A DNA stretch of 64,000 nt from Blastocatellia bacterium (GCA_046331525.1 JAXLQQ010000008.1:29304-93303); one strand, 5' to 3'; shown: positions 1 through 64,000, counted from the first letter of the stretch. The notes: generated by a model not told the origin, from the sequence alone. Translations and numbers: made by a program.

Positions 1-128
1 TCTTTCCCCGCTCATTTCATCAAAGCCAGTAGTTTGTGAGTTTAAGTACCCGGCGAAACAAGACGTGCGGGAGGCGAGGCACGCTCGTTGACGGACTTTA
101 TGGCTGGCAACCTAACGGCAATATCATC

Positions 129-1385
129 TCACCGCCTGGAACGACGCGCGACGTACTTATAAACCACCCCGCCTTTCATCACAAAGACGACGCGCCGCAC
201 CGCCGTGATGTCCCGTAGTGGATCACCATCAAGCGCGATAATGTCCGCTTGCAGCCCTGGCGCGAGGGAACCAATTTTGTCGGCCAGACCGAGCGATTCT
301 GCTGCCAGTGTCTGCGCAGAAACTAACACATCTTTCGCTGCCATTCCGCCGTCGCGCACACGGTTAATGAACTCTTCAGCATTATGGCCGTGCATCCCCG
401 CCACCGCGTCGGAACCGAAGACGATTTTTAGCCCTTTCACTTGCCTTGCCCGGTGCAGCAAGTCGTAATGCGGCGGCAAGAGTTGCTCCATCGGCGAAAA
501 ACCTTCCAGCGTGGCGGGGAAACCGAGCGTACCGACAAATTTCGTGCGGTTTTGCAGATAGTTTTTCAGTAATAGCCCGGCCTGCGGATCAAAGTACGTT
601 CCCTTTTCTGCGAGCAATTTCAGCGCCTCATCTGTTGCACCTAAGCCATGCTCAATTTGCCCGCAACCCGCCTGCACAGCAGCGGGGACAGCATCGCGGT
701 AGGCGTGCACGAGCGTGCGCAAGCCTTGCCTTTTCGCCTCATCACAAGCCGCGTGCAGTTGTTCCAGCGTAAGCGTCATCGGCCCTTGCCGCATGCCGCC
801 CGACGCCATGATTTTGATGACATCCGCCCCGGCTTCTTTTTGTTTTCGCACAAAGGCGCGAATCTCCTCCGGTGTCCCTGTTTGTTCACCACGCCCTTGC
901 AGCACTTCGACGGCGGTCAGGAGGCGCGGGCCGGGCAGTGTGCCGCGGGCGATTGCATCACGCAGCGGAAGGTCGAGCGCCGAACCTACGCTTTGCACGG
1001 TCGTGAAACCCGCCATCAGCGTAGCCCACGCATTTGCGGCAGCCGCGTAAGCCGTTTCCTGATCTGCTTTGCCAAAGCTCGCATTTTTCCCGTCCGTACC
1101 AAAACCCCAAGTAATATGCACGTGTGTATCAATCCAGCCCGGCATCACCGTCAAACCGCGCAGATCGTAATCCACCGGCCCGGCGTTGGGAACAAGCGCA
1201 CTGATCTTGCCGTCTTCGATGACAATCCGGGTATTGCGCAACATGCCGCCTTTGCCATCGAGCAAGCTGCTTGCAGCAATCACCAGGCGTTTGCCAGGCG
1301 GGTGCGGCTGTGTGTTACTTGATTGCGCTTTGCCACAAACGCTCAAGAAACTTAGGATAATCAGCATTATTTTCGTCGTTCGCAT
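129..1385 (-). CDS. Secreted amidohydrolase-superfamily metallo-hydrolase (ORF-track extent 129..1436; the signal peptide begins at the internal Met)
   Basis: Codon 17 of the ORF starts MRTTKIMLIILSFLSVCGKAQS, a typical signal peptide. A PGWIDTHVHI(T) metal-binding His motif and overall length are typical of amidohydrolases. Confidence 0.75.
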   Translation of the reverse strand: MRTTKIMLIILSFLSVCGKAQSSNTQPHPPGKRLVIAASSLLDGKGGMLRNTRIVIEDGKISALVPNAGPVDYDLRGLTVMPGWIDTHVHITWGFGTDGKNASFGKADQETAYAAAANAWATLMAGFTTVQSVGSALDLPLRDAIARGTLPGPRLLTAVEVLQGRGEQTGTPEEIRAFVRKQKEAGADVIKIMASGGMRQGPMTLTLEQLHAACDEAKRQGLRTLVHAYRDAVPAAVQAGCGQIEHGLGATDEALKLLAEKGTYFDPQAGLLLKNYLQNRTKFVGTLGFPATLEGFSPMEQLLPPHYDLLHRARQVKGLKIVFGSDAVAGMHGHNAEEFINRVRDGGMAAKDVLVSAQTLAAESLGLADKIGSLAPGLQADIIALDGDPLRDITAVRRVVFVMKGGVVYKYVARRSRR

Positions 1386-1727
1386 TTGTGTTTTTCCCTC
1401 GCTTCTATCCTCAAAATTCAATAATTTTCGCGTCATTTACACCGTAGCGTACTCTCATTGATGGCTATTTGCTCGGTGCGCCTCTTCAAGGTACGCTGAG
1501 GGCTGCGTTATGCCCAAACCCGGTACGGGTGCGGCTGTGTAGTGTACCTTATTTTCAAGGGCGAGCGTCCTTCCATTCCAACAGTTAATAGCGCTGAAAC
1601 CGGCGGGGTATTTTGAATTGCGCAGAATTTACGTAGTGGGGTATATTCACCGTCCACAAGCGCAATGATTCCCCCCTGCAGCTAATCGCGCACCTGACGC
1701 AAGGTGTCCTCATACATGGAGCTACAC

Positions 1728-3935
1728 ATGAAATTGGTCTGGAAAAGAACGACGTTATTCACGTTCATGGCACTTGGTCTGACTGCCGGTATCGTCTTCT
1801 CAGTGGTTTCAGCTCAAAACGCGGCAATTACGATCAATGTGGATGCCGCCGCGAATCGGCATGCGATCAATCCCCTGATTTACGGTGTCGCGCACGCTAC
1901 CGCAACCCAGCTGTCTGACCTCAATAGTCCACTCAATCGTAATGGTGGGAACAACACCACACGTTACAACTGGCAGCTCAACGCAGACAACCGTGCCAAC
2001 GATTGGTACTACGAAAGCCTCGCGTACAGCAGTGCGACGGCGGGCGAAGTCGGTGATACGTTTATTTCCAACACGAAAACCGCTGGCGCGCAGCCGATGT
2101 TGACCATTCCGCTCATCGGGTGGGTTGCCAAACTCGGCACGAATCGCGGCAAGCTGGCCAGCTTCTCCATCGCCAAATACGGCGCACAAACCGGCAATGA
2201 TTGGCAATGGTTTCCCGATGCGGGCAATGGCGTCAGGACAAACGGGCAAAACATCACGGGCAACGATCCGAACGATGCCAGCGTGCTGACGGATTCGCTT
2301 TATCAACAAGGTTGGGTTCAGCATCTGGTCGGGCGCTGGGGCACGGCGTCCAACGGCGGGCTTCGCTATTACATTCTCGACAACGAACACAGCATCTGGC
2401 ATTCGACACACCGCGACGTGCATCCCACGGGCGCGACGATGGATGAAATCAAAAACAAGATGCTCGACTATGCCGCGAAAATCAAAGCCGTTGACCCCGG
2501 CGCACTCGTCGTCGGGCCGGAGGAATGGGGCTGGAGCGGTTATTTATTGAGCGGCTACGATCAGCAATATGGCCCCTCGGTTGGCTGGAACTGGAGCTTG
2601 CTGCCTGACCGCAACAATCACGGCGGATGGGATTACCTGCCGTGGTTGCTCGACCAATTCAAACAGAACAACACGGCGACCGGCCAACGCCTGCTGGATG
2701 TGTTCACGGTGCACTATTACCCGCAAGGCGGCGAATACAGCAATGACACTTCGAGTGCAATGCAACTACGCCGTAATCGCTCGACGCGCTCGTTGTGGGA
2801 TGCGAACTACACAGACGAGACGTGGATCAATGACAAAGTGAAACTAATCCCGCGCCTGAAGCAATGGGTGGCAACTTATTACCCAAACACACCGGTCGGC
2901 CTCACCGAATACAACTGGGGTGCAGAAAGCCACATCAATGGCGCAACGACGCAGGCCGACATCTACGGCATCTTTGGGCGCGAAGGGCTGGATATGGCAG
3001 CGCGTTGGACAACGCCTGACGCTACCACACCAACCTACAAAGCGATGAAGATGTATCGTAACTACGATGGCAACAAATCCACCTTCGGCGAAACCAGCGT
3101 GGCGGCTTCCGTGCCCAACCCCGACAACCTCTCCTCCTTCGCTGCAACGCGCGCGTCGGACGGAGCGCTGACAGTCATGGTCGTCAGCAAAGTGCTATCC
3201 GGCAACACGCCCGCCACCATCAACCTGGCGAATTTCTCAAACACGGGAGTCGCGCAAGTATGGCAACTAACGTCCACTAACACGATCAACCACTTGGCTA
3301 ATATTAACTTCAGCGGAGGCAGTTTCAGCACGTCGCTACCACCGCAGAGCATTACGCTGTTTGTGATTCCGACCGCCTTCGGCAATCAACCACCCGTCGC
3401 TTCGGCGAGCGCAACTCCGACGACGGGACTAGCCCCACTCGCAGTGAATTTCAACGGCAGCGCTTCGTCTGATCCCGATGGCACGATCAGTTCTTACGCC
3501 TGGGATTTTGGCGATGGTACAACGGGTACGGGCGCGACCGTCAGCCACACTTACACTACAGTGGGAACGCTCAACGCCAGACTAACGGTGGCGGATGACA
3601 AGGGTGCCGTAGCTTCCATTACAATCCCAATCACGGTTACCTCGAACCTGCCTGCAGCACCGAGCAACCTGACCGCCACGGCAGCCTCCACAACTCAGAT
3701 CAATCTGAGTTGGAAAGATAATGCCATCAATGAAACGGGCTTCAAGATCGAGCGCTGCACGGGGTCTGGCTGCACCAATTTCACGCAGATTACAACGGTA
3801 AGCGCGGGGGTAAACAGTTATGCGCAGACGGGGCTGAACAAGAACACAACATACACATATCGCGTGCGGGCATATAATTCGGCAGGGAATTCAGCGTATT
3901 CCAATACGGCCAGCACTAAAACACCCAACCGCTGA
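1728..3935 (+). CDS. Secreted multidomain glycoside hydrolase: GH44-like catalytic region, then PKD domain, then fibronectin type III domain
   Basis: Signal peptide MKLVWKRTTLFTFMALGLTAG. An NGGNNTTRYNWQLN block that I associate with GH44 endoglucanases (family assignment tentative). DPDGTISSYAWDFGDGTTGTGATVSHTYT is a PKD domain. PAAPSNLTATAASTTQINLSWKDN...YTYRVRAYNSAGNS is an FN3 domain. Confidence 0.7.
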   Translation: MKLVWKRTTLFTFMALGLTAGIVFSVVSAQNAAITINVDAAANRHAINPLIYGVAHATATQLSDLNSPLNRNGGNNTTRYNWQLNADNRANDWYYESLAYSSATAGEVGDTFISNTKTAGAQPMLTIPLIGWVAKLGTNRGKLASFSIAKYGAQTGNDWQWFPDAGNGVRTNGQNITGNDPNDASVLTDSLYQQGWVQHLVGRWGTASNGGLRYYILDNEHSIWHSTHRDVHPTGATMDEIKNKMLDYAAKIKAVDPGALVVGPEEWGWSGYLLSGYDQQYGPSVGWNWSLLPDRNNHGGWDYLPWLLDQFKQNNTATGQRLLDVFTVHYYPQGGEYSNDTSSAMQLRRNRSTRSLWDANYTDETWINDKVKLIPRLKQWVATYYPNTPVGLTEYNWGAESHINGATTQADIYGIFGREGLDMAARWTTPDATTPTYKAMKMYRNYDGNKSTFGETSVAASVPNPDNLSSFAATRASDGALTVMVVSKVLSGNTPATINLANFSNTGVAQVWQLTSTNTINHLANINFSGGSFSTSLPPQSITLFVIPTAFGNQPPVASASATPTTGLAPLAVNFNGSASSDPDGTISSYAWDFGDGTTGTGATVSHTYTTVGTLNARLTVADDKGAVASITIPITVTSNLPAAPSNLTATAASTTQINLSWKDNAINETGFKIERCTGSGCTNFTQITTVSAGVNSYAQTGLNKNTTYTYRVRAYNSAGNSAYSNTASTKTPNR

Positions 3936-3943
3936 AGCAGTTG

Positions 3944-4205
3944 CCATCTGCCGCGACCGCAACGCCAGCTTTGCACCGCAGATCGTCGCCAAACAGCAAA
4001 CGCGGGGGAGGGCTTTGAGGACCTGATTCTCTCCCTCTATTCGCGCCGTCTGACGGTACGCGAAATTCAAGGCAACTCGCGAGGATGTCAGAAATTTTGT
4101 GTAAGTGAGAGCGGTTGATGAGGTACGCGTCCGGGTTTGGTGCGCAAGCCCGCAATGCCTTCGGTTTCGTATCGTTTGCGTCAGTTGTCGACTGCGACTT
4201 CGCCA
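3944..4205 (+). mobile_element. Relic of an IS256-family (mutator-type) transposase, with no intact ORF
   Basis: Translation fragments in shifting frames, AICRDRNASFAPQIVAKQQTRG / ILSLYSRRLTVREIQGNS / VRAVDEVRVRVW, resemble the conserved IS256 transposase block (DRNGSFEPQ.VKK ... IISLYAKGMTTR(D/E)IQ ... VTDAVMDEVRAW). N- and C-terminal parts are absent. Confidence 0.45.
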
Positions 4206-4235
4206 CAACCCAGGAGTTGTCTGACTACTTACTGA

Positions 4236-5258
4236 TTATAGCCGTAATAATCGCCCTTCCTCCGCAGCTTGATACAACGCGCATACCACTTCCAACGATT
4301 TGCGACCTTCGTGTCCATCCACAATCGGCGCGCGATTTTCCCGTACGGCCTGTAACATATCAGCGATCTGACGGCGATGCCCTTCGGTTGAAATGGCGGC
4401 GGGATTAGAGGAACCATCGGTCAATTGTTCGGCGCTTTCCGCTGCCGAGGTTTCACCTTCGATTTCCCATACGGTGATTTCATCGCCATCCAGCACAATC
4501 GTACCGCGCTCGCCCGAAAGCTCCAGCCGTCGTTTGAAACCGGGCTTGACGGAAGTGGTTGCAACGATGACGCCGAGCGCGCCGTTCTGAAACTCTACGT
4601 TACCAACCAGCGTGTCTTCCCCTTGAATCTGCGGATAGCGCAGGGCTTTTTTCATTGCTGAAGCCGTGGCAACCGGCCCCATCATCCAACGCAATAAATC
4701 TACCGTGTGAATGGCCTGATTGATGAGCGCGCCGCCGCCATCGAGCGCGAGAGTGCCGTGCCACGAATCCTGATAGTATTCCGGCGCGCGATACCATTTC
4801 ACATACGCATCGCCGAGGATCAATTTGCCAAGCTTGCCTGCGTCCAACGCCGCCTTGATCTTTTGTACGGCAGGCAAAAAGCGGGATTGAAAAATCACGC
4901 CCAACTGCACGCCCGCGTGTTCACACGCGGCAATCAAGGCATCGGCGCGGGCCAGATTGACTTCGATGGGTTTTTCCACCAAGACGTGTTTGCCCGCCGC
5001 CGCCGCCGCTTCGCCGTGATCGAGATGCAGGCCGCTGGGGGAACAAATGTTGACGATGTCGAGGCCAGGGTGAGCGAGAAAAGCCTCGTAATCGGTGTAG
5101 CCCTGCGCCTGATACTTGTCAGCCAGTTCTGCCACCCGCACGGCATTGCGGCCATAAACAGCCGCCACGTTTGTGCCGGGGATGGCGTTGATCGCTTCGG
5201 CATGCACTTTGCCGATCATGCCACCGCCGACAATTCCGAATCCAATTGGTTGGGTCAT
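4236..5258 (-). CDS. Gfo/Idh/MocA family NAD(P)-dependent oxidoreductase
   Basis: N-terminal Rossmann motif [17 protein letters not shown] and a C-terminal alpha/beta domain typical of the family. Confidence 0.85.
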
Positions 5259-5275
5259 AAATTATCTTATACAGG

Positions 5276-5384
5276 TTTTCATTTCAGTGCCTGGCGCATG
5301 TAGTACCGGCTTCAGCCGGAAGCTGGGCCGGCCATTCCTTCCGGCTGAAGCCGGTACTACATGCGCCAGACACTGAAATGAAAA
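5276..5384. repeat. Long inverted repeat (47-nt arms with 1 mismatch, 15-nt loop) between two minus-strand genes
   Basis: ttttcatttcagtgcctggcgcatgtagtaccggcttcagccggaag / loop ctgggccggccattc / cttccggctgaagccggtactacatgcgccagacactgaaatgaaaa. Confidence 0.8.
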
Positions 5385-5427
5385 CCGATCCAGGTACGGC
5401 AAACAAGCTGTTTGCCGTACCTTTGAC

Positions 5428-6996
5428 TTAAAAGGTATATCCGAACGCGAGATTATAATGCCCGGCGCGTTGTCGTGTCGCGGGGTAAGCCGTCCACAAG
5501 CGCCGGTATTCGAGCGAAACTAAAAAATTCTGCCGCAACGCCCAGATAAAATTTGCTGACGCTGCCTGATTCTTCAACCGTGTAGCGCTCGTGATTTGCC
5601 CGCTGAACAGATCACGATTGCGCGGATCATCCTGCCCGTAGGCGAAATTGAAATCCAGCGTGGGATGCACTCTGTAATTCAATTGCGCCCAGCCGCCGAC
5701 AGAATAAACACCGCGAATCTTCGTCGTGGGACTGGTGATCGGCCCGGTCACGGCATACAAGCGGTCATTACGAAATCCGCTTGGTTCGCCCAGGCTGATG
5801 GCGCGGCCCGCGTAGGCTTCCCCCGTCAGGGTCAAGCGATTGCTCAAGGGAATTTGCCAATCTCCGGTGAGGGCATACGAGGTAACTTGGCGACCGAAGG
5901 AAAAGGAGCGGCGATGATGATAGCCGCCGAAGCCGAATTCCAGTTTATTTTCCGAAGCCAGCGAGTGACTGCTGACGATGCGTGCTTCATAACCGGGGCC
6001 GCCCTCAATCACTTCGCCCTGCAACGTGCCACCAAAGGGAATCAGCAGGCCGCCTTGCAATTGCAATTCGGAACCATCGCCCGTGCGCAGGCGATGTTCC
6101 AGCATCAATTGCGGTCGCCATTGCCACAAATTTCCGGCGGCAGCGAGTGGCGCAAACCACGTCGCGGCTAGGGACGAAGGGTTGCGCGGCGAAATCAACG
6201 GCTGGCGTTGCCCGACAATGAACGAAGTCCGTTCCCAATCCAGCCGCGCCGAGGCCGTCAGAATGCGCAACGTGCCTAACACTTCGCTGGCGTCGCCGCC
6301 CCAGAAATCAAAATCCGCCTCGGCGCTCAAGCGCGCGGCCCCCAGCTTTTCACTCAGGCGCGGCCCTTCAAAGGTAAACCCAATTTGTGTTTGTCGGAGC
6401 GAGGCACCAAGGTTATTTTTCCGCACTGCCGCCGCGGGCACAGGGGCAAACAATGGCACATCGTTTTGCGAAGAATCATTCGTGTTCAGAAAGGTATTCG
6501 CCAAAATCATGCCGTGCAATTTGACGCGCATTTTGCTGTCGCTTTCGACTTTGGTTTGCGAGTGTTCTTTGAGTTGTGCAGTATTGACTTCGACCTGTTC
6601 TTTGAGGGTATCGAATTCTGTTTGCGAGATGGCGGGTGCAACAGGCGCAGCGGGTGGCGCAGGCGCGGGCGGCCTGGATGGTTCGACTTTTCCCTCGGCC
6701 ACTTGTACTCCCAAAGCGGCTACGGCCTGCCGCAGCCGGGCGAGTTCTTCGGTGTTTTGCACGAGGCGTTGTTGCAGTTCGGTGTTTTGCTCGCGCGCAC
6801 GCCGAGCTTCCTCTTGCGCCTGTTCTGCCGCGCGTTGCGTACGTTGCAGGAGTTCATACAGGGCCGTTGTTTCAGTGACCGGCAATGGAGCAGGAATCGG
6901 CTTTTTCGGTTTGTGTTTGCGCGACTGCGCAGGCACAAGGTCAGCCACGAGCAACGCCAAAACAAGTACAACCAGGAAACAGCGTGACAGTTTCAT
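5428..6996 (-). CDS. Outer-membrane beta-barrel protein (porin-like) with N-terminal coiled coil and Pro/Ala-rich linker
   Basis: Signal peptide MKLSRCFLVVLVLALLVA. Heptad-rich QRTQRAAEQAQEEARRAREQNTELQQRL segment, PPAPAPPAAPVAP linker, amphipathic beta-strand pattern and C-terminal ...NLAFGYTF with terminal Phe. Confidence 0.6.
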   Translation of the reverse strand: MKLSRCFLVVLVLALLVADLVPAQSRKHKPKKPIPAPLPVTETTALYELLQRTQRAAEQAQEEARRAREQNTELQQRLVQNTEELARLRQAVAALGVQVAEGKVEPSRPPAPAPPAAPVAPAISQTEFDTLKEQVEVNTAQLKEHSQTKVESDSKMRVKLHGMILANTFLNTNDSSQNDVPLFAPVPAAAVRKNNLGASLRQTQIGFTFEGPRLSEKLGAARLSAEADFDFWGGDASEVLGTLRILTASARLDWERTSFIVGQRQPLISPRNPSSLAATWFAPLAAAGNLWQWRPQLMLEHRLRTGDGSELQLQGGLLIPFGGTLQGEVIEGGPGYEARIVSSHSLASENKLEFGFGGYHHRRSFSFGRQVTSYALTGDWQIPLSNRLTLTGEAYAGRAISLGEPSGFRNDRLYAVTGPITSPTTKIRGVYSVGGWAQLNYRVHPTLDFNFAYGQDDPRNRDLFSGQITSATRLKNQAASANFIWALRQNFLVSLEYRRLWTAYPATRQRAGHYNLAFGYTF

Positions 6997-7029
6997 ATCG
7001 GGCCTGGGTTGGCAATGAGCAAAACCGGC

Positions 7030-7425
7030 TCATCGCAGGTTGTGGGAAGTGGTGAGGGCGAGCGCGGCGACACAATGGTACAGCCTACTGAAATGGGTTT
7101 GCTTGCTCAGGCAACAATCCGCTTCGTGTGGGAAGGGGGTGCCGGAACCATCGGGTTCAATTAACGCTGAGAGCAAAACAAAATGAACTTGTGCCAGCCC
7201 CGGATTCGCACGTACCGAACGACAAAGTTCCAGGCCATTCAGGCCTGGCATATCCAGGTCGGAGATGATGACATCGGGGGGCGCGGCTTGCAATGCTTCC
7301 AGCGCGGCCAAGCCATTCGCCGCCTCCTGCACTTCGCAGCCTTCGCTTTCCAGCGCAATGGCAGTGACGGCACGAAAAGCGTCATCATCATCCACGAGTA
7401 AAACTTTAATCGGCATATAGCTCAT
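7030..7425 (-). CDS. Single-domain response regulator (CheY-like receiver)
   Basis: KVLLVDDDDAFR ... DVIISDLDMPGLNGLEL receiver signature, with no output domain. Confidence 0.85.
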   Translation of the reverse strand: MSYMPIKVLLVDDDDAFRAVTAIALESEGCEVQEAANGLAALEALQAAPPDVIISDLDMPGLNGLELCRSVRANPGLAQVHFVLLSALIEPDGSGTPFPHEADCCLSKQTHFSRLYHCVAALALTTSHNLR

Positions 7426-7575
7426 TTCTCCCAGCCTGCGGTAGCCTTGAAAATATGTTCGTGCCAGAAATTCAATTCTCCATTTTCAAATCTTCACTCT
7501 CCATCGTTATGCAGGAGCAGAGGGTTCTGCTGGCTTAAGAATGAAGAAGCGAAAATTGAAAATTGGCAGTACACT

Positions 7576-9393
7576 TCATTTGCTGACCTCAGCCGAGTCC
7601 AGGGGCAATAGCAAATAAAAATCCGCGCCGGTCGTGCGCGTGGCGTCGAAGCCAATTGAGCCGCCGTGCGCTTCGACAATGCTTTTGGCAATCGCCAGGC
7701 CTAATCCGGTGCCGCCTAATTTGCCGTGACTGACGAACGGCTCAAACAATCGCTCCTGCACTTCCACCGGCACGCCCACGCCATTGTCAATCACGTCTAT
7801 GCGAACGTGCGCAGGCTGCACAGTGGCACGGATGATAATTTTGGGAGCCGGTAAATCGAGGGGTAACGATTGCGCGGCATTGTTGAGCAAGTTCTCCAGC
7901 ACGCGGCGCAGGCGCTCGCCATCCACCTTTAAGACGAGCGCTGCCGGAATGTCCGTTTCAAGATTCAGCGCAGCATAATTCGCTTTGACACTGCGCATTG
8001 CGCGCTCCACCAGCGTGCTGACCGCGTGCCCCGCTAACTCCAAACGATAATTGCCGCGCGTGAAATCCAGCAATTCGCGCAGCATTTCCTGCATCCGCTT
8101 CGAGGCGCGCAATTGGCTTTCAATCAGTGTCTTGCGCCGATCCAGTCCGAGGCCATCACGGTTGAGCATTTCAGCAGCCGTGGAAATGGCGGCCAGCGGA
8201 TTGCGCAGGTCGTGTACGATGGAACTAGCCATATGACCAATCGCGGCGAGGCGTTCGCGTTTGAGCAATTCGGTCTGTGATTGTTTGAGCGAGCGGCGCA
8301 TTTGATCGAAGGCGCGGGCTAATTCGCCCAACTCGCCCTCGGCCACAACTTTAATTTCCTGCTCGTAATTGCCGCTGCCTACCTCGCGCGTGCTTTGAAT
8401 CAGCGATTCAATCGGGCGCACGATGCGCCCGGCCATCAAATAGCTGAGGGCAAAAGCGGCGGCGATGCTGAGCGACCAGAGCATCAGCAGCAAATTGGAA
8501 ATCAGGCGAAACTGCTGGCTGATGCTTTCCAGCGAGCGCAGCATCACGACCTGTCCTAGGCGCTCCCCCCCAAAGCCCGTGAGCGTGCGCGAAAAGGCCA
8601 GCGCCGCCGCGCCGCCGAGGCTGATTTCAGCGGGGCGTGTCACGCTCGCATTTTGTAAGGCAGCCGAGCGGAGCAAGGGCGTCCAATCGGCATCCGTTGC
8701 TGAGGAAGAAGCATAAATTCGCTCTGGCAACAGAATGACGACATCGCTTTGCATCCGTTGTTTGATGGCCTGTGCCAACGCCTGATTCAGTTCCGCGCCA
8801 GTGCCCAGCACCGCCAGCGTGTTGCGATATTGATCGTTGCCCGATTGCAGCAGAATCGGCGTCAGGACAAGGTGATAGAGTCGCTCGCCAAAGAGCGCAA
8901 AGCCCTGGGATTGCTTCTGCTGTGTGGCCGTCTCACGCGCGGCAGCCAATGATTCCGACAGTGCAAACCCTTGCCCGTTGCGCTCAGCAAACGTGACCTT
9001 GCCCGCGCCGTCCGCCAACAGAATCAAATCCACCTGCGCCGTCGTTTCGCTGGTCAAATCGGCAATCATTTCGTGAATCGTGGCGCTGTCCTGCGCGGCG
9101 CGTTCATTGCCGAAGACGAGTTTGGCGATGGGCGAATTGGCCATCGTCGTGCCAATCGCGGCAAGGCTGCGCGTGTTCTCTTCCCACACGGCGTTATAAA
9201 TCGGCAGGAGGTTAATGATTTCGCTTTGCACCTGTTGCCGCGCCTGCCGCAAGACAACCGCATTGATAACCCACGCGGCGATTAGCAGGATGGCAGTCGA
9301 GAGCAACGCCGACAGAATAAACAGCCGCGTTCGCAAGCGCAGATGCCGCAGCGGGCTAGGGTTTGTACGTGGGCTTGTTGCGTTCGTTGTCAT
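7576..9393 (-). CDS. Sensor histidine kinase (two TM segments flanking a periplasmic sensor, HAMP, HisKA, HATPase_c)
   Basis: H-box HMASSIVHDLRNPLAAI. N/G1/G2 boxes LLNNAAQS ... DNGVGVP ... GGTGLGLAIAKSIVEAHGG. Confidence 0.9.
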   Translation of the reverse strand: MTTNATSPRTNPSPLRHLRLRTRLFILSALLSTAILLIAAWVINAVVLRQARQQVQSEIINLLPIYNAVWEENTRSLAAIGTTMANSPIAKLVFGNERAAQDSATIHEMIADLTSETTAQVDLILLADGAGKVTFAERNGQGFALSESLAAARETATQQKQSQGFALFGERLYHLVLTPILLQSGNDQYRNTLAVLGTGAELNQALAQAIKQRMQSDVVILLPERIYASSSATDADWTPLLRSAALQNASVTRPAEISLGGAAALAFSRTLTGFGGERLGQVVMLRSLESISQQFRLISNLLLMLWSLSIAAAFALSYLMAGRIVRPIESLIQSTREVGSGNYEQEIKVVAEGELGELARAFDQMRRSLKQSQTELLKRERLAAIGHMASSIVHDLRNPLAAISTAAEMLNRDGLGLDRRKTLIESQLRASKRMQEMLRELLDFTRGNYRLELAGHAVSTLVERAMRSVKANYAALNLETDIPAALVLKVDGERLRRVLENLLNNAAQSLPLDLPAPKIIIRATVQPAHVRIDVIDNGVGVPVEVQERLFEPFVSHGKLGGTGLGLAIAKSIVEAHGGSIGFDATRTTGADFYLLLPLDSAEVSK

Positions 9394-10093
9394 ACGGCTG
9401 CCCGTGTTTGTTGGGGTGCGGTTGCGGAATGTAACCCGCTTCGTTCAAGCGGATCACACCGAGGTCTACCACACCGCTACTGCTGACATTTATGGGGCGT
9501 GACTGCGCGGCTAATTCCTGGGGCGTGGTGCGTTCGTGCCAAATTTTTAGTTGATAACGGCCTTCGGGGACATCATTCAGTATCAGGCGGCCTTCCTGGT
9601 CGCTGATGGTGTGATAGGGCGAATCTACGCTCACGACAATGGCGCTCATCATCGGATGAATATTGCAGAAGATGTATGAGATGCCGACGCGATTGAAGGC
9701 AACGGGGCGCGATTCACCGCTGGCATACAGGCCAAGATCAAAGCGTTTGCCATTGAAGAGCGAAAAAACGTTGTGAAAAAAGGGATCGGAATTCGGGAAG
9801 TCAATTTCAGTTCCCTTCTCGACGATCATCACGTGCGGAATGAATCGCTTGCCCTGTTGGTTCAGTTTTTGACGGGGCGGATTCGTGCGTGCTGTCAGTC
9901 CTGGCGCTTCCAGCCACGCTACCACGCCGCTCGCATCCGGTTTGCCGTTGCGCGCTTTGACTTTGGCATTGAGCAATTCAATGCGCGCGGTCAGGCGAGC
10001 GCGCTGAAAAGAAGCGTGAGTGGGGGCAAGGCTCAGGGAAAGCAGCATGATCAGGGAGCAGATTATAGAGCGAATGGGAGTCATGGGAGTCAT
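9356..10093 (-). CDS. Periplasmic cupredoxin-like protein (putative type-1 copper site) with carboxypeptidase-regulatory-like beta-sandwich; first gene of an operon with the kinase and regulator
   Basis: The signal peptide starts at the internal MTPMTPIRSIICSLIMLLSLSLA. FHNVFS ... FCNIHPMMSAIVV gives a His...Cys-x2-His-x2-Met ligand pattern. DQEGRLILNDVPEGRYQLKIWHE is CarboxypepD_reg-like. The ORF-track N-terminus (to 10141) is encoded by a palindrome and is probably not translated. Confidence 0.55.
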   Translation of the reverse strand: MTPMTPIRSIICSLIMLLSLSLAPTHASFQRARLTARIELLNAKVKARNGKPDASGVVAWLEAPGLTARTNPPRQKLNQQGKRFIPHVMIVEKGTEIDFPNSDPFFHNVFSLFNGKRFDLGLYASGESRPVAFNRVGISYIFCNIHPMMSAIVVSVDSPYHTISDQEGRLILNDVPEGRYQLKIWHERTTPQELAAQSRPINVSSSGVVDLGVIRLNEAGYIPQPHPNKHGQPYDNERNKPTYKP

Positions 10094-10112
10094 AGAGCGG
10101 TTGGTGGTTAAT

Positions 10113-10139
10113 GTACTGCAAACATCTTGTTTGCAGTAC
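10113..10139. promoter_or_regulatory. Perfect 12-3-12 palindrome gtactgcaaaca-tct-tgtttgcagtac at the 5' edge of the cupredoxin / histidine-kinase / response-regulator operon (candidate operator)
   Basis: Read directly from the sequence. It is related to the GCAAAC...GTTTGC motifs at 17803-17869 and 23276-23380. Confidence 0.5.
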
Positions 10140-10257
10140 ATCCATCATTGACCATCAACCAAAAGAATAACGCACTCATCCGTGTGTACTTCAGTTGCCG
10201 ATATTTCTCAACCTCCCCTGAAGTTTCGAAATCAAGCACACACCAATGAGTGCGTTA

Positions 10258-10412
10258 TTTTAACGTCAGGGACGGTGCGAAAGGAATGTGTGGTAGCGGT
10301 GGCAGGCAAGCTCGGCAGATTGGTGAGACGAGCGATTGGCCTCAAACCGCTCGCCTCGTGCTGCCTGCCACCGCCGAGAACCATTCCTTTAGTCATCGGC
10401 GTGACGTTAACT
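10258..10412. repeat. About 155-nt imperfect palindrome (long bulged hairpin) in a 535-bp intergenic region; could be a MITE-like element or structured RNA
   Basis: Outer arms ttaacgtcagggacg / cggcgtgacgttaa. Inner arms ggaatg..cggtggcaggca / tgcctgccaccg..cattcc. Central arms gagacgagcg / cgctcgcctc. Confidence 0.5.
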
Positions 10413-10676
10413 CAAAAAACCGGGATGAAGCCACGCTCGCCTTGTAGCTCCCAGTTGCGATATTCCTCCCCGTCGCCTGACGGATTGAAATATTTTCTAC
10501 AAGGCGAGGTGGACACTTTAGTACAAGAACTCAGACTGGCATTCGTTGGCGTTCCCTGCTGGAACCGGCATAGATTCAGTCGCAACCCGTCTCTGCTACT
10601 GCCTGGATTGGGGCCGCAAGGTCAACAGAAAACCATGTGCAGCTTCCGCCAGAAGGTTCCTCCACTAAACTGAAAG

Positions 10677-12041
10677 TTACTTGAAATTGATCTTGACGGT
10701 GTTGGCAGCTACGCCATCCACAGTCAAGACCACATTCGTATCGCCGCTGCCCGCCAGACTGCGATCCAGCAGGACGTTAATCTGATCCAGCCCCGCGTAG
10801 GTATCGTGCGCCTGGGCATAGACGACTTGCTGCGAAGCGCCCTTGACCGTCACCAACACATTCGAGAGTTGGCTGCGTTGCCGCACGCCGGTCGTGTACA
10901 GGACAAGGTAAAGCTGGTCGTTCGCATCCTTCCATTCAATCGGCACCGCCGTTTGTGCTGTTGGTGAACCGGTCGCAACATCTTCAAAACCGAGGGTCAC
11001 GCCACTGCGCACGCGCTGAATTTGCGCGGCAGCGTAGCCCGTTCCCTGTTGGTTAACCGTAAAGATGCCGGGTTTCACATTAGCAATCGTCAGGTTGCCA
11101 GTGGACGTGCCGAGGCTGCTGGCGATGGTCAGCGTCGCCGCTCCATTCAGCATTCCGGTCGGCAACAGGTAATTCACCTGATTCGGCGAAACGAAAAACA
11201 ATGTCGCAGTGCGAGTGACGTTGCCGGAATCCTTCACCGTCACGGTTGTCCCGCCCAATGTCGAAGGCAATTGGATGCCCGGCGTGTTTGGATCAGCATC
11301 GCCCGATGCGGTCACCGTGGAGCTCGCTAAATCTATGCCATATGCGGAAATGATGCCGCCGTTTGAGGCATTGTTGTTTGAACTATCCGAACTTGCCGCG
11401 TTGACCGATGCGATGCTCGGACGTACCAGCGCAGTCGTGGTGTAAATAAAATCGCCGGTTTGCAGATTGTTATTGTTCGTGCAGTTGCCCGCCGCATAAA
11501 ATGTAATTTTGCCAATGCGCGTGGCTGGAGCAGTCCAATCAAAGCTCCATTGGTTGGAGCCTGCCGTGCCACCACTTGGAATTGCGCTGCCGCCAGTGGT
11601 CTGTTCAACGTATTTGCGATTCTTGTATTCCGAGAACGGATCGCCATCCACCAACTGCGTCCGATTGCTGTCTGTAATGGTAAAGGTGCCAGCTAAGTTA
11701 CCTGAGGCATCCAGCGCTGTGACCTGAAAGCCAAAGCGGACGAGCGAGCCGCGACTCAATGCCACCTGAATCGTGTACTTCTGTCCCGGCTCGTAACTGG
11801 ACGGAGCCGTTAACGTTATACTGCCGCCACTGGCATTAAGGTTTCCCGTACCGAAGTGACAGGCCGTGCAATTCGTTTCGGCAGAAAAACTGCCCAGTGC
11901 CGGTGCGTCCGTGTTCGACGGGTCGGGGCCGCCGCGACTGGCGCGGACGGGATGCGCGCCCATCTGTAATTTCGAGAAGGCAAAACCAACAACTAACAAA
12001 ATGAGGGAAAATTTGATCGCTTTATTTAATCGGGATTTCAT
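10677..12041 (-). CDS. Secreted protein: N-terminal CxxCH-containing domain plus two C-terminal Ig-like domains of the Solibacter-type (TIGR03437-like) family
   Basis: The true start is probably the internal MKSRLNKAIKFSLILLVVGFAFS signal peptide. NCTACHFGTG is a CxxCH motif. The C-terminal repeats end ...GLDQINVLLDRSLAGSGDTNVVLTVDGVAANTVKINFK, as I recall for that Acidobacterial C-terminal domain. Confidence 0.6.
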   Translation of the reverse strand: MKSRLNKAIKFSLILLVVGFAFSKLQMGAHPVRASRGGPDPSNTDAPALGSFSAETNCTACHFGTGNLNASGGSITLTAPSSYEPGQKYTIQVALSRGSLVRFGFQVTALDASGNLAGTFTITDSNRTQLVDGDPFSEYKNRKYVEQTTGGSAIPSGGTAGSNQWSFDWTAPATRIGKITFYAAGNCTNNNNLQTGDFIYTTTALVRPSIASVNAASSDSSNNNASNGGIISAYGIDLASSTVTASGDADPNTPGIQLPSTLGGTTVTVKDSGNVTRTATLFFVSPNQVNYLLPTGMLNGAATLTIASSLGTSTGNLTIANVKPGIFTVNQQGTGYAAAQIQRVRSGVTLGFEDVATGSPTAQTAVPIEWKDANDQLYLVLYTTGVRQRSQLSNVLVTVKGASQQVVYAQAHDTYAGLDQINVLLDRSLAGSGDTNVVLTVDGVAANTVKINFK

Positions 12042-12051
12042 TACGGGTCTC

Positions 12052-13275
12052 CTAAAAAATTCTCCGGGAAATATTGAAACCAATTGCCATGCCGTTGCGG
12101 AAGGAATCGTCGGCAAAGAAGGAACGAACCGTGGCCGAGCGTTGCGCCATTGTCGTACCGGCGGCATTCGAGAAGACCAGGCTAAACGAATGCCGCCGCG
12201 AAACGGTGACCTTCTCAATGCCAAAGCCGTACACTGGGGCACGATTGCCCAGCCGACCTTTTTCATTCACGCGCCAGTTGGCTTCCGCCAGCAGTGCGAC
12301 CGTTGGGCGAATATTCAACGCGCCGCCCAAGCCCATCGCAAACGTCGTCACACCCGGCAGGTTTTGCGCCGGATCGCTGACGCCGAACTCGCGATTGCCA
12401 AAGGAAACAGCAGGGACGAAATAAAGCTGGGCTTTATCCGTGACGCTGCGCGCGAAGGCCATTTCCAACGTCGTCGTGAAATTGCGTCGAAAGTTGTCGC
12501 GGCCTTCCACTCCAATGCGCGCCATCGCGCTGAAGGGGTGTTTTTTATTCTCATCCAACAAACTCGCGCCGGCATAGAACAGAATCGGGCGTCCCACGAT
12601 GGTTGGCGAACGATAGCCGCCGACGTGAATCCGATCTGTGATGCCGTACGCAAAGCCGAAGGATGGAATCGCGCCTTCATCCAATCCCCATAATTGCGCG
12701 CCGTCGCCCAGGTCTGAGGCGGGGAAACGATGCGTAAAGTCGCTCGTCAAAGCGCCTTTGGGAATGGGTTTCGCCGTGGGCAAATTGACCAGTCGCACAT
12801 CCCCCTGCTGATAGACATTGCTGTTCTCTGCCGGAGGTTTCGTCGGCGTGGGCGCAGGACGATTGCTCGCCACTGCTGTCCCGCTTTCGCTGACTTCTTT
12901 GACGGTCTTGGTTTTGGTATCAATTAAGTATCGCTTGCCATTCATTTCCACGATGGCCTGCGATTCGGAACCGGTAACAAACGACACGGGCAAAGCCTGT
13001 GCGCTGTCCGGCAAGGAGAACCGGTCGGGGAACTGATTTCGCAACGTGTCCGTGATCTGATGGCCTGCCGCCGCAAACGCCTGACCAAACGCATTGCGTG
13101 CGCCGCCACCTGCCGCATTGACGTGGCAAGCGGCGCAACTGGTGCGCATCTCAGGTTTTGCGTACGGGTCTGCCGCGTAAATTCTCATATACTCCGGTAA
13201 GGCTTTGAGCTTGAGCGCGGCGCAACAAAGAGCCAATGCGAGCAGGAACACTTTCGCATATTGTTTTCTCTTCAT
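12052..13275 (-). CDS. Predicted outer-membrane protein: N-terminal mono-haem c-type cytochrome motif fused to a C-terminal beta-barrel
   Basis: The internal start MKRKQYAKVFLLALALCCAALKLKA is a signal peptide. SCAACHVNAAGGGARNAFG is a CxxCH motif. A TPTKPP linker is followed by ~300 aa of alternating-hydrophobic beta-strand pattern ending ...GFNISRRIF. Confidence 0.55.
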   Translation of the reverse strand: MKRKQYAKVFLLALALCCAALKLKALPEYMRIYAADPYAKPEMRTSCAACHVNAAGGGARNAFGQAFAAAGHQITDTLRNQFPDRFSLPDSAQALPVSFVTGSESQAIVEMNGKRYLIDTKTKTVKEVSESGTAVASNRPAPTPTKPPAENSNVYQQGDVRLVNLPTAKPIPKGALTSDFTHRFPASDLGDGAQLWGLDEGAIPSFGFAYGITDRIHVGGYRSPTIVGRPILFYAGASLLDENKKHPFSAMARIGVEGRDNFRRNFTTTLEMAFARSVTDKAQLYFVPAVSFGNREFGVSDPAQNLPGVTTFAMGLGGALNIRPTVALLAEANWRVNEKGRLGNRAPVYGFGIEKVTVSRRHSFSLVFSNAAGTTMAQRSATVRSFFADDSFRNGMAIGFNISRRIF

Positions 13276-13417
13276 CTGAATTTCCTGTGGAGAAGCGATC
13301 TTCCCAAAGCGCGGCTGCTGCAAATGGTATACCGCATTCTCGTGGTCTGAATTCTTGAATTTAGCCAGCCTTAGCCACACCTCTTGCCACAATTCGTGAC
13401 AACGTGGGGGACATCCT

Positions 13418-13433
13418 GGCTATTATTGTGCCA
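13418..13433 (-). promoter_or_regulatory. Sigma-54 promoter candidate (minus-strand reads TGGCAC-aataa-TAGCC)
   Basis: Plus-strand ggctattattgtgcca. The -24 element matches perfectly, with exact 5-nt spacing to a -12 GC element with one mismatch. It lies ~140 nt upstream of the CxxCH-barrel gene and just downstream of a sigma-54 activator gene. Confidence 0.4.
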
Positions 13434-13658
13434 ACGATAAGAAGATGAGCGTTGGCGTGCGGCTTGGATTTATTTTGATTACTGCGCCCTGGCCGTCATT
13501 GCGGCATGAGATTGATGTCCAGTGTCATCGTATTTTCCTCCTGTGATTGGGACATTGATTACAATCGGGTGACAGCATTGCCGACAGTGTAGCTGAGCCT
13601 TGCCGTTTCTGCCAACACAGGAAATCCCCCCCAGACGTGTCAAATCTATGCCTGCCGA

Positions 13659-15098
13659 TTAAGACGTGGTTTCACGAATGGAGAGTGAATCTAAATCCAA
13701 CCCCAGTCGCTCGGCTTTGCGATATAGCGAGTAGCGGCCAATCCCTAGTAACTCGGCAGCGCGCAATTTGTTGCCCTCGGTGTAGCGCAACGTCGCCAGA
13801 ATATGCTGACGCTCGACTTCATCCAATGTGGCTGGCACAGAACATAACCAGGAATGCGGATCAGTCTGGGCGGCAGGTAAATCAAGCGAGACGGGCGACG
13901 CAGCAGGGACGTCCTGCTTCTGCAAAAAGGGCGTCGGCGTGAACTGCGTGAAATCTTCCGGCAACAATCGCCCGCTGGCGTTGAGTGTGATGGCGCGTTC
14001 CACGGCATTTTCCAATTCACGGACGTTCCCCGGCCAGGAAAGGGATTTCAGCCAGGCAATCGTTTCCGGGGGTACGATGACCTGTCGCTGCAATTTCGCA
14101 TTTGTGCGGTGCAGAAAATGTTCAACCAGCAACGGGATGTCTTCGCTCCGCTCGCGCAACGGCGGAAGCTCAATGTGAATCACGCTCAGGCGATACAATA
14201 AATCGTGGCGAAAATCTTCGGCATTCAATAATTCCAGCACGGGACGATTGGTGGCTGCCACAATGCGCACATCCACGTGCCGCGCTTCTGTCGCACCGAC
14301 GGGCCGCACTTCCTGCTCCTGCAACACGCGCAAGAGTTTGACCTGAAAGGCGGGCGACGTTTCCGAAATTTCATCCAGAAACACGGTTCCGCCGCTCGCC
14401 GTTTCAAAAATCCCACGATGCGAATTCGCCGCCCCCGTGAACGCTCCGCGCACATGCCCGAACAATTCGGATTCCAGTAATGTTTCCGTGAACGCTCCGC
14501 AATTGATCGGCACAAACGGTTTGCGTGCCCGCCGCGAATTGTCGTGCAGCGCGCGGGCAATCAATTCTTTTCCTGTGCCGCTTTCGCCTGCGATTAAAAC
14601 AGTCGAATCGGTATCGGCAACACGAGCAATCAAACGATATACCGCCACCATTGCCGGGCTTTTGCCGACGATGGCGGTTGTGGCCGTAGCAACTTGTGGC
14701 GGTGTTACTTCCGGCGCAGAGCGGGCCACTCGCCATTCAAGCGCTCGCCGCAACACGCCCAACAACTCGCCCGCCGGAAACGGTTTGCCCAAATAATCGA
14801 AGGCCTTTTCCCGCACGGCGGCGGCGGCGGTTTCGAGCGAGCCGTGTGCAGTGATGACAATCACGGGCAAATCCGGCCAGCCCTGCCGCAATTTACGCAG
14901 CACTTCCAACCCCGATTCTGTGCCCAGTTGCAAATCAAGCAACGCGACATCAAATTCCTCCGCTCGACACAATGCCAGCGCCGCCTCACTATTCGTCGCG
15001 TGTCTTGCCGCGAGCCCTTCGAGTTCGATCAGATGCGTTACAACTATCCCGAAATCCGGGTCATCATCCACAATAAGAACTTTTGCCTGGGTTTGCAT
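13659..15098 (-). CDS. Sigma-54-dependent response regulator (NtrC family: receiver + AAA+ sigma-54 activator + Fis-type HTH)
   Basis: KVLIVDDDPDF receiver. GESGTGKELIARALH Walker A. GAFTGA sigma-54 contact motif. C-terminal LRAAELLGIGRYSLYRKAERLGL HTH. Confidence 0.9.
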   Translation of the reverse strand: MQTQAKVLIVDDDPDFGIVVTHLIELEGLAARHATNSEAALALCRAEEFDVALLDLQLGTESGLEVLRKLRQGWPDLPVIVITAHGSLETAAAAVREKAFDYLGKPFPAGELLGVLRRALEWRVARSAPEVTPPQVATATTAIVGKSPAMVAVYRLIARVADTDSTVLIAGESGTGKELIARALHDNSRRARKPFVPINCGAFTETLLESELFGHVRGAFTGAANSHRGIFETASGGTVFLDEISETSPAFQVKLLRVLQEQEVRPVGATEARHVDVRIVAATNRPVLELLNAEDFRHDLLYRLSVIHIELPPLRERSEDIPLLVEHFLHRTNAKLQRQVIVPPETIAWLKSLSWPGNVRELENAVERAITLNASGRLLPEDFTQFTPTPFLQKQDVPAASPVSLDLPAAQTDPHSWLCSVPATLDEVERQHILATLRYTEGNKLRAAELLGIGRYSLYRKAERLGLDLDSLSIRETTS

Positions 15099-15195
15099 GT
15101 TACTCAGCTAATTACCCGATGGGCGCGGAGAAAGCAACTGGTGCATTGACTTTGGCCAACGGCAACAGGCATTATCACCCTCTTTATTTTTCGAC

Positions 15196-15942
15196 GTGAG
15201 GCGTATGAGTAACCCTTCAGAACAAGCGATGGACGGCGTCGTAGAAGAGCGATTGGCGCTGACCGCTACGCTCAATCAACTCGCGGAAATCAACCGCTAC
15301 AATCACTGGATTTACGAACAATTTGCGACAGCCCTCGGACATCGCGTGTTAGAGGTCGGCTCCGGCACGGGCAATATCACGCAATTTCTGTTGCAACAAC
15401 AACGCGAGGTCGTGGCCACTGATGTCCTCCCCAAATACCGACAGGAATTGCAGACCCGCTTTGCCGGAGAAGCGCGGTTGCAAATTCGCTCATTTGATTT
15501 GGATCACGCCGCGCCTGCCGCTTTTCGCACGCACCAGTTTGATAGCGTCGTTTGTCTGAACGTACTCGAACACATTGAAGATGACGGATTCGCCCTTCAA
15601 CAAATGCGTGAAGTGTTGACACCCGGTGGCAAACTGGCGTTACTTGTGCCGGCGCATCAATTTCTTTACGGGGCCTTCGATGAAGCCGTTGGCCATTTTC
15701 GTCGCTACAGCAAAGCGGCCTTGCGCACCCTTTTGCAGCAGGCAGGATTCACGGTGCAATCCCTCAAGTTTTTCAACGCGGCAGCCACACTTCCCTGGTT
15801 CATCAACGGTCGCCTGTTGCGCCGCGCTTATTTGCCGAACGAACAAGTCACGCTCGCCGATAAGCTCGTGCCGCTGCTGAAACTGGAACGCTGGCTCGGC
15901 CCGCCGCTCGGCATTTCGCTAATCGCTATTGCCCAGAAATAA
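15196..15942 (+). CDS. Class I SAM-dependent methyltransferase
   Basis: [12 protein letters not shown] motif I and acidic loop VVATDVLP. Confidence 0.8.
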
Positions 15943-16012
15943 CGACGAGGCGAGAGTGGAATGATGCGCCCGGCTCCTCTCTCAAATCTCCAATCTCCCA
16001 TTTCAAATCCTT

Positions 16013-17587
16013 ATGCGTTGGTCAAATTATTTCATTCCCACTTTACGTGAAGTTCCGGCGGATGCCGAAGTCATTAGTCATAAATTGCTGCTGCGTGCTG
16101 GCCTTGTACGCCAACTTGGCGCAGGCATTTATTCCTATCTGCCGCTGGCGCAGCGCAGCGTGCTGAAGATCAGTCAAATCATCCGCGAAGAAATGAACGC
16201 GATTGGCGGGCAGGAATTTTACTTGCCCGCGCTGAACCCCGCCGAAATCTGGCAGGAATCAGGCCGCTGGACGGTGATGGGCGACAATATGTTTCGCCTG
16301 AAAGATCGCAAAGGCGCTGACCTGTGCTTAGGGATGACGCACGAAGAAATCTTTACCGACATCGCGCGCAAGGAACTACGTTCGTACAAGCAATTGCCGC
16401 AGGTCTGGTATCAAATCCAGACCAAATTCCGCGACGAACCGCGCCCGAAATCCGGGCTGCTGCGCGTGCGGCAATTTACGATGAAGGATGCTTACACGTT
16501 CGACATTGATGCGGCGGGACTCGATAAGGCGTTTGAAGATCAGCGCCGCGCCTATTGCCGCGTGTATTCGCGCTGCGGTTTGCAGTACGTCATTGTGGAT
16601 GCGGACACGGGCGCGATGGGTGGTTCGGCGTCGAACGAATTTATGGTGTACACGAACGCGGGGGAAGATTTGGTAGCGAGTTGTGCCAAATGTGGCTACG
16701 CCGCAAACACGGAAAAAGCGCAATCGCGCATCCCCGCCATTGTGGACGACACTCCTGATGCCGCCGTCGAAAAATTCCCGACGCCTGGCGTGCGTACGAT
16801 TGACGACCTGGTCACGTTTGACGGCGGTGCGGCAGCCGATCATCAAATTAAAACCCTCATCAACGTCGCCGTCATCGAAGACAAACAGGGCCGCCGCAAC
16901 GAAATCATTCTCGCCCTGTTGCGCGGCGATCATCCGCTGAACGAAGCGAAATTCGCATCCGCCGTCGGCGCACTCTATCGCGCCGCCAACATCAGATTGC
17001 ACGAAGTCCGCCCCCGCCCACCGGAAGAAATCTTCGACGCGATGGGCGCGAACGCTGGCAGCCTTGGCGCGGTCGGCGTTACAAAATTCAAAATCCTCGC
17101 CGACAACGCGCTGCAAGGCCGCGCGAATATGACGACAGGCGCGAACGAGGACGATCATCACTTGCGCGGCGTCAATCTTGCCCGCGACATCAAAGTTACC
17201 GAATGGGTTGACCTGCGCACCGTCGCCGAAGGCGAAGCTTGTCCGAAATGCGAAGAAAACAACCCGCTCCGCATTGGCAAAGCCCTCGAAGTCGGACACA
17301 TCTTCAAGCTCGGCACCAAGTACAGTAAATCAATGGGCGCGACGGTTTTGAATGCAGATGGCAAGCCCGTGCCGATTGTGATGGGCGGCTACGGCATCGG
17401 CGTCGAACGCATTCTGGCAGCGGCGATTGAACTGTACAGCGACGACGCAGGCATCATCTTTCCGATTACGATTGCGCCGTTTCACATCGTCGTCTCTCCG
17501 CTCAACGTGCGCGAAGCCGAAATCAAAGCGGCAGGAGAAAAAACTGTATCAGGAACTCGCGGCGGCTGGTTTAGATGTGTTGTTTGA
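16013..17587 (+). CDS. proS: Proline--tRNA ligase; the C-terminal anticodon-binding domain continues in other frames to ~17830 (frameshifted or sequencing errors)
   Basis: The N-terminus [44 protein letters not shown] is unmistakably ProS. The 17427..17729 ORF ([37 protein letters not shown]) and a third frame (LKDGNV...[15 protein letters not shown]) carry the rest. Confidence 0.85.
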
Positions 17588-17802
17588 TGACCGCGACGAA
17601 CGCGCGGGCGTGAAGTTGAATGACGCAGATTTGATCGGCCTTCCCTTCAAATCCCGCATGTCCAGAAACTCAAAGACGGCAACGTCGGAATTTTACGACC
17701 GCGCTGCACCTGACAATCCGAAGACGTAGCCTTGAACGATGTGGCGCGCATCGCCACCAACGTATCCAGGACGCGCTGCAAAAACTGAATGCAGGAAAGT
17801 AG

Positions 17803-17869
17803 CGCAAACGTCTCGTTTGCGTGCCTGTCAGTGGGTTTCCGCAGACAAGCACGCAAACGAGACGTTGCA
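17803..17869. repeat. Inverted pair of the GTAGCGCAAAC-N-GTTTGCG palindromic repeat family, forming a ~26-nt-arm hairpin
   Basis: gcgcaaacgtctcgtttgcgtgcctgtc ... gacaagcacgcaaacgagacgttgc. Confidence 0.65.
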
Positions 17870-17879
17870 CCACTCCATC

Positions 17880-19807
17880 AGTTCCCCGCCACTGGCAAAC
17901 GAAAGGCGGCCATTTCTTCGCCATTACGCACGAGTAAGACATCATTGACCAGCGCCGGGTGATTCCATGTTTTTGCTATCAAGCACGTGAAAGCGCGCGA
18001 GTTCTTTAAATTGGTCGGTCGTCGCGCTGACCAGCGCCAATTCGCCTTCCTCCGACAAAACCAGCAACAAATCCTGCTCCGGCAACATGCTAAGTTGTCC
18101 ATTGCCGGCTACGTCCGCCTTATCCATTTTACGCTTGCCGTCGGCAAGGTCAATACTGGCAAGGATGTTGCCATCAAAGCCATACGCACAGCCCTTGTGC
18201 GGCAAGTCATTGAAATACGGCTTTAGTCCGTTCGATGTCCAGCGTTCCTCGACAGTCCCATTTGCCCGCCTCCTGCCTGACCTGCAAGCGGCGCGTGCCA
18301 ATGCCCCCGAAGTGGCGATGGCATTGATGATGAGATTGCCGTCAGCCAGCAGGGCCGGTTGTGTAATCGCCCCGCCTTCCACTTATGCTCCCAAAGCAGC
18401 GCACCGTTAGCAGGCGACACGCTGAGCGCGCCCAGCATAACGGCACCACCTGCACAACGCCATCAATCGTCACCCGCTGGGGCGAGCTATAACCACCGCC
18501 GTAAGAAGGCCCCTGCCAACGCGGCGCACCGGTCGTCAGATCGTACGCGGCAAGCGTGCTGGCAGCGGCGACAATCACGACATCATTCACAATCAAGGGC
18601 GAACTGGCGAAGCCCCATTCCGGCACTTTTCTGCCCGTATCCGTCGCCACATTGCGCGTCCAAAGCGACTTTGCCCGAATTGGCATCAAGCGCGTTCAAT
18701 AGTCCCGTAGCGCCAAAGCTGTACACTCGATTGCCATGGATCGTCGGTGTCGCGCGCGGCCCCGGCTCCGCCGTTTGATTCCCAAAACCGCACGGCATCT
18801 TTATGCCGCCACCGACTCGCCTGTCGAGACTTTGTAACAGCCGACGATTTCTTCCTCGCCGCGCTGTTCCTGCGTGTAAAGCAAATCGCCGCGCACGGCA
18901 AACGATGACCAGCCCGGCCCCACAGGTCTGCGCCATAGTTGCACGGGCGGCGCAACAGCCCAATCGGTCTTAATGCGCACGCCGCGCGCAACGCCGTCAC
19001 GCTGCGCCCCGCGAAAGCCCGGCCATTCGGCGGCCTTCTCTTTTGCGACGACAGCAGGCTCGACTTTGGCAGCAGCGGTCGGAGACGGCGCAGGCGTTAC
19101 GCTGCCAGCAGGCGTTGCCGAGGGCGATGCGGTCGGTGAAAGGGTAGGTGATGCGGTGGGCAGCGGCGTAGCGGTGGGCAGCGGTTTCGGCTCATCGTTA
19201 GTCTGCGCCAGCAGTCGTTCTTCCGGTGTTGGCGTCCAGCGCCAGTGATATTCCAAACCGCCTCCATGATGCCCGCTGTTCGGATCAATAACCAGGGCGC
19301 GCAAGCAAGCAGGAAAAAGGCTGGCTGGCGCGACGCAACCCCCGCCGCCAGCGAACCTGTCGCCAGTGCCCACACCGCAAGGGCAAGGCTTAGCCCCGGC
19401 AGCGCCGACAGATAGAGCAACTTATCACCCATCCCCGCCCCGGCAATGGAAGGGGTGAACCAGCAGCTTTGCGAGCAGCAGCACGATGAGAAGCAGCGCG
19501 AGCGCCCCCACGCGCTCCACCCACGGTGCGCGGCTTCGAAACACAACCACCAGATGAGAATGGCGAACCCGCATAACGCGCCCCCGATTACCGCAATCAT
19601 AGACAGCGGAAACCGAAGAGGTCGGCATCCGGCGCAAGGCGCGGCAACACATACGTGACAACCACTAACACCGAAGCCAGCACGATTCCCGGCCACAGTC
19701 GTAGTGACCGCGCGGTTAGTTGACGTTGTTCGTTGGCGGTTTCCCCGACCTGCCCTTCTGCGTCTTTTCTTTCCATAATTCCCCTTTTCTTGTGTGAGAA
19801 ACAGCAA
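17880..19807 (-). pseudogene. PQQ-repeat beta-propeller protein (BamB-like fold) with N-terminal membrane and Pro/Thr-rich region, split over at least 4 reading frames
   Basis: Minus-strand ORFs 18801..19373, 18583..18963, 18342..18689 and 17942..18382 each carry propeller blades (e.g. LLYTQEQRGEEEIVGCYKVSTGE; GNRVYSFGATGLLNALDANSGKV; VVIVAAASTLAAYDLTTGAPRWQ). Adjacent ORFs overlap, which indicates frameshifts. Confidence 0.5.
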
Positions 19808-19969
19808 CTACGGAAAGCAGATAGCAGAAGTTCACAGACAGTGCGGTTGCCGGGAGGTTTGCATAGCTTGCATTGCCTGCGCTGCCAACTACTCGTACCG
19901 TAGAGCAGTGACAGGATCAACTTTCGTGGCGCGATAGGCCGGAAAAGAAAGAGGCCAGCAACGTCACGA

Positions 19970-20910
19970 AAGTTAACAACGCAGCGACCAGAAAAAGTCA
20001 GCAGGTCGGCAGGGCTGACTTCGTAGAGTAGCGTTCGCAGCACGCGCGTGACAGCCCAGGCCCCGGCCAGTGTAGACCCGGCGCCCACAAAAATCGAATT
20101 GCATTCCCTGCCCCAACACCATCCGCAAAATATCTAGCGGCTGCGCGCCCAATGCCAACCGCACGCCGATTCGCTGGTGCTTGCGTGACGGAATAGGAAA
20201 TCAGCCCATACAAACCAATCACCGTCAACGTCGGCGCGAGTCCGGCAAAGAGCGCTAAAACCAATAGGGTGAAGCGCGGAAACGCAACAGTGGCGATTGA
20301 TATTGATCCAGCGTCTTGATGTCCGTGACGGGCAACTGGGCATCGAGTTTGCGCACTTCGGCAAGGAGCGCGGTGGTGAGCGTGGCGGGCGGCACGCGGG
20401 TTTTGACAGTAGTGTCATATCCAACGTGTTGGTGCGCTTGCGGTACGTACATTTCTGGACGCGGCTGATCGTCCAGCCCGCGATGCCGCACGTTGCCGAC
20501 AACGCCGACAATTTCTTTCGGCGCGTCGCCGCACTAACCGAGCAATAGTTTGCCCAGCGGGTCTTCGCCGCGAAAATACTCCTGCGCGAAGGCTTCATTA
20601 ACGATCACCACAGGCGGAGCCTGTGCGTCGTCCCGCTCCGTAAAATCGCGCCCGCTCCAGTTTCGGCAGGTTGAGCGTGGCGAAGTAATTGAAGGCCAAT
20701 GAAACGTAACCGCGCCTCCTTTGCTGCCCCTTCGGCGCGGGGCGACTGACGATGTCGAAGTTGGTGCCATTGTCGTTTGTCGTCAGCGGAATGGATTGCG
20801 CGACGCTGGCATCGGCCACACCGGGCGAAGCGTTTGAGGTTCGCCAGCAAGTTGTCGTAAAACGCTTTGGCCTGAACTCCGCCAGAGCATCGTTCAGAAA
20901 GGCAACACAA
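19970..20910 (-). pseudogene. C-terminal half (second FtsX domain) of an ADOP / MacB-type permease, fragmented into at least 5 frames
   Basis: Fragments include LGAQPLDILRMVLGQGMQ, LAPTLTVIGLYGLISYSV, MYVPQAHQ, VVIVNEAFAQEYFRGEDPLGK. This is contiguous with the truncated ORF 20894..22552. Confidence 0.5.
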
Positions 20911-22324
20911 CTTTTGCCGTCAATACCTGACGATAATCAAAGCCGGGGTCAACCTGTTGCAAACGCCAGAAGCTTTTCAGCAACAACCCCGCGCCGACCA
21001 ATAAAATCAGGGCGAGGGCGATTTCTCCTACCACTAAGGCCGAGCGCAGCCGCCCCCGCGAAGTAGTCGCTGTGCGTCCGCCGTCCTTCATCGCCGCCGA
21101 TAAATCATGCCGCGCGGCACTGAGGGCCGGAGCCAGTCCGCACAACAACCCTGTCACCAGCGCGGCTCCCAAGGTGAATAACAGCACGCGCCAATCCGGC
21201 AACAGCCCCGTGATACGCGGGACGTCCGACGGCAAGGCAGCCACCAACACATCTACACCCCACAATGACAACAGCAAGCCCAATATCGCGCCGAGCATTG
21301 CCAGCAGCAAACTTTCCGTCATCCCTTGCCGCAGCAGTTGCCAACGGCTCGCACCCAGCACAGCACGTATCGCCATTTCTCGCCCGCGCGTTGTTGCCCG
21401 TGCCAGCAAGAGGTTCGCGACATTCGCACAAGCGATCAACAACACAGCTCCGACAATGCCGAGCAAGAGCAGCAGCAACGGCTGGGCCGGCCCGACCAGC
21501 ACCGCGCGCAGCGGCACAACGGATGCCACGAAATTCGCATTGCTTGCAGGATACTGCGCGGCTAAGCCTTGTGCCAGATTGGTCATTTCGGCTTGTGCCT
21601 GTGCAACCGTTACGCCGGGTTTCATCCGCGCCAAGACGGCCAGATAGGCACGATAACCGCGCGAGCCATTCATCGTCCCCTGCTTCTTTGCATCGCCACC
21701 AACCGCCACCGTAATCCAAAAATCTATGGGTTCCTTTTGCAATGGAAAGATGCCAGCGGGTAGCACGCCGATGACGTTAAAGGATTCATTATCGAGCGTA
21801 ATTTTTTGCCCGATGATTTTCTGATCTGCGCCAAATCGCTGCTGCCAAGCGCCGTGACTGAGCATCACACTATTCAATCCCGCGCTGCCGCCCGGCACCT
21901 CGTCCGCCGCCGCAAATGCCCGCCCCAATATTGGCTGAAGCCCCAGCACAGAGAAAATATCCGCCGACACCACCGCCAGCGGAACGCGCGCCGGTTCGCC
22001 GATGCCGGTCAGGGTCGCTTCGCTGGATTGCACAATTGCCATTCTCTGAAATGACTGGCTCTGCGCCTGCCAGTCGCGAAAGTTGAGATACGATGCGCCA
22101 TTGCCCAAACGGTCTTCTTCGCCCACACGCTTCTCGCGCAGCAGCACGAGCTGTGCTTCGTGCGGATAGGGCAAAGCGCGTAACAGCGCGGCATTGATGA
22201 CACTAAAAATTGCGGTATTTGCGCCAATGCCCAGGCCGAGCGTTACGACAGCAATGAGGGTGAAGCCGGGGCGCTGAAAAAGTGTCCGAAAGCCAAAGCG
22301 AAGGTCTTGCCAAAAGGATGTCAT
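20894..22324 (-). CDS. N-terminal part of an ADOP-family (duplicated FtsX / MacB-like) ABC permease; the ORF stops prematurely at 20894
   Basis: The family-typical start is [41 protein letters not shown]. It is followed by a MacB periplasmic domain and the first FtsX 4-TM block. The ORF track extends upstream to 22552. Confidence 0.7.
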
Positions 22325-22591
22325 GCGGTGTTTGCTCCTGAAGATTGATGCCACGCCGCATTCTTCCCGATGCGGCACCTGCTCCCTTAATTCAAGCGCT
22401 GTGCCAGAGACAAGCACGGGGAAAAAGCTGGCATCTGTGACACGCACGTGACAATCGTTACGTGGCTGACAAGATCTGTCAGGCGGCGCTTGTTCGTTTT
22501 TGGGAAGCGCGTTTTTCGATTCTGGAATCACAGCCGTTGCACCTATCGCCAACCCGCACGTTTTGCGTTACCCTGCCCGCGCTGGAGGAGA

Positions 22592-23278
22592 ATGCTTATG
22601 ATTACGTACCCGATGGTTTTCCTGTTCGATGTGGATAATACGCTGCTCGATAATGATCGCGTTACGGCTGACCTCAGGCGGTATTTGACCACAGAAGTCG
22701 GCCCCGAACGCAGCAACCGCTACTGGGCGATTTTTGAAGAGTTGCGTCGTGAACTCGGCTATGCCGATTATTTGGGGGCGCTGCAACGCTATCGCCTCGA
22801 ACATCCTTACGACACGCATCTGCTGGCCGTCTCCACGTATCTGATCAACTATCCATTTGCTAACCGGCTGTATCCAAATTCGCTGGACGTGTTGGCCTAC
22901 TGTCAGCAACGCGGCCCGGTGGTGATTCTCTCAGATGGCGATGTCGTCTTTCAGCCGCGCAAAGTTGAGCGGTCGGGCTTATTTGAAGCGGTCGAACGCA
23001 ATGTGCTGATTTACGTTCACAAGGAATTGGAACTGCACGATGTCGAGCGGCGCTATCCGGCAGCGCATTACGTGATGGTGGATGACAAGCTGCGGATTCT
23101 GACGGCAATGAAACAAAGCTGGGGCGAGCGGCTGACAACAGTCTTTCCGCGACAAGGACATTACGCGCTGGATGCGGCGGAGGTAGCGAAGTATCCAGCC
23201 GCTGACATTGAAGTGACACGGATTGGCGACCTGCTGGGGAATTCGCAATTTGCGGCGAGGATAGCCCAAATAAAGTAG
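22592..23278 (+). CDS. HAD-superfamily hydrolase
   Basis: GGAGGAG RBS then ATG. MITYPMVFLFDVDNTLLDND is HAD motif I, and VMVDDK is motif IV-like. Confidence 0.75.
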   Translation: MLMITYPMVFLFDVDNTLLDNDRVTADLRRYLTTEVGPERSNRYWAIFEELRRELGYADYLGALQRYRLEHPYDTHLLAVSTYLINYPFANRLYPNSLDVLAYCQQRGPVVILSDGDVVFQPRKVERSGLFEAVERNVLIYVHKELELHDVERRYPAAHYVMVDDKLRILTAMKQSWGERLTTVFPRQGHYALDAAEVAKYPAADIEVTRIGDLLGNSQFAARIAQIK

Positions 23279-23380
23279 CGCAAACATCCTGTTTGCGGCG
23301 CTCAAGGTAGCGCAAACATCTTGTTTGCGGCGCTTAAATTAGTGAAGAAGCGACGAGCAACAAACAAGATGTTTGTTGTA
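23276..23380. repeat. Three copies (two tandem direct, one variant) of the palindromic GCAAACA-N3-TGTTTGC element in a convergent intergenic region
   Basis: gtagcgcaaacatcctgtttgcggcgctcaag; gtagcgcaaacatcttgtttgcggcgcttaaa; caacaaacaagatgtttgttg. Confidence 0.7.
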
Positions 23381-23385
23381 CATTT

Positions 23386-23943
23386 TTACAGCTTTTTCGC
23401 GCGGTCGCCGACACGAATCACGCCGGATTGCAGGACGCGCGCGTTGATGCCGCGCAGGCAAAGTTCTCGGCCAACCGGCGAATTGACAAACTTCATCGCT
23501 TCGACGCCAAATCGTTCGACGAATTTTTTGCAGCCCGTGTGCGGTTGCGCCGTGACCTCAATTACTGCGGTTCCCAACGCCAGCCGCGTGCCCGCAGGCA
23601 GATTTTCTTTGCTCAAGTCGAGATCGAGAAACAACTGATCGCCCGCCAATGGCTGGCGCGTTTCATCGGGCGAGATCAATGCGATGGCGCGCGTGTTGAT
23701 GATGTTCAGTTGCATGTCAGGATGCGGCGAACCGTCCTCGGTACGCGAACTGCGCCGCTCTTTCCACGTGTCGCCCACCAAGCCAACTACAGTGTCGAGT
23801 TCCGCTTGCGTCAATAGTTCGCGCGCATCAACAGCAGGACGACGCACGATCAATTGCAATTCGCCTTCATCTTTGGGAGATTGACGAATGGCAGGTAAAC
23901 CGACTTCCAATTCTTCTTTTGTCAAAAACCTCACTTCCATCAT
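23386..23943 (-). CDS. MOSC-domain protein (YiiM-like)
   Basis: PDMQLNIINTRAIALIS ... GTAVIEVTAQPHTGCKKFVERFG with the conserved Cys of MOSC beta-barrel proteins. The start is taken at MMEVRF. Confidence 0.7.
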   Translation of the reverse strand: MMEVRFLTKEELEVGLPAIRQSPKDEGELQLIVRRPAVDARELLTQAELDTVVGLVGDTWKERRSSRTEDGSPHPDMQLNIINTRAIALISPDETRQPLAGDQLFLDLDLSKENLPAGTRLALGTAVIEVTAQPHTGCKKFVERFGVEAMKFVNSPVGRELCLRGINARVLQSGVIRVGDRAKKL

Positions 23944-25358
23944 GCAGTCTCTCCATTTAATTCGTGCAAGCACGCAAGCATTGCGGCTGCCGAGCGATCA
24001 ATATCGGTTTCTGTAGTTGACCAGTTCGAGACGGAACAGCGCATCAGGTGTTGTCCTTGCCACGTCGTGCCGCCCGCCCAACAGGTTCCCTCTTCCTGAA
24101 TGCGCCGCATCACCGCCGCCGTGAATGCATCGGCATCACTGCCATCGCGCGGCGTGAAGCGCACCAACACTTGATTGATAACGACATCGTTGAGAATCGT
24201 AACCTGCGGGTCTTGCGCCAGCTTTGCGGCCAACCGGCGCGCCAATCGGCAACAACGTTCTACCACCTCGACAACACCGTTTCGTCCGAGCGAACGCAAC
24301 GCCGCATAAATCGCAAAGCCACGCGCCCGCCGCGACGCTTCCGGCACCCAGTTATGATTTTCACGTACGTCCGCACCGCCTGCGACGTAATACGCCGCGC
24401 TCAACGTCATCGCCGCATAATGCGCCGCCCGATCCCGCACAAACACCAGCCCCGAATCGTACGGCACGTTCAGCCATTTATGACAATCCACCGAAAATGA
24501 ATCCGCCTCTTCAACGCCCGCGATCAAATGCCGGTAGTTCGGGACGCCCGCGATCCAACCGCCGAACGCGCCATCCACGTGCAGCCACCGCCGCGCCTGT
24601 CCGTCACCCGCTCGCACGAGCGGCACGATTTCCGTCAAAGGATCAAACGCGCCTGTATTGACATTGCCCGCCTGCGCGCAAACGAGGACGGGCGTATGAA
24701 TATTGGCGAGCGCAGCCTTGAGCGCATCCGGTCGCATCCGCCCCTGCGCATCGGTCGCTACGCGCACCACGCGCTCGCGTCCGAGGCCGAGCATTTGCAG
24801 CGAGGCAAAAATCGTAACGTGCGATTCGTCGCTCGTCACCACCGTAATCGGCGGCGCGTCGAACAATCCTTGCGTTTCGACATCCCAGCCAACGCTTTTC
24901 AGCAAAGCGTGTCGCGCCGAAGCCAGTCCCGTAAAATTCGCCATCGTCCCGCCCGTCACCAATCCCAAACTCATTTCCGGCGCGAGGCCAAACAGATCCA
25001 GCAACCAACCGCGAATCACCTCTTCCACCGCTGCTGCCGCTGGTGAAAGTACATACGCTCCGGCGTTTTGATCCCAGGTCGAAGTCAACCAATCCGCCGC
25101 CAGACTTGCTGGCACAGCACCGCCCACCACAAAGCCGAAGTAACGCGGCCCTGGCGTGGCGACCAGGCCCGGAGCCGCCGTTTTAGCAAAGGTTTCGATC
25201 ACGGCCAAAGCGTCTTCGCCCTCATCTGCCAATGCCCCGCCAAGGCGCGCCACGAGGTCAGCAAAATCTGTGGCCTGCGCAACCGGCTGTTCTGGCAACC
25301 GCGCCAGATATTCCGCCGCCAGTTCCGCCGTTCTTGTCAGTAAAGGATTCTTGTCCAT
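23940..25358 (-). CDS. PLP-dependent group II amino-acid decarboxylase (DABA / aromatic-amino-acid decarboxylase family)
   Basis: A GGTMANFTGLASAR and SVDCHKWLNVPYDSG lysine motif, with a length of ~470 aa. Confidence 0.8.
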   Translation of the reverse strand: MDKNPLLTRTAELAAEYLARLPEQPVAQATDFADLVARLGGALADEGEDALAVIETFAKTAAPGLVATPGPRYFGFVVGGAVPASLAADWLTSTWDQNAGAYVLSPAAAAVEEVIRGWLLDLFGLAPEMSLGLVTGGTMANFTGLASARHALLKSVGWDVETQGLFDAPPITVVTSDESHVTIFASLQMLGLGRERVVRVATDAQGRMRPDALKAALANIHTPVLVCAQAGNVNTGAFDPLTEIVPLVRAGDGQARRWLHVDGAFGGWIAGVPNYRHLIAGVEEADSFSVDCHKWLNVPYDSGLVFVRDRAAHYAAMTLSAAYYVAGGADVRENHNWVPEASRRARGFAIYAALRSLGRNGVVEVVERCCRLARRLAAKLAQDPQVTILNDVVINQVLVRFTPRDGSDADAFTAAVMRRIQEEGTCWAGGTTWQGQHLMRCSVSNWSTTETDIDRSAAAMLACLHELNGETA

Positions 25359-25585
25359 CGTGTCGCCTACGGTACCGTTGAAATAGCATTCTCACAAGAG
25401 CCAATTCCCTGGCGGCAACAGCAGACCAATGAGGCAGATCATTCGTGACGTAATGCGGCCAGCAGATCAGTTCTCAATAAGTTGATTTTGGTTATGTTGT
25501 ACGCACAACAGACCGCCGCCTGTTGTTTTCGCTATAATTTTTGTGGAAGTTGCAATTGGCTAAACTTGTTTCAGGAAATTTTAAG

Positions 25586-26296
25586 TCAGCCCTGTAGAAC
25601 GCGAACGAATTCCCGTTTGACAACGGCGTAACATTCGCAGGCCAGTTTTTCCAGGCCGGGCCGGTCGAGGAGAGTAATCATGCCGCGTTTGTAACGGATG
25701 AGTCCGGCTTCCTGCAACCCCCCTGCCGTCGTGGTAACTGTAGAGCGATTGGAGCCGAGCATGGAGGAAATCAGTTCCTGTGTGAGTTCCAACGTCGGGG
25801 TACGTTGCCGATCCTGACTGGAAAGCAGCCAACGGCAAAACCGCTCTTCCAACGTGTGGAAGCGATTGCACATCGCGGATTGTGCCACCTGCGTGCAGAG
25901 CGCGTGCGTATAACTGAGCAGTATCTTTTGCAATGAACCACATCGCTCGAATTCTGCAATCAACAAATCGGCGCGCACCTGCCACGCGTGCCCGGCAATT
26001 TGTGCCTGTGTTTGAAATGGTGATTGTCGCGCTTGCCATAAAGCAGGCAATCCGACGCAACCTTCATAGCCTGTCATGCCCACCTCAATGGTCTGTCCGT
26101 TGTGCGACGAGGCAAAGAGCGAAACAAGTGCAGTAGTCGGGAAGTAAACGTAGTTTATGAGGCCCCCTACGGGGTAAATCATTTCGCCCTTCATCAGGGT
26201 AATTTCTTTGAGTCCCGGAACGATGCGCGCGAAGTCCTCCGCTGGTAATTGCGCCAGAATATTATTCCTGATTTTTTCATCGTTACCGCTGTTCAT
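25586..26296 (-). CDS. Crp/Fnr family transcriptional regulator
   Basis: An N-terminal cNMP-binding beta-roll and a C-terminal HTH (RSTVTTTAGGLQEAGLI). Confidence 0.85.
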   Translation of the reverse strand: MNSGNDEKIRNNILAQLPAEDFARIVPGLKEITLMKGEMIYPVGGLINYVYFPTTALVSLFASSHNGQTIEVGMTGYEGCVGLPALWQARQSPFQTQAQIAGHAWQVRADLLIAEFERCGSLQKILLSYTHALCTQVAQSAMCNRFHTLEERFCRWLLSSQDRQRTPTLELTQELISSMLGSNRSTVTTTAGGLQEAGLIRYKRGMITLLDRPGLEKLACECYAVVKREFVRVLQG

Positions 26297-26379
26297 TCAC
26301 TTATTTCCTCCAGCCTGTGAACTGTCAGCGTACAGGCGTGGTAGGGATGGCAATTCCTGTGCCTGGCTAGGCCAGGCTT

Positions 26380-28632
26380 TTGCGTAAAGTTAGGAAATCG
26401 CCTGTGTCCCCAGAAAACTCCCCGCAATTCGCCCTCGCAAGGTTCCGCCGTTCGGTGTTATTTACCAACCTTTTATCGTCTACCCTTACGCTGTTGGCAG
26501 GCGTCGGACTAGGCATAGTCCATCAGCGATTCTGGTTGACGGTGGTGCTGGCAATGTTAGCAATCAGTGGAAGTGTTGCCCTCTTAACGCAGCAGTGGCG
26601 TAGCTTTACACACGCGGCCCGATCTGAGGCGGAGGCGTGGCGAAAACAGGAAACGAGCGGGCAGCAATTGGCCGAATTAGAATTGATCTATCAGACTGCA
26701 CCTGTCGGACTGGCACAACTGGATCGAGAGTTGCGCGTCGTTCGCATCAATAAACAGATGGCGGCAATCAACGGCGTTCCGCTCGAAAAACAACGGGGAC
26801 GATTGTTGTCGGACGTGCTGCCAGCAGCCCTGATGGAAAAACTGGCCCCGCGCTATCACCAGATTTTCCAGACAGGCGAGCCGCTGCTGAATCTGGAGGT
26901 AACGGGGCAAACTGCCGCTCAGCCGGGTGTTGTGCGCGACTGGCTGGTGAGTCATTTTCCGCTGCACGATGCGGCGGGGAACGTCATCGGCATTAACTCC
27001 GTCGTGCAGGAAATCACCGAGCGCAAACGCGCTGAAGCCGCCTTGCGCGAGAGCGAAGAAAGCTTTCGCACGCTGGCCAACAACATCTCACAATTTGCCT
27101 GGATGGCAGACGCAACGGGTTCAATTTTCTGGTACAACCAACGCTGGTTTGACTATACCGGCACAACGCCCGCAGAGATGCAGGGCTGGGGCTGGCAGCA
27201 GGTACATCATCCTGACCACATCGCGCGTGTCGTTACGCGCCTGCGCCGCAGCATTACGACGGGCGAGCCGTGGGAGGACACGTTTCCGCTGCGAGGTGCC
27301 GATGGGCAATATCGCTGGTTCCTGTCGCGTGCGCTGCCCATTCACGACGAAGCGGGTCGAGTCGTACGGTGGTTCGGCACCAATACGGACATCACGGAAC
27401 ACCTCGCCGCCGAACGCGAACGCGAAGCCTTGCTGAAACGTGAACGCGAGGCCCGCGAAACCGCCGAAGCGGCGACCCGCGCGAAAGATGATTTCCTCGC
27501 GCTCGTGACCCACGAGTTGCGCAATCCGCTCCAGTCCATTCTCGGTTACACACGGCTGACACAACAGCAACCGCACGACCCTGACGCCGTGTTGCACAAC
27601 TGCGAAATCATTGCGCGTAGCGCCCGCGCGCAGCAACAATTGATCGAAGACCTGCTGGACACAGCACGCATCGTAACCGGCAAATTGAAACTTGAAACCA
27701 CGCTGACCGATCTTCGCCTTGTCCTGGCCGATGCCGTCAACATTGTGCGCCCGGCGGCAGAGGCAAAACAAATCTCGTTAGCCGCCGAGCTGGGCTACGA
27801 ACCACAGGAAGTGCTGGGCGATGCGGCGCGGCTGCAACAAGTGACATGGAACCTGCTGCAAAACGCCATCAAATTCACGCCCGCTGGTGGCCACATCCGG
27901 TTGCAGTTGGAAAACCAGGGCGAGCAGATCCGCTTTACCGTCAGTGACACGGGCAGCGGGATTGAGCCGGAATTTTTGCCGCATATTTTTGATCGCTTTC
28001 GCCAAAGCCACCGCACACAACAGCAAGGCGGCCTGGGTGTGGGGTTAGCCCTGGCGCGCCAACTCGTCGAACTGCACGGAGGCACCATTACTGCCGCGAG
28101 CCAGGGAGCTAACACCGGGGCAACGTTCACTGTCACATTGCCACTCGCCCCTCCGCAATTGCCCCCGCTCCGGTTCCCCGTCCGCGCTGTCAGCGAAACC
28201 ACCCCAACTGAAGTAAGCTTTACGCCGCCTTCGCTGGCTGATGTGCGCGTGCTGGTCATAGATGACGAACCGGCAGCGCGAGAATTGGTTGCAATGTCCC
28301 TACGCCACGGCGGCGCAAAAGTGCAAACCGCCGCCTCTGGTGCAGCCGCGATGCAATGGCTTACCGAGCAGCCTGCCGAGGCGCGCCCCCAAATCCTGGT
28401 CTGCGACATCAGTATGCCGGACGAGGATGGCTATGCCGTGCTGCAACGCCTGCGCGTGTGGGAGGCCAGCCAGGAACTGCCTCCATTGCCCGCCATTGCC
28501 CTCACCGCACATGGGCGCGCCGAAGATCGCTTGCAGGCACTACGCGCCGGTTTTCAAATGCACCTCGTCAAGCCCGTAGAACCACTCGAACTCGCCTTAA
28601 CCATTGCCAGCCTGCTTGACCGCCGTTTGTAA
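26380..28632 (+). CDS. Hybrid sensor histidine kinase (TM, two PAS domains, HisKA, HATPase_c, C-terminal receiver)
   Basis: H-box LVTHELRNPLQSI. G-boxes SDTGSGIEPEF / GGLGVGLALARQLVELHGG. Receiver VLVIDDEPAARE...CDISMPDEDGY. Confidence 0.9.
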   Translation: MRKVRKSPVSPENSPQFALARFRRSVLFTNLLSSTLTLLAGVGLGIVHQRFWLTVVLAMLAISGSVALLTQQWRSFTHAARSEAEAWRKQETSGQQLAELELIYQTAPVGLAQLDRELRVVRINKQMAAINGVPLEKQRGRLLSDVLPAALMEKLAPRYHQIFQTGEPLLNLEVTGQTAAQPGVVRDWLVSHFPLHDAAGNVIGINSVVQEITERKRAEAALRESEESFRTLANNISQFAWMADATGSIFWYNQRWFDYTGTTPAEMQGWGWQQVHHPDHIARVVTRLRRSITTGEPWEDTFPLRGADGQYRWFLSRALPIHDEAGRVVRWFGTNTDITEHLAAEREREALLKREREARETAEAATRAKDDFLALVTHELRNPLQSILGYTRLTQQQPHDPDAVLHNCEIIARSARAQQQLIEDLLDTARIVTGKLKLETTLTDLRLVLADAVNIVRPAAEAKQISLAAELGYEPQEVLGDAARLQQVTWNLLQNAIKFTPAGGHIRLQLENQGEQIRFTVSDTGSGIEPEFLPHIFDRFRQSHRTQQQGGLGVGLALARQLVELHGGTITAASQGANTGATFTVTLPLAPPQLPPLRFPVRAVSETTPTEVSFTPPSLADVRVLVIDDEPAARELVAMSLRHGGAKVQTAASGAAAMQWLTEQPAEARPQILVCDISMPDEDGYAVLQRLRVWEASQELPPLPAIALTAHGRAEDRLQALRAGFQMHLVKPVEPLELALTIASLLDRRL

Positions 28633-28749
28633 GCCTGCGGAGTTCGGGTACGCCATTTGCCAATCATCCGGGAAGAATAGAAAAACCGTATTCAGGCAAT
28701 GCACGCGGCTTGCCTGCGGCTTGTCAATCAGCAGTGAAAGAGGAGATTT

Positions 28750-29574
28750 ATGCCGAACAAAAACAATGCACGATGTCTGGTCGTTGTTCTTTTTCTCAGC
28801 TTCTGTTCCCTGGCCTTCGCACAGGAGCAACGGCCATACCGGATGAGTGAGGACGAAGTAAAACAGTTGCTACAACGGATCGAAAAAGGAGCCGATCAAT
28901 TTCGCGGCAGCCTCGATAAAGCGCTCGATAAAAGCCCTGTTGATGGCACCAAAACCGAAGACAACATCAATAAATTTATCAAGCGGTTCGAGCAGGCCAG
29001 CGATCACCTGAAACATCGTTTCAGTGACAAGCAGTCCGCCGCCTCAGATGTGCAGGAACTGCTGGAACGCGCCGTGTTCATTGATCGCTTTATGACGCAT
29101 CACACGCTGACAGCACGGGCGCAGGAAGACTGGACGCACCTACGCCGATTGCTGGATGAATTGGCGACAGCCTATAACGTCACCTGGGATTGGAGCGGCG
29201 TTTCTAATCAGGCGGCGCGCAGCACGGACAAAGACGTCAAAGCGTTGCTGCGCCGGTTGGAAGACGATGCCAATCGCTTCCGCAAAGGTCTGGATGCCGC
29301 GCTTGACCGCAGCCTGTTGGACGGCTCGAAGGCAGAGGACAACATCAATAACTATATGAAAGAGTTTGCCCAGGCGACAGATCGGTTGAAAGATCGTTAC
29401 AGCGATCATAAAACAGCAGTGGGCACCGTGCAGGAAGTGCTGCAACGCGCGGCCCGCATTGATGGATTCGTCGCGCGCCACGTCACAACCACGCGCGTGC
29501 AGGAGGATTGGCAGGCCGTGCGTAACGATTTAAATCAGCTTGCCAGCGCCTACAGCGTCACCTGGCAGTGGTAA
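28750..29574 (+). CDS. Secreted protein of two tandem ~125-aa repeats (unknown family)
   Basis: Signal peptide MPNKNNARCLVVVLFLSFCSLAFA. The two repeat units align: (K/D)QLLQRIEKGADQFRGSLDKALDKS..DG.K.EDNIN.F.K.F.QA.D.LK.R(F/Y)SD ... Y(N/S)VTW(D/Q)W. Confidence 0.6.
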   Translation: MPNKNNARCLVVVLFLSFCSLAFAQEQRPYRMSEDEVKQLLQRIEKGADQFRGSLDKALDKSPVDGTKTEDNINKFIKRFEQASDHLKHRFSDKQSAASDVQELLERAVFIDRFMTHHTLTARAQEDWTHLRRLLDELATAYNVTWDWSGVSNQAARSTDKDVKALLRRLEDDANRFRKGLDAALDRSLLDGSKAEDNINNYMKEFAQATDRLKDRYSDHKTAVGTVQEVLQRAARIDGFVARHVTTTRVQEDWQAVRNDLNQLASAYSVTWQW

Positions 29575-29660
29575 GTTGAAGAATTCTCGCCAGCGGCGCA
29601 AAAGCAATTTCGCGAAAGCCTTTGCTAATTTTTTGCGCCGCTGGCAGGACTTCCGCTTTG

Positions 29661-31340
29661 TCAAAAGGCTCGTTCACAATTCAGTTTTTGTGCAGTGTTG
29701 CGCGTGGCAAAAGGCTTGAACTGTGGAACAGAGACTTTTTCGCCGCGTGAGGGCGTAAAGCGAATTGTCTTTTCTCTGCCGCCGTCTTTGACCGTGAGTT
29801 CAATTTCCTGACTTGCATCACCGAGCTGAAAGCCCGGTCGTTTGGTAACGCGCTGCCCGTCGCGCAAGCCCGCGCGATATGCCGCGCTGCCCGGTACGAC
29901 ATGTTGAATTTCCATCCTTGTTTCTAATGCCTCTTCGTCAAAACCCAGCTCGTATTCGCCCACGCTGATGATTGTCCGCTCGGCGCAGGTGCCAAAAAGA
30001 TTGGCGCGCGGCGCAACCAGTGCGGTGCCATTGTGAAGGCGTTGCAGTTCGGGCAACACCTCCACTTTTGCGTACCGGCTGACCAGCGCGCTGATCGTTT
30101 CGCTATTCAGTTCCTGCTGGCTGCCGACAAGTTCGCGTAGCACATCATCCAACGATTGTTTGCCCTCCGAGGCTGCGCGGATCAGCACATCCCAGTTCCC
30201 TGCCAATAGCCGCCCGCGCCAGTACGCGAGCCGCGAGAGTTCCGCGTTACCGAAAAAATCGCGCGCCAATCGTTCATTCGTTTCGTAGCGCAGCGGTGAC
30301 GTGTAGTAGTTACGCAGCACCTCGTTATATTTCGCCAGATACTCGTCCAATGTAATCAGTCCGCCGCGCCACAACAACCGATTAGCGTAATAATCCGTTA
30401 CGCCTTCGCTGAACCAGTACAACGATTCCGGCGGGTTCGGAATGCGACCGAGACGGCGCGGGTTCCAGTTGTGAAAGAGTTCGTGCGCCAGTAAATACTG
30501 CAAATCGCGCAACTGTGAATTCGGGGTCGCAAACATCGCAAACGAGTTGTCCAGCCCCGTTCCCGAATTCGCCGCGCCATTCGCCGGAGCTACCAATGGC
30601 AACAGCGTAATCAGATAATTCGGATAGTCGTAATCGTTCCAAAACCCGCGCATCACCGTAAAGATTTTGCCCACCAGCGCCGCCAGTTCGTCATCCGAAA
30701 ATTGCCACGCCCCGCGCAGTGCCATTTGCACCGTATGCTTTTGCACGGGCACCGACCGCAGCCGGAAATCGCCGCCGACAAATACCGCATTCGCAAACGC
30801 GCGCAGCGTCGTCGTGAATTGCTGCGTGCGCTGATTGCTGCCAAATGGATTGCTAATCGTCCACGCCGCCGGCACGTCTTTCCATTCGATGGTGAAAGCC
30901 ATCGGCTCACTTTCTTCTAATCCAGGCCGCACCCACGCCGAGCCGAGCCAGTGAAAATAGGTCGGCTGCAAAATCGGACGAAAGCCCGCGCCGCGCAACG
31001 CCTGCAACGCATCGGCGCGATCCTGCACCAGTTCGTATCGCACGCGAATCGCTTGCCCCGGCTCGTGCGTCAACACTTTGACCCAGGGTTCGGACGTGTC
31101 AGCGACAGCGATGGAAGCGGGAGCAATCGTGAGTTTTTGAATCGCTTCGTAAAGCTGCGCCTGCCCACCCGAACGCGACGGCAACAACAATTCTGTGCGC
31201 CCGGATTCGTGCCCGTTGAATTGCAATTCAACGGCAAAGAGCAAGCTGGTTTCATCGCGGATGGGCGTCAAGGCGTAGGCAATTTGGCGGAGCGGATTTG
31301 AGGGCGCAGGCTGACCGTGTACCAACACGCAGCACAGCAA
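29661..31340 (-). CDS. M61-family metallopeptidase (glycyl-aminopeptidase-like) with C-terminal PDZ domain
   Basis: HELFHNWNP is an HExxH motif with the surrounding M61 pattern. The C-terminal VVPGSAAYRAGLRDGQRV is PDZ-like. Confidence 0.75.
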   Translation of the reverse strand: MLCCVLVHGQPAPSNPLRQIAYALTPIRDETSLLFAVELQFNGHESGRTELLLPSRSGGQAQLYEAIQKLTIAPASIAVADTSEPWVKVLTHEPGQAIRVRYELVQDRADALQALRGAGFRPILQPTYFHWLGSAWVRPGLEESEPMAFTIEWKDVPAAWTISNPFGSNQRTQQFTTTLRAFANAVFVGGDFRLRSVPVQKHTVQMALRGAWQFSDDELAALVGKIFTVMRGFWNDYDYPNYLITLLPLVAPANGAANSGTGLDNSFAMFATPNSQLRDLQYLLAHELFHNWNPRRLGRIPNPPESLYWFSEGVTDYYANRLLWRGGLITLDEYLAKYNEVLRNYYTSPLRYETNERLARDFFGNAELSRLAYWRGRLLAGNWDVLIRAASEGKQSLDDVLRELVGSQQELNSETISALVSRYAKVEVLPELQRLHNGTALVAPRANLFGTCAERTIISVGEYELGFDEEALETRMEIQHVVPGSAAYRAGLRDGQRVTKRPGFQLGDASQEIELTVKDGGREKTIRFTPSRGEKVSVPQFKPFATRNTAQKLNCERAF

Positions 31341-31415
31341 CTGGAAAGCCGCGCACCAGCAAACAGCGCGGCAACCAAAGGCGAAGAGGAAAAAAGTAAA
31401 TCGGCATGCCAGCGT

Positions 31416-34115
31416 TTATTCATAACGCAGCGCCGTGAGCGGGTCAACCTTCATCGCGCGGCGTGCGGGCAGCCAACAGGCCAGCAGTGTCACCAGCACC
31501 AGCACGCTGATGACGACGGCAAAGGTGAGCGGGTCGCGGGCGCTCACGCCGTACAATAAACTGCTCATCCAGCGCGTCACGCCCCACGCCACCGCGATGC
31601 CCAGCGCGACACCGAGCAGTGACAGCGAAAGCCCCTGCCGTAAAACCATGCGTACAATGTCGCGGCGCTGCGCACCGAGCGCCAGCCGCACGCTGATCTC
31701 TCGCGTTTGCTGGCTGACGCCGTACGACACCACGCCATAAATGCCCGTGGTCGCCAGCAGCAAAGCAACTGACGCAAAAATCCCCGTCAGCCACGCCGGG
31801 AAGCGGCGCGTGAAGGCAGCGGGCGTCTGCGCCATCAACGTTTCCATCGTCTGCACATTAAACAGCGCCACCTCTGGTTCCAGGACGCGGCACCGCTCGC
31901 GCACCGCACTGGCAAGCGCCGTAGCATCGCCGCTGGTACGCACGACCAGATTGGCAAAGATGCTGGCGTTTTGCGTAAACGGCACATACAGCACGGGGCG
32001 AATGGCTTGATCCAGTTCAGTAACTTTCACATCCCCGACGACACCAATGATTTCCATTGTCTGGTCAGGAAAGCCGGGGAACTGCAACTGACGGCCTACC
32101 GGATCGCGCCCGCCGAGCAATTTATCGGCCAGCGATTTATTGATGATGCCAACCTGTTTGGCATTGGCCTGATCGCTTTCCGCAAAATCCCGCCCGCGCA
32201 AAAGCGGAATGCCAAGCGCGGCAAAGTAATCGGCACTGGCGACCCGATAATTCACTTCCGTCTCCTGCCCCGGCGGCGGCACCGACTCGCCTGCGACGGT
32301 GAAACGAGTCGTATTGCCGGGTTGCAGCGGCAGTATGTTTACCGTTCCGACGCCCTTGACGCCCGGTAACGTCGAGAGGCTCGCGCGCAATTGCTGAAAG
32401 TAGGCAATGTCGCGCGCTGGTTCGGTATACTTGCTGGCCGGCAGCAGCACATTCATCGTCAGCACATTGCTCGGATCAAAGCCAAGATTGACCTGCATCA
32501 GGCGCAGCAGGCTTTTCATCATCAAACCCGCCCCAACCAGCAGCACGACGGCCAGAGCGATTTCCGTTACGACCAGGGCGCTGCGCAATCGCTGTCGCCC
32601 GCTGCCGCCCGTACTGCGCGCACCTTCCTTCAACGTTTCGTGCCAATCCAGCCGCGATATTTGCAGCGCAGGCGCAAGACCAAACAGTAGTCCCGTCAGC
32701 GTGGTCAGCCCCAGCGCGCACAGCAACAAGCGCGCATCTATTTGCAGCGTCGCCAAAAACGGCAGCGCGAGTACTTGATTTTGCGGCAGGGCTGCCACCA
32801 GTGCGGTCAGTCCCAGGCGCGCAACGAGGATTCCGCCCAGCCCGCCCAGCAAAGATAACAATCCCGCCTCCGTCAGCAACTGGCGCAGCAGCCGCCCGCG
32901 TGTTGCGCCCACTGCCGCGCGCACCGCAACCTCTTTTTGCCGGGCGAGCGAACGCGCCAGCAACAGGCTGGCAACATTCGCACAGACCATCAGCAAGACG
33001 AACCCGACGGCGACCAGCAAGGCCAACAAAACCAGTTTGATGGGGCCGGTAACCTGCTCCTGCAACGGCGTCAGCAACAGGCGCGTCCCTGCATGCGATT
33101 CCTTATGGTCTTCGGCAATGCGTGCGGTGATCGTGCTGGCTTCGGCCTGCGCCTGTTCGAGCGTGAGGCCCGCGCGCAAACGCCCAATCAAATTGGTGCC
33201 GTGCATAAAGCGGCGCGTGAGTTGGTTCGGCGTCGGCTGATACACCAGCCACAAATCGTTGGGGCGCAGGGCGAATTGAAAATGCGGCGGCAACACACCA
33301 ACAACGGTGTACGGCATATTGTTGATGTTGACAGTCTGCCCGACGATGTTGGCATCGCCGCCGAACAACCGTTGCCACATACCATAGGTCAAGACCGTCA
33401 CCCGCGCCGCGCCCGGCTGGTCTTCGCCCGCGTGGAAAGTTCGACCGAGCAACGGTTCGACGCCCAGCACCGCGAAGAAATTGGCGGACGCCGCGGGCGC
33501 GAAAATGCGTTGCGGCTCGCCGCGTCCCGTCAGAACCCCAAGGCCGCCCGCATAAGCCGCCAATCCGTCAAAGACCTTACTCTGTTGATAATCCTGATAA
33601 TCAGGATAAGAAAATTCGCGTTGCGCGTAATCCTTTTGCGGCGTCGTCTCGAACAAATGCACAAGTTGTTCCGGCGCTTGATACGGCAAAGCGCGCAACA
33701 GCGCCGCCTGCACCAGCGTAAAAATCGCCGTATTCGCACCGATGCCCAGCGCGAGCGTCACCACCGCAATTAACGTAAAGCCCGGCTGCTTCCACAGCAT
33801 TCGCGCGCCAAAGCGCAGGTCTTGTAGTAGCGATTCCATAGAACTTCCTCCGCGTTGCTCGATGTGCTCCAGTGCTGGTTGCCACACGCGTGCTGGATAC
33901 GAGTGTTCAGCGCGACTCAACTCCGATTCGAGTAAGCGCCAGTCATAGCTTTGCAATACCTGGTCTGGGGTAAGGGTGTATCCGGCGGCCAGCGCGTCTT
34001 CATAAACCGCCTCAAAATGCAGCGCCAGTTCCTCGCTGATTTCGAGTTCGCGTACTGGCGCGAGCGACAAAGCCGCCAGTTGCGCGCGTACCATTTTGCG
34101 CCAGTCAGGTTGCAT
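31416..34115 (-). CDS. ADOP-family permease (duplicated FtsX / MacB-like) with N-terminal PadR-associated extension; intact
   Basis: ...[42 protein letters not shown], and two FtsX blocks ending [21 protein letters not shown]...PLTALRYE. Confidence 0.85.
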
Positions 34116-34121
34116 CGTGAT

Positions 34122-34454
34122 TTAGGCAGGATTGATTTTCGCCACCCGATCCAGCGCCGTGAAAAAGTCCGCCCAGGTTTGGCGTTGTTCGGTTAAGACC
34201 TTCTTGCCTTGCGCGGTTAGTTTGTAAAACCGCCGTCGTCGCTCGCCCGCCTTTTCGACCCATTGCCCTTTGATCCAGCCGCGTTTTTCCATGCGATACA
34301 GTAGCGGGTAAAGCGTGGCCACGTTGAATTGCAACACGCCCTCCGAGCGGTCGCCGATCAATTTAGCGATTTCATAGCCGTGCCGCGCGCGTTCCTCGAT
34401 CAAGGCCATAATCAGCATCTCCGTACTGCCCTTCTTCAATTCACGATCCAGCAT
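34122..34454 (-). CDS. PadR-family transcriptional regulator
   Basis: A winged-HTH: GSTEMLIMALIEERARHGYEIAKLI...LYPLLYRMEKRGWI. Confidence 0.9.
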   Translation of the reverse strand: MLDRELKKGSTEMLIMALIEERARHGYEIAKLIGDRSEGVLQFNVATLYPLLYRMEKRGWIKGQWVEKAGERRRRFYKLTAQGKKVLTEQRQTWADFFTALDRVAKINPA

Positions 34455-34636
34455 ACGTTGCTCCTCAATATATTGATTTGCGACATATCGTAACGCAGTA
34501 GATGCAAGGCGGCAAGGTTTCAGTCCCAGGCAGAATATTTTTTCTATTGCTTACAGCTTCTGCCCAGTCGCCTCGCTTAGAGAGATGAAAGCAGTTTCGC
34601 AGCCGTCGCCGCGCACCACGTGGCAGCAGGCATTAC

Positions 34637-34653
34637 TATAATTTTTCAAGGAG
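34637..34653 (+). promoter_or_regulatory. Sigma-70-like -10 box (TATAAT) and AAGGAG RBS preceding the 34659 ATG
   Basis: cattacTATAATttttcAAGGAGtcactATG. Confidence 0.4.
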
Positions 34654-34658
34654 TCACT

Positions 34659-35051
34659 ATGGGAAACAATGAATCACAACCGGCCAACCTCGCACAAACC
34701 GACGGAGACCGCCGCACGTTTATGAAGGGCATTGTCGCGGGCACAGTCGCGGCGGGCACGCTTGCCGCTACGACCAACGCCGCACCGGGTCAATACCTGG
34801 GCGCAGCGGCAGCCGCACCGCTCGTTTTCGCCAAACCGCGTCCCGAAACGGCCAAGCTGCGGCTGTCCTTCGATCAACAAAAACAACCCACGCTGATAGA
34901 TATTCAAAACGCCATCGCCAACATCGTGCGTCGTTCCGGCTGCACGAACTGCGGCTTAGGCGGCATTGACATTCATATCCGGCTGGATCAACTCATCAAT
35001 CCCGCAGATCGCTACATGGCTTCGGTCGAAGGCGAGATGCAGTTTGGATAG
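34659..35051 (+). CDS. Small exported protein with twin-arginine signal peptide and C-terminal Cys pair; candidate substrate / precursor of the adjacent MNIO
   Basis: MGNNESQPANLAQTDGDRRTFMKGIVAGTVAAGTLAATTNA is a Tat signal. The mature ~90 aa contains RRSGCTNCGLGGIDIH. It sits first in a unit with the DUF692 and DUF2063-like genes. Confidence 0.6.
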   Translation: MGNNESQPANLAQTDGDRRTFMKGIVAGTVAAGTLAATTNAAPGQYLGAAAAAPLVFAKPRPETAKLRLSFDQQKQPTLIDIQNAIANIVRRSGCTNCGLGGIDIHIRLDQLINPADRYMASVEGEMQFG

Positions 35052-35205
35052 ATGGAAGCAGAAGAGAAAGAAAGACAGAGCGATAGAGGGAGAGAGATGG
35101 AGAGATGGAGAGACAGAGCGATAGCTTCTGGAGGGGCACTCGCCTTATCTTCCCACCGTCTCTCTTACTCTCCATCTCTCCTTCTCTCCTTCTCTCTTTG
35201 CCCCT
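35052..35205. repeat. GA-rich / TC-rich imperfect hairpin element (copy 1 of 3) filling the spacer between the precursor-like gene and the MNIO gene
   Basis: ...agagggagagagatggagagatggagagacagagcgatagc / loop / gtctctcttactctccatctctccttctctccttctctctttgc. Confidence 0.6.
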
Positions 35206-35215
35206 AATTGACATT

Positions 35216-36142
35216 ATGCAAATCACCACAACAAAATCGCCCGCGCCGCTTGGCGTTGGCTTCACTTGGCAAGCGAATTTACCGAAGGCGCTGGGGCGCG
35301 GCTGGGAGTTGGTGGACTTCCTGGAAATCAGCCCGGATGTGTTGTGCCGGGAAAAGGTAACGGACGGGCAGCGGACGTTAGAATATCATCCGGCGCTGCT
35401 CGGCGAAGCGTTGGCTTCCGCAGCGGAGCGCTCGATTGTGATTCACGGACTGGGCTTGTCAATTGGTTCCGCGCACGGTTGGAGCGAGGAGTATTTGCGC
35501 ATCCTCGACCAGTTTCATCAGCAACAATCCTTTCACTGGCACAGCGAGCATTTGTCATATCTGCTGACGACAACGCCGGACGGACAGCCGTTGCATACGG
35601 GGATTCCGCTGCCAATGCCATTTACGGAAGAGGCGTTGGACGTGCTGGTGCCGCGCGCGGTGGCGCTGAATAAACGCTACGGCGTGCCGTTTTGTCTGGA
35701 GAATTTGACGTACTACCTGCCTGGTTTGCCGTGCGATCACGGCTGGGATGAAATCGCTTTTTTGAATGAACTGACCGCGCGGTCGGGCTGTGGGCTGTTG
35801 CTCGATCTGTACAATTTTTATTGCAATGCCGTCAATTTTGGCTTTGATGCGTTGGCGGCGCTCAAGCGATTGCGCCTCGAAAGCGTCATCGAAATTCATC
35901 TGGCCGGCGGCGCTACGCACGACGGATGGCTGACGGACATTCACACGCGCGAAGTGCCGGAGCCGGTGTGGGAACTGTTGGAATGGGTTGCGCCGCGTGC
36001 GCCCAACCTCTGCGGCATCGTGTACGAAGTAATGGAACCGGCGGTGCCGCTGCTTGGCGCAGCACGCCTGACCGCGCAGCTTGAGAGAGTGCGCCGCATC
36101 TGGGACAGCGCACGGGAACGGAGGACGTATGCCATTGGCTGA
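35216..36142 (+). CDS. DUF692-family multinuclear non-haem iron oxidative enzyme (MNIO; MbnB/TglH/BufB-like TIM-barrel)
   Basis: Blocks I recognise from DUF692 proteins: GVGFTW..., HGLGLSIGS, HSEHLSY, FCLENLTYY, IEIHLAGG, CGIVYEVME. The start is at MQITTTKS (codon 38 of the ORF). Confidence 0.8.
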   Translation: MQITTTKSPAPLGVGFTWQANLPKALGRGWELVDFLEISPDVLCREKVTDGQRTLEYHPALLGEALASAAERSIVIHGLGLSIGSAHGWSEEYLRILDQFHQQQSFHWHSEHLSYLLTTTPDGQPLHTGIPLPMPFTEEALDVLVPRAVALNKRYGVPFCLENLTYYLPGLPCDHGWDEIAFLNELTARSGCGLLLDLYNFYCNAVNFGFDALAALKRLRLESVIEIHLAGGATHDGWLTDIHTREVPEPVWELLEWVAPRAPNLCGIVYEVMEPAVPLLGAARLTAQLERVRRIWDSARERRTYAIG

Positions 36143-36722
36143 ATTGCAAACGGCGCTGGGAACAATGATTGCCGAACACGCAGCAGCGGGGCAATTGTCT
36201 ACGGCCACCTGTCTGGCGATTTCCCAACTTCCCCTCACCCCGACAGAACACGCCTGGCTGGCGGCGTTGCCTGCCGGGCGTGGCTTTTGGGTGACGTGCG
36301 ACATTCAACGCTGGTGGCGCGAAACCCGGTTGCGCGATACGGCACGACTGACGCTGGCGGCGTTGGGCACGGAACAGGCGGCGGCACAGCTTACGGCGTA
36401 TTTGAGCGCGCATCTTTGCGAGTCGCTTTTCTTTCTGCCGGAAACGTTCGGTTTCCTGCAATTCGTCGCAGACAGTACGACACAGCCCATCCTGCGCGCC
36501 ATCGCGCAATTTGAAGCGGCGCTGTTGCAGGCCAGAGAAACAGCCGTGCGAGTCGCGGAATCCGCCAGCATCGAAGTGAAAGACACGTGGATAGAATTTT
36601 GTGCGCCGCCGGAGGAAGTGTTGGCAGCCTTGTTGCAGGGCTTCCCGCTGCCTGCGCCGACGACCGAGCGTTTTCCGGTGCTCGTGTCGGCACGACTGCC
36701 GCAGCTTTGGCAGGCTGGTTGA
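36129..36722 (+). CDS. MNIO partner protein (DUF2063-like; MbnC/TglI/BufC analogue)
   Basis: The start MPLAELQTALGTMIAEH is preceded by GGAGGA and overlaps the MNIO stop. Size and position match the usual partner subunit. The sequence-level assignment is weak. Confidence 0.5.
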   Translation: MPLAELQTALGTMIAEHAAAGQLSTATCLAISQLPLTPTEHAWLAALPAGRGFWVTCDIQRWWRETRLRDTARLTLAALGTEQAAAQLTAYLSAHLCESLFFLPETFGFLQFVADSTTQPILRAIAQFEAALLQARETAVRVAESASIEVKDTWIEFCAPPEEVLAALLQGFPLPAPTTERFPVLVSARLPQLWQAG

Positions 36723-36761
36723 GCGCGCATTGACCTCTTGCAAAAGCGCTTTACGCCAGGC

Positions 36762-36848
36762 AATAGACCACAGATGACGCGGATGAGGCGGATTTTCGCG
36801 GGTCTGATCCGCGTGAACCCGCATCATCCGTCCAATCTGTGGTCTATT
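36762..36848. terminator. Imperfect nested hairpin directly after the MNIO unit (terminator-like)
   Basis: aatagaccacagat ... atctgtggtctatt are 14-bp perfect outer arms. Partially matching inner arms and a central cgcggg/cccgcg mini-stem follow. There is no obvious U-tract. Confidence 0.4.
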
Positions 36849-36896
36849 CCGTTCCGTCCGCAAGAGGTCTAATGAATTTCCCCCTTCCTGCATCTA

Positions 36897-39047
36897 TTGT
36901 TCTCTGCCCACGCACAGCGTAGAATCGCCGCTCCGCTCAAGCCGTTTGTTGTCAGGCACAATTTGTTTTCCCGGAAAGTCGCGCTTTGCATGCCCAGTTG
37001 GTCAGAACTCACGCAACAACTTCCACAGATCGTTGACGGTGTCGTCCGCCTCGTGAAATCGCGGCGGCGCGAATGGGCGTTGGTGATCCTGGGCGGCGCG
37101 TTGCTGTTCGTAGGCTTTGCGTTTGCAGGTTGGTTGCCCGCTGAGTTGAAAGAGTTCCTGAATCAAAAGCGCGGCGTGTTGATTTTGCAGGTGCTGCTGT
37201 ATGTCGCGGGCGGCGCGGTGTTCTGCTACGGCGCGTATCGCATTTGGCGACTCACGCAAGCGCCAGAGTTGCCGCCGCTCAAAGATAGCCCGACTGCCAT
37301 CAAAGGGCCGATGGCGTTTACGCCGGGGGATGGCGAACTCTTTCGGAAGCTGGGGCGCGAGAGCGAATTGCAGGAAGTGCTGGGCTATGTGCTCGATAAT
37401 CAGGTGGCGATGGTGACGTTGATGGGGGCTTCGGGCGCGGGCAAGACTTCGTTGCTGCGCGCCGGGCTGACGCACATCCTCAAAAACAAGGGCGTGAAAT
37501 ATCATTACTGGGAAGCGTTGCCGACCAATTCCATCGAACGGCTGTTGCGCGCCATTCAGGATGAGTGGCACGACAACGGCGCGCCCGGCACGGAGGACAA
37601 ACCAGTTCCCGCTTCGCTCGATGATCTCGTGAATCCATCCGCCGAGCTTTGCCCGCAGCAGCACGTCATCGTGTTGGATCAGTTCGAGCAGTTGCGCGGC
37701 AACAAAGCGATCTTTCGGCTGCTGAGCAAAATCGCCCGCGAAGCCCACCCGCCGCATCGCATCACCTGGATCATCGCGTTTCGCCGTGAGTTTTCGGCGC
37801 ACTGGCGCGACTTCATCATTGCCGAACAAAAGCGCGATTTCACGTTGCCGCGCGAAATGTCGTTGCGGTTGTTTACGGTCAAACAGGCGCAGGAAGTCAT
37901 CGGCCAACTCATCAACGAAGCCCATCTGTCCATCGAACAAGCCGTCGTCAACAACCTGATGCAAGCCGCGACCACCGAGAACGAAGTCTTGCCCGTAGAC
38001 ATCGGCATCGGGCTGCTCGTGTTGGCCGAGTTGCACGAACGGCAAAGCGGCAAGACCGTCACGGTTCAGGATTATCAATTCGCCGGAGAAGCCGCCGGGC
38101 TGCTGACGCAATACATCAATCGCTGTCTGGAACGGTTTCCTGAAACCGAACGCGAAACGATTCTGAAAGCGATGCTGGAACTGCGCAATCCTGAAACGAA
38201 TCAACGCCTCGCCGAAGGCTTGCCCGTCGCCGACATCGCCGCGCGGCTGGGCGTTGCGCCGCCGCATTTGAAGCTGTTGCTTGACCATTTATCACAACGC
38301 GGCGTGCGCTTGCTGGAAACGGTCGCTACGCCGACAGAGACGCGCTATCGGTTGCCGCACGAACGGTTGATTCCGGCGTTGCATCGGTTGACGGGTAAAA
38401 TTCTGGCGGAAGTGGATCAGGCCCGATTGAAATTTGAGAAAGCCTTTCTGCACTGGCAAGGCAGCGACAAACAAGCGCAGGCCGTGCTGAAGGGCAAAGA
38501 CCTGAAACTGATCGAACGCTTTGTCACGCAAATTCCCTGGGGCAGCAACGAGCAGGAGAAAAAAGCCTTCCTGCAACAAAGCCAACGCCGCCGCACCTTC
38601 GTCCGCGCTGGCGTCGCCGCCGCCGTGCTCGCCCTGTTTGGCGCAGGCTGGGGCGCGAGTCTGTTTTACCAGCAATATGAAGGCAAACGCTACCTGAGTT
38701 ATAGTGGCTATCCGCCCGAACTCTATGCTTACCAACATCAATTGAAAAAGTTGGAATTGACCGAGCCGCTGAATTTGGAATCATTCACTTGGCTGCACTC
38801 TGCTTCCATCGAAGAATTGGCGCTCAAGTCTGCGCCCTCCTCGAATTCCATTGCCGGACTGTCTTCATTATCAAGATGCCGTTCGCTAAAAAAACTCACG
38901 CTTGATCTGAGCAGCAGTCAGGTGAGCAATGTGGACGCGCTGGAAGGAACTCAAAGCTTGACCCAACTCTCGCTTGTTCTGGGCAGCGAAGCTGATAATC
39001 TAAATGTGCTGGAAGGAACTCAAAGGCTTGACTCAACTCTCGCTTGA
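36897..39047 (+). CDS. Membrane-anchored P-loop NTPase (STAND-like) with C-terminal leucine-rich repeats; the coding sequence evidently continues through the repeat array to ~40108 in shifted frames
   Basis: Two N-terminal TM helices. Walker A VTLMGASGAGKTSLL and Walker B HVIVLDQFEQL. A helical ~350-aa arm-like region and a further TM segment. LRR units LKSAPSSNSIAGLSSL / LTLDLSSSQVSNVDALEGTQSLTQLSLVLG. Confidence 0.65.
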   Translation: MFSAHAQRRIAAPLKPFVVRHNLFSRKVALCMPSWSELTQQLPQIVDGVVRLVKSRRREWALVILGGALLFVGFAFAGWLPAELKEFLNQKRGVLILQVLLYVAGGAVFCYGAYRIWRLTQAPELPPLKDSPTAIKGPMAFTPGDGELFRKLGRESELQEVLGYVLDNQVAMVTLMGASGAGKTSLLRAGLTHILKNKGVKYHYWEALPTNSIERLLRAIQDEWHDNGAPGTEDKPVPASLDDLVNPSAELCPQQHVIVLDQFEQLRGNKAIFRLLSKIAREAHPPHRITWIIAFRREFSAHWRDFIIAEQKRDFTLPREMSLRLFTVKQAQEVIGQLINEAHLSIEQAVVNNLMQAATTENEVLPVDIGIGLLVLAELHERQSGKTVTVQDYQFAGEAAGLLTQYINRCLERFPETERETILKAMLELRNPETNQRLAEGLPVADIAARLGVAPPHLKLLLDHLSQRGVRLLETVATPTETRYRLPHERLIPALHRLTGKILAEVDQARLKFEKAFLHWQGSDKQAQAVLKGKDLKLIERFVTQIPWGSNEQEKKAFLQQSQRRRTFVRAGVAAAVLALFGAGWGASLFYQQYEGKRYLSYSGYPPELYAYQHQLKKLELTEPLNLESFTWLHSASIEELALKSAPSSNSIAGLSSLSRCRSLKKLTLDLSSSQVSNVDALEGTQSLTQLSLVLGSEADNLNVLEGTQRLDSTLA

Positions 39048-40090
39048 TCTGCGCGACAGCCAAGTGAGCAATGTGGACGTGCTGGAAGGAACTCAAAGGC
39101 TTGACCCAACTCTCGCTTGTTCTAGGCAGCGAAGTGAGCAATGTGGACGCGCTGAAGGAACTCGAAAGCTTGACTCAACTCTCGCTTGTTCCGGGCAGCG
39201 AAGTGAGCAATGTGGACGCGCTGGAAGGAACTCAAAGGCTTGACTCAACTCTCGCTTAATCTGAGCTTCTGCAAAGTGAACAATGTGGACGTGCTGAAGG
39301 AACTCAAAAGCTTGACTCAACTCTCGCTTGTTCTGGGCGACAGCGAAGTGAGCAATGTGGGCGTGCTGAAGGAACTCAAAGCTTGACCCAACTCTCGCTT
39401 GATCTGAGCAGCGAAGTGGGCAATGTGGATGTGCCGAAGGAACTCAAAAGCTTGACCCAATTCTCGCTTGATCTGGGCAGCGAAGCGAGTAATCTAAATG
39501 TGCTGAAGGAACTCAAAGGCTTGACCCAATTCTCGCTTGATCTGAGCTTCAGCGAAGTGAGCAATGTGGACGTGCTGGAAGGAACTCAAAGGCGCCCAAC
39601 TCTCGCTTGTTTCGAGCAGCGAAGTGAGCAATGTGGACGTGCTGGAAGGACTCAAAAGCTTGACCCAACTCTCGCTTGTTCCGGGCAGCGAAGTGAACAA
39701 TGTGGACGTGCTGGAAGGAACTCAAGGCTTGACCCAACTCTCGCTTGATCTGAGCTACTGTAAGGTGAGCAATGTGGACGTGCTGGAAGGAACTCAAAGG
39801 CTTGACTCAACTCACGCTTGATCTGAGCTACAGCGAAGTGAGCAATGTGGACGCGCTGGAAGGAACTCAAAGCTTGACCCAACTCTCGCTTGATCTGGGG
39901 GAAAGCAAAGTGAGTAATCTAAATGTGCTGGAAAGAACTCAAAGGCTTGACTCAACTCTCGATTGTTCTGCGCGACAGTCAAGTGAGCAATGTGGATTTG
40001 CTGAAAGAATTGCCGAATTTACAGAAGCTTTCGCTCAACGGTCTAACGAGAGCGCAGCGCATGTCTTTCCAGCAACTTCCTGCGCATCTC
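38880..40090 (+). repeat. Tandem array of ~17 LRR-coding repeats of 69/70 nt (...gtgagcaatgtggacgYgctgRaaggaactcaaaRgcttgacYcaactctcgcttgWtctg...)
   Basis: Period measured between successive gtgagcaatgtggac occurrences (39064, 39134, 39203 ...). The 70-nt variants carry one extra g (caaaggcttg versus caaagcttg) and break the frame. Confidence 0.85.
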
Positions 40091-40143
40091 ACGGAACTGG
40101 CGTTTTAGCTTGCCGCGCTAGCTCGGTGGCAAGCAGCGCCGCT

Positions 40144-41124
40144 TCAGAACGCTACGCCGAGATGCGCGCGATACCACGCAATCGTGCGCGTCAGCCCTTC
40201 GTCCAGCGAGACTGCCGCGCGCCAGCCAAAGCGGCTTTCCACTTTCGCCGCCGATAAATATTGCGCGTCAATCTCGCCTGCGATTTTGCTTTGCAGCAGG
40301 ATGTGCGGCGTCAACTGGTCGGCTTTGCCCGCGAGGCGAATGATGCGCTGGACGAGTTCGCGCATTTGCACTTGTTCGCCCGTGCCGAAGTTGAAGGCTT
40401 CGCCCTGCGCGCGTTCGATCTGTTCGGCCAACGTCAAATAGCCGCGCGCTACGTCATCCACAAACACAAACTCACGCACGGGCGTGCCGTCGCTGCGAAT
40501 GATCGGCGCTTCGTCGCGCAGCACGGCGAGAATCGTGCCGGGGACGATACGCGACAGATTCATATCGCCGGGGCCGTACACATTCGCAAAGCGCGTGACA
40601 GCGACGGGCAAGCCGTAAGCGTGGGCATACGACCGCGCCAGCACATCGGTGCAAACCTTCGAGGCGTCGTAGGGGAACAGGCCATTGAGCGCGTCGTCTT
40701 CGGTGTACGGCAACTGCTCGTGCGTGCCGTAGGCTTTATCGCTCGACGCGACGACGACGCGCTTGACCGTCCGCGTCACGCGACAGGCTTCGAGCAAAAA
40801 GTACGTGCCGCGAATGTTCGTCTCAAACGTCGAAAGCGGCGAACGATTGGCCGCGCCGACAATCGCCTGTGCGCCGAGGTGAAAGACGGCTTCGATTTCG
40901 TATTCGTTCAGAATGCGTTCGAGCAGGGCGTAGTCTTCAAGCGCGCCCTGAATCACCGTGACGCGACGGCGCAGATCAAACAAATCCAACGCATTCGCCC
41001 GCACGTTGTCGCGCTGCAAACAGACGACACGCGCGCCTTGTTCGACTAACAATCGGGTCAGTTGTGCGCCAATAAAACCGGTCGCGCCGGTCACAAAAAC
41101 ATTTCGCTTGTTCCAGAAGGTCAT
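40144..41124 (-). CDS. NAD-dependent epimerase/dehydratase (extended SDR; nucleotide-sugar 4,6-dehydratase / decarboxylase-like)
   Basis: The start is at [22 protein letters not shown] (GxxGxxG). An ASSDKAYG and YDASK catalytic Tyr/Lys are present. The ORF-track N-terminal 55 aa ([12 protein letters not shown]...) is the translation of a GA/TC repeat, not protein. Confidence 0.85.
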
Positions 41125-41129
41125 AGGTG

Positions 41130-41296
41130 GCGACAAGCTTAATCGTTTTTGGTGGAGGTGGAAAGTGTGGGCGGGAAAGAGAGAGGGGGAGAAGGAGAGA
41201 CGGAGGGAAGGAGAGACGGAGGGAAGGAGAGACGGAGAGAAGGGTTGCCTTTGTCGCTCCGTCGCTCCTTCGCTCCCTCTCTCCTTCACGTTTTCG
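41130..41296. repeat. GA-rich / TC-rich hairpin element (copy 2), with internal 16-nt tandem ggaaggagagacggag x3
   Basis: gaaggagagacggagggaaggagagacggagggaaggagagacggag ... cgctccgtcgctccttcgctccctctctccttc. Confidence 0.6.
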
Positions 41297-42430
41297 CTAT
41301 CGGCGGCGGGCAGGCGCGGGCGAGCGGCGCACTTCTTTTGTTACCGAGCCGACATCAGCAGTGGCGGCACCAGCAGGCAGTTTTGTGCCAGCGGGCATTA
41401 AGTAGAGACGGACTTGTGAGCCGTCGTCGCTTTGGCCGGAAGGACGGACGATCAGGCGGTTCGCGTCTACGTGGAAGCCGATGGAACCGTCGGCCAAACG
41501 GTCGCGGACGTTCTTGCCGCGTTCGAGCGACATCGCGGCTTTTTCGCCAGGACGGGAATAGGAATCAATGATGAGTTGTGCAGTTGGATCGGCTTCAAGC
41601 TGGCGCGCCACGTCCATCAAATTGGCTTTGCAGACGTTGTCCACGCGGGCGCTGTTGGTCTTGAAGGTATTGCAGGGCGAGAATTCAGAAACGGCAGCGA
41701 CGAGTTGTTCGGCAACGCGCACGGTGACTTGGCCGCTGGCTTCGCAGTTCGGCAATTCGCTGGTGACCTTCAAACTGATCGTCACGGTCGAGCCGAAGGG
41801 AATGCCGGTGGTGTCGAGTTTGGCGCAACTCAGATCGCCGGAAATTTTGCCCGCAGTCGTTGACCACGCGGGTGTCAGTTTGCCGTAGTTTGCGCCGCCC
41901 GTAATGGTTGTGGAGCAAACGTTGAGGGCTTCGCCCGGATTGATGAATTGTGAACTGCTCGTCAGCGTCAGGCTGGGCGTCGTGAAGCAGGTCGGGCACG
42001 CGATGACGACAAAGGTTTTGGAATCATACGCCGTGCAGTTCCCTTCGCATTCCTTGTACGGCACGCCCGCTTCCGCCGTCACAACGTAGGTGCCGGGCGT
42101 CAATCCTGTCGTATCCAAAACGTAATGCCCATTGATGTCCGACATGCCGTTGCCGCCAGAAACCGTCCACTTCACCGGCAAGGCATCTGCGCCGTCCATG
42201 CCTGACACGCGCGCGGTGAATCCAATTTTATCGCCCGCGCAAATCGTGTTCGCCGCCGGGCGTGTGTAGCCGTCAGCCTGACTTAGAATGACGCCATTTT
42301 CCAAGCGGAGCGTTGGCACTACGCGCGGTTTCAGTTTGCGCGCGTCGTTTTTATCGGGCTTGGTTTGCGCGAAAGAAGTGAGGGCGCAGAGTAGTAGTGT
42401 GAGCGTGAGAAACAATTTTGGACTTTGCAT
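41297..42430 (-). CDS. Secreted protein with Ig-like / PKD-like beta domains and C-terminal OmpA-like peptidoglycan-binding domain
   Basis: Signal peptide [22 protein letters not shown]-terminal [28 protein letters not shown]...NRLIVRPSG. Confidence 0.6.
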
Positions 42431-42631
42431 GATGAGGATACCAATCCTTTCAAAGAGAATCTCGTTTACGGGGCGCTATCGTGAGGCAGCAGCAGGTCGT
42501 TGGGGGAGGATGAATTACAGTCAATCAATGTTCCATTGCCATTGCAACTTCGTGAAGAATGTATTTTGACCAATTTGCGCCGTAACGCAAGCAGAAAGTT
42601 AGAGATGGAAAAAGGGATTACTAAAATTCCG

Positions 42632-42979
42632 CTATTCGTCGCTCGCCTTGCGCGTGCGAGTTTGCTTGATCTCGCTTTTGCGTTTTTTATTTTCCAGGCG
42701 CGCGGCTTTGGCAGCGGCGGAAGGTTTGGTCGCGCGGCGTGGTTTGCGGACTTTTTGCATCTCGATCAGCTTTTCGGCTAATCGCTCAAAGGCGGCTTCA
42801 CGGTTGGCGGATTGTGAACGGCGCTCGGTCGCTTGCACGACGACGCCGCTGGGATGATGCGTCAGGCGGACGCCAGTTTCGACCTTGTTGCGATGCTGAC
42901 CGCCGGGGCCGCCAGCGACAAAAAATTCCATCGCGGAATCGCGCTCCAACGCGGCACGGTCGGTTTCGTATTTCGTCAT
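42632..42979 (-). CDS. arfB: Peptidyl-tRNA hydrolase ArfB (alternative ribosome-rescue factor, class-I release-factor GGQ domain)
   Basis: VAGGPGGQHRNKVETGVRL ... RRSQSANREAAFERL, and a basic C-terminal tail. Confidence 0.75.
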   Translation of the reverse strand: MTKYETDRAALERDSAMEFFVAGGPGGQHRNKVETGVRLTHHPSGVVVQATERRSQSANREAAFERLAEKLIEMQKVRKPRRATKPSAAAKAARLENKKRKSEIKQTRTRKASDE

Positions 42980-43069
42980 TATTTTTCTTCCCTTCTCCAA
43001 TTTGACCGTCTGAGGTTCCCCTGCTTAGAATCGGCGTTCGTTTCATATCACAAGAAGCCTTGAGACAAA

Positions 43070-44632
43070 ATGAGTTTTTCGCTGGCGCGTGTGCGCACTT
43101 TTTTTTCTGCCCCACTTGCTGAAGAACCCGGACGCCTGCGGCTGTGGCTTTGCCTCGGCACTTTCGCGTGGCTGGTCGTCTGGTCGCGGTATTGGCCGTA
43201 TACGGGTGATGGCGATTCGATGTTGCATTACTGGAACCTGCGCGTAACGTGGCTTGATCCGAAACTGGGGCTGACCTCGTGGGCGCGCCCGTTGTATGTG
43301 CTGCTGATGATTGTGCCTGCGCAATTCGGCTGGCTGGCAGCGCGCACGTTTGCCGCGTTCGTGACGACGCTGCTGGTGTGGCAGACGATGCGGATGGCGG
43401 ATGATTTAGAGTTGCGCAATGCGAATCTGGCGGGGCTTTTTTTGATCTTTCAGCCGCTGGCGTTTGCGCTGGCGAGCGACACGATGACGGAAATTCCAAT
43501 GGCGCTCGGCTTGGTAATCGCGCTGCGGCTGTGGTGGGCGAAGCGATTTGCAGCGTCGTGTTTGCTGATGTCGTTTTTGCCGCTCGCGCGACCCGAAGGA
43601 TTTTTGCTTGCGCCGGTTTGGGGGCTGTTTTTATTGGCTTTGCCGCGCACGAAAGAGCATCCGACGTGGCCGCAGCGCTTCCTGATTGGAAGCTCGCTGG
43701 CAACGGGTATCGTCACGCTGTTGGTCGTTTGCCGCATCGTCGCGGGGCAATGGTTGTACTTCGTTTATGAATGGTCGTGGCCGCTGGTCGGCACGCAAAA
43801 AGGGAGCCTCTGGCATCACGTTATTTACTGGCCGTATTACTGCGGCTGGATTTTGCTGCCATTGTTTTTGCTGGGGCTGCTGCCGTCGCTGCGGCGTAGG
43901 ATGGGGCTGGCGTGGGCGGCGTGGGCGACAGTGTTAGTGGCGCATTCGTATATGTTCTGGACGGGAACGTTTGGGGCGTTGGGATTTATGCGCATCCTCG
44001 TCAGCACTGCCCCCGTGACGGCTTTGATTTGCTTGTATGGTTGGAATGGACTGGCTTTCGTCCTGCGCGCCGAACGTTGGCCAGCGTTGTTGCGACGCGC
44101 GCTTACCGCCGTTGTCATCTTTGCGGCGGCGTTGACCGTGATGATTTATTACGTCGCTGAGCCAATGCACTATCGCTTTGTGTTGGCGCAAAAAGCCGCC
44201 GCCTTTGTCCGCGCCAATCAACTGCTGACGAGTGCGCCACGTCTGTTCGCTGCCGATCAATCCGTTTTCGTCGAATTGAAAATCCCGCCGCGCGAAGTAT
44301 TGCTCGTCGTCCACGACCCGAAAAAACCGCCGTTCGAGACGGGGTTACTGGTGCGCAATTACTTCACTCGCGAAGAGAGCGTCAGCCAATTCCAAGCCTT
44401 GCCTGCAAACACGGTCGGCGTCTGGGACAATGACCAGGGTCGCTGGTGGCATCACGTACAACCCGAAGAATTCCCCGGCCTCGGGTATCAACTGCTCTAC
44501 AAAGTGCGGCAGACCGAAAAAGAATTCTTACCGAATTTTCCTGCGTGGATGAAAGAGTATTTGCTTGATCCGTTTATTGCGCTGAAATACGGCGGGCCGG
44601 AACAGGAGTTTGTGGTCGTGCGAAAGCAGTGA
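43070..44632 (+). CDS. Polytopic membrane protein (paralog of 46958..48418; GT-C-like fold suspected)
   Basis: About 12 TM segments. Shared blocks with its paralog include ...ALRLWW/HTRGR...ARPEGF.... Confidence 0.6.
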   Translation: MSFSLARVRTFFSAPLAEEPGRLRLWLCLGTFAWLVVWSRYWPYTGDGDSMLHYWNLRVTWLDPKLGLTSWARPLYVLLMIVPAQFGWLAARTFAAFVTTLLVWQTMRMADDLELRNANLAGLFLIFQPLAFALASDTMTEIPMALGLVIALRLWWAKRFAASCLLMSFLPLARPEGFLLAPVWGLFLLALPRTKEHPTWPQRFLIGSSLATGIVTLLVVCRIVAGQWLYFVYEWSWPLVGTQKGSLWHHVIYWPYYCGWILLPLFLLGLLPSLRRRMGLAWAAWATVLVAHSYMFWTGTFGALGFMRILVSTAPVTALICLYGWNGLAFVLRAERWPALLRRALTAVVIFAAALTVMIYYVAEPMHYRFVLAQKAAAFVRANQLLTSAPRLFAADQSVFVELKIPPREVLLVVHDPKKPPFETGLLVRNYFTREESVSQFQALPANTVGVWDNDQGRWWHHVQPEEFPGLGYQLLYKVRQTEKEFLPNFPAWMKEYLLDPFIALKYGGPEQEFVVVRKQ

Positions 44633-44706
44633 GGGAGAGCGGGGGGAAAAAGAGCAAATACAGCCGCTAGTCTCGCCCTCTCTCTTTCCCTCCTTCTCTC
44701 TGTTAA
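44633..44706. repeat. GA-rich / TC-rich element (copy 3, shorter)
   Basis: gagggagagcggggggaaaaagag ... gccctctctctttccctccttctctct. Confidence 0.45.
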
Positions 44707-45814
44707 CTAGCCTTTCCCGGCATAGTATCCACGCCGATGACGAATCTTCACGTCCTTCGCATTTTGCTTGGGCAGTTTGATTTCGATTTTGCGGAAACTG
44801 CCGTCCTGCGCTTCGTTCGTGGGTTCGTAGGCAAGTAAGTATTGTTGCCGCATGTCTTGTTCAAGTTGCAGGAAAGCGCTGTCGAGGTCGCGCCGGCTGT
44901 TGGGGATGAAAGCGCGTCCGCCCGTCGCTTCAGTCAGGTTTTTGAGTTTGCCTTCGTCCACGCCGCTGCCCATCGAAAATCCGCCGCCGACCGGATCGCC
45001 AATGCCGATGGCGTATACAACAACTTCGGCGCGCAGGGCTTCGGTAATCGCGTCATTCAGTTTCATCCGGCTGGTCGTGTCCACGCCGTCAGTCAGCAAC
45101 ACGATGGTTTTGCGCCCCGGCTCTTTGGCCAGCAAATCCGCGCTGGCGGCAATCACTGAATCCCAGATCGAAGTTCCGCCCTGACGGGAATTGCCGTTGA
45201 TGCCCGGTGTGCCGCCGTAACGGGTGGGCGGCGAGATGTAAGCAATTTCTTCCAGCCCTTTGCGTAGGCGATTTTGTTCGAGTCAGGTTTTGCATCAGCG
45301 TCGCTTCGCCTTCGAACTTGATGATGGCGGCGACATCTTTGCCTGTGCGCATCACGGCATCCACAAAGCGCCCCCAGCGTCCTTGAGCTGCGGCAACACA
45401 TACTGTTCACTGCCGCTCACGTCTACCATAATCGCCATCGTGAGGGCAAATCGAATTCCTTTTGAAGGTGAAGATTTCCTGCGGCTGACCGTTTTCCGTG
45501 ATTTCAAGGTCTTCTTTGGTCAGGTTTTCCAGATAGCGGTTTTGTTTGTCAGTCACGCTGAAAAGCACATTGACCAGCTTGGTGCCAACCTTCAGCACCT
45601 GCCCGCCTTCCTCTTCCTCGGCCTCTTTGGATTTCTTCGGTGGTTGCTGGTTCGGCGGTTGTTTTTGTGGGGAGGCGGGCTGTTGCGCGTGGGCACGGTC
45701 AAGCGCGAAGGCGGCGAACAAAACGAGCAAGCTGCCCAACAGCACAGCACCAAACATAGAGTTTTTGGATACAACTTTCATACGACTCCCACGCGCACAA
45801 GGGTGCGTTGACAA
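44707..45814 (-). pseudogene. vWA-domain protein of the Acidobacterial VWFA-related type, split across 3 frames
   Basis: 45407..45814 has the N-terminus with signal peptide and a beta-rich segment. 44707..45156 has the vWA core (TIVLLTDGVDT ... TGGRAFIP ... QQYLLAYEP). The middle is in a third frame. Confidence 0.5.
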
Positions 45815-45822
45815 ACGAGCAG

Positions 45823-46884
45823 TTAATTCGGTTTCGCAACCGCTGCCGGGCCGGAGGAATCTCTTGCCTCATAGCCTTTGCGAGTGCGAATTTTCATATC
45901 TTTCTTGCCCGGCACTCGGACTTCGATCTGACGAAATCTGCCGTCAAAGTTAATGTTGCTGGGTGAATACGCGATGATGTACTGGCTGCGTAATTCCTGT
46001 GTTACGGAAGCAAAGCCCTTTTCGAGTTGTAGTGTAGTGCCGGTGAAGAAAGCGCGCCCGCCCGTATCTTCGGCCAGTTTTTTCAGGTTCTTATCTTCCG
46101 CACTGTCTACCTGTCCAGCTTGCACGCCGAAGAACCCGGCCGCCTTGTTGCTAATGACAAAGACAACGGTTTCCGAACGCAACGCAATATTGATCGCATC
46201 CGTCAACGTGTGTTCACTCGCCGTATCTTCGCCGTCGGTAATCAACACAATTGCACGCCGCCGTCCAGCTTCGGCAAACATCTTCTCTTCGCAAATCCGA
46301 TACACCGCATCGTAGAGGCGTGTTTCACCGTAAGCTTTCACTTTGTCAATGGATTGCGAAAGTAGGTCAATGCGGTTCGTGTAATCCTGTTGCAATTCAA
46401 TATCGGAGTTGAAGGAGAGAAAGAGCGCGCGATCCTGACGCGGACGCAACACGGTTTGTAGGAATGACACAGCAGCATCGCGTTGAAATTTCAATTTCGG
46501 CTTGACACTATTAGAGGTGTCCATCAGCAAGGCGATGTCGAGCGGCAAATTTGCTTCCGCCAGAAAACTAACAATGTCTTCCTGCTTCACCTTATCTTCG
46601 TAGATTTCAAAATCCGCTTGTTTGAGGTCAGTAACAAAACGGTTGCTCTTGTCCGTCACGGCAAGCGGGAGCCTAACGTTATAGGTAACAATAGGTCTGT
46701 CCCTAAACTCTGGTACCTGCTGATCTGGAGTTTCGCCAGCCGGTTTCGTTTTGCTCTGCGTGGGATTCTGCGGTGTTTCCGGCTGCTTGGGCTTGGGCAG
46801 CGGTGTTTGCTGCGACTGTGCCTGCGCGATGGTCAAGCAGCTCAGGGCAACAAGGAAAGTAGAAATCAGACGCGATATTTTCAT
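45823..46884 (-). CDS. Secreted vWA-domain protein (Acidobacterial VWFA-related family; TIGR03436-like by recollection)
   Basis: Signal peptide MKISRLISTFLVALSCLTIAQA. DIALLMDTSNS is the MIDAS motif. RAIVLITDGEDT...TGGRAFF and the QYIIAYSP tail follow. Confidence 0.75.
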   Translation of the reverse strand: MKISRLISTFLVALSCLTIAQAQSQQTPLPKPKQPETPQNPTQSKTKPAGETPDQQVPEFRDRPIVTYNVRLPLAVTDKSNRFVTDLKQADFEIYEDKVKQEDIVSFLAEANLPLDIALLMDTSNSVKPKLKFQRDAAVSFLQTVLRPRQDRALFLSFNSDIELQQDYTNRIDLLSQSIDKVKAYGETRLYDAVYRICEEKMFAEAGRRRAIVLITDGEDTASEHTLTDAINIALRSETVVFVISNKAAGFFGVQAGQVDSAEDKNLKKLAEDTGGRAFFTGTTLQLEKGFASVTQELRSQYIIAYSPSNINFDGRFRQIEVRVPGKKDMKIRTRKGYEARDSSGPAAVAKPN

Positions 46885-46957
46885 GACGATACTTCTCCTG
46901 CAAAGATTTTGATGAGGCACGATTATATTGTGCCGACCTAGCGCGCGTAAAGCAGCC

Positions 46958-48418
46958 TCACTCTTTATAAAACAAATGCAAATCCAACTTGCGCGTGCCC
47001 ATCATTGGCCCTTTCCAATTCGTCCACAAATATCCTGTCAATGAATACGACTGCGACCGCAGCCGTTTATAACCAATGCTCTCGAAATCCTGCTCGGTCA
47101 GGCTGTACCAATTCGGCCCGATTTCGCTATCCCAAAAAATCAAAGTGCCGGAGGGAGATTCCTGTAACATTTTACGATTCGTCGCACGATCTTTGGTCAG
47201 ATATGGTCGCGTCGTCATATCCACGTCGTGAAACATCGCTGACATTGTGGCGTGACTCCACACCAGTTTGGTAACTGGTCGTTTGTTCTGCAAAAACCAC
47301 TCGTGCATGTCCCGAATCGCCCAGCCATCGCGCGGCCACGGCATCCCATCCAGATACAAAACGCAAAGCGCGGCTGAGATGAGCAGAATGAGGCTGGCGG
47401 TTGCCAGGCGAATTTGCGGAGGAAGTCGAGGGAAGAACCTGACAAGCGTATTCCAACTGACCGTTGCAAGCAGATTCCAGCCAATCAAGGTGATTAACGC
47501 CATCGCAGGGGCGACGCTGACCATATAACGCGGATAACCCGCTTCGCCCACCGCGCCAAACACCCAAAATCCTGTGTGTAACAAAAACGGCACCAGAAAC
47601 GAAGTCGTCAACGTCCAGTGCTCTCGCCGCTTGAGCAACAGCACAAGTCCGACTAAAAAAGGCACGAGCAACAAGCCGCCCACCATTTCCGGCAAGCGCG
47701 CGGGATACGACCAGAAATGCGCCGAGCCGTAGACGCCCTCGTGCCAATCGCTCGGCCAGTTATGTTTGATGAACAGCGGGTCTTTCGTCACAATGTACGC
47801 TGCCAGCCACCAGATAAACGAACCAATCGCCAACAGCAATGACCAGGGAATGCGCCGCCAGAACACCGTCGAAGCGCGCTTATCAAACAAAATCCACACG
47901 CCCCACAACACGCCGATGAAAAAGCCTTCCGGGCGCGCCATTACGAGCAGCGAAGCCACCACCATTCCGAGTCGCACACGCCCGCGCGTGTGCAAGCGCA
48001 GTGCGATGACGAACACCAGCGCAAACAATGTCTCCGTCAGCAAATCGGGGAAGAGAACGAAAAAGGAGGGCTGCAAAAAGATCAACGGAACGGCGAGCCA
48101 GCTTCGTTCCAGCTTCAAATCCTGCGCGAGCTTCCACGTTTGCCACGCCGTCGCCAGACAGATGGCCACCGTAAACAGCCGCGCCGTCTGATAGCCGATC
48201 ATCGCCGGAAACGAGTACAGAAAGGTAAACAACGGGCGCTGCCAGACGCCGACCAGCATATACGGATAACGCCAGCCCCAGCGGGCAAAGAGGAAATGAT
48301 AGCTGCTATCCTGCTGAAAACCATCGGGGTAAAGTTGCACAAGTGCAATGCCAACGAGCGTAAACACGCCCAGCCAAAGGAGGGCTTTTTGGCGCGGGGA
48401 GATTGCGATTGAGTCCAT
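46958..48418 (-). CDS. Polytopic membrane protein (paralog of 43070..44632)
   Basis: The same ARPEGF / ALRLHTRGR blocks, with ~12 TM segments. Confidence 0.6.
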   Translation of the reverse strand: MDSIAISPRQKALLWLGVFTLVGIALVQLYPDGFQQDSSYHFLFARWGWRYPYMLVGVWQRPLFTFLYSFPAMIGYQTARLFTVAICLATAWQTWKLAQDLKLERSWLAVPLIFLQPSFFVLFPDLLTETLFALVFVIALRLHTRGRVRLGMVVASLLVMARPEGFFIGVLWGVWILFDKRASTVFWRRIPWSLLLAIGSFIWWLAAYIVTKDPLFIKHNWPSDWHEGVYGSAHFWSYPARLPEMVGGLLLVPFLVGLVLLLKRREHWTLTTSFLVPFLLHTGFWVFGAVGEAGYPRYMVSVAPAMALITLIGWNLLATVSWNTLVRFFPRLPPQIRLATASLILLISAALCVLYLDGMPWPRDGWAIRDMHEWFLQNKRPVTKLVWSHATMSAMFHDVDMTTRPYLTKDRATNRKMLQESPSGTLIFWDSEIGPNWYSLTEQDFESIGYKRLRSQSYSLTGYLWTNWKGPMMGTRKLDLHLFYKE

Positions 48419-48557
48419 CGGTTATGAAGACACTTTTTCAGATTGGGTGTAGCGGCAAACTCTAAACGTTTCGACAAAATAACGCAAAAGGGTGAGAGCA
48501 GTATTGCTCTCACCCTTCGATTGCGGGGTTGTTCAGCGGCGGCAGTGGGTAACTTGA

Positions 48558-49058
48558 TTATTTCGCAGCGGGCGCGGCGTCTTTCTTCGCTTCGCCAGCT
48601 TCAGTCGTGCCATATAATTGGCCTTGCCCGCGCGGCACAGAACCTTTGGTCTTGTTTTCGATCTTGTAGATGTCGCCCTTTTCCGTCACGTTGAAATCGC
48701 TATAGCCATCGCCATCGCTGGCGCGGTCGGCGTGAACGGTGAATTGATTGGTGGTCACATCGGCGCTGGTGTAAACATACCCGCCAATGACTTTGCTCTC
48801 GCCAAAACTGGGGCGCAACAATTCCGCTTCAACCAATTCATTCAAACTCCCGTATTTGCCTTTGGAGTTGTAATACGACGCCTGGGCGCGATGAATTTCC
48901 TGCAACGATTGAATCGCGGCAGTTTCGCGGCCTTGTTTCAAATACGCATTCAAGCGCGGAATCGCTACGGCGGCCATAATGCCGATAATCGAAATCACGA
49001 TTAGCAATTCAATCAACGAAAAGCCGGCGGCGCGACGTGTGAGTTTTTGAGGTCTCAT
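48558..49058 (-). CDS. Prepilin-type pilin / pseudopilin (N-terminal cleavage/methylation domain)
   Basis: AAGFSLIELLIVISIIGIMAAVAIP is the class III signal. Confidence 0.8.
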   Translation of the reverse strand: MRPQKLTRRAAGFSLIELLIVISIIGIMAAVAIPRLNAYLKQGRETAAIQSLQEIHRAQASYYNSKGKYGSLNELVEAELLRPSFGESKVIGGYVYTSADVTTNQFTVHADRASDGDGYSDFNVTEKGDIYKIENKTKGSVPRGQGQLYGTTEAGEAKKDAAPAAK

Positions 49059-49239
49059 GGTTGACAGTCTCCTTATGCTTACTAACAAAAATAATCTGCT
49101 GGTTCATTCGGCCCCGGATGTGGGGCACCAACGTACAGGCTTTAAGTGCGTGCATCTGAATGAACGTTGGACTCTGGAGCTAGTTCCAATTTTACTATAG
49201 TGCGAATGAGGGCGAATTCTCCAATCTGCGCGCGATTTT

Positions 49240-49974
49240 TTACCGGTAGGAATTTGCGCTCGCCCGACTGCTGGCCAACGTTTCTGGTTCCCATGGCGTC
49301 GCGCCACGCCGAAAGTAGGTTCTGAGCGCCAACCACAACACGACTAGCGAAAGCCCCAACCACAGCACTGACCACACCGTCGCTGGAATCATCGTCATTC
49401 GCTGCATATTCACGGCATCACTGGATTGATTGGTAACAGCAGAAATCAAGAATAACGTCTTCAGATCATAAAGCGCGTTCAGACAGCATTGCACCGCCAG
49501 AAAGCTCAGGAAAAAATGCGCGACTTTCGGGTTCGACGCGGCGGCAAAGAAAATCAGCGCGGCGGTCAGGCCGCCCCCGACAATTAAACCGAAAATGCCT
49601 TTGACCCAGACAATCGTCAACGCCAGAATCAACGCCGCCGTAATGCCGAGCGCCATTTTCGCCCGTTTGCCGTTGCGACAAATCAGCAGCAAGGCCGCGC
49701 CAAACAACGTGCTGGTCAAATACCCCGCGCTGGAAATCAAAATCGGCCAGCCTCCGAGCGAAAGCGTGATGCCGCTGGTGTCGTAATAGATGGCAATGCG
49801 CTCCACCGCGCCCATCGTCGCCACCGCCATCAGCGCGTGCCCTCCCTCATGAATGAAGGTAACGAAGAGCTTAAACGGATAGACCAGCAAATCCGCCATC
49901 GGGATAAACGACAGCACGACGCTGATGACCGAAGCTCCCAGCAAATATGTTTTGGCATCACGATCATGGGTCAT
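49240..49974 (-). CDS. M50B-like integral-membrane metalloprotease
   Basis: FIHEGGHALMA is an HExxH-type motif sitting within a TM helix, and there are 6-7 TM segments. Confidence 0.55.
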   Translation of the reverse strand: MTHDRDAKTYLLGASVISVVLSFIPMADLLVYPFKLFVTFIHEGGHALMAVATMGAVERIAIYYDTSGITLSLGGWPILISSAGYLTSTLFGAALLLICRNGKRAKMALGITAALILALTIVWVKGIFGLIVGGGLTAALIFFAAASNPKVAHFFLSFLAVQCCLNALYDLKTLFLISAVTNQSSDAVNMQRMTMIPATVWSVLWLGLSLVVLWLALRTYFRRGATPWEPETLASSRASANSYR

Positions 49975-50289
49975 AGTTTTTTTTCAGCCACGAGTTTTCA
50001 GGAATGATTTATCCCACGGATTCATTCGTGAAAATTGTGACGGCTCCTTTCACTCGTCGGAAAAATCTGGCACCCCATCATGCCATAGAGTGCCGTCAAA
50101 ATCTTACGTTCGGCGGATAAGTTCAGTTCCCACAAGCGTTTTTTCCTGGCGGCGCGGTCTGGCACAGAGGTTGTTATTCCTGACGGCGCGAACACGGCGG
50201 CGGGCGACGGCAGGAAAATGGCGTGACGACCTTTGCGCTGTCCGGCGCGGTGTTCGCGCTCCTTATTCGGCAAGCCAGGAGGTGGCAGT

Positions 50290-50937
50290 ATGTTGGCAAA
50301 TTTTATTACGTTATTTCGAGTCATTATCGCCTTTGTTTCGGTCGGGTTGTTCGGTCGCGGGCTGGCGTCCAACCTGATGGCCTTGCTGTTGCTGGTGCTG
50401 GCGATTGCGCTGGATGCGGTGGATGGTTGGGTAGCCCGGCGCTTTGGGTACACGAGCGACATTGGCGCAGCCTTTGACATCGCGGCGGATCGGATTGTCG
50501 AAAACATTTATTGGATTTATTTCGCCACCGAAGGGCTGGTTTCGTTCTGGATTCCGGCGATTGTCATTGCGCGCGGCTGCCTGACGGATTTCCTGCGCGC
50601 GGTCGCTTTCACGCAAGGGCAAACGGCCTTCGGCGAAAAGACGATGATGCAGAGCTGGTGGGGCAAACTATTAGTCGGTTCGCGCGCGAGCCGTGCGGCC
50701 TACGGTATCGTCAAATGCGCCGCGTTCCTGGCGCTCGGCCTCTGGCGTACGCTGTCTGCCGCGCCGGGCTTTCCGATTGATCAGATGGTGCTGGCGTGGC
50801 TGGGCAATGCCCTGCCAATCGTAGCTCTCGTGCTGGCAGTCGCTGCCGTTGTGATGTGCGTTGTGCGCGGTGTACCGGTAATGATTGAAGGATTTCGGTT
50901 CTTTCGCAAAGAGCTGGTCTTGCCGAAAGTCTGGTAA
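50290..50937 (+). CDS. CDP-alcohol phosphatidyltransferase
   Basis: DAVDGWVARRFGYTSDIGAAFDIAADR is the D-G-x2-A-R-x8-G-x3-D-x3-D signature. The start is at MLANFITLFRV. Confidence 0.8.
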   Translation: MLANFITLFRVIIAFVSVGLFGRGLASNLMALLLLVLAIALDAVDGWVARRFGYTSDIGAAFDIAADRIVENIYWIYFATEGLVSFWIPAIVIARGCLTDFLRAVAFTQGQTAFGEKTMMQSWWGKLLVGSRASRAAYGIVKCAAFLALGLWRTLSAAPGFPIDQMVLAWLGNALPIVALVLAVAAVVMCVVRGVPVMIEGFRFFRKELVLPKVW

Positions 50938-50946
50938 GCATGCGTA

Positions 50947-51058
50947 GCGCCTGGGAGCGCACGCGGCTCGCGTGCTGAGACGTGAGCAGGAAATCCGCTC
51001 CGAGACAAGTTACAGCGTAGTAAGCCTCAGCACGCGAGCCGCGTGCGCTCCCAAGCGC
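50947..51058. repeat. 33-nt-arm inverted repeat (1 mismatch) with ~46-nt loop, between the phosphatidyltransferase and HAD genes
   Basis: gcgcctgggagcgcacgcggctcgcgtgctgag ... ctcagcacgcgagccgcgtgcgctcccaagcgc. Confidence 0.8.
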
Positions 51059-51078
51059 CGCGCTTATACGAAAAAAGT

Positions 51079-51783
51079 ATGACCCATTCAATTGCTGCCA
51101 TTTTTGATGTAGACGGAACGCTGCTGGCGGGCGCTTCGATGGAACGGCGCTTTCTGCAATATCTCTGGCGCTATGGCGAGTTGCGTGCGGGAGACTTGCT
51201 GCGACTGGCAGCAGGAACGTTTCACACCGCCGCGCAAGGCCGCTCGATTCGGCGGGCAAACAAAGCCTATCTTGCGGGCAAGTCCTACGAACATTATTGC
51301 CGGTTGGCACAGGATTGCTTCGACCAACGGATCAAGCATCACCTTTTGCCGCAGGCGGTCGCGCGCGTGCGGTGGCATCAACAGCAAGGTCATTCCATCG
51401 TGCTGCTCTCTGGTTCGCTGGCAATGTTAGTCGAACCGCTCACGCGCCATCTAAACGCGGATTTTTCGCTGGCTACGCAAATCGCCCACAACGGCACGAC
51501 GCTGCAGGGCAAAATCGCAGGCGAGCATCCGTACAGCCGGGCGAAGGTCGGCACTTTGCTTGCGTTCAATGAACAGCACCATTTCGATTTAGCAAAATCG
51601 TTTGCCTACGGCAATCACTTTACCGACCGCCACGTGCTTGAGCTCGTCGGCGCGCCCATCGCAACGAACCCGGATCGGCGCTTGCTGCGTTGGGCGCGGC
51701 AGCACGGATGGATGATCGAAGAATTTCGGGATGGTAAGCAGGAGAAGGAATATGATGGAATTCAATCGTACCATGCAATCTGA
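51079..51783 (+). CDS. HAD-IB subfamily phosphatase (phosphoserine-phosphatase-like)
   Basis: AAIFDVDGTLL is motif I. VLLSGS and GNHFTDRHVLE are motifs III and IV. Confidence 0.75.
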   Translation: MTHSIAAIFDVDGTLLAGASMERRFLQYLWRYGELRAGDLLRLAAGTFHTAAQGRSIRRANKAYLAGKSYEHYCRLAQDCFDQRIKHHLLPQAVARVRWHQQQGHSIVLLSGSLAMLVEPLTRHLNADFSLATQIAHNGTTLQGKIAGEHPYSRAKVGTLLAFNEQHHFDLAKSFAYGNHFTDRHVLELVGAPIATNPDRRLLRWARQHGWMIEEFRDGKQEKEYDGIQSYHAI

Positions 51784-52696
51784 TTCGCTTGTGCAGGCAA
51801 ACAGTTTTTCGCTGGCCCGCGTCCTCAGCCTTTTCAATTGGACGGATCGTTTGACGCTTGGCTATTTAACTTTCGTCGCCGTCTTACTTGCGGTCAGCCA
51901 GACCCCGCTAGAAAAGCGCGGCAAACTGCTGCTCGCGCACGCAGGATTTGCACTAATGATTGCGGCGTTCGTGTACTTTCGTGAGCGTCGCACGCCGATG
52001 CTGCATTTCCTGAGCTATTGGTATCCGCTCGGCCTGTCGGGCTTTTTCTTTGAAGAGATTCACAGCATCGTTCACGTGATTCAGCGCGGCTGGTTCGACG
52101 CGGGCGTGATTCAATTCGATTACGCCACGTTTGGCGCGCATCCGACCGTCTGGTTTGAACAGCATATCAGCCCGGCATTGACCGAAGTAATGAATTTCTT
52201 TTACTTCACCTACTGGCCGTTGATTCCGGCACTGGCGTTGTTGTTGTGGATGCGACGGCAGCAGCAATTTCACGAATTCGTTTTCGCGCTTTGTTTGTCG
52301 TACATCTTTTGCTATCTCGTCTTCATTTTCTTTCCTATCGAAGGGCCGTATCACACGCTACGGCAGTTACAAACCATTCAGGCGATGCCGGGCGGATGGT
52401 TCACGCATCTGGTCGAATTGGTCGAGAAGCACGGACGCATTCACGGCGGCGCATTGCCGAGCGCGCACGTTGCCGGATCGTTTGTCGCGGCACTGGCGGC
52501 GTATCGCTACGCGCGTCAACTCGGCCACGTAGTTTTGCTGTTGGCGCTCGGCGTGTGTGTGTCGGCGGTGTATGGACGGTATCACTATGTCGCCGACATT
52601 TGGGGCGGCATCGCAGTTGCTCTCACTGGATGGTGGTTCACACAACGGATTTTTCGCGGAAAAATTCGCAAACCAGCCACCATTCTTCCAGGTTAA
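51752..52696 (+). CDS. PAP2-superfamily membrane phosphatase
   Basis: ALPSAHVAGS ... RYHYVADIWGG are the PSGH and SRxxxxxHxxxD-type PAP2 motifs. Multiple TM segments. AGGAGA RBS before ATGATG. Confidence 0.75.
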   Translation: MMEFNRTMQSDSLVQANSFSLARVLSLFNWTDRLTLGYLTFVAVLLAVSQTPLEKRGKLLLAHAGFALMIAAFVYFRERRTPMLHFLSYWYPLGLSGFFFEEIHSIVHVIQRGWFDAGVIQFDYATFGAHPTVWFEQHISPALTEVMNFFYFTYWPLIPALALLLWMRRQQQFHEFVFALCLSYIFCYLVFIFFPIEGPYHTLRQLQTIQAMPGGWFTHLVELVEKHGRIHGGALPSAHVAGSFVAALAAYRYARQLGHVVLLLALGVCVSAVYGRYHYVADIWGGIAVALTGWWFTQRIFRGKIRKPATILPG

Positions 52697-52711
52697 CTCT
52701 TTGGAGTTTTT

Positions 52712-53098
52712 ATGCGCCGAAAGTTTTCCACCCTTTTGCTTTCCGGGCTGCTGATTTTTACGTTCGCGTTACGACCTGTGCAGGCGCAGTCTTCGCCCGA
52801 AGAAAAACTGCGCGCCCGCGTCGTCGAATGGGGGCCGAACAAAGCCGTTGCCATCGAACTCAAATCCGGCGAGAAGCTACAAGGCCGCATCGCCGAAATC
52901 AAAGACGACGCGCTCAGCATTCAATTCCTGCAACAAGGCAAAATTGACACGCGCGCTTTTCGCTGGAGTGAAATCAAAAAGGTTTCGCTCAAACAAAGCA
53001 CCGAAAACAAAGTGCGCAAAACCAGCGGCTTTATTGCCCTCGGTGTGCTGGTCGCGCTTGCCGTCGTGATTGGCGTCGGGCTGTCGCAGTTGGATTGA
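52712..53098 (+). CDS. Small membrane-anchored protein, paralog 1 of 4 (signal peptide + ~70-aa beta domain + C-terminal TM helix)
   Basis: EKLRARVVEWGPNKAVAIELKSGEKLQGRIAEIKDDALSIQF ... ALGVLVALAVVIGVGL. Confidence 0.65.
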   Translation: MRRKFSTLLLSGLLIFTFALRPVQAQSSPEEKLRARVVEWGPNKAVAIELKSGEKLQGRIAEIKDDALSIQFLQQGKIDTRAFRWSEIKKVSLKQSTENKVRKTSGFIALGVLVALAVVIGVGLSQLD

Positions 53099-53511
53099 GG
53101 AGGCAAAGTATGAAATCCCTCTTCATCACATTTCTTACCTGGCTGTTAACGCTCGCGCTGACCGCAAGCCCTGCGGCGGCGCAGAGTAAGGAAGAAAAGC
53201 TCAAAACCAAAATCATTGACTGGGGACTGCAAAAAAACGTAACCGTCCGGCTGAGGAGTGGCGAAACAGTAGTTGGCCGTATTGCCGAAATCACGGATGA
53301 TTATTTTGCCGTGCAAGGGATGAATGCCGGGCAGGTCACAACTCGTAACATTCACTACAACGAAGTCCACCGCATTTCCGGTAAAGGCGAAACCGATGTG
53401 CGTAGGGTTACGCAGTACATCGCGCTCGGTTCGATGGTGTTGTTTGCCGTGCTGGCGGTGGTCAAACTTTCCCAAACGAATGATCGCCCACGGGCGATTG
53501 TTTTTCAGTGA
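53095..53511 (+). CDS. Paralog 2 of 4
   Basis: EKLKTKIIDWGLQKNVTVRLRSGETVVGRIAEITDDYFAVQG ... ALGSMVLFAVLAVV. Its start overlaps the stop of paralog 1. Confidence 0.65.
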   Translation: MRRQSMKSLFITFLTWLLTLALTASPAAAQSKEEKLKTKIIDWGLQKNVTVRLRSGETVVGRIAEITDDYFAVQGMNAGQVTTRNIHYNEVHRISGKGETDVRRVTQYIALGSMVLFAVLAVVKLSQTNDRPRAIVFQ

Positions 53512-53517
53512 GGCATC

Positions 53518-53925
53518 ATGTGCAGCAAATTCTTTTCCCTCGCGCTTTCCTGGTTACTCGTCCTCGCCCTCGCGGTTGCGCCCGTTTTGGCCAGTACACG
53601 AGCGACGTCCGTCACCAAACAACAAACGCAGGAAGCCAAACACAAAAAGCGCATCGTTGAATGGGGCACGAATAAAAACGTATCGGTCAAGCTGAAATCC
53701 GGCAGCAAAGTTGACGGACGCATCGCCGAAATCAAAGACGAAAATTTTATCGTGCAATTGGTCGAGAACGGCCAGGTCGTCAACCGTGAAGTTCGCTATG
53801 GGGACGTAGAAAAGTTGTCAGCCAAGGGCGAACCCAACGGCGGCAAAATCGCGGCGTGGATCGCGCTCGGCGCGGCGGCAGGCGTCGGTGTGCTGGTGTT
53901 GATCGGGCTGGCGTTGGCGGATTAG
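53518..53925 (+). CDS. Paralog 3 of 4
   Basis: KHKKRIVEWGTNKNVSVKLKSGSKVDGRIAEIKDENFIVQL ... ALGAAAGVGVLVLIGLAL. Confidence 0.65.
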   Translation: MCSKFFSLALSWLLVLALAVAPVLASTRATSVTKQQTQEAKHKKRIVEWGTNKNVSVKLKSGSKVDGRIAEIKDENFIVQLVENGQVVNREVRYGDVEKLSAKGEPNGGKIAAWIALGAAAGVGVLVLIGLALAD

Positions 53926-54014
53926 CCTGGTACGACTCGGCTGTCAAATCAATTTCGTACAAATTAATCACAGGTGACAGGCAGTTTGCCTGTCACACCT
54001 TCCGAGAGCTTTTT

Positions 54015-54407
54015 ATGACTAAATTTTCCCTCGTGCTTTCCTGGCTGCTGATCTTGACGCTCGGTGGCGGCAATGTGCTGGCGCAAACCAACAAACAGCA
54101 GGAAAAAGAAACCAAACTCAAACAAAAAATCGTCGAATGGGGCACCAATAAAAACGTTACCCTCAAACTTAAAACTGGCGAAAAGATCGAAGGGCGTCTT
54201 GCCGAAATTAAAGACGATCTCTTCACGCTGCAATTTGTCGACAAAGATAAAGTCACGACCCGCGACATTCGCTACAGCGACGTAGACAAAATTGCCAGCA
54301 AAGACGGCGGCAAGGCCGGGAAGATTGCGGGTTACACTGCGCTGGGCGTTCTGGCAGGCGTGGGCGTGACAATGCTGATTATCCTGGCGGTAATCGCGAA
54401 TAATTAG
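54015..54407 (+). CDS. Paralog 4 of 4
   Basis: The start is at MTKFSLVLSWLLILTLGG. TKLKQKIVEWGTNKNVTLKLKTGEKIEGRLAEIKDDLFTLQF ... ALGVLAGVGVTMLIILAV. A 10-bp hairpin gtgacaggca-gtt-tgcctgtcac lies just upstream. Confidence 0.65.
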   Translation: MTKFSLVLSWLLILTLGGGNVLAQTNKQQEKETKLKQKIVEWGTNKNVTLKLKTGEKIEGRLAEIKDDLFTLQFVDKDKVTTRDIRYSDVDKIASKDGGKAGKIAGYTALGVLAGVGVTMLIILAVIANN

Positions 54408-54446
54408 CGCTTCAACCGGTTTCCCCAGAATGCTCCTATCAGTCAA

Positions 54447-54537
54447 CATTCCACCTTTCACCTTACCCATTCCACATTGATGCTCCGAACGGGTTTGGGA
54501 GTATCAAGGTGGAATGGGTAAGGTGGAAGGTGGAATG
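54447..54537. terminator. 29-nt-arm inverted repeat (1 mismatch) with 33-nt loop, between convergent genes (bidirectional-terminator-like)
   Basis: cattccacctttcaccttacccattccac ... gtggaatgggtaaggtggaaggtggaatg. Confidence 0.6.
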
Positions 54538-54556
54538 CTAGCAGCACAGACAAAGG

Positions 54557-57082
54557 CTATCCGTTGGTAAGCAAATGCACAGCGCCGGCGGCGGCGAGTT
54601 TTACGGTGTCTGAATCTTCGTGCGCGGCCATTTGCTGCAATTTCTCCAACGCTTCGCGCGCCTGCAAGCGGCTCAACGCCCGCACTGCCGCGCGGCGCAC
54701 ACCAGGGCGTGTGTCGTGCAGCAACGGCAACAAATCAGGAGCGGCTTGCGTCAATCGCAACGCCGCCGCCGCCTGACACAACGCATTCAGCACATTGCCG
54801 TCGGTTACCTCGCGCAACATCTGCAACAACGTCGCTGCCGCCTCCTGCACGCGCAATTCCGCGATGGCATTTACCACCAAAATCAACTCACTACGCTCGG
54901 CATAGTTTTGCAGGGCTTCCAGCAAAGCCAGACGATTGGGAGGCGCGCCGCCCTGCGCCCAGATTTCGAGTTGCAGGCGCAAATCAAGCGGAGCGGCAGC
55001 GGCAACCGGGCGCGTGTCGCTGTGCGCGGTCACGCCTCGCACCAGCGCGATGATTTCTGCGCCGTAGGCTTCGATTTTGTTTTCGCCGATGCCTTTGACG
55101 GTTTGCAGTTCGGCGAGCGATTGCGGCTGCGCGGCGGCGATGTCTTCCAGCACGGCGTTGTGCAGCACGATGTACGGCGGCATCCCCAGCTCGCTGGCCT
55201 TCTGCCGCCGCCACGCGCGCAGCTTATCGCCGAGCGGCGCGGCCAATGCTTCCTCGCCCGCCGGAACGACCGTCACTGGCTCCGGCTTCTTTTCCGGGCG
55301 TTTATTGAAGCCGGGCAGCGCGAGCAGCGGTTCTCCAAGCAACGCCATCGCGCCCGCTTCGGTCAATTGCAAACGCGGATATTCTTCGACGGTGAGGTAC
55401 AGCAGGCGCTGCGCAATCAATTCATCCATCCAGACGCGCACCTGTTCCTGCGTGTGCAATTGCAGTGCGCCGTAGCTGCGGGCGCGATGCAAATTGCGTT
55501 CGGTCAGGCGTTTGCTTTTGCTGCCCGCCAGCACGTCGCCAATTAGGCCGCGTCCGATGCGTCCGCCAAAATCTTCTGCCGCCTGCAAAATCGTGCGGGC
55601 AACGCGGTCTGATTCTGCGGTCGCAATCAGGTCGACGTTCCCGCGCGACTTGCCCGCCGGAGCGACGCACACGTCGCAAGCACCGCACGGCCCGGCGAAC
55701 GGCTGCCCGAAAAAGCCGAGGATGATTTCGCGGCGGCATTGATCCAGCGCGGCGTATTCGATCATCCGCTGCAACCGCGCTTCGGCACGCATTCGCCGCT
55801 CATTCAGCGAACGCAAATCCAGCCGGGTGCTGGTCGCGTTCGGCTGTGCCAGCACGTACTTGCCTTCGGCATTCAGTTGCAACAGGTTTTGTTCGTAGAG
55901 CAATTGCAGCCCCGCGCTGACGCTCAGTTCCGGCACCTGCGCCGAGGCGCTGAGTTCGGTCACGGTCACGGGCAACGGATGCGCTTCTTTGATGACGTGC
56001 ATAATCCGTTCGATGGTGCCTGCGTGCGGATACGCCTGATCGAGCAGGAAGCGTTGAATGCGCAAATCCGGCTGGGCATAAAGCAACGAACAGACCGCCG
56101 CCTCGCCATCGCGCCCGGCGCGCCCGGCTTCCTGGTAATAGCTTTCGAGCGTGCCGGGAATGTTGAAGTGAATCACGCGCCGCACGTCCGGCTTATCAAT
56201 TCCCATCCCAAACGCGACGGTAGCAACAATGATCGAAGTGTCGTCTTCGATAAATTGCCGCTGCGCTTTGGCGCGCTCTCCGGCGGACAATCCGGCGTGA
56301 TACAGCCCGGCATTGAAGCCCTGCGCCTGCAACCACGCGGCAGTTTGGTTTGCCTCTTTGCGTGTGCTGCAATAAAGAATGGTCGAGCCGCCGAGGTCAT
56401 TCCCGGTCAACGCCTGCTTGACCCACGCCTCTTTCTCTTCGCGCGTTTGGGCGGCGATGGCTTCCAAAAACAAATTCGGACGATTGAAATCCGCGACGAT
56501 GCGCGTGAGGTTCGGCAAAGCCAGCGCATTGGCAATATCATTCTGCACTTCTGGCGTCGCGGTCGCCGTCAACGCTAAAAACGTCGCGCGTTTCAGTTCC
56601 GGCAAATGCGCAAACAGATTGCGGTAATGCGGGCGAAAATCGTGTCCCCACTGACTGATGCAATGCGCCTCGTCCACCACCACCAGCGAAATGTCCGCCT
56701 CGCGCACGAAGCGTTGAAACCGCGCTGAATCGCAGCGCTCCGGCGCAATGTAAACCAGCTTATGTTCGCCCCGCTCCATCTCCTCAAACCGCGCGCCCAC
56801 ATCCGACGGTGCCAGCGTGCTGCTCAAATACGTCGCGTTATAAATGCCGCGCCGATTCAGCGCCTCAACCTGATCCTGCATCAACGCAATTAACGGCGAA
56901 ATGACAAGCGTTGTCCCCGGCAACAACTGCGCCGTCAACTGATAGCACAACGACTTCCCGCGCCCCGTCGGCAGCACCGCCATCGTATGTCGCCCCGCCA
57001 ACAAATGCTCAATCACTTCGCGCTGATCGGGCCGAAAGCTCGTAAAATGAAAATACTGCTCTAACGCACGCTCTAAATTCAT
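54557..57082 (-). CDS. recQ: ATP-dependent DNA helicase RecQ with HRDC domain and an unusual C-terminal block of PBS-lyase-type HEAT repeats
   Basis: [36 protein letters not shown], a DEAH box and a Zn-finger Cys cluster. The HRDC is ...[29 protein letters not shown]. The C-terminal ~150 aa of Ala/Leu-rich ~30-aa repeats ends [22 protein letters not shown]. Confidence 0.85.
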
Positions 57083-57098
57083 CGCAAGGCTCAAAAGT

Positions 57099-57956
57099 TT
57101 AGGGTAGCTGGTCGAGGAAATTCGGCTGAGATGGACCAAGTTTTTTCTTGGGATACCAAAGCCCTACTATCGTAAATACATTTGGGTGAGTAGAAATATT
57201 TCCCAAAAAGAAGTAGAGGTCTTTATCTTGGGCGCATACATCATTCAACTTATCAACCACATCTTTTGAGGCGGATTCTGGAGATTTACCTTTTCGACGC
57301 ATCCGAAAGTACAGTGCGTCTATTTCCCAATCCAAAACACTGAAGTTATGATCTTGCAAGCAACGATCATCATCACAACGGAATTGAATTTTATATCGAT
57401 AATCAGGCGGGCTAAGCGGTTTTACTTGATGGGAAGGATTCGTATCTAAAGGTAAATCCATTTGTTTGATTGCTTGTTGATAATCTCTCCAAAATTTGTC
57501 GCGCTCGTTTTGATTGAGTTTCTCGGCTCGTACTTGACTCACAATTGCAGGTTTTACCAAACCAAGTGACGTATTATCATCTCGCTGACGCTCTTGGATA
57601 GCCTCGACAGATTGAAAAATGTTCCCCGGCTGTAAAACATAAGCGGCTCTTTCGGCCCATTGATTATTTGGCGAAAGAGTCAACCCAGTTTGAATGCCAT
57701 CAAAGCGGATTTTATAGCTTTCCGGGCGTGAGTCATTTGGAGACTTAGCAACAAAGGCATCTATCAACTGATATTTTGAAAAAATCTTTTCATCATCCAT
57801 ATACCTGAGCGGTATTGGATACAATCGAACCAATTGTTTGGTATCCTCAAAGACGCCCCCGGTACAAACTATTTCCTTATAAGTCTTGCTAAGCTCAGGC
57901 CGTGTTTTACCCCAAATTAATATACGGCGACGCTGCCATTTACTTTCCATATTCAC
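57099..57956 (-). CDS. Hypothetical protein in an AT-rich insert (no family recognised)
   Basis: A 285-aa ORF at ~40% GC versus ~60% in the flanks. Its stop overlaps the recQ start region and its start overlaps the stop of the next gene (ATGA). Confidence 0.5.
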
Positions 57957-58459
57957 TCCACTTTTATTACTTCAAGGAGTTGCCCGCTATTTTGTAGCAC
58001 CTCTAGTAAGACACTTCGATGACATTCACTGTGACTCCGCTCATAGCAAAAAAATGCTGTCCCTCTTTTTCGTATGTTACCCGTAACGAGATCAATAATA
58101 TCAGGGTGCTTTTTTAAATACGACTTATATAAGCGGAGACACCTTTTCAAATCCTCTTTATCTGTTCGATAAGGATTCCCTGCCTCTCTAATGTGAATAT
58201 ACTTTATCCCAGCTTCCGCTAGGCTTTCAGTCAAGGCTACCTTACTAAATCCTTTACGACGTGAATGTGGTGATTCTCGGATATCCAGCAACCGCTTTAT
58301 TTTATAGCTGTTCAAAATATCAATGATCTCCTCAACGGATCGCCTTTCATATCCGAGGCTAATTATTTTTGCGGACTTCAAATGAATACTCCTAACATTT
58401 TCAGGCTCAGGGAAGCTTGCTAAATTAAAATAAGACTTGCTGCAGTACGTAGAAATCAT
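57953..58459 (-). CDS. DUF488-family protein, AT-rich copy
   Basis: KIISLGYERRS ... LLDIRESPHSRRKGFSKVALTESLAEAGIKYIHI matches the DUF488 pattern (..IYTIGHS...DVRS.P.SR...F.K..L...L...GI.Y.H). Confidence 0.6.
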   Translation of the reverse strand: MISTYCSKSYFNLASFPEPENVRSIHLKSAKIISLGYERRSVEEIIDILNSYKIKRLLDIRESPHSRRKGFSKVALTESLAEAGIKYIHIREAGNPYRTDKEDLKRCLRLYKSYLKKHPDIIDLVTGNIRKRGTAFFCYERSHSECHRSVLLEVLQNSGQLLEVIKVE

Positions 58460-58916
58460 CCAGCGAAGATATATCTAACTCTCCTGAATGTAAGATATGC
58501 TTTACTTCAAATCCGCGTCTGACCAGCGTGCGCGTGATCAAATGGTAGCGATGACAATGATGATAATCCGCTTCGCTGCACAGAAACGCGACGCGACATT
58601 CAGCGGCTAAGGCTAATAGCTTTTCCACGCCGGACTGATAAAACTCCGCTTGTTCCAGCAGGTCATAATCCACCTTGCCGCTCGGAAAATAAAACTGCTC
58701 ACCGACCGGACGACCGCCGAGCGTATCGCCGAGAAAAGCGTAGGCAATGCCCGCGCTGTTGACCGTCGCTTTCAGCGTTTCGCGGTTGAATTGCGGCGTG
58801 TAGCGGCTGTATGGCTGGCTGCGTGTGTCCACGAGCAATTCGATGTCGTGGCGTTGCAATAGCGCGACAAACGCTGCGCTTTCCGCATTGCTGTGACCAA
58901 TCGTGTAAAGCTGCAT
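58425..58916 (-). CDS. DUF488-family protein, GC-rich resident copy
   Basis: MQLYTIGHSNAESAAFVALLQRHDIELLVDTRSQPYSRYTPQFNRETLKATVNSAGIAYAFLGDTLGG. Confidence 0.65.
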   Translation of the reverse strand: MQLYTIGHSNAESAAFVALLQRHDIELLVDTRSQPYSRYTPQFNRETLKATVNSAGIAYAFLGDTLGGRPVGEQFYFPSGKVDYDLLEQAEFYQSGVEKLLALAAECRVAFLCSEADYHHCHRYHLITRTLVRRGFEVKHILHSGELDISSLDDFYVLQQVLF

Positions 58917-58920
58917 AGGC

Positions 58921-60471
58921 TCAGGGCGCTTTGACGAACCACAAGAGATTCACGCCCGGACGCAACGCGAATTCGCGCACCTGATAGCCGGGCAATTTCT
59001 TCTCGGCATCTTCCCGCTGTGCGGCGGCGGCGATCAGCGCAGGGCCGGTAAAGTTCTCCGGCACTTCCTGCGCATAGCCGCTGATTTCATAGTTGCGCAG
59101 ATACCAGGGCAGCGGCCAGTAATCGGGCGAAGCGATGTAAATCGCAGCGGGTTTCAGCCGATAAATTTCCTGCACCAGATTCAGCAAATCCTTGTCGGTT
59201 TGCGCGTAAACATAGCCGTATTGCGTATCCGTGTACGGACGCAATTTCCACCGCTCGCCCCATTGCCGAAAATAGGCCGTGTGGTTTTCGTTGTCCTCGT
59301 AATTGACAAAATTCACCTGCCACGACGTGCGCGCAACCGGTGCGGCAACGGCAAGCAGCAACGCGACGAAGGCAAGCTGCGGCGCGGTGAAGCGCAAAGC
59401 TGAAAAGATTTCCTGCGCCATTGTGCCGCTGAACACGGCGAGCGCAATCAGCATACTGACCATCAGCCAGGGCGTTTTGTACGGGATGACGGAGTAGCCC
59501 AAAAACATCCCGAACGCCCACGCCATCGTGAACAACCCGAAGCGCCTTCCGCGCCATAACGTCACGACCGCGCCGACAATCGCCGCCAGCACTAGCGGCA
59601 ATTCCAGCTTGATCAAAATGCCGAGGTAATAGGTAAAGGCGTGATCGTGAATCCCTTCTTTCACGCCGCGCCCTGTCCACATAAAGACCGAGCGCAAAAA
59701 GTCTACCGGCCCTTTCAGGTTGGTAAAAAACGACGTGTAAAACACGATGTAGAGCGAGAGGAAAATCAGCACGAACGGCACAAACGATTTGGCGATTTGT
59801 TCACCAAGAAACGAAAACGGCGGCCACAGTATGGTTTCGCCGCGCACGCGCCGCCGCACCATATCCCAGCCATACGCGCAGCCTACCGCCAGCACTAATA
59901 CAACGACGGTATGAATCGAAGTTTCCTTCGTGACAAACAGTAAGCCCGTAAAAATTGCCAAGACAATTAGGTTATATGGCTTGCGCCAGTTGTACGCCGC
60001 CACAATCATCCCAACCGTGAAAAACCCAAACGACGACTCGTGAATAAAATCGCGCGAGTAATAGACTAACCCCGGACACAGCGCCAAACTCCACGCCGCC
60101 ACCGGCATTCCGACTAGTCCCAACCCGCGCCGCAAGCCCCACATCCACGCCACCGTCAGCACGCCGCACAACGCGGGAAAGGCGCGCAATGCAAAATCCG
60201 TCCGCCCCAAAATCTTCGTCACCACCAACACGAAGTAATACAACGACGGCCCGTGATAATTCGTCGGGTCGTAGTGATAATCCCACCGATCCGCCAGATT
60301 CAGCAAAAAGTACGAATTCACGCCTTCGTCGTGATGCAACGGCTTCAACTCCAGCCAATAAAACCGTAGGAAAATCGCCACTGCGACCGCCAACAGGTAA
60401 GCCACTGTGCTAATAATCTCCGCCCTTCGGTTCGTAGTAAATTCGCTTTCCCTCTCCATCGCAAATCTCAA
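58921..60471 (-). CDS. GT-C-fold membrane glycosyltransferase (family 39 / ArnT / PMT_2-like)
   Basis: About 12 TM segments. An HHDEGVNSYF acidic motif lies in the first periplasmic loop. There is a large C-terminal soluble domain. Confidence 0.7.
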   Translation of the reverse strand: MRFAMERESEFTTNRRAEIISTVAYLLAVAVAIFLRFYWLELKPLHHDEGVNSYFLLNLADRWDYHYDPTNYHGPSLYYFVLVVTKILGRTDFALRAFPALCGVLTVAWMWGLRRGLGLVGMPVAAWSLALCPGLVYYSRDFIHESSFGFFTVGMIVAAYNWRKPYNLIVLAIFTGLLFVTKETSIHTVVVLVLAVGCAYGWDMVRRRVRGETILWPPFSFLGEQIAKSFVPFVLIFLSLYIVFYTSFFTNLKGPVDFLRSVFMWTGRGVKEGIHDHAFTYYLGILIKLELPLVLAAIVGAVVTLWRGRRFGLFTMAWAFGMFLGYSVIPYKTPWLMVSMLIALAVFSGTMAQEIFSALRFTAPQLAFVALLLAVAAPVARTSWQVNFVNYEDNENHTAYFRQWGERWKLRPYTDTQYGYVYAQTDKDLLNLVQEIYRLKPAAIYIASPDYWPLPWYLRNYEISGYAQEVPENFTGPALIAAAAQREDAEKKLPGYQVREFALRPGVNLLWFVKAP

Positions 60472-60489
60472 ATTTCCAATCTCATAGCC

Positions 60490-61809
60490 TCACAACAACC
60501 CGCGCGCCTTCACTTCCAGATACTTGTTCACCAACTGAAACGACAACTGCCCCGCCGGAACATCCAGCGCCAGTCCGCCGAGTTCCGTGATGCGCGCCAA
60601 CGCTTCCTCGCGCTGTTGCAGCAATTCTTCGGCCACGCTTTGGCGATATACATCTTCGACTTGCCTGGGCAACTCAGCGGCTAAGGCGCGCAAATCGTTG
60701 TCGCCAATCGTCACGATCAACGGCAAATGGCGCGGCATCAGCGTGGCGGTGTATGCGAGCAATTCGGCGGACGCTTCGCGGTCAATCAGGTCGGTCAGAA
60801 TAATAACGAGCGAACGGCGTTTGCAATGCTGCGCGAAATACTGAAACGCGCGGGCATACGACGGTTCCGTCATCTGCGGCTTCAGGTTGTAGAGCGCTTC
60901 CAACATCGCGTTGACCTGCGCATTGCCCTGTTGCGGCGGCAGATACGACACGACTTCGCGCGTGAAGGCGAGCAGCCCGACATTATCCGCGCCGCGATTG
61001 GCAACGAAGCCGACGGCGAGCGCGGCATTGATGGCGTGATCGAGCTTTGACAGGTTCTCAATGCGCGAAGTCATTAGGCGTCCGGCGTCTACCATCACGA
61101 CGATGTTTTGATTGCGTTCGGCCTGATATTGCCGCGTTACCAGCTTCCCGCGCCGCGCCGTTGCCGTCCACGAAATATGCCGGAGTGCATCGCCGCGCAC
61201 ATAATCCCGTAGGCTCTCAAATTCCCTGCCCTGTCCCTTCAGCCGTGTACGCCGAATGCCAATTTGCAGCAGCCGATTGCGCTGTGCGAGCAATTCCTGT
61301 TGTTTGGCCGGACTGAGATTTGGGTAGACTTTCACGCTTTGCGCCGCCGGAATGCGCACCTGTTTGATGACTAAGCCAAACGGCGCTGGCCAGCGCAACA
61401 CCAGATCGCCAAAATGATAATCACCGCGCGCCGCCGCAAATAATTGATACCTACGAATGACGGGATTGCGCGTCTTGCGCGGAACCGTGAATTGCAACTC
61501 CCGTTCGCCGCGCAGTTCCAAATCCGGCGGGTACTCATCTTTTACCGTGAAATGAATGTCGCGCGGCGGGCGCATGGTTAGTTCAATCTGCACTTCGTTT
61601 TCCGCGCCGATGATGAATCGCTGTGACAAATGCCGCGCCACCTGCATCTGTGCGGCACCCTCTGCCTGCCGATAATCCAGCCACGCCGTCAAGAGCAACG
61701 CAACATTCCACCCAATCAGCAACCACTTGCTCCCCGCCCAGGGCCAGGTCAGCAACGGCGGAATGACACCGAGGATGAGCAAGATAAAAAACCGTCGCGT
61801 GAAAATCAT
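60490..61809 (-). CDS. DUF58-family (vWA-like) protein, MoxR partner
   Basis: [53 protein letters not shown] is the characteristic DUF58 block. Two N-terminal TM segments. Confidence 0.8.
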
Positions 61810-61827
61810 GACATTCCTACTGGCAAG

Positions 61828-61896
61828 CAGGCGTCATAAGTTCAAGCTGTGGCTTGACTGACTGAAGCAAGCTAAAGCTTGAACTCATGACGCCTG
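61828..61896. repeat. 21-nt-arm inverted repeat (1 mismatch) with ~27-nt loop in the moxR-DUF58 intercistronic gap
   Basis: caggcgtcataagttcaagct ... agcttgaactcatgacgcctg. Confidence 0.7.
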
Positions 61897-61897
61897 G

Positions 61898-62851
61898 TTA
61901 TCGCGGTACTTCCACAGAAGATAAGATTTCGTCAATCACTTGATCTGCCGTGATGCCTTCGATTTCGGCATCGGAGCGCATCACGATGCGGTGGCGCAAA
62001 ACGGGATGCGTGACATCGCGCACGTCATCCGGCGTTGTGAAATCGCGGCTGCGCATCGCGGCTAAGGCTTTGCTGGCGAGCAGCAGGGCGACGGACGCGC
62101 GCGGGCTTGCGCCCCAGTGAATATTTGTGTGCTCGCGCGTGCGGCGCACGATTTCGACTAAGTACTTCTGCACGCCTTCATCCACCGTCACGCGGCGCAC
62201 GGCAGCGCGTGCTTCGGCAATGGAGGCGGGGTCTTCGAGTGGTTGCAGACCTGCGCTTTCCAGCTTGCGCGCATTGAACCCGGCCTGCCAGTTGGCGATG
62301 ACTTGTAATTCCTGTTCTTCGGTTGGATACGAAATGATGAGCTTGAGCAAAAAGCGATCCAGTTGTGCTTCCGGCAGCGGATACGTGCCTTCGTATTCAA
62401 TCGGGTTTTCGGTCGCCAGCACGAGGAACAGTGGCGAGAGCGGGTGACTTTCGCCGTCAATTGAAACCTGCCGCTCCTCCATCGCTTCCAACAGCGCGGC
62501 CTGCGTTTTCGGCGGCGTGCGGTTGATTTCGTCCGCCAGCAGCAAATCCGTAAACACCGGGCCGTAACGCAGCGTGAACTGCGACGTGGACAGATTGAAG
62601 ACATTCGTTCCCGTGATGTCCGACGGCATTAAATCGGGCGTGAACTGAATGCGATTGAACGATGCGCCAATCACGCGCGCCAGCGTTTTGATGAGCAGCG
62701 TTTTCGCCGTTCCCGGTACGCCCTCCAGCAGCGCGTGTCCTTCGGCAAAAAGGCAGATCAAAATCTGGTCAATGATGTCGTCCTGTCCGACGATCACTTT
62801 ATGAATTTCCTGACGAATTTGCTGAGCAATGGTGGCAACAGTTTCTGACAT
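61898..62851 (-). CDS. MoxR-family AAA+ ATPase
   Basis: [35 protein letters not shown] with Walker [24 protein letters not shown] is the Walker B / sensor region. Confidence 0.9.
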
Positions 62852-63116
62852 AATTGGGTTGTCCGTTGTCCGTGGTCAGTTGTCCGTTGCAAACTCATTG
62901 AATTTACAGCTTTCCGCAACGCTTCCTTCTTGGGGAACCACTTCAGGCAGGAAAACAACGGACAACTGACGACGGACGACTGACAACCGAAAATCGCGCA
63001 CACTATAACGAAAGAAACCGCATGCGACAAGGCAGCAAAAAGTTTAACGCTGCCCATTGCGCCGCCTGCCAAAAAACGGTACTCTTGCGCCCGTGTCCCG
63101 CCCAAGTGATTCCAAT

Positions 63117-64000
63117 ATGCCGAACCTGATTATCGGGTCTCGTGGAAGCAAGCTCGCACTGTGGCAGGCGAACTGGGTCAAAGCTGAGCTGGAACGGCTC
63201 CACGACGGCCTCACCGTAGAAATCGAGATCATCAAAACCACCGGAGACAAGCTAACCGAAGCATCACTCGCGCGGATGCCGGGCAAAGGCGTGTTTACGA
63301 AAGAGATTGAAGAAGCGCTCTTTGACCGCCGCATTGATCTCGCCGTCCACAGCCTGAAAGATTTGCCCACGACCTTGCCCGACGGCCTACATCTGGCCGC
63401 CATCCCGAAACGTGAAGACCCGCGCGACGCATTGATCGTCAACCGCCGCCTTACTTCTCGTGTGAATTCCCTGACTACACTGCCGGTTCAACCGCGCATC
63501 GGCACCAGCAGCCCGCGCCGTGCCGCGCAAATCCGTTTGCTGCGACCAGACGCCCAAATTTTCGAGTTGCGCGGCAATGTCGAAACGCGACTGCGCAAAC
63601 TGGACGAAGGTGAATTCGATGCGATTATTCTAGCTGCTGCTGGCTTGAATCGCCTTGGCTTCAGTTCCCGCATCACCCAATACATTCCCGTCGCGCAATT
63701 ACTGCCCGCTGTCGGACAGGGCGCGCTCGGCATCGAAGCCTGCGCCGACGACGAGCGTACGACGTACTTGCTCGAAGGACTGAACCACTGGCCGACGCGC
63801 AACGCCGTCGAAGCTGAACGCGCCTTGCTGAAGGGACTGGGTGGCGGCTGTGCGGTTCCCATCGCCGCCTTCGCGCAAGTGGACGGCAACGCCGAGAATG
63901 CCGCGCTGCAACTGGAAGCCCTGGTTTGCAACGTAGCGGGAACGAAAGTTATTCGCCACAATGTCAACGGCACACAGTATAAATGCGAAGAATTAGGCCG
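63117..64000 (+). CDS. hemC: Hydroxymethylbilane synthase (porphobilinogen deaminase); 5' part, runs off the window end and is absent from the ORF track
   Basis: My own translation from the ATG near 63117: [85 protein letters not shown]... The antisense ORFs 63044..63442 and 63488..63973 are spurious. Confidence 0.8.

Follow-up and report, generated by a model that had tools for sequence, protein, structure and literature searches.

The window, the whole 64,000-nucleotide stretch of DNA that we analyzed, comes from a soil acidobacterium and carries three co-directional genes on its plus strand, as established by ORF calling and translation. They encode a small protein of 130 aa, the putative substrate (34659..35051), an MNIO (DUF692) enzyme of 308 aa (35216..36142), and a DUF2063-like partner protein of 197 aa (36129..36722). 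The small-protein gene has an AAGGAG Shine-Dalgarno sequence 5 nt upstream of its ATG, and the ATG of the partner gene overlaps the stop of the MNIO gene by 14 nt, an overlap also found in three related loci (L001, L002, and L007). The spacer between the small-protein and MNIO genes (35052..35215, +) is filled by a palindromic element with a GA arm and a TC arm, and the inverted-repeat search placed a long inverted repeat (36753..36857, +), each arm 52 nt long, immediately behind the partner gene. Upstream on the minus strand, Pfam identified a PadR protein (34122..34454) and a MacB_PCD/FtsX permease (ADOP; 31416..34115), and downstream an nSTAND1 NTPase (36897..39047, +). We rejected these three neighbors as members of the unit, since most homologous loci lack them. 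Two minus-strand ORFs (35555..36304 and 35913..36893) were discarded as artifacts of GC-rich sequence; the conserved proteins lie on the plus strand. A first-pass annotation had described three tightly coupled co-directional genes, a 130-aa protein with a twin-arginine signal and a Cys pair, a partner of ~200 aa whose start overlaps the enzyme stop, a PadR regulator and ADOP exporter upstream, and a STAND NTPase downstream. We recovered all of these, while its spacer length of 165 nt is corrected to 164 nt.

The only two Cys of the small protein are C95 and C98, both within SGCTNCGLGGID. Its family comprises 27 close homologs and 102 representatives at 50% identity, almost all from uncultured soil bacteria. 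The mature part of the window protein and of the family members searched lies outside every Pfam and NCBIfam model; Tat-signal models were the only matches of the window protein in these collections. Because its hosts are uncultured soil bacteria and it has no such model, the family was missed by reference-genome surveys. In the AF2 model, the small protein has a strand at residues 65–72, a helix at 79–93, and strands at 103–110 and 119–124, with pLDDT about 90. The mature domain, residues 65–124, is predicted to be a compact beta-alpha-(CxxCG loop)-beta-beta fold that follows a low-confidence linker. The loop itself has a pLDDT of 71, below its flanks, and we regard it as an exposed loop because the model confidence there is lower than in the surrounding core. 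Among 71 diverse family members, C95, C98, G99, and G102 are invariant. A motif logo of 151 members gave G (140), C (151), P (101) or T (22), any residue, C (151), and G (151), followed by L (129) or F (17), any residue, G (150), one of I, F, L, and V, and D (131); almost every family member carries the motif G-C-[PT]-x-C-G-[LF]-x-G-[ILFV]-D. In the window protein it reads G94-C-T-N-C-G-L-G-G-I-D104 (34938..34970, +) and is the proposed MNIO modification site. Exactly two Cys are present in 113 of the 151 members. As to RiPP-type processing, signal-peptide cleavage is the sole step predicted, and it would yield a protein of ~88 aa.

The signal region spans residues 1 to about 42. It has a long, acidic n-region and then the stretch DRRTFMKG, which contains the twin-arginine motif RRTFMK (residues 18–23; 34710..34727, +), followed by IVAGTVAAGTLAAT and a signal-peptidase-I-type site, TNA↓A, near residue 42, where the family consensus is ANA↓A. 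Conservation of R18, R19, and F21 across the family is complete or nearly so, with RRx[FLIVM] in 124 of 151 members (82%) and strict RRxF in 117. The h-region is rich in Ala, Gly, Val, and Thr in the window protein, and in the family it averages 36% Ala and 18% Gly with a mean hydropathy of 1.43. Thus, the window protein combines an S/T-R-R-x-F-L-K-type motif, a weakly hydrophobic h-region, and an AxA-type site, the features of a Tat signal. The Tat call of the first-pass annotation stands in that the motif is canonical and family-wide, although the window protein itself scores below the cutoffs of the curated Tat HMMs (13.5 against 22.7 for Pfam PF10518 and 13.3 against 16.7 for NCBIfam TIGR01409). 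TIGR01409 was matched by 52 of 71 family members and Pfam TAT_signal by 32 of 71 (E<=0.1), the best E values against the Tat models being 2.5e-6 and 6e-5. When the family profile was compared with the PDB, it matched the Tat signals of NapA, AioB, NosZ, Rieske proteins, and MelC1. From these features we infer that export of the small protein is Tat-dependent. About 18% of the family members carry no signal and retain the whole mature domain. Some operons encode one Tat-bearing copy together with signal-less copies, and three encode signal-less members only, so the system does not depend on Tat export.

The enzyme matched the DUF692 profile PF05114 (MbnB_TglH_ChrH) over residues 14–265 (E 1.2e-50, 172.6 bits against a cutoff of 25), confirming its earlier assignment. 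HGLGLS, HSEHLS, LEN, and YEV blocks are present, and its D-L-Y-N, H-L-A-G, and D-I-H blocks align with D-x-x-N, H-V-A-G, and D-T-H of MbnB (7tcr_A) and also with TglH. From published MbnB structures, we take the aligned blocks to be iron ligands, and by this alignment the metal-ligand motifs are conserved. The best PDB matches were TglH (E 2.7e-21) and 3bww. None of the named NCBIfam equivalog cutoffs was reached, with 137.1 bits against 310 for BufB, 126 against 360 for HvfB, 94 against 400 for ApyH, 72.2 against 600 for ChrH, and 16 against 325 for MbnB. The MNIOs of related loci gave a similar sub-cutoff pattern (130–148 bits for BufB) over the models reported for them, which do not include MbnB. 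The match to the ChrH model spans profile positions 56–262 of 363, and the window MNIO has no C-terminal helical bundle. By its profile scores, the enzyme belongs to a distinct subfamily; since it is not close to any characterized enzyme, its chemistry is not readable from homology.

The partner protein, for which we collected 98 homologs, had no match among Pfam, NCBIfam, and PDB sequence profiles; one of 41 homologs matched DUF2063, with an E value of 0.037. In its AF2 model (pLDDT 95), a short beta-alpha-beta-beta tail resembling a truncated RRE comes after a helical domain, and this predicted structure is DUF2063/TglI-like. Hence the earlier description of the partner as DUF2063-like is upheld by predicted structure and not by a Pfam DUF2063 sequence match. 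MNIO partners without the Pfam DUF2063 signature form a class called 'PME-type 2' (PMC12452194). The window partner shows the traits of that class: a predicted structure similar to NGO1945 (3dee) and TglI (8hi7), no Pfam signature, and a position directly after the MNIO gene.

Among the related loci that we examined, profile scans with a narrow alignment of the family returned 7 genome loci and 11 metagenome loci; one of these hits (L029) was a low-complexity false positive. Many uncultured bacteria share the three-gene unit, and in 21 of 22 informative loci, set in many unrelated flanks and including members only 27–37% identical, the genes run small protein, MNIO, partner. Three loci have several precursor paralogs ahead of a single MNIO gene. 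A Moorena locus combines homologous MNIO and partner genes with a leader-type precursor of 101 aa, and the CxxCGxGGxD motif is the sole feature that this precursor has in common with the small-protein family. One family member is an orphan: a secreted S8-like peptidase is encoded next to it, and the 3 kb in each direction contain no MNIO gene. The loci contain no other conserved small Cys-containing ORF, and the three-gene module includes no conserved protease or exporter. The neighborhood tables list no metal-homeostasis gene consistently near the homologous loci and no DoxX gene in any of them.

The GA/TC element in the spacer folds at -70.6 kcal/mol (z -3.3; 0 of 200 shuffles folded as well), with arms at about 35085–35121 and 35151–35195. 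Cross-matches revealed a second copy at 41170–41300 in another intergenic region. The hairpin is a dispersed palindromic repeat, and on account of this second copy we rejected a role as a locus-specific riboregulator. It lacks a terminator-like T-run or U-tract. Non-homologous hairpins occupy the same spacer position in related loci (L001, L002/3/5, L006, L007, L009, and L020), some of them followed by T-runs. The suggestion that the spacer hairpin might be an attenuator therefore holds as regards the hairpin, and as regards attenuation only as a positional pattern in relatives. The inverted repeat behind the partner gene folds at -80.8 kcal/mol (z -7.1), and no T-run was detected at it; it is probably the 3′ stem-loop of the operon or another palindromic element.

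Given the gene order, the coupling of the genes, the motif, the Moorena locus, and the paralog arrays, we regard the small protein as the likely substrate of the MNIO. It is probable, in our judgment, that the three genes form a self-contained MNIO module that matures the Cys loop of the small protein, which then leaves by Tat export. The core of the first-pass annotation, an MNIO and a DUF2063-like partner acting on a Tat-borne small protein of a new substrate class, gains support from the conserved order and motif. The enzyme matches the DUF692 profile, the three genes co-occur, and the small protein is linked to MNIOs, all as that proposal demands. Its alternative labels, bufferin type or methanobactin type, do not fit, as the equivalog cutoffs were missed and DUF2282, DoxX, Pfam DUF2063, and a Sec signal were not found.

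Three other explanations bear on different parts of this scheme. The small protein might be no substrate at all but a Tat-exported CxxC carrier for redox, metal, or sulfur, SoxY-like or of the thiol-disulfide kind, which would only cooperate or be co-regulated with an MNIO whose target is another molecule. Its domain is predicted to be folded, one family member each weakly matched SoxY GGCGG and NifU, and the orphan copy has an S8-like peptidase for a neighbor and no MNIO within 3 kb. The E values of those two matches are 0.03–0.05, though, and the loci offer no other conserved small Cys ORF. Precursor, MNIO, and partner also stand in the canonical order (PMC12452194), Moorena keeps the motif alone, and precursor-like paralog arrays occur; we consider a non-substrate role quite improbable. 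The N-terminus, for its part, might not be a working Tat signal but a Sec signal, a membrane anchor, or a RiPP-type leader in which RRxFxK is kept for enzyme recognition. This would agree with the sub-cutoff Tat scores of the window protein, with the signal-less and leader-type variants, and with the use of Sec by all signal-bearing MNIO precursors described so far (PMC12452194). Against it stands a motif of the textbook S/T-R-R-x-F-L-K form, set between a long acidic n-region and a weakly hydrophobic Ala/Gly/Thr-rich h-region that ends in an AxA site. Moreover, everything that the family profile recovers from the PDB is a genuine Tat signal, and TIGR01409 matches 52 of 71 members. Because the signal-less variants keep the whole mature domain, the unit recognized in common appears to be that domain rather than the N-terminus. 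We therefore hold a non-Tat N-terminus to be unlikely.

The system could also be a true ChrH/DybH-type system, a divergent branch of the chryseobasins and DAG-RiPPs with an internal motif, in which the product would be a Cys-Cys macrocycle (-4 Da) with a hydantoin. The family motif C-[PT]-x-C-G resembles CPxCGxG, the motif that ChrH-family enzymes modify, and the ChrH family already includes internal motifs and substrates of >30 kDa (PMC13056109). NF050124 (ChrA) matched 2 of 71 family members weakly (best E 0.0045), and NF050125 matched 1 of 71. By contrast, the window MNIO reaches only 72 bits where the ChrH model requires 600, below its own BufB, HvfB, and ApyH scores, and the 308-aa enzyme lacks the C-terminal helical bundle that defines ChrH. 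ChrH-type enzymes do not require a partner, whereas the present systems strictly conserve a DUF2063-like one. The invariant Gly also falls one residue later than in ChrA (C-x-x-C-G-x-x-G): the G7-equivalent residue is Gly in 61 of 151 members and the next residue in 150 of 151. We keep this origin as a possibility that the enzyme and partner make rather doubtful.

In the module that we favor, the small protein would be synthesized in the cytoplasm, where its beta-alpha-beta-beta domain would present an exposed G-C-[PT]-x-C-G-[LF]-x-G-x-D loop. The DUF2063-like partner would dock this substrate onto the tri-iron MNIO, which would use O2 to oxidize one loop cysteine or both in a four-electron reaction. 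The product may be thiooxazole or oxazolone-thioamide heterocycles, as formed by BufB and HvfB/MbnB, or alternatively a ChrH/DybH-type Cys-Cys macrocycle with a hydantoin. The protein would fold before export, and it may be modified while folded or loaded with metal before it is exported. The finished, already folded protein would then leave by the Tat pathway, be cleaved after the ANA-type site, and act in the periplasm, most plausibly in metal binding; signal-less paralogs of the same operon may ride out with the Tat-bearing copy. A more daring version, which we offer tentatively and would not bet on, is that two neighboring Cys-derived heterocycles form a methanobactin- or bufferin-like chelating site within a folded protein. 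This site would be assembled in the cytoplasm and exported by Tat as a holo-protein, and in some operons modified signal-less paralogs would hitch-hike as hetero-oligomers.

The number of new peptide chemistries traced to MNIO enzymes is growing fast. In the published MNIO landscape, exported substrates pair Sec signals with type 1 (DUF2063) partners, and signal-less substrates have type 2 partners (PMC12452194). The present family departs from that pairing, as it combines a candidate substrate bearing a Tat signal with a type 2-like partner and places the loop in a predicted folded domain. Our search of the literature on MNIO or DUF692 together with Tat or twin-arginine returned nothing relevant and no report of an MNIO substrate on the Tat route. 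If the more daring version above is correct, these proteins would form a first class of MNIO products that depends on Tat and would carry a metal cofactor installed post-translationally from the protein's own backbone. The unit offers a minimal system for asking whether MNIOs modify folded proteins, in which order modification and export occur, and which chemistry a CxxCG loop receives outside the ChrH clade.

Bufferins are encoded by BufA-BufB-BufC units with DoxX (Leprevost et al. 2024; Antoine et al. 2025, PMC12452194). Like them, the present unit has the order precursor, MNIO, partner, a precursor in which an export signal replaces the classical leader, Cys as the likely target, and a product that is predicted to be periplasmic; BufB is also the best-scoring named MNIO model (137 bits), though far under its cutoff of 310. 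Unlike bufferins, it has a predicted Tat rather than Sec signal, no DUF2282 or BUF_6/12Cys signature, a type 2 partner without Pfam DUF2063 in place of type 1, no DoxX in any locus, and only one CxxCG loop, which lies in a domain predicted to fold. The ChrH subfamily includes the chryseobasin system, the DybA DAG-RiPPs, and the protein substrate MelA1, and it demonstrates MNIO modification of such a motif on whole-protein and secreted substrates (PMC13056109). The small-protein family shares with it two Cys in a motif of the C-P-x-C-G kind and has the weak ChrA-model matches. It differs in the seemingly obligate DUF2063-like partner, an enzyme outside the subfamily, an internal motif with a shifted glycine register, and a predicted Tat signal instead of SPI/SPII Sec signals.

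The TglHI system (3-thiaglutamate/pearlin) contains the closest solved MNIO, TglH, and a partner without Pfam signature ('PME-type 2'). TglA, in contrast, has a leader peptide, a C-terminal Cys, and no export signal, whereas the Cys pair here is internal to a predicted folded and exported protein. The MNIOs of the oxazolin (HvfA-HvfB-HvfC) and methanobactin (MbnA-MbnB-MbnC) systems act on a Cys that precedes a Gly, as in EGKCG and as proposed here, and the resulting products bind copper. The window unit is set apart from oxazolins by its HvfB score (126 against 360) and the absence of EGKCG repeats, and from methanobactins by the absence of MbnB and MbnC equivalogs (16 against 325 for MbnB) and of methanobactin transport and maturation genes. 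The 'adjamnio-7' proteins resemble our family in being small, predicted to be structured, located beside a minor MNIO cluster, and marked by a CxxC motif (PMC12452194). They differ in being described as signal-less and in belonging to Pseudomonadota (PMC12452194). As judged by these sequence comparisons, the three-gene unit is a variant MNIO system outside the named families.

Three co-directional genes lie in the region, as the first-pass annotation had described. A 130-aa small protein (34659..35051, +), whose gene has an AAGGAG ribosome-binding site, is followed by a 308-aa enzyme (35216..36142, +), which matches Pfam PF05114 (MbnB_TglH_ChrH; E 1.2e-50) in a profile search, confirming its assignment to DUF692 (hereafter the MNIO), and by a 197-aa partner protein (36129..36722, +) that starts 14 nt ahead of the MNIO stop codon. 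Pfam matches place PadR, MacB_PCD/FtsX permease and M61 peptidase genes upstream on the opposite strand and an nSTAND1 NTPase gene downstream, as had been read for divergent PadR and ADOP genes and a STAND NTPase. We considered PadR, ADOP and STAND as members of the unit and rejected them as bystanders: of the other loci, only the closely related L001 has them, and four genes are inserted there between them and the MNIO module. After the nSTAND1 ORF (which stops at 39047), tandem repeats of ~70 nt at 38855-40108 encode leucine-rich-repeat-like units (…LKELKGLTQLSLDLS.S.VSNVDVL…) readable in three different frames; the frame changes could reflect frameshifts, a decaying gene or assembly collapse of the array.

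The small protein carries DRRTFMKG at residues 17-24, and its sole two cysteines, C95 and C98, lie within SGCTNCGLGGID, in agreement with the twin-arginine motif and single Cys pair noticed earlier. A first homologue search returned 27 relatives (57-68% identity, all 125-135 aa; the two source-named ones are Blastocatellia), in whose alignment RR-x-F-x-K-G and GC-x-x-CG-x-G-I-D are invariant. Searching 1.84 billion cluster representatives with a profile yielded 102 at E<=1e-3. The 156 sequences collected give the logo G-C-[P/T]-x-C-G-[L/F]-x-G-[I/F/L/V]-D; C-x-x-C-G is present in 151, of which 113 have exactly two cysteines and 124 have RRx[FLIVM] ~73 residues upstream of the loop motif. Recurrent model matches across 71 diverse members are to Tat signals only (TIGR01409, 52; TIGR02811, 52; PF10518, 32; Rieske Tat signal, 21), and the mature part of the protein is covered by no Pfam or NCBIfam model. 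Against the PDB, the family profile picks up Tat signals from NapA, arsenite oxidase AioB, NosZ, Rieske proteins and MelC1. Ala, Gly, Val and Thr abound in the h-region, which is only weakly hydrophobic and is followed by an ANA|A-type cleavage site. The window protein alone falls below the curated Tat cutoffs; therefore, the Tat assignment made earlier rests on its canonical motif and the behaviour of the whole family. Four members in JGI data (P0017, P0127, P0227 and P0230) are labelled 'anaerobic selenocysteine-containing dehydrogenase', evidently a mis-annotation arising from the Tat signal alone. In an AlphaFold2 model (71 sequences), signal and linker are disordered and precede a compact domain, in which strand 65-72 and helix 79-93 come before the Cys loop and two more strands (103-110, 119-124) after it (domain pLDDT ~90, dipping to 71 over the loop). 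This previously unannotated family consists of small, probably folded proteins, mostly with predicted Tat targeting, with one CxxCG loop.

Linkage of the three genes was examined by neighbourhood look-ups of close members (P0005, P0019, P0020), distant members (P0244, P0250, P0154; 27-37% identity) and partner homologues (P0082, P0094, P0102). In these loci, the small-protein gene is followed by the MNIO gene and then by one for a 179-260-aa protein without Pfam match, and the flanks are unrelated. When all ORFs of the fetched loci were searched with purpose-built profiles, the three-gene order appeared wherever the contig permits, in every genome and look-up locus and likewise in metagenome loci L022-L026, L028 and L030. 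The MNIO directly follows the small gene or genes in 21 of the 22 loci with sufficient downstream sequence, and the co-occurrence anticipated in the first-pass annotation is thereby upheld. The exception, L021:3001-5450, is the sole orphan member: on its 53.8-kb contig the small protein has a Tat signal and an intact GCTRCGFDGID loop, its gene is followed by one for a 660-aa secreted S8-like peptidase, and the 3 kb to each side contain no MNIO gene. Exporter, protease, DoxX and metal-resistance genes show no conservation across the examined loci; the MNIO module is self-contained.

Variant precursors narrow attention to the loop. In Moorena producens (L006:4244-6699), homologous MNIO and partner genes are preceded by a 101-aa ORF without a Tat signal, which has a double-glycine-like leader (…EEEAQTISGG) and the core …SGACFACGRGGLDPRID…, and which has in common with the small-protein family only the C-x-x-C-G-x-G-G-x-D loop. 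This precursor, with core SGACFACGRGGLD, bears four further cysteines at its C-terminus; a 327-nt gap separates its MNIO and partner genes, and the precursor-MNIO spacer is full of GCTGATA tandem repeats. A locus from Terriglobia (L016) encodes a signal-less version that begins right at strand 1, as do several metagenome loci; these versions measure 64-97 aa. In metagenome locus L022 (22-947), one Tat-bearing and two signal-less copies precede the MNIO and partner genes; in L023:2761-3481 and L025:1833-2554, one copy of each kind precedes an MNIO gene within which the contig ends. Such paralogous precursor arrays before one modifying enzyme are typical of peptide-modification clusters. Together, the variant forms point to the loop as the putative modification target. 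Hitch-hiking export is established for other Tat substrates, and the mixed arrays raise the idea that copies without a signal might exit bound to a Tat-bearing one.

The spacer between the first two genes (35052..35215) had been described as a 165-nt GA/TC hairpin and proposed as an attenuator setting the precursor-to-enzyme ratio. The hairpin is present in a spacer of 164 nt, with long GA and TC arms (-70.6 kcal/mol, not equalled by any shuffled sequence). It represents a dispersed palindromic element with 8-nt periodicity (GGAGAGAC-like units): a second full copy lies between two minus-strand genes at 41170-41300 (-84 kcal/mol), and a TC-arm-like fragment at 44672-44701. A mechanically called NAD-dependent epimerase ORF (40144-41289, -) runs into this element at its upstream end, which adds an N-terminal stretch to the called protein; the true start is probably an internal Met. 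As an attenuator, the window hairpin is disfavoured by its dispersed nature and by the lack of a T-run, and it was not called as a terminator, but hairpins do recur at the same position in relatives: in L001 (-72 kcal/mol), L007 (-59 kcal/mol, then TTTTT), L009 (then ATTTTC), L002, L003 and L005 (then TTTTTT), L020 and L006, with none in the spacers of L017 and the P0250 locus. These hairpins are strong and unrelated in sequence to that of the window; thus, the post-precursor stem-loop is a recurrent, non-homologous feature. We infer that it fits partial termination or transcript stabilisation, either of which would raise precursor over enzyme. A second long inverted repeat closes the operon (36753-36857, -81 kcal/mol). 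The genome is rich in hairpin-forming repeats of several unrelated sequence types, with further long near-perfect intergenic palindromes at 5274-5386, 50942-51063, 54447-54537, 62854-62991 and 10166-10259, one of them with 49-nt arms of 98% complementarity. A short GCAAACATCTTGTTTGC-like hairpin motif, found four times, twice in tandem (10110-10141, 17796-17827, 23272-23335), resembles either a REP-type element or a shared terminator or operator.

The MNIO scores far below every named NCBIfam cutoff (bits, cutoff in brackets): BufB 137 (310), HvfB 126 (360), ApyH 94 (400), ChrH 72 (600) and MbnB 16 (325). MNIOs of five related loci rank BufB, HvfB, ApyH and ChrH identically, with MbnB below the reporting threshold. 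Against the window enzyme, by contrast, related-locus MNIOs reach 200-580 bits; hence they form a subfamily of their own. Among solved structures, the nearest are TglH (E 2.7e-21) and 3bww, a Haemophilus DUF692 protein, and the D-L-Y-N, H-L-A-G and D-I-H blocks align with metal-ligand blocks of MbnB and TglH. As for the partner, earlier called DUF2063-like, the window protein has no sequence match in Pfam, NCBIfam or PDB, and only one of 41 homologues matches DUF2063 (E 0.037). The AlphaFold2 model of the partner (41-sequence alignment; pLDDT 95) ends in a short beta-alpha-beta-beta unit preceded by eight helices. The likeness to DUF2063 shows in predicted structure, and the protein is a 'PME-type 2' partner in the sense of Antoine et al. 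(PMC12452194).

What the enzyme would make of the loop can be weighed against known chemistries. In sequence the loop is similar to CPxCGxG, the site in ChrA, DybA and MelA1 at which ChrH-family MNIOs form a Cys-Cys macrocycle with a hydantoin (-4 Da, or +10 Da when methylated; PMC13056109), and two of the 71 diverse family members weakly match the ChrA precursor model. Nevertheless, the enzyme is not a ChrH: the motif lies inside the small protein, with its invariant glycine one position off, a DUF2063-like partner is kept whereas ChrH-type enzymes need none, and the enzyme is too short to hold the additional C-terminal helical bundle by which the ChrH subfamily is recognised (PMC13056109). 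Its nearest named relatives are BufB and HvfB. These convert single cysteines to thiooxazoles or oxazolone-thioamides, and the products bind copper. Since the loop is ChrH-like but the enzyme lies nearest BufB and HvfB, we commit only to a four-electron oxidation, which the MNIO would carry out on one or both loop cysteines. Separate heterocycles are our tentative first choice of product, a ChrH-like crosslink is possible with lower probability, and some other product is unlikely.

The core reading, an MNIO with a DUF2063-like partner and an adjacent Tat-signal small protein, is supported. Of the proposed 'bufferin- or methanobactin-type' identity, the MNIO-partner-precursor theme stands; by the membership tests applied here, the system falls with neither the bufferins nor the methanobactins, nor with the chryseobasins. 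Full-text searches pairing MNIO or DUF692 with Tat terms gave nothing relevant, and a 2025 survey of MNIO substrates, in which exported precursors have Sec signals and DUF2063 (type 1) partners and signal-less precursors pair with type 2 partners, does not mention Tat (PMC12452194). Its 'adjamnio-7' group (signal-less, CxxC), compared by description only, could overlap the signal-less branch of the present family. The unit, with an enzyme subfamily of its own, a type 2-like partner and an unannotated small-protein family, is a new form of the MNIO-partner-precursor theme.
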